This document shows, piece after piece, positions 1 through 10,579 of a stretch of 10,579 bases of DNA. Numbering within the stretch: position 1 is the stretch's first letter; each line of letters starts with the position of its first letter. Below the pieces are notes generated by a model. That model did no database searches and had not been told where the DNA came from. It worked only from the letters and a program-made list of their open reading frames with translations. The stretch covers positions 1-10,579 of the forward strand of contig RDOA01000075.1 in the NCBI GenBank assembly GCA_011364925.1, given 5' to 3'. The translations under genes were made by a program, and so were the position numbers. Origin of the DNA: Promethearchaeota archaeon. Its GTDB lineage: Archaea > Asgardarchaeota > Lokiarchaeia > Sigyniarchaeales > SOKP01.

Positions 1-2
1 AA

Positions 3-911
3 GGTGATAAGGTCAAGAAAAAGCCTGCACCGAAGCGAGAGCCCGCACCTGGGGGAGATTCAGGTCCTGAAATACCAATTACTCCAAATTATAAGCCGTT
101 TGAACCATATGAAAAAGACTACGGTGAATATGGTCCTGAGTATTGGGATAACAAATGGGAAACAGCACCAATCATATATACAGGACGAGCCTTAAGAGGA
201 GAATCCTACAATAAACAAATTGATGTCGATGTGAAAGCTTTTATAAAGGAAAACGACGCAATATTATGGCATGTGTTGACTCAACTTAATTTAAGGAAAG
301 ACACACCTAACGAAACAGCTTTAGCCGTTCAAAACTTTGTATGCAATTTTCTTCAGTATACATACGATGACATAGCTTCAGAATGCCCTGAATTTTGGCT
401 CTTTCCATTCGAAGCAATTCAATCTGAAATTGGAGATTGCGAAGACGGAGCCATTTTGATTGCAAGTTTGTTGATTAATGCGGGAATACCTCCATGGAGG
501 GTTAAAGTTTGTGCTGCTCAAGTTATGGCAGATCCAATCGTTGCTCCATCAGATACAGAACTAGGAGGGCATGCGTACTGTATTTATCTAGCAGATCGCC
601 CGGAATCAGAACGTAAACTAGAATGGGTGATTCTAGATTGGTGTTATCTGCAGGATCCTGAAGTAGCGGTAGAAGATAAACCATTGGCACGAGATGGGGG
701 AACAGAAGGAGCGTATAGGGATATATGGTTTACTTTCAATAATGAAAATTCTTGGGCGCAGAGCAGTATTGAAGTCAAGGAAAGAAGAATCAGTAAAAAT
801 CGAACAACCAAGCAAGAAGACGTACTTGCTCCTTTGGAAGATATACTAAAAAGCTTAGCAAGCGACACAATAGAGAAACTGTTTGAGAAACTAAATATCG
901 ATATAGAATAA
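3..911 (+). CDS. Transglutaminase-like (Cys-His-Asp) cysteine protease domain protein, 5'-truncated by the window edge
   Basis: My translation shows the frame of ORF 231..911 is open back to position 3 (GDKVKKKPAPKREPAPGGDSGPEIPITPNYKPFEPYEKDYGEYGPEYWDNKWETAPIIY...), so GTG231 is internal. Motifs FWLFPFE..GDCEDGAILIASLL (Cys), GGHAY (His) and WVILDW (Asp) give a transglutaminase-like triad. Confidence 0.85.
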   Translation, partial: GDKVKKKPAPKREPAPGGDSGPEIPITPNYKPFEPYEKDYGEYGPEYWDNKWETAPIIYTGRALRGESYNKQIDVDVKAFIKENDAILWHVLTQLNLRKDTPNETALAVQNFVCNFLQYTYDDIASECPEFWLFPFEAIQSEIGDCEDGAILIASLLINAGIPPWRVKVCAAQVMADPIVAPSDTELGGHAYCIYLADRPESERKLEWVILDWCYLQDPEVAVEDKPLARDGGTEGAYRDIWFTFNNENSWAQSSIEVKERRISKNRTTKQEDVLAPLEDILKSLASDTIEKLFEKLNIDIE

Positions 912-923
912 TAGTAGAAACTT

Positions 924-950
924 AAAAAAAAATTATTTTACTTTTTTAAT
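924..950. terminator. Candidate bidirectional archaeal oligo-T terminator between convergent genes
   Basis: A-tract at 924-932 (T-tract on minus) followed by TTATTTTACTTTTTT on plus, lying between convergent stops at 911 and 984. Confidence 0.4.
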
Positions 951-983
951 TACCTGTAATTTTATCGTATTCAAATGAAATAC

Positions 984-1625
984 TCATGTTTCATCACTAC
1001 TTTCCTTAATATCTGTTTGAACGAGCTGAACACCACAATAAGGACAATATATTACTTTTCTCCCAATTTCAGAACCACAATTAGCACATTTAGTTTTAAA
1101 TTTAAGAGTTGTAGGAATGCTATCTCTGATTCTTTCAAATGATGCGTTTAGTAATTCTTGAACCTCTGTGACTACTTCTTTTCTATTTTCTTCGGGATGG
1201 GATTTAATATATATTGACGAGAGTTCTACAACGAAGTTTTCTATCAGAATAAGTTGTTCTGAATAATTCTTGTTAACCTTCAATTTCAGCAACTCTTCTC
1301 CTGCTTTGGTTAGGGTATAGAGCTTTCTTAGAGGACCAATTGGACTTTTAACCATTCTAGATTTGAGAAATCCATTTTTTTCTAGTTTCGATAAAATTGG
1401 GTAAATTGTTCCTGATTTAGCTTCCCACGTTCCAGCAAAGTGGTTATTTAATGCTAGAATTAGATCATAACCGGATAAAGCTTGACTGTTGAAAATTACT
1501 TCAACGATTGTAAATTCCAAAGGAGTTAGTTTATTTTTGGTAATATTCGAAAAAATTTCTTGTTTTATTTGAGATCTTAGTTCTTCGATATCCTCTTCGA
1601 GATCTAAGAATTTGCCTAACCACAT
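984..1625 (-). CDS. PadR-family winged-helix transcriptional regulator with C-terminal zinc ribbon
   Basis: PadR motifs SGYDL..., SGTIYPILSKLEKNGFL and RKLYTLTKAGEELL. C-terminal CANC-x10-CPYC. ATG lies 2 nt after the upstream stop, with AGGAG upstream. Confidence 0.9.
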   Translation of the reverse strand: MWLGKFLDLEEDIEELRSQIKQEIFSNITKNKLTPLEFTIVEVIFNSQALSGYDLILALNNHFAGTWEAKSGTIYPILSKLEKNGFLKSRMVKSPIGPLRKLYTLTKAGEELLKLKVNKNYSEQLILIENFVVELSSIYIKSHPEENRKEVVTEVQELLNASFERIRDSIPTTLKFKTKCANCGSEIGRKVIYCPYCGVQLVQTDIKESSDET

Positions 1626-1627
1626 TA

Positions 1628-2161
1628 TTAATCTACTCCTAAAAGATTATTACGTTTTAATCTTTTTTGCATTTTTTCCATTTCTTTCTCAATTGCTCGT
1701 TCTCTCCTTGACTTTAATCCATCCTGATCTTCAGTGGCACCTCGATGAAACACTAAATATACGACTATATGAATTACCAATCCAGCGCCCCAAAAAATAG
1801 CAGGATATAGCATCCAGAGTAAATGGATATTAGTTGCAAAATTGATTAGATACAATAATAATATTACGAATACATATGCAACAAGATGGAAAATTACCGC
1901 TCTTTTAGCCATTGGATATACTCCACGTGCGTAAACCATGTAGGCTGTAAGATGTTCAGCGATACCAATAAGCCATCCAAAAATAGGATAGAAAAACCAA
2001 ATAATCTCGCGAGAAAAGTACCAGTTTATAAGTACTAGTAATATTGAAATAACTATGAATATTCCAATGTGAATTTTCACAGACATTCTAAAATTAACTT
2101 TTTTACGAGCTATTAAGCGGAGATCGTCTTCTGAAAACCCATTATACCTTTTTACGCTCAA
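1628..2161 (-). CDS. Membrane protein with two tandem 2TM-type domains (about 4 TM helices)
   Basis: Two internal repeats: HIGIFIVISILLVLINWYFSREIIWFFYPIFGWLIGIAEH and HLVAYVFVILLLYLINFATNIHLLWMLYPAIFWGAGLVIH (H..IN..W..YP...W.G...H), typical of the 2TM domain. Charged C-terminal helix ERAIEKEMEKM. TTG start preceded by AGGAGA. Confidence 0.85.
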   Translation of the reverse strand: MSVKRYNGFSEDDLRLIARKKVNFRMSVKIHIGIFIVISILLVLINWYFSREIIWFFYPIFGWLIGIAEHLTAYMVYARGVYPMAKRAVIFHLVAYVFVILLLYLINFATNIHLLWMLYPAIFWGAGLVIHIVVYLVFHRGATEDQDGLKSRRERAIEKEMEKMQKRLKRNNLLGVD

Positions 2162-2239
2162 TTTTATCTCCTAATACTTTAGATTTTATGTTACTATTGA
2201 TTTAAACAAAATTTTCTACTAGAAGAGTAGGATTGATAG

Positions 2240-2285
2240 TATTTAAACTTGTTGAATCTACATAGTTGATGTTGAAACTACATAG
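2240..2285. promoter_or_regulatory. Minus-strand TATA box plus tandem 16-bp direct repeat, a putative PadR operator
   Basis: TGTTGAATCTACATAG (2250-2265) and TGTTGAAACTACATAG (2270-2285): 15/16 identical, 20-bp period, each an imperfect palindrome (ATGTTG-AAA-CTACAT). They lie just upstream of TTTAAATA on minus (2247-2240). Confidence 0.6.
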
Positions 2286-2339
2286 ACAAAATTAAAGCTT
2301 ATCAAGATGATTAAAAGTATTAAACTGCGTAGAGTTAGG

Positions 2340-2370
2340 AAAAAGTTTTAATATCACAATTATTGTTATA
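2340..2370 (+). promoter_or_regulatory. Candidate BRE/TATA promoter of the PAP2 gene with an adjacent palindrome
   Basis: AAAAAG-TTTTAATA (2340-2353) followed by the imperfect palindrome TATCACAAT-T-ATTGTTATA (2352-2370). Confidence 0.45.
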
Positions 2371-2402
2371 GTCCCATCTATTGGTTTAATTGGTTTATCG
2401 CG

Positions 2403-3044
2403 TTGTTGTCTGGATATATCGAAAAATTGGAAAAGTGGGATCGAAAAACATTTCTTATCCTCTATGAAAGTGATTTTTCTCAGAGAACAAAATTATTTGC
2501 GAAAATATTTAGTTTTTTTGGAAGTTTTTATTTTTGGGGCCTTCTCTGGGTAACTTGGTTTATCTATGGATACCTTACAAAAGATTATTATTTACTGGTT
2601 TTATTTACAGGAGCGTTCGATCAATCTATAATTATCCACTTCATTATTCGATATGGAATTGTCAGGCGAAATCGTCCTTTCATAAAACTTAAGAAAGAGG
2701 GAGTAAAACAACACGATGGATTTATAAAAATTCCTTACTTAATGTCAGAATCTGAAGGGAAATCGTTCCCGAGTGGTCACGTAACGTTTTTTCTATTATT
2801 TGGGATGGTTTTTGCTTTTTATTTCAATAGTTGGCTTCTCTTTTTTATAATTGTAGGATTAGATGTAGTAATGGCATTTTCACGGCTAATCTTAGGAGTT
2901 CATTTCCCTAGCGATGTCATTTTTGGTTTTGCTTTTGCTTTTGCTTATGCATTTTTATATCTTGGATGGACATATGTTTATTGGGTTGGGTTCTACTACT
3001 GGATAGGTCCAATTTTCTCGAACATTTTCCATTTTTGGAGATAA
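2403..3044 (+). CDS. PAP2-family membrane phosphatase (lipid / polyprenyl-pyrophosphate phosphatase-like)
   Basis: Motif 1-like RYGIVRRNRP, motif 2 SFPSGH and motif 3 SRLILGVHFPSD, plus multiple TM segments. Start is TTG 2403 or 2406. Confidence 0.9.
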   Translation: MLSGYIEKLEKWDRKTFLILYESDFSQRTKLFAKIFSFFGSFYFWGLLWVTWFIYGYLTKDYYLLVLFTGAFDQSIIIHFIIRYGIVRRNRPFIKLKKEGVKQHDGFIKIPYLMSESEGKSFPSGHVTFFLLFGMVFAFYFNSWLLFFIIVGLDVVMAFSRLILGVHFPSDVIFGFAFAFAYAFLYLGWTYVYWVGFYYWIGPIFSNIFHFWR

Positions 3045-3114
3045 ATAGCTCATCATATTAATTTTAGAAATTTTAAAACAACGAATTTTAACTGATAAAA
3101 TAAGTTTACCGTGA

Positions 3115-3642
3115 TTAATACCAATCTATGAATTCATCTAGAGGTCTTCTTTTTCTTTCTTCTTTTTTTTCCAGAGACTCATCGATTATACCAACAGTGA
3201 TGACTCCCATCAGTTCATACTTATCTGGAGAAAATTTAAATATCTCGCATATTTTTTCCTTATTCTTTAAGATTTCTCCAATCCAGACTGCCCCTAATCC
3301 CTTCGCATGAACAGCCAATAGTATGTTTTGAATAAACGCTCCCATTGCTAGGATATCTTTTACGCGATCATATCCTCTGTCTAAATCTAAAAAGACAACG
3401 AGATTAAGGAAAGCACTTTCAATAATTCCCCCATACTCAGTATTTTCTGCTATCATCCTCTTGACCGTGGGATGAGAGACGATTTGAACTTTCCATGGCT
3501 GGTTATTTCTCCCAGAGGGAGCCCATCGCCCACAGTCAATAATTTCTTTTATTACTTGATTATCAATTTTTTTGTAAACGAAATTCCTGACAGATCTGCG
3601 AGATCTGATTAGATTTAGCAAATCATTTGTTTTTGATTCCAT
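3115..3642 (-). CDS. Nitroreductase-family FMN-dependent oxidoreductase
   Basis: Motifs IRSRRSVRNF, RWAPSGRNNQPW and QNILLAVHAKGLGAVWIG. Confidence 0.92.
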   Translation of the reverse strand: MESKTNDLLNLIRSRRSVRNFVYKKIDNQVIKEIIDCGRWAPSGRNNQPWKVQIVSHPTVKRMIAENTEYGGIIESAFLNLVVFLDLDRGYDRVKDILAMGAFIQNILLAVHAKGLGAVWIGEILKNKEKICEIFKFSPDKYELMGVITVGIIDESLEKKEERKRRPLDEFIDWY

Positions 3643-3667
3643 ATTTTATAAATTGTGAAAGAAAGAG

Positions 3668-3680
3668 ATTTATACTTTTG
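3668..3680 (-). promoter_or_regulatory. BRE/TATA promoter for a probably leaderless nitroreductase transcript
   Basis: Minus strand reads CAAAAG-TATAAAT, ending 26 nt upstream of ATG 3642, with no SD-like sequence. Confidence 0.5.
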
Positions 3681-3713
3681 CATAAAGAAAGGGTAGAAGG
3701 CTTAATATAACAT

Positions 3714-3733
3714 AAAAATAAAGAAAGGAAAAG
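3714..3733 (-). terminator. Candidate U-rich terminator of the DUF35/thiolase-fold operon
   Basis: Minus strand reads TTTTCCTTTCTTTATTTTT shortly after the stop at 3750. Confidence 0.4.
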
Positions 3734-3749
3734 TTTATTCATTTTTTTT

Positions 3750-4277
3750 TCATTTTTTTGGATTCATGTCTTCAGCATCGTCTTCTAATACATCGTAGTA
3801 TTCAATATCCATTAATCCGCCAGTTCTGTCTTCAGCCCAATGGATCTTAACCGGCATACCTATATATGTGTCTTTAAAATCTACTTCAGGATTCAATTGT
3901 GCAATAATAGCTGTATCAGCCCCATCTTGATGAATTAAAACGGTTGGTTTTTCTTGTACTTCCCCCGTCTCTGGATCTTTCAGATATACAATCGCAAATG
4001 TAGCAACTCTACCAGTCTCCCTAAGGTCAACCCATTGATCTGGTTTTACGAGGCATTTTCCACATACTAATCGAGGTGGAAAAAATACACGATTGCACCC
4101 TGAGCATTGGTTCCCTACGATTTTTTTATCTTTCAACTTTTTAAGAAATTCATTGTTATGAGTAATGTTAAATTTGTACTGATAGCTCGCTAAATACCAG
4201 TTGCCTGGCATTGTTCGCGTTCTCACATAGTCTTTCTTAACATAATCGAGAGATTTTCTTTGAGTTAATTTTGACAT
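3750..4277 (-). CDS. DUF35-family Zn-ribbon/OB-fold protein (acyl-CoA binding / thiolase scaffold), copy B
   Basis: KKIVGNQCSGCNRVFFPPRLVCGKC zinc ribbon, then WVDL..TGRVATF and YIGMPVKIHW OB-fold motifs. GGAGGAGGT ribosome site upstream. Confidence 0.92.
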   Translation of the reverse strand: MSKLTQRKSLDYVKKDYVRTRTMPGNWYLASYQYKFNITHNNEFLKKLKDKKIVGNQCSGCNRVFFPPRLVCGKCLVKPDQWVDLRETGRVATFAIVYLKDPETGEVQEKPTVLIHQDGADTAIIAQLNPEVDFKDTYIGMPVKIHWAEDRTGGLMDIEYYDVLEDDAEDMNPKK

Positions 4278-4282
4278 TTACT

Positions 4283-5533
4283 TTACCTCCTCCATTTTCT
4301 TTGTGGTTCATCCGACATAACCATTAGTGTACATAAGTTTAAAGAACCACCCCAACCATGTCCTATTGAAGTGTGTACCGTTTTCGGGACTTGATTGTCA
4401 GCCTTGCCCATTATCTGGAGCGCCGCTTCTGCAGGTCTCTCCATTGCTGAAGCACCAATGGCGTTTGTCGAATTGACTCCTCCAGAGCAATTAATCGGTA
4501 ATTCTCCTTTTAAAGAAGTAACACCAGTTTCATACATCTTAGGAGCGGTGGTTTCTTCAAATAAACCTAATTTTTCCACCCACATAAGTTCTTGATTTGG
4601 GAACGGAGAGTAAACCTCGGCATAATCAATTTCTTTTCTAGGAAATGAAATACCCGCTTGATAATAGGCTAGTTCGGAGGATTTCATTGCACCTAATTGT
4701 TCCGATGGATCAATCTGACCTGTTCCACTTCCATCGTATCCGAGAACCGCTGATTCATTTGCTACGCTCGCTACTCCATTTACATAAACTGGAATATCAC
4801 ACATATCTTTTGCTTTTTCTTCTATTGTAAACAGCATTGCACAAGCCCCATCTGAAGCGGGACAGACCATACCATATCTTAAGGGGTAAGAGATGTATGG
4901 TGTGTCGAGAACCTCTTCGACGGTTATATCAGGCATTTTTAAGTGTGACCACCAAGTCTTCGCAGCATTATGCCTATTTTGGACAACAACCCTCGCTAAA
5001 TCTTCTTCAGTAATATGAGTTTTACTCATATAATTTGTTGCTTGGTAAGCCGCTACGCCTATTGCAGCTCCTGCTGATAAAAGACGTGATAACTGGTCGT
5101 AAGGAATTCCCATTGTATTTAGCACAGAGATTTCACCATACGCAACGCTTCCAAGACCAACGCTGGTATCGCCTTGAGATTGTTGTTCAAAAGCAACTGC
5201 TAATACTGTGTCAATCTTTGGTAAACCAGCAGCAACGGTGTAATATCCTGAGATTGCTACTGTCCCCCCCGTCGTGCCTCCCGTTGTAACTCTTAATAAT
5301 GGTTTGTTTCTTGCCCCCATCCAATCTGTCATCCATAATTCTGGTAGATTTACTCCTTCAAACGCCGGCATATTGCCATTAACATAGGCATCAATATCAT
5401 TAAAGTCAACTCCAGGTGCGTTTTTTAAGCAGTCTGAAACTGCCTCACTTACTAGTTCTGCCATATTAACATCAGATCGTTTTGATGCATGCTCACTAAA
5501 GCCAGCAGATACTATAGCTACTTGTCTTCCCAT
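4283..5533 (-). CDS. SCP2-type thiolase-fold protein lacking the catalytic Cys, Ltp3-like (putative aldolase subunit)
   Basis: Thiolase fold (VAIVSAG, CPASDGACAMLF, ELPINCSGG). The nucleophile loop reads TTGGTTG instead of CxS, the HDxF position reads EVYSPF, and the GHP position reads STNAIGAS. GGAGGT SD upstream. The Ltp3 resemblance is from recalled motifs, not a search. Confidence 0.85.
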   Translation of the reverse strand: MGRQVAIVSAGFSEHASKRSDVNMAELVSEAVSDCLKNAPGVDFNDIDAYVNGNMPAFEGVNLPELWMTDWMGARNKPLLRVTTGGTTGGTVAISGYYTVAAGLPKIDTVLAVAFEQQSQGDTSVGLGSVAYGEISVLNTMGIPYDQLSRLLSAGAAIGVAAYQATNYMSKTHITEEDLARVVVQNRHNAAKTWWSHLKMPDITVEEVLDTPYISYPLRYGMVCPASDGACAMLFTIEEKAKDMCDIPVYVNGVASVANESAVLGYDGSGTGQIDPSEQLGAMKSSELAYYQAGISFPRKEIDYAEVYSPFPNQELMWVEKLGLFEETTAPKMYETGVTSLKGELPINCSGGVNSTNAIGASAMERPAEAALQIMGKADNQVPKTVHTSIGHGWGGSLNLCTLMVMSDEPQRKWRR

Positions 5534-5535
5534 TT

Positions 5536-6678
5536 TTAATTACCTCCCTCCAATACGAATACTATATTATTTTGAGCACACATACCTATTTGTCCAGAAG
5601 CAACTGCCTTTTTTGCATTATTAACTTGATAACCGTGTGCTTCTCCTCTTAGTTGTTTAGCAGCTTCTATTATTCTAATCAAGCCAGTCGCACAAGGAGG
5701 ATTTCCACTAATAGCTCCGCCTGAAGGATTAATAGAGAGTTCACCGTTAATATCGGAATTAATTGTTGCTCCTTTCCCTTTATCCGCAAATCCTAAGGCT
5801 TCTGATAAAATTAATTCTTCATGGGCATTCGATTCGAATAGTTCTGCTACATCTATTTCTTTCTGTGGATTCTTAATCCCAGCACTTTCAAATGCTATTT
5901 TCCCTGCCATTTCCATCGACTTACTCTCGTATAAATTACGATCTCCAAGGTAATAAGCATCTTGAGAATACCCTACACCAGTAATCCACACGGGGTTATC
6001 TGTTATTTTCAAGGCTTGCCTTTCGGGTGCAAGTAATAACGCCGCAACACCGTCACAGGGTTGTGCAACCATTAATTCAGTTACAGGATCAGCATAAATG
6101 TCAGAATTCAATACATCCTCAATAGTAATATTTGAGTTTTGAGCTTCTGCTACTGCTAGAGGATTCTTGGCAGCATTTTTATGGTTTTTTACCGCAACTT
6201 TGGCAATATCTTCAGCACTGGCACCATATTTTTCCATATACGATCTCATTTGAAAACCCGCTGAAGTGATATCGTTTACATATGCTAATTGCCTTTCCCA
6301 TGTGGGATCAGTTTCATATAACCGAGTGGAATGATAAGGAAAGCAGGAAGGCATACTACCGCCCCAAATTACCGCTAATTTATGGTTCCCCGATAAAATT
6401 CTCATTAATCCATACAATACAGCGTGCGCGCCATCCATCTCTACTTTACTCTCGTCCGCCATATATCCTCCACCAACTTCAACTGTAAAGCAATTCGATA
6501 TTGTACGTCCATCGTAATAGTCGTTTGTGCACGAAATTACCGTAGAAATATCTTTTTTCTTTAATCCTGCCATGTCTATAGCACCTCTGACGGCTTCGAA
6601 TATCATTTCATAGCGTCCATAATTTGCGTCTGAATACATCTTTACTTGATAATACCCAACAATTCCAACTTTTTCCAT
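5536..6678 (-). CDS. SCP2-type thiolase-fold protein lacking the catalytic Cys, Ltp4-like
   Basis: Thiolase fold (VGIVGY, QPCDGVAALLLA, INPSGG). The nucleophile loop reads ESKVEMDGAHA, the HDxF position reads ELFESN, and the GHP position reads GNPPCATG. ATG 6678 is preferred over GTG 6690 because GAGGTG (6695-6690) lies 11 nt upstream of it. Confidence 0.85.
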   Translation of the reverse strand: MEKVGIVGYYQVKMYSDANYGRYEMIFEAVRGAIDMAGLKKKDISTVISCTNDYYDGRTISNCFTVEVGGGYMADESKVEMDGAHAVLYGLMRILSGNHKLAVIWGGSMPSCFPYHSTRLYETDPTWERQLAYVNDITSAGFQMRSYMEKYGASAEDIAKVAVKNHKNAAKNPLAVAEAQNSNITIEDVLNSDIYADPVTELMVAQPCDGVAALLLAPERQALKITDNPVWITGVGYSQDAYYLGDRNLYESKSMEMAGKIAFESAGIKNPQKEIDVAELFESNAHEELILSEALGFADKGKGATINSDINGELSINPSGGAISGNPPCATGLIRIIEAAKQLRGEAHGYQVNNAKKAVASGQIGMCAQNNIVFVLEGGN

Positions 6679-6693
6679 TTTGGATATCACACC

Positions 6694-7155
6694 TCACACT
6701 TTAACGAAACCCTTAATATCTGATGGGTCTCCTTTTGGTTTTTCTGCCCAATCGATTTTCACCTTCATTCCGATTTTAACTTCACTAGGTTCAAGATCTA
6801 GCAACCTATAGACTATGGATGTATTACTCCCGTCAATTTGCACCATTCCAAGTAATAAATTTTTAGCTTTTCTAAGAGTTCTATCATTGATTCTGTAAGG
6901 CGTTATGGTATAATTTACGACCGTACCTGTATCGGGTAAATCGACCCAATTCTCTTCTAAGGGAATTACAACATTACATTCTCCGCAAACTTTTCTCGGA
7001 GGGACAAAGACCGCACCACACTTTGTGCATTTGTTGCCAATGACTTTTTTATTTTCTAAATTGTCATAAAACTTATCTAAATAGCGTCCGACCCAGAAAT
7101 TAAAGTCAGCGCGAACTAGGCCCCTATTTGCAACAATAACTTTATCTTCACTCAT
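6694..7155 (-). CDS. DUF35-family Zn-ribbon/OB-fold protein, copy A
   Basis: KKVIGNKCTKCGAVFVPPRKVCGEC, WVDLPDTGTVVNYT and VKIGMKVKIDW. First gene of the operon. Confidence 0.92.
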   Translation of the reverse strand: MSEDKVIVANRGLVRADFNFWVGRYLDKFYDNLENKKVIGNKCTKCGAVFVPPRKVCGECNVVIPLEENWVDLPDTGTVVNYTITPYRINDRTLRKAKNLLLGMVQIDGSNTSIVYRLLDLEPSEVKIGMKVKIDWAEKPKGDPSDIKGFVKV

Positions 7156-7365
7156 TTTAGTCCCGTTTTTATTTTAATTTTTATGAGAATTAAATTGCTA
7201 ATTCTTTAAATACTTATTATATTGAGAAGTCCTTAACCTAATACTATATGGTAAAATGTAGAATTTCGAATAATTATTACTTAATCAATAGACCCACCTT
7301 AAAATCTGATGTACGATATCTTCGTTGAATAATATTTTTCTTTAAATGAAAAAGATCAATAAAGA

Positions 7366-7385
7366 ATAAATGAACATTCATTCAG
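7366..7385. promoter_or_regulatory. Palindromic operator (TetR/FadR-box-like) in the divergent promoter region
   Basis: ATAAATGAACATTCATTCAG contains perfect arms AATGAA (7369-7374) and TTCATT (7377-7382) around CA. Confidence 0.5.
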
Positions 7386-7434
7386 TGAACGCGGATTCGG
7401 TAAAAAGTGAGAAACTTTAACCATTGCAAGTGTA

Positions 7435-7450
7435 GGAAAACATTTATATA
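7435..7450 (+). promoter_or_regulatory. Candidate BRE/TATA promoter of the NMO/FabK-like gene
   Basis: GGAAAACA-TTTATATA. A second candidate, TTTATATAAA, lies at 7479-7488. Confidence 0.45.
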
Positions 7451-7542
7451 CTACAATTCAATTTTGATAAAGTAATTATTTATATAAAAAACTATTTGAG
7501 TAAATTTACTCTAATATCTAACTGAAAAGAATGTGACTTAAA

Positions 7543-8601
7543 ATGGTTATTGAAACGAATATTACCAAGATGCTTGGAATTAAACACCCAATCCTAAGTG
7601 CTCCAATGGGTCCGTTTTATACGACTAAATTAACTGTAGCAGTGTCAGAAGCGGGTGGATTAGGCGTATTAAGCCATGTGACTCTTCATGGGACTGTGAC
7701 TCTAAACGAAATGAAGAAAAGCATGGAATATGTCGTAGAGCACACTGATAAGCCTTTTGGATTTAATATTAGAACAGCTAGATTACAACCAGACGCTATA
7801 AAACTTTGCAGGCAATTACCTAAATTTATTATGGAAAACCAACGCATAAGAGAACAGTGCGTTTTCTTACTTACTAGTGCCGGATCACCAAAAATGATGT
7901 ATAACAAGCATTTTGATGCACTTAGAGACTCTGGTTCACAAATTAAACATTTTCATGTCGCTCCCTCGATTGATTTAGCTAAAAAGCTCGTAGATGGCGG
8001 AATCGATGGAATAGTTGCTACAGGAATCGAAGGTGGAGGTCATCAATCCTACGACAACATTAGTACATTAGTTCTTTTGCAAGAAGTTCGACAAAAGTTA
8101 CCGGAAGTGCCGGTAATCGCTTCAGGAGGGTACGCTACGGGTGAGGGATTAGCGTCAGCATTATCTATGGGGGCTGGCGCTATTGCGATGGGTTCTCGCT
8201 TTATTTCATCAAAAGAATGTGAATTTCACGATAATTACAAACAGATTGTTGTTAATTCCACTACATCTGACACAGAACTCAAGACGGGAATCTTTGGTCC
8301 TGCTCGAGTCTGGAAGAACGCACTTGCCGAAACCCAGAGTTTAGTTGAAAGTAAAGAAGAAAAACAGGCTGAAGAAAGATCAATGTCTAAAGTTGAAAGG
8401 GAATTAGCTGAACTTGAAATGACCTATAAGGGTAATGTGCAAGAGGGGACTGTATATTTAGGACAAAGTATTGGACTAATTAATCGCGTTGAAACTGTTA
8501 AGGACATCATTGAAAATATCGTATACGACGCGGAAAAAAGCTTAACGAACGCATATAATACGATCAAACCGACCTTTATAGAGCAAACAGTAGAATTATA
8601 G
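7543..8601 (+). CDS. Nitronate monooxygenase / FabK-like FMN-dependent TIM-barrel oxidoreductase (possible enoyl-CoA reductase)
   Basis: Motifs ITKMLGIKHPILSAPMG, VSEAGGLG, KPFGFN, GIEGGGH (catalytic His), PVIASGG, MGSRF and GQSIGLI. Confidence 0.9.
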   Translation: MVIETNITKMLGIKHPILSAPMGPFYTTKLTVAVSEAGGLGVLSHVTLHGTVTLNEMKKSMEYVVEHTDKPFGFNIRTARLQPDAIKLCRQLPKFIMENQRIREQCVFLLTSAGSPKMMYNKHFDALRDSGSQIKHFHVAPSIDLAKKLVDGGIDGIVATGIEGGGHQSYDNISTLVLLQEVRQKLPEVPVIASGGYATGEGLASALSMGAGAIAMGSRFISSKECEFHDNYKQIVVNSTTSDTELKTGIFGPARVWKNALAETQSLVESKEEKQAEERSMSKVERELAELEMTYKGNVQEGTVYLGQSIGLINRVETVKDIIENIVYDAEKSLTNAYNTIKPTFIEQTVEL

Positions 8602-8621
8602 TTGTATTGTTACGCACCTAA

Positions 8622-8640
8622 ATTTTATTATCTTTTTTTA
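8622..8640 (+). terminator. Candidate oligo-T terminator
   Basis: ATTTTATTATCTTTTTTTA about 20-40 nt after the stop at 8601. Confidence 0.4.
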
Positions 8641-8920
8641 TATCTCAAATTATTTCGTTCGTAACGAGTTTGTTTAATCATATTACCTACATATCATAAT
8701 GTTTAATTTGTTTTGATAATCATTATTTAACCAAATTATAGTTTTTCAAAATGCTTGAGATAAGATAAGGAACTAGATGCTTCAGAGATTCTTTGAATTA
8801 CTCACTCGTGTTCTTGATCGATACACTTAGATATTTCTTCCATTTAAATAGTCATGCGTATAGAGATTCATACTAGAGCAAAAACTAGTTTAACAAAAAA
8901 GAATGGGTAGTGGTTGAAAA

Positions 8921-9262
8921 TTGGGTAGGTTATGGAAAAAAGTGGAGACAGATCTTTTAAGTACACCCGCTGAAACAATGGGTTTTTCCCGAGAGTTCTC
9001 AACGGTAAAACAGAGTTTCACCATCAAGAAATACGACTTCTCTTCACTGGAACAAGTTGAGGAAATTAAAAAGGAGCTTTTAGGAAAAAGAATTTTAATT
9101 CTTAACGCAACAGAAGTACTAAAAAATGTTGATATCACGCAATTAAAAAGAGGGATAGAAGATTTAAAATCATTCTTAAGAGAAAACGGTGGTTCTATGG
9201 CGCGCCTTGGAGATCAATATTTAATCTTGACGCCAAACTCTTGGGTTAAAATCTCTAATTAA
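8921..9262 (+). CDS. sepF: Cell division protein SepF (archaeal type)
   Basis: Short N-terminal putative membrane-targeting helix MGRLWKKV, then a linker, then the SepF core SSLEQVEEIKKEL..KRILILN..QLKRGIEDLK..GGSMARLGDQYLILTP..VKI. TTG start. Confidence 0.85.
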   Translation: MGRLWKKVETDLLSTPAETMGFSREFSTVKQSFTIKKYDFSSLEQVEEIKKELLGKRILILNATEVLKNVDITQLKRGIEDLKSFLRENGGSMARLGDQYLILTPNSWVKISN

Positions 9263-9499
9263 TTAAATTTCATATATGTAATAATTTTTCCAGAAGTCTT
9301 TAACAATACCATAGTATTCATTGTTGGATAGAGACTTTCCTCTAATACGCGCTTGCCAGACAGCATTTCTTAATTTGTTCTCGAAGAGTACTGTTGCGTC
9401 TTGATTATGACGCTTAATTTCTGGTTTTATATTGGCAAAACTAGCCATAACTTGTATAATCTTCTTCTCGTTCATAAATTCTTGGTTAATTTGAATCAT
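9263..9499 (-). CDS. Small hypothetical protein (78 aa from ATG 9499)
   Basis: The ORF fills the gap between sepF and the AKR promoter region. ATG 9499 is preceded by SD-like GGAGTGTGA, so it is preferred over TTG 9514. No family recognised. Confidence 0.6.
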   Translation of the reverse strand: MIQINQEFMNEKKIIQVMASFANIKPEIKRHNQDATVLFENKLRNAVWQARIRGKSLSNNEYYGIVKDFWKNYYIYEI

Positions 9500-9691
9500 T
9501 ATTTCACACTCCAATCTTTTTTTTATTTTTATTATTAAGTAATACTATTGCATGAATACATATTTAGTTTCTTACTCAAAACTTTGATTGGAGTCTTGAA
9601 TAAATAATAAACTCCATGCATTAATTTAAACAAAGAAAGCATAAGTTATTACAATAACAAACTTTTTAAAAAAACAGATTAATTGTTGATT

Positions 9692-10552
9692 ATGGAAACT
9701 CGAATTTTTGGAAGGACTCAGGCTAGAATAACATTTATTACAATGGGAGGATGCGGATTAGGGTACGTTGACCAGAAGGAAGCTGATAAGGCCGTAAAAC
9801 TTGCCATGGAACATGGAATCAATATCATAGATGTCGCTCCGACCTATGGTAATGCAGAAATACGCCTTAATCCTTGGATTGAAAAATATAGGAATAAATT
9901 CTTTTTATCAGAAAAAACTCTAAAGAGAAAAAAGAGTGCAGCTTTAAGACAACTAAGTAAATCCTTAGAAAAGCTTGGGACCTCTTATTTTGATTTGTAT
10001 CAATTTCACGCAGTTTCGTCTATGGACGAGCTAAATCAAATTCTAGGAGAAAATGGAGCCATGGAGGCTTTTAAAGAGGCGAAAGAAACAGGATTGATTA
10101 AAAATATTGGTATTACAGCACACGAAGATGTAGGAGTGCTCCAAAAAGCTCTCGAGCTATCTGATGATATTGATACAGTTTTACTACCTGTTTACCTAGC
10201 GGCGGATGTACAACCTAGCCCTGTTAATGATTTTAGGAAGGTTCTAGAAATTGCCCGGGAGAAAAACATTGGAGTAACTGCTATAAAAGCAATATCTAAA
10301 AGTCGATGGACCGGAGAAGCATATTATAATACTTGGTACGAACCCTTGGATAACCAAGAACTAATAGATCAAGCAGTGTGGTATACATTATCTCAAGAAG
10401 GTGTTACAACATATTCTTTACCATGCGATGTGAAATTATGGCCATTAGTGCTGAACGCAGCTATGCGATACAAAAAACTTAACGATAAAGAACAAGAAGA
10501 GATCGTAAGAATAGCCAAGGAAAATAAAGTGAAACCTCTTTTTCCCGAGTAA
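9692..10552 (+). CDS. Aldo/keto reductase
   Basis: METRIFGRT start, with the catalytic tetrad in IDVAPTYG (Asp, Tyr), LSEKT (Lys) and YQFHAV (His), plus GLIKNIGITAH. ATG 9692 lies about 20-25 nt after TTTTTAAAA, consistent with a leaderless transcript. TTG 9683 is the alternative start. Confidence 0.92.
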   Translation: METRIFGRTQARITFITMGGCGLGYVDQKEADKAVKLAMEHGINIIDVAPTYGNAEIRLNPWIEKYRNKFFLSEKTLKRKKSAALRQLSKSLEKLGTSYFDLYQFHAVSSMDELNQILGENGAMEAFKEAKETGLIKNIGITAHEDVGVLQKALELSDDIDTVLLPVYLAADVQPSPVNDFRKVLEIAREKNIGVTAIKAISKSRWTGEAYYNTWYEPLDNQELIDQAVWYTLSQEGVTTYSLPCDVKLWPLVLNAAMRYKKLNDKEQEEIVRIAKENKVKPLFPE

Positions 10553-10579
10553 AGATTCAGAAAAGTTAAAAATATAAAG

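Follow-up and report, generated by a model that had tools for sequence, protein, structure and literature searches.

The locus described here raises the question of which enzyme is formed by two thiolase-like proteins encoded side by side between two DUF35 proteins. The window analysed is a 10,579-nucleotide stretch of a Loki-type Asgard archaeon (Promethearchaeota; contig RDOA01000075.1), the genome of which is 100% complete by marker genes. ORF calling identified a four-gene operon on the minus strand (3750-7155): a DUF35 gene comes first, followed by the genes for two thiolase-like proteins, of 384 and then 416 aa, and by a second DUF35 gene. Each ORF lies exactly where the initial annotation had described four tightly coupled genes. 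The features of this region are as follows:

3700..3749, minus strand: T-rich stretch past the operon stop codon, putative archaeal terminator (sequence reading)
3750..4277, minus strand: DUF35 protein P0001, 175 aa, last gene, adjoining the Ltp3-like gene (Pfam, Cys4 ribbon)
4283..5533, minus strand: Ltp3-like Cys-less thiolase-fold subunit P0002, 416 aa (NF006180, best matches, tree)
5536..6690, minus strand: Ltp4-like Cys-less thiolase-fold subunit P0003, 384 aa (Pfam, NF005924, tree)
6694..7155, minus strand: DUF35 protein P0004, 153 aa, first gene, adjoining the Ltp4-like gene (Pfam, Cys4 ribbon)
7156..7542, no strand: AT-rich divergent intergenic region (GC about 0.33) between the operon and an NMO-like gene (sequence reading)
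7543..8601, plus strand: NMO/FabK-like FMN oxidoreductase, divergent to the operon (Pfam, TIGR03151)

The intergenic gaps are 3 nt (P0004/P0003), 2 nt (P0003/P0002) and 5 nt (P0002/P0001). P0003 starts with GTG, and an alternative ATG lies four codons downstream, at 6678. Orthologues within the genus share 80-95% identity and those in other Asgard families 64-74%, so these ORFs are real genes rather than chance reading frames. The intergenic region 7156..7542 presumably holds the promoters of both the operon and the NMO-like gene; a palindrome within it (7369-7382) showed no conservation at orthologous loci. At the other end, the T-rich stretch is likely to act as an archaeal terminator. A TATA-like box, presumably that of the next gene, comes after this stretch.

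Both P0002 and P0003 are composed of Thiolase_N and Thiolase_C_1 domains (Pfam). Alignment with the canonical thiolases of the same genome (contigs C37 and C38), which retain the nucleophilic Cys, HDCF and GHP motifs, confirmed the earlier observation that neither protein has the nucleophilic Cys or the GHP His, and showed that HDCF has been lost from both as well. In P0002, G86 occupies the position of the nucleophile, Y308-S-P-F replaces HDCF and T-N357-A replaces GHP. P0003 carries a three-residue deletion at the Cys loop (E84-M-D86-G), and its HDCF and GHP positions read F-E-S-N and G-N-P, respectively. In the wider phylogenetic clade that contains P0002 and Ltp3 (T3), the Cys site is Gly in 96% of members, the first position of HDCF is Tyr in 81% and the His of GHP is Asn in 90%; in the corresponding Ltp4 clade (T4), the nucleophile site is deleted in 88-93% of members. 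Because no acyl-Cys intermediate is possible in either subunit, the complex is not a thiolase. The JGI protein name is acetyl-CoA C-acetyltransferase, a mis-annotation that had been anticipated, and for this pair the label is wrong.

Other residues of the former catalytic loops are strongly conserved. G86, Y308 and N357 of P0002 are conserved and D86 and C371 of P0003 are invariant in 12 orthologues; together with H392 of P0002, these form a group of invariant polar residues in the former catalytic loops. The persistence of C371, and of C349 of P0002, which lies by the same loops, bears on whether the pair could be a working ketothiolase/DUF35 enzyme of the archaeal FAS or beta-oxidation type (Saci_1121/1120), performing Claisen chemistry with non-canonical residues such as a relocated cysteine. 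A preprint shows fatty acid synthesis in Sulfolobus to be driven by KT/DUF35 complexes and counts a mean of 3.8 such pairs per Asgard genome as candidates (10.1101/2024.07.05.601840); the enoyl-reductase-like NMO gene adjoining the operon would also fit. However, C349 is mostly conserved in close orthologues but not beyond them, C371 sits at the acid/base loop rather than the nucleophile site, and the nucleophile site itself is replaced or deleted in the great majority of both clades, with HDCF and GHP lost in both. An FAS-type role is better matched by the C38 locus, which encodes a Cys/HDCF/GHP thiolase with a DUF35 protein and a MaoC dehydratase, and we consider a ketothiolase function for this operon very unlikely. 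The archaeal thiolase/HMG-CoA synthase/DUF35 complex, from which the operon had been proposed to be distinct, is indeed encoded separately, on contig C37, as a thiolase and an HMGCS-DUF35 fusion. Such canonical archaeal systems share the fold, the DUF35 partner and the annotation name with the Asgard pair and are among its best structural matches, whereas their thiolases are homodimers that retain Cys, HDCF and GHP.

HMM preference and best hits upheld the assignment of P0003 and P0002 as Ltp4-like and Ltp3-like proteins, as did indels and motifs in common and the tree. P0002 scored 366 bits against the Ltp3 model NF006180 (next family, 203 bits), and its top match in three actinobacterial genomes was Ltp3 (214-221 bits, 39-40% identity; next best, 108 bits). 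P0003 scored 184 bits against the Ltp4 model NF005924, with non-Ltp4 mycobacterial paralogues at or below about 90 bits; by BLAST alone, Ltp4 was not clearly its nearest relative. Both scores fall under the curated NCBIfam cut-offs (514 bits for NF006180, 419 bits for NF005924) and identity of the pair to Ltp3 and Ltp4 is 32-40%; judged by sequence, the two proteins are deep relatives of Ltp3/Ltp4 and not equivalogs. The motifs named in the initial annotation as typical of these families, VEMD(G/A)A and N(P/A)IGAS, were found by alignment in Mycolicibacterium vanbaalenii Ltp4 (HVEMDAAWA, vs KVEMDGAHA in P0003) and Ltp3 (SNPIGASG, vs TNAIGASA in P0002). P0003 and Ltp4 also share the three-residue loop deletion with the E-M-D-(G/A) motif, and in both systems Gly occupies the Cys site of the Ltp3 type, which also carries Y-x-P-F and (S/T)-N-(P/A)-I-G-A.

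In an IQ-TREE phylogeny (LG+C20) that covered Ltp2, Ltp3, Ltp4 and canonical thiolases, the pair fell inside the Ltp3/Ltp4 clades. P0003 grouped with Ltp4 in a clade of 15 rows (support 93/98) within a T4 clade of 22 rows (96/85), and P0002 fell with Ltp3 in a T3 clade of 32 rows (98/84); the sister grouping of P0002 and Ltp3 was weak (52/77) and is well supported only at the level of the wider clade. The Ltp2 aldolase clade, which is the sister group, and the canonical thiolases branched outside T3 and T4.

The gene arrangement is consistent with this placement. In M. vanbaalenii, NF005924 and NF006180 match adjacent genes above their cut-offs (645 and 759 bits), with a tandem-DUF35 gene upstream, a P450 gene close by and a luciferase-like gene on each side, which is the Rv3518c-Rv3523 layout. 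The order DUF35-ltp4-ltp3 claimed for the archaeal operon thus agrees with that of Rv3521-ltp4-ltp3, and because Rv3521 is a fused double DUF35 protein, the part lists match one for one. Both the actinobacterial system for catabolism of C24-branched sterol side chains (Rv3521, Ltp4 Rv3522, Ltp3 Rv3523) and the Asgard cassette therefore have two DUF35 domains and two different Cys-less SCP2-type proteins, with the Ltp4 type first. In contrast to the single fused upstream protein of actinobacteria, whose halves lack ribbon cysteines, the Asgard DUF35 proteins are separate genes flanking the pair and have Cys4 zinc ribbons. The intact CxxC...CxxC ribbon is formed by C58/C61/C72/C75 in P0001 and C43/C46/C57/C60 in P0004. 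P0004 matched zf-ChsH2 (30.9 bits) and OB_ChsH2_C (35.7 bits), and P0001 matched zf-ChsH2 (32.9 bits, over the cut-off), with OB_ChsH2_C at 20.3 bits, under the cut-off of 27.1 (Pfam). Across eight loci the DUF35 proteins next to T4 (including P0004) and those next to T3 (including P0001) form separate clades; the two paralogues co-diverge with their thiolase-fold partners. The DUF35-T4-T3-DUF35 order is kept in 10 further Asgard loci from four families, with T4 and T3 always adjacent, and a paralogous cassette is present in the same genome on contig C62.

Structural comparison was carried out with an AlphaFold model of P0002 (pLDDT 88.6), which has the SCP2/archaeal thiolase fold (TM 0.8-0.9) and two insertions (residues ~120-160 and 260-275) of low model confidence; the fold search does not tell aldolases and thiolases apart. 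The best sequence match among solved structures was the thiolase-like protein ST0096 of Sulfolobus tokodaii (PDB 4YZO; E 1e-32), which like P0002 is an archaeal thiolase fold without the nucleophilic Cys, but it retains GHP and an HD-type motif and is nearer to the lone C56 paralogue of this genome than to the T3/T4 pair. The steroid side-chain retro-aldolases Ltp2-ChsH2(DUF35) (PDB 6OK1) and Sal-Shy(DUF35) (PDB 9MYR) likewise combine an SCP2-thiolase fold with DUF35 (TM to the model about 0.78-0.86) and, like P0002, have Gly for the nucleophilic Cys and Tyr as the first residue of the HDCF-equivalent motif; the Tyr of the T3 clade aligns with the Y of the Ltp2 YDHF motif. In Ltp2 and Sal this Tyr is the catalytic base and the Gly touches the substrate hydroxyl (PMC12329534). 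Unlike the Asgard pair, Ltp2 and Sal are homodimers with DUF35 as a domain of the preceding hydratase, and Ltp2 belongs to a clade separate from T3/T4.

Based on these comparisons, we infer that the four genes encode one Ltp3/Ltp4-type hetero-oligomeric enzyme, which is probably a CoA-ester retro-aldolase. P0003 and P0002 would form a central heterodimer, and each of them would carry a separate zinc-ribbon/OB DUF35 subunit as a cap; the gene order would mirror the alpha-beta-beta-alpha layout of Ltp2-ChsH2 and Sal-Shy. The reaction is expected to be reversible C-C cleavage or formation in a 3-hydroxyacyl-CoA, the retro-aldol direction giving an aldehyde or ketone and a shorter acyl-CoA. P0002 is the candidate catalytic subunit: Y308 would serve as the base, as Tyr294 does in Ltp2 and Tyr302 in Sal, and G86 and N357 would line the active site. 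The second catalytic residue, the general acid Tyr344 of Ltp2 or Cys304 of Sal, is not kept (its equivalents here are Asn and Pro), and the invariant D86 and C371 of P0003 are candidates for this role. The cassette is an archaeal relative of a kind already known, the bacterial Ltp3/Ltp4 sterol side-chain "aldol-lyase". Ltp3-Ltp4 has been termed a heteromeric aldol-lyase (PMC6678751, PMC6593523), a label based on gene knockouts (Wilbrink 2012, as cited in these two papers), and we found no biochemical assay of any Ltp3/Ltp4-type enzyme in the literature searched.

The missing general acid also suits a different chemistry: PhlABC/MucABC-like acyl transfer to a carbon nucleophile, decarboxylation, or a biosynthetic aldol condensation coupled to the NMO-type enoyl reductase, the commonest neighbour of the cassette. 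Thiolase-fold complexes that have DUF35 partners and catalyse reactions other than thiolysis (5M3K, 9SKH, 9VBO) are among the closest solved folds. Against this, PhlC-type acyltransferases depend on the nucleophilic Cys that is absent here, and the pair lies inside the Ltp3/Ltp4 clades, next to Ltp2 and apart from canonical thiolases, in the tree built without PhlC and MucC; we regard such chemistry as unlikely. The loss of every classical catalytic residue might instead indicate an inert scaffold or acyl-CoA-binding module that organises the NMO-like reductase and hydratases, comparable to DUF35 stapling complexes. PhlA has been read as an inactive thiolase-fold partner (PMC2954200), and DUF35 proteins have scaffold roles (PMC12329534, 10.1101/2024.07.05.601840). 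A purely structural role is likewise unlikely, given that identity of the thiolase-fold pair is 86-95% inside the genus and 70-74% between families, above its DUF35 partners, that its invariant polar residues are grouped where the catalytic loops used to be and that the T3 clade largely keeps the aldolase-type Tyr.

For the retro-aldolase that we favour, the initial annotation had proposed sterol or hopanoid side chains or isoprenoid chains as substrates. Such an enzyme would debranch these side chains, or beta-methyl isoprenoid chains, once they had been carboxylated and hydrated, along the lines of the C24-branched sterol or Atu-type routes. Membership of the Ltp3 and Ltp4 clades, the identical part list and the isoprenoid nature of archaeal lipids are in keeping with this, as is the C62 cassette, which is flanked by an acyl-CoA ligase and a crotonase, similar to fadD19 and echA19, which adjoin ltp3/ltp4. 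However, a search of the complete genome for the corresponding catabolic genes returned no match to the carboxyltransferase family PF01039, although control genomes did match, and none to KshA_C; the missing PF01039 weighs against these substrates because both routes need a carboxyltransferase. Pfam found no P450 or luciferase-type sterol genes nearby in the window, the Asgard host is anaerobic and has no sterol-catabolic context, identity to Ltp3/Ltp4 is low with scores under the equivalog cut-offs, and the genes conserved nearby encode acyl-CoA enzymes of a general kind and vary between loci. The proposed substrates are therefore not supported, and we consider them improbable.

Across loci, these neighbours comprise NMO, AMP-ligase, ACAD, ECH, Zn-ADH and AKR enzymes; in the window, none of the genes adjoining the cassette encodes a hydratase. 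The aldolase would probably receive its substrate through the action of an acyl-CoA ligase, a flavoenzyme of the NMO or ACAD type that forms enoyl-CoA and one of the many crotonases of the genome, and the carbonyl product may pass to nearby AKR/ADH-type reductases. The product of 7543..8601 matched NMO (Pfam, 166 bits) and FabK (TIGR03151, 191 bits, under the cut-off of 453), and an NMO homologue adjoins the cassette in four of the 10 other Asgard loci (L080, L082, L083 and L092). This flavoenzyme is a probable pathway partner, acting as an enoyl-CoA reductase or dehydrogenase.

The window is contig C88 of an Asgard archaeal genome, and database homologues of its proteins carry the names Promethearchaeota or Lokiarchaeota. 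The four minus-strand ORFs were found exactly where the initial annotation had placed them, at 3750–7155, and they encode the following products.

6694–7155, minus strand: P0004, DUF35 protein, 153-aa ORF
5536–6690, minus strand: P0003, Ltp4-like protein, 384-aa ORF with an alternative ATG start at 6678
4283–5533, minus strand: P0002, Ltp3-like protein, 416-aa ORF
3750–4277, minus strand: P0001, DUF35 protein, 175-aa ORF

The genes are separated by gaps of 3, 2 and 5 nt, and translation of P0003 may begin at the ATG at 6678. P0002 and P0003 each contain the Thiolase_N and Thiolase_C_1 domains (Pfam). P0001 and P0004 combine a ChsH2-type zinc ribbon with an OB fold and are thus DUF35 proteins (PF12172 and PF01796), the OB domain of P0001 being sub-threshold at 20.3 bits; the four ribbon cysteines (Cys4 ligands) are intact in both. 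A T-rich run just after the last stop codon, together with a TATA-like box belonging to the downstream nitroreductase gene (3115–3642), delimits the operon to these four genes. The nitroreductase was rejected as a member because of its own TATA-like box and because it adjoins the cassette, that is, the pair of Ltp4-type (T4) and Ltp3-type (T3) Cys-less thiolase-fold genes with two DUF35 genes, within the genus only. Further along, a PadR protein with a zinc ribbon, a tandem 2TM protein and a PAP2 phosphatase (984–3044) also travel with the cassette within the genus (fetched loci L077 and L094); this set was not found beside the cassette in other families. The divergent intergenic region contains a perfect palindrome, AATGAACATTCATT (7369–7382), which had been proposed as a possible operator. 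Since none of the orthologous loci contains it and it is no rarer than expected by chance (a match in 38 of 200 shuffles), a conserved operator is unsupported.

We aligned P0002 and P0003 with the other thiolase-fold proteins of the same genome and with mycobacterial Ltp2, Ltp3 and Ltp4. The canonical thiolases encoded on contigs C37 and C38 of this genome keep the nucleophilic cysteine, the HDCF loop and the GHP motif. In P0002, the cysteine position is occupied by Gly86, HDCF is replaced by Y308-S-P-F, and the GHP histidine site is a one-residue deletion followed by Asn357, within T-N357-A. P0003 carries a three-residue deletion in the cysteine loop (E84-M-D86-G), with F-E-S-N for HDCF and G-N-P for GHP. 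The alignment thus bears out the earlier view that neither protein is an ordinary thiolase, all three elements being gone in both, and neither carries the canonical signature of SCP2-type/archaeal thiolases (acetyl-CoA C-acetyltransferases). Judged from their sequences, proteins of this type would be unable to perform thiolase chemistry. The suspicion that they are mislabelled was also correct: with the thiolase residues lost in P0002 and P0003, the name acetyl-CoA C-acetyltransferase, carried by these genes and by hundreds of metagenomic relatives, is wrong for them. The Gly/Y-x-P-F/Asn pattern of P0002 recurs in Mycolicibacterium vanbaalenii Ltp3 and in 81–96% of the T3 clade (Gly at the cysteine site in 96%, Tyr in 81%), and in the T4 clade the cysteine-loop deletion is found in 88–93% and the aspartate in 86%.

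Two further thiolase-fold proteins of this genome depart from the canonical pattern in other ways. A lone protein on contig C56 (L062, 4927–6165) has PASGG for the cysteine loop and retains HDAF and GHP; it resembles ST0096 (PDB 4YZO), which is solved but uncharacterised. On contig C62 (L060, 12249–14273), a 473-aa protein without the nucleophilic cysteine has an HDAF motif and a histidine at the GHP site, is followed by a 199-aa protein without a Pfam match, and groups in the tree with metagenomic proteins as a clade of its own.

The relationship to Ltp3 and Ltp4 was assessed against references from M. vanbaalenii, M. peregrinum and Nocardia vermiculata; M. tuberculosis was not among them. 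In all three genomes, the NCBIfam models NF005924 (584–645 bits) and NF006180 (741–759 bits) match adjacent genes far above their cut-offs. The M. vanbaalenii order is a 345-aa protein with two OB_ChsH2_C domains, then Ltp4, then Ltp3, with a P450 gene nearby and a luciferase-like gene on each side, a layout that we take to be that of Rv3518c–Rv3523. This adjacency and layout identify NF005924 as Ltp4, NF006180 as Ltp3 and Rv3521 as a fused double DUF35. P0002 scored 366.5 bits on NF006180/PRK08313, below the curated whole-protein cut-off of 514 bits, with the runner-up family at 203.5 bits. Its best match was Ltp3 in each of the three actinobacterial genomes (214–221 bits, 39–40% identity, full length), and its second-best actinobacterial match reached 108 bits. 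P0003 scored 184 bits on NF005924/PRK07937, under the curated cut-off of 419 bits and slightly behind three generic thiolase-domain models (198–211 bits); non-Ltp4 mycobacterial paralogues reached at most about 90 bits on the same model. By BLAST against the actinobacteria, P0003 was ambiguous, with Ltp4 at 112–114 bits over the full length and another thiolase at 121 bits over part of it. BLAST alone did not single out Ltp4, and the tree and shared indels were required for placement. P0003 and Ltp4 have in common the loop deletion and the VEMD(G/A)A motif.

Phylogenies were built from the same genome's paralogues, Asgard pairs, actinobacterial references and representatives of an all-protein search, as a 158-row FastTree tree, a quick 78-row IQ-TREE analysis (LG+C20) and a careful analysis of the same 78 rows, with the same outcome each time. 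The careful analysis groups P0003 with Ltp4 in a 15-row clade (support 93/98), nested in a 22-row T4 clade (96/85), and places P0002 and Ltp3 together in a 32-row T3 clade (98/84), within which their direct sister pairing is weak (52/77). A third pair type divides in the same manner, one partner lying next to T4 and its counterpart next to T3; neither clade includes Ltp2 or the canonical thiolases. Placement outside the Ltp3 and Ltp4 clades, named beforehand as counting against the Ltp3-like and Ltp4-like assignment, did not occur, and the assignment stands. P0002 and P0003 nevertheless score below the curated equivalog cut-offs; they are deep relatives of Ltp3 and Ltp4 and not their orthologues in function.

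The proposed match in gene order and parts also holds, the tandem DUF35, Ltp4 and Ltp3 of M. vanbaalenii corresponding to DUF35, T4, T3 and DUF35 here; both systems have adjacent T4 and T3 genes with two DUF35 domains. The DUF35 parts differ in that the Rv3521-type tandem proteins (L064, 5477–6514; L041, 2573–3562; L042, 2543–3556) have no ribbon cysteines in either half, whereas the Asgard subunits retain all four. The operon would be a further member of the already known Ltp3/Ltp4 kind. The Ltp3/Ltp4 system acts in degradation of C24-branched sterol side chains, within the KstR regulon and in a cyp/fadD19/echA19 context; in contrast, the window holds no sterol-catabolic neighbours. Ltp3/Ltp4 has been termed a heteromeric aldol-lyase, as inferred from knockouts only (PMC6678751, PMC6593523), and no enzyme assay of this aldol-lyase was found in the literature searchable here.

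In the published structures of Ltp2-ChsH2(DUF35) and Sal-Shy(DUF35), two DUF35 domains sit on either side of a thiolase-fold dimer. The catalytic base of these enzymes is the tyrosine that opens the HDCF-equivalent motif, and a glycine at the former cysteine site touches the substrate hydroxyl (PMC12329534). Ltp2 and Sal are homodimers docked to hydratase-borne DUF35 domains, whereas the Asgard DUF35 proteins are free-standing. The Ltp2 model NF005892 gives only 107 bits, and Ltp2 lies in a separate clade. The catalytic tyrosine is present in P0002 (Y308) and is a phenylalanine in P0003, and the second acid (Tyr344 in Ltp2, Cys304 in Sal) is absent. P0002 orthologues conserve G86, Y308, N357 and H392, and Asp86 and Cys371 are invariant among orthologues of P0003, so that the T4 subunit need not be inert. 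A T4·T3 heterodimer capped by two DUF35 subunits would cleave a C–C bond of a 3-hydroxyacyl-CoA non-thiolytically, most likely by retro-aldol chemistry, a reading suggested by the retention in the T3 clade of the glycine and catalytic-type tyrosine of Ltp2 and Sal. AlphaFold models P0002 confidently (pLDDT 88.6), with the SCP2/archaeal thiolase fold; in a Foldseek search with this model, the matches to thiolases, acyltransferases and aldolases scored similarly and gave no functional discrimination.

As for the substrate, the sterol or hopanoid side chains or isoprenoid chains suggested by the initial annotation are unsupported. Known branch-removal routes require a carboxyltransferase, and neither a carboxyltransferase nor KshA_C had a match in the host genome (3.9 Mb, 100% complete by markers), nor does the operon have sterol-catabolic neighbours. 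The genome encodes 18 crotonase paralogues.

Some T3-like gene occurs in 32 of 151 sampled Asgard genomes, and T4-type and T3-type genes, wherever present in Asgard genomes, stand side by side. Sampling within families recovered P0002 orthologues (at least 70% identity) from 19 of 25 genomes of the same family and from 3 of 19 of another. Ten fetched loci spanning four families preserve the DUF35-T4-T3-DUF35 order, and the DUF35 paralogues split into two clades, one of proteins encoded next to T4 and one of proteins encoded next to T3. Cassette flanks vary between loci yet remain within acyl-CoA metabolism: an NMO/FabK-like flavoenzyme lies beside the cassette in the window and at four other loci, an acyl-CoA ligase directly downstream at two, a divergent acyl-CoA dehydrogenase at one, a zinc alcohol dehydrogenase and a BKACE at one, and an aldo-keto reductase within the genus. 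At the zinc alcohol dehydrogenase locus (L080, contig C8 of genome G147), the BKACE (beta-keto acid cleavage enzyme) gene (3737–4651) adjoins the NMO gene upstream of the cassette and the dehydrogenase gene (9942–10904) is directly downstream.

The host genome has other thiolase/DUF35 loci. Contig C37 encodes a canonical thiolase and an HMG-CoA synthase–DUF35 fusion, and no HMG-CoA synthase gene lies in the window; with the genes of the archaeal thiolase/HMG-CoA synthase/DUF35 (mevalonate) complex located there, the operon is distinct from that complex, as had been proposed. Just downstream of these genes lies one for a LAGLIDADG_3-domain protein (L061, 3–1061). Contig C38 encodes a Cys-bearing thiolase, a DUF35 protein and a MaoC dehydratase, and so offers a better candidate for a FAS-type role. 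A second cassette on C62 (L060, 1658–10410) runs from an acyl-CoA ligase through T4, T3, two DUF35 genes and a crotonase to an FAD amine-oxidase/phytoene-desaturase-like protein and an FNR-like reductase with a 2Fe-2S domain; the last two genes also adjoin the orthologous cassette in G147 (L081).

A wider reading, which we consider improbable, is that the Cys-less T4/T3 cassettes constitute a distinct, expanded Asgard class of CoA-ester aldolases serving as an oxygen-free bypass of beta-oxidation or in reverse as an elongation system. As a bypass, they would let anaerobes get round blocks from branched, aromatic or isoprenoid-derived acyl chains; in reverse, they would provide non-Claisen chain elongation from an aldehyde plus acetyl-CoA, with an NMO-type enoyl-CoA reductase (in the window, the candidate is the FabK-like gene at 7543–8601, plus strand). 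Under either version, a large share of the Asgard ketothiolase/DUF35 pairs counted for fatty-acid synthesis would not be thiolases. Such pairs, on average 3.8 per Asgard genome, were put forward as fatty-acid synthesis candidates in a 2024 preprint (10.1101/2024.07.05.601840). Cys-less cassettes hold four of the seven DUF35 domains of the present genome, so pair counts include non-thiolases and overstate real ketothiolases. This touches the debate on the lipid divide, since the preprint takes the number of thiolase/DUF35 pairs as a sign of Asgard fatty-acid synthesis potential. With four small, separately encoded subunits and intact zinc ribbons, the archaeal version is tractable and could help define the chemistry and quaternary structure of the widespread Ltp3/Ltp4 family.

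Cassettes are numerous in one Asgard family, f19 in our sampling (G031, G050, G067, G073 and G091), whose genomes carry 5–7 T4/T3 pairs each, often adjoining crotonase and NMO-like genes; this abundance is a lineage-specific expansion. At another locus (L079, 64000–82000 of contig C6 in genome G144), three paralogous Cys-less T4/T3 cassettes, each with two DUF35 genes, stand side by side over about 11.5 kb (1982–13484), one for every pair type that the tree separates.
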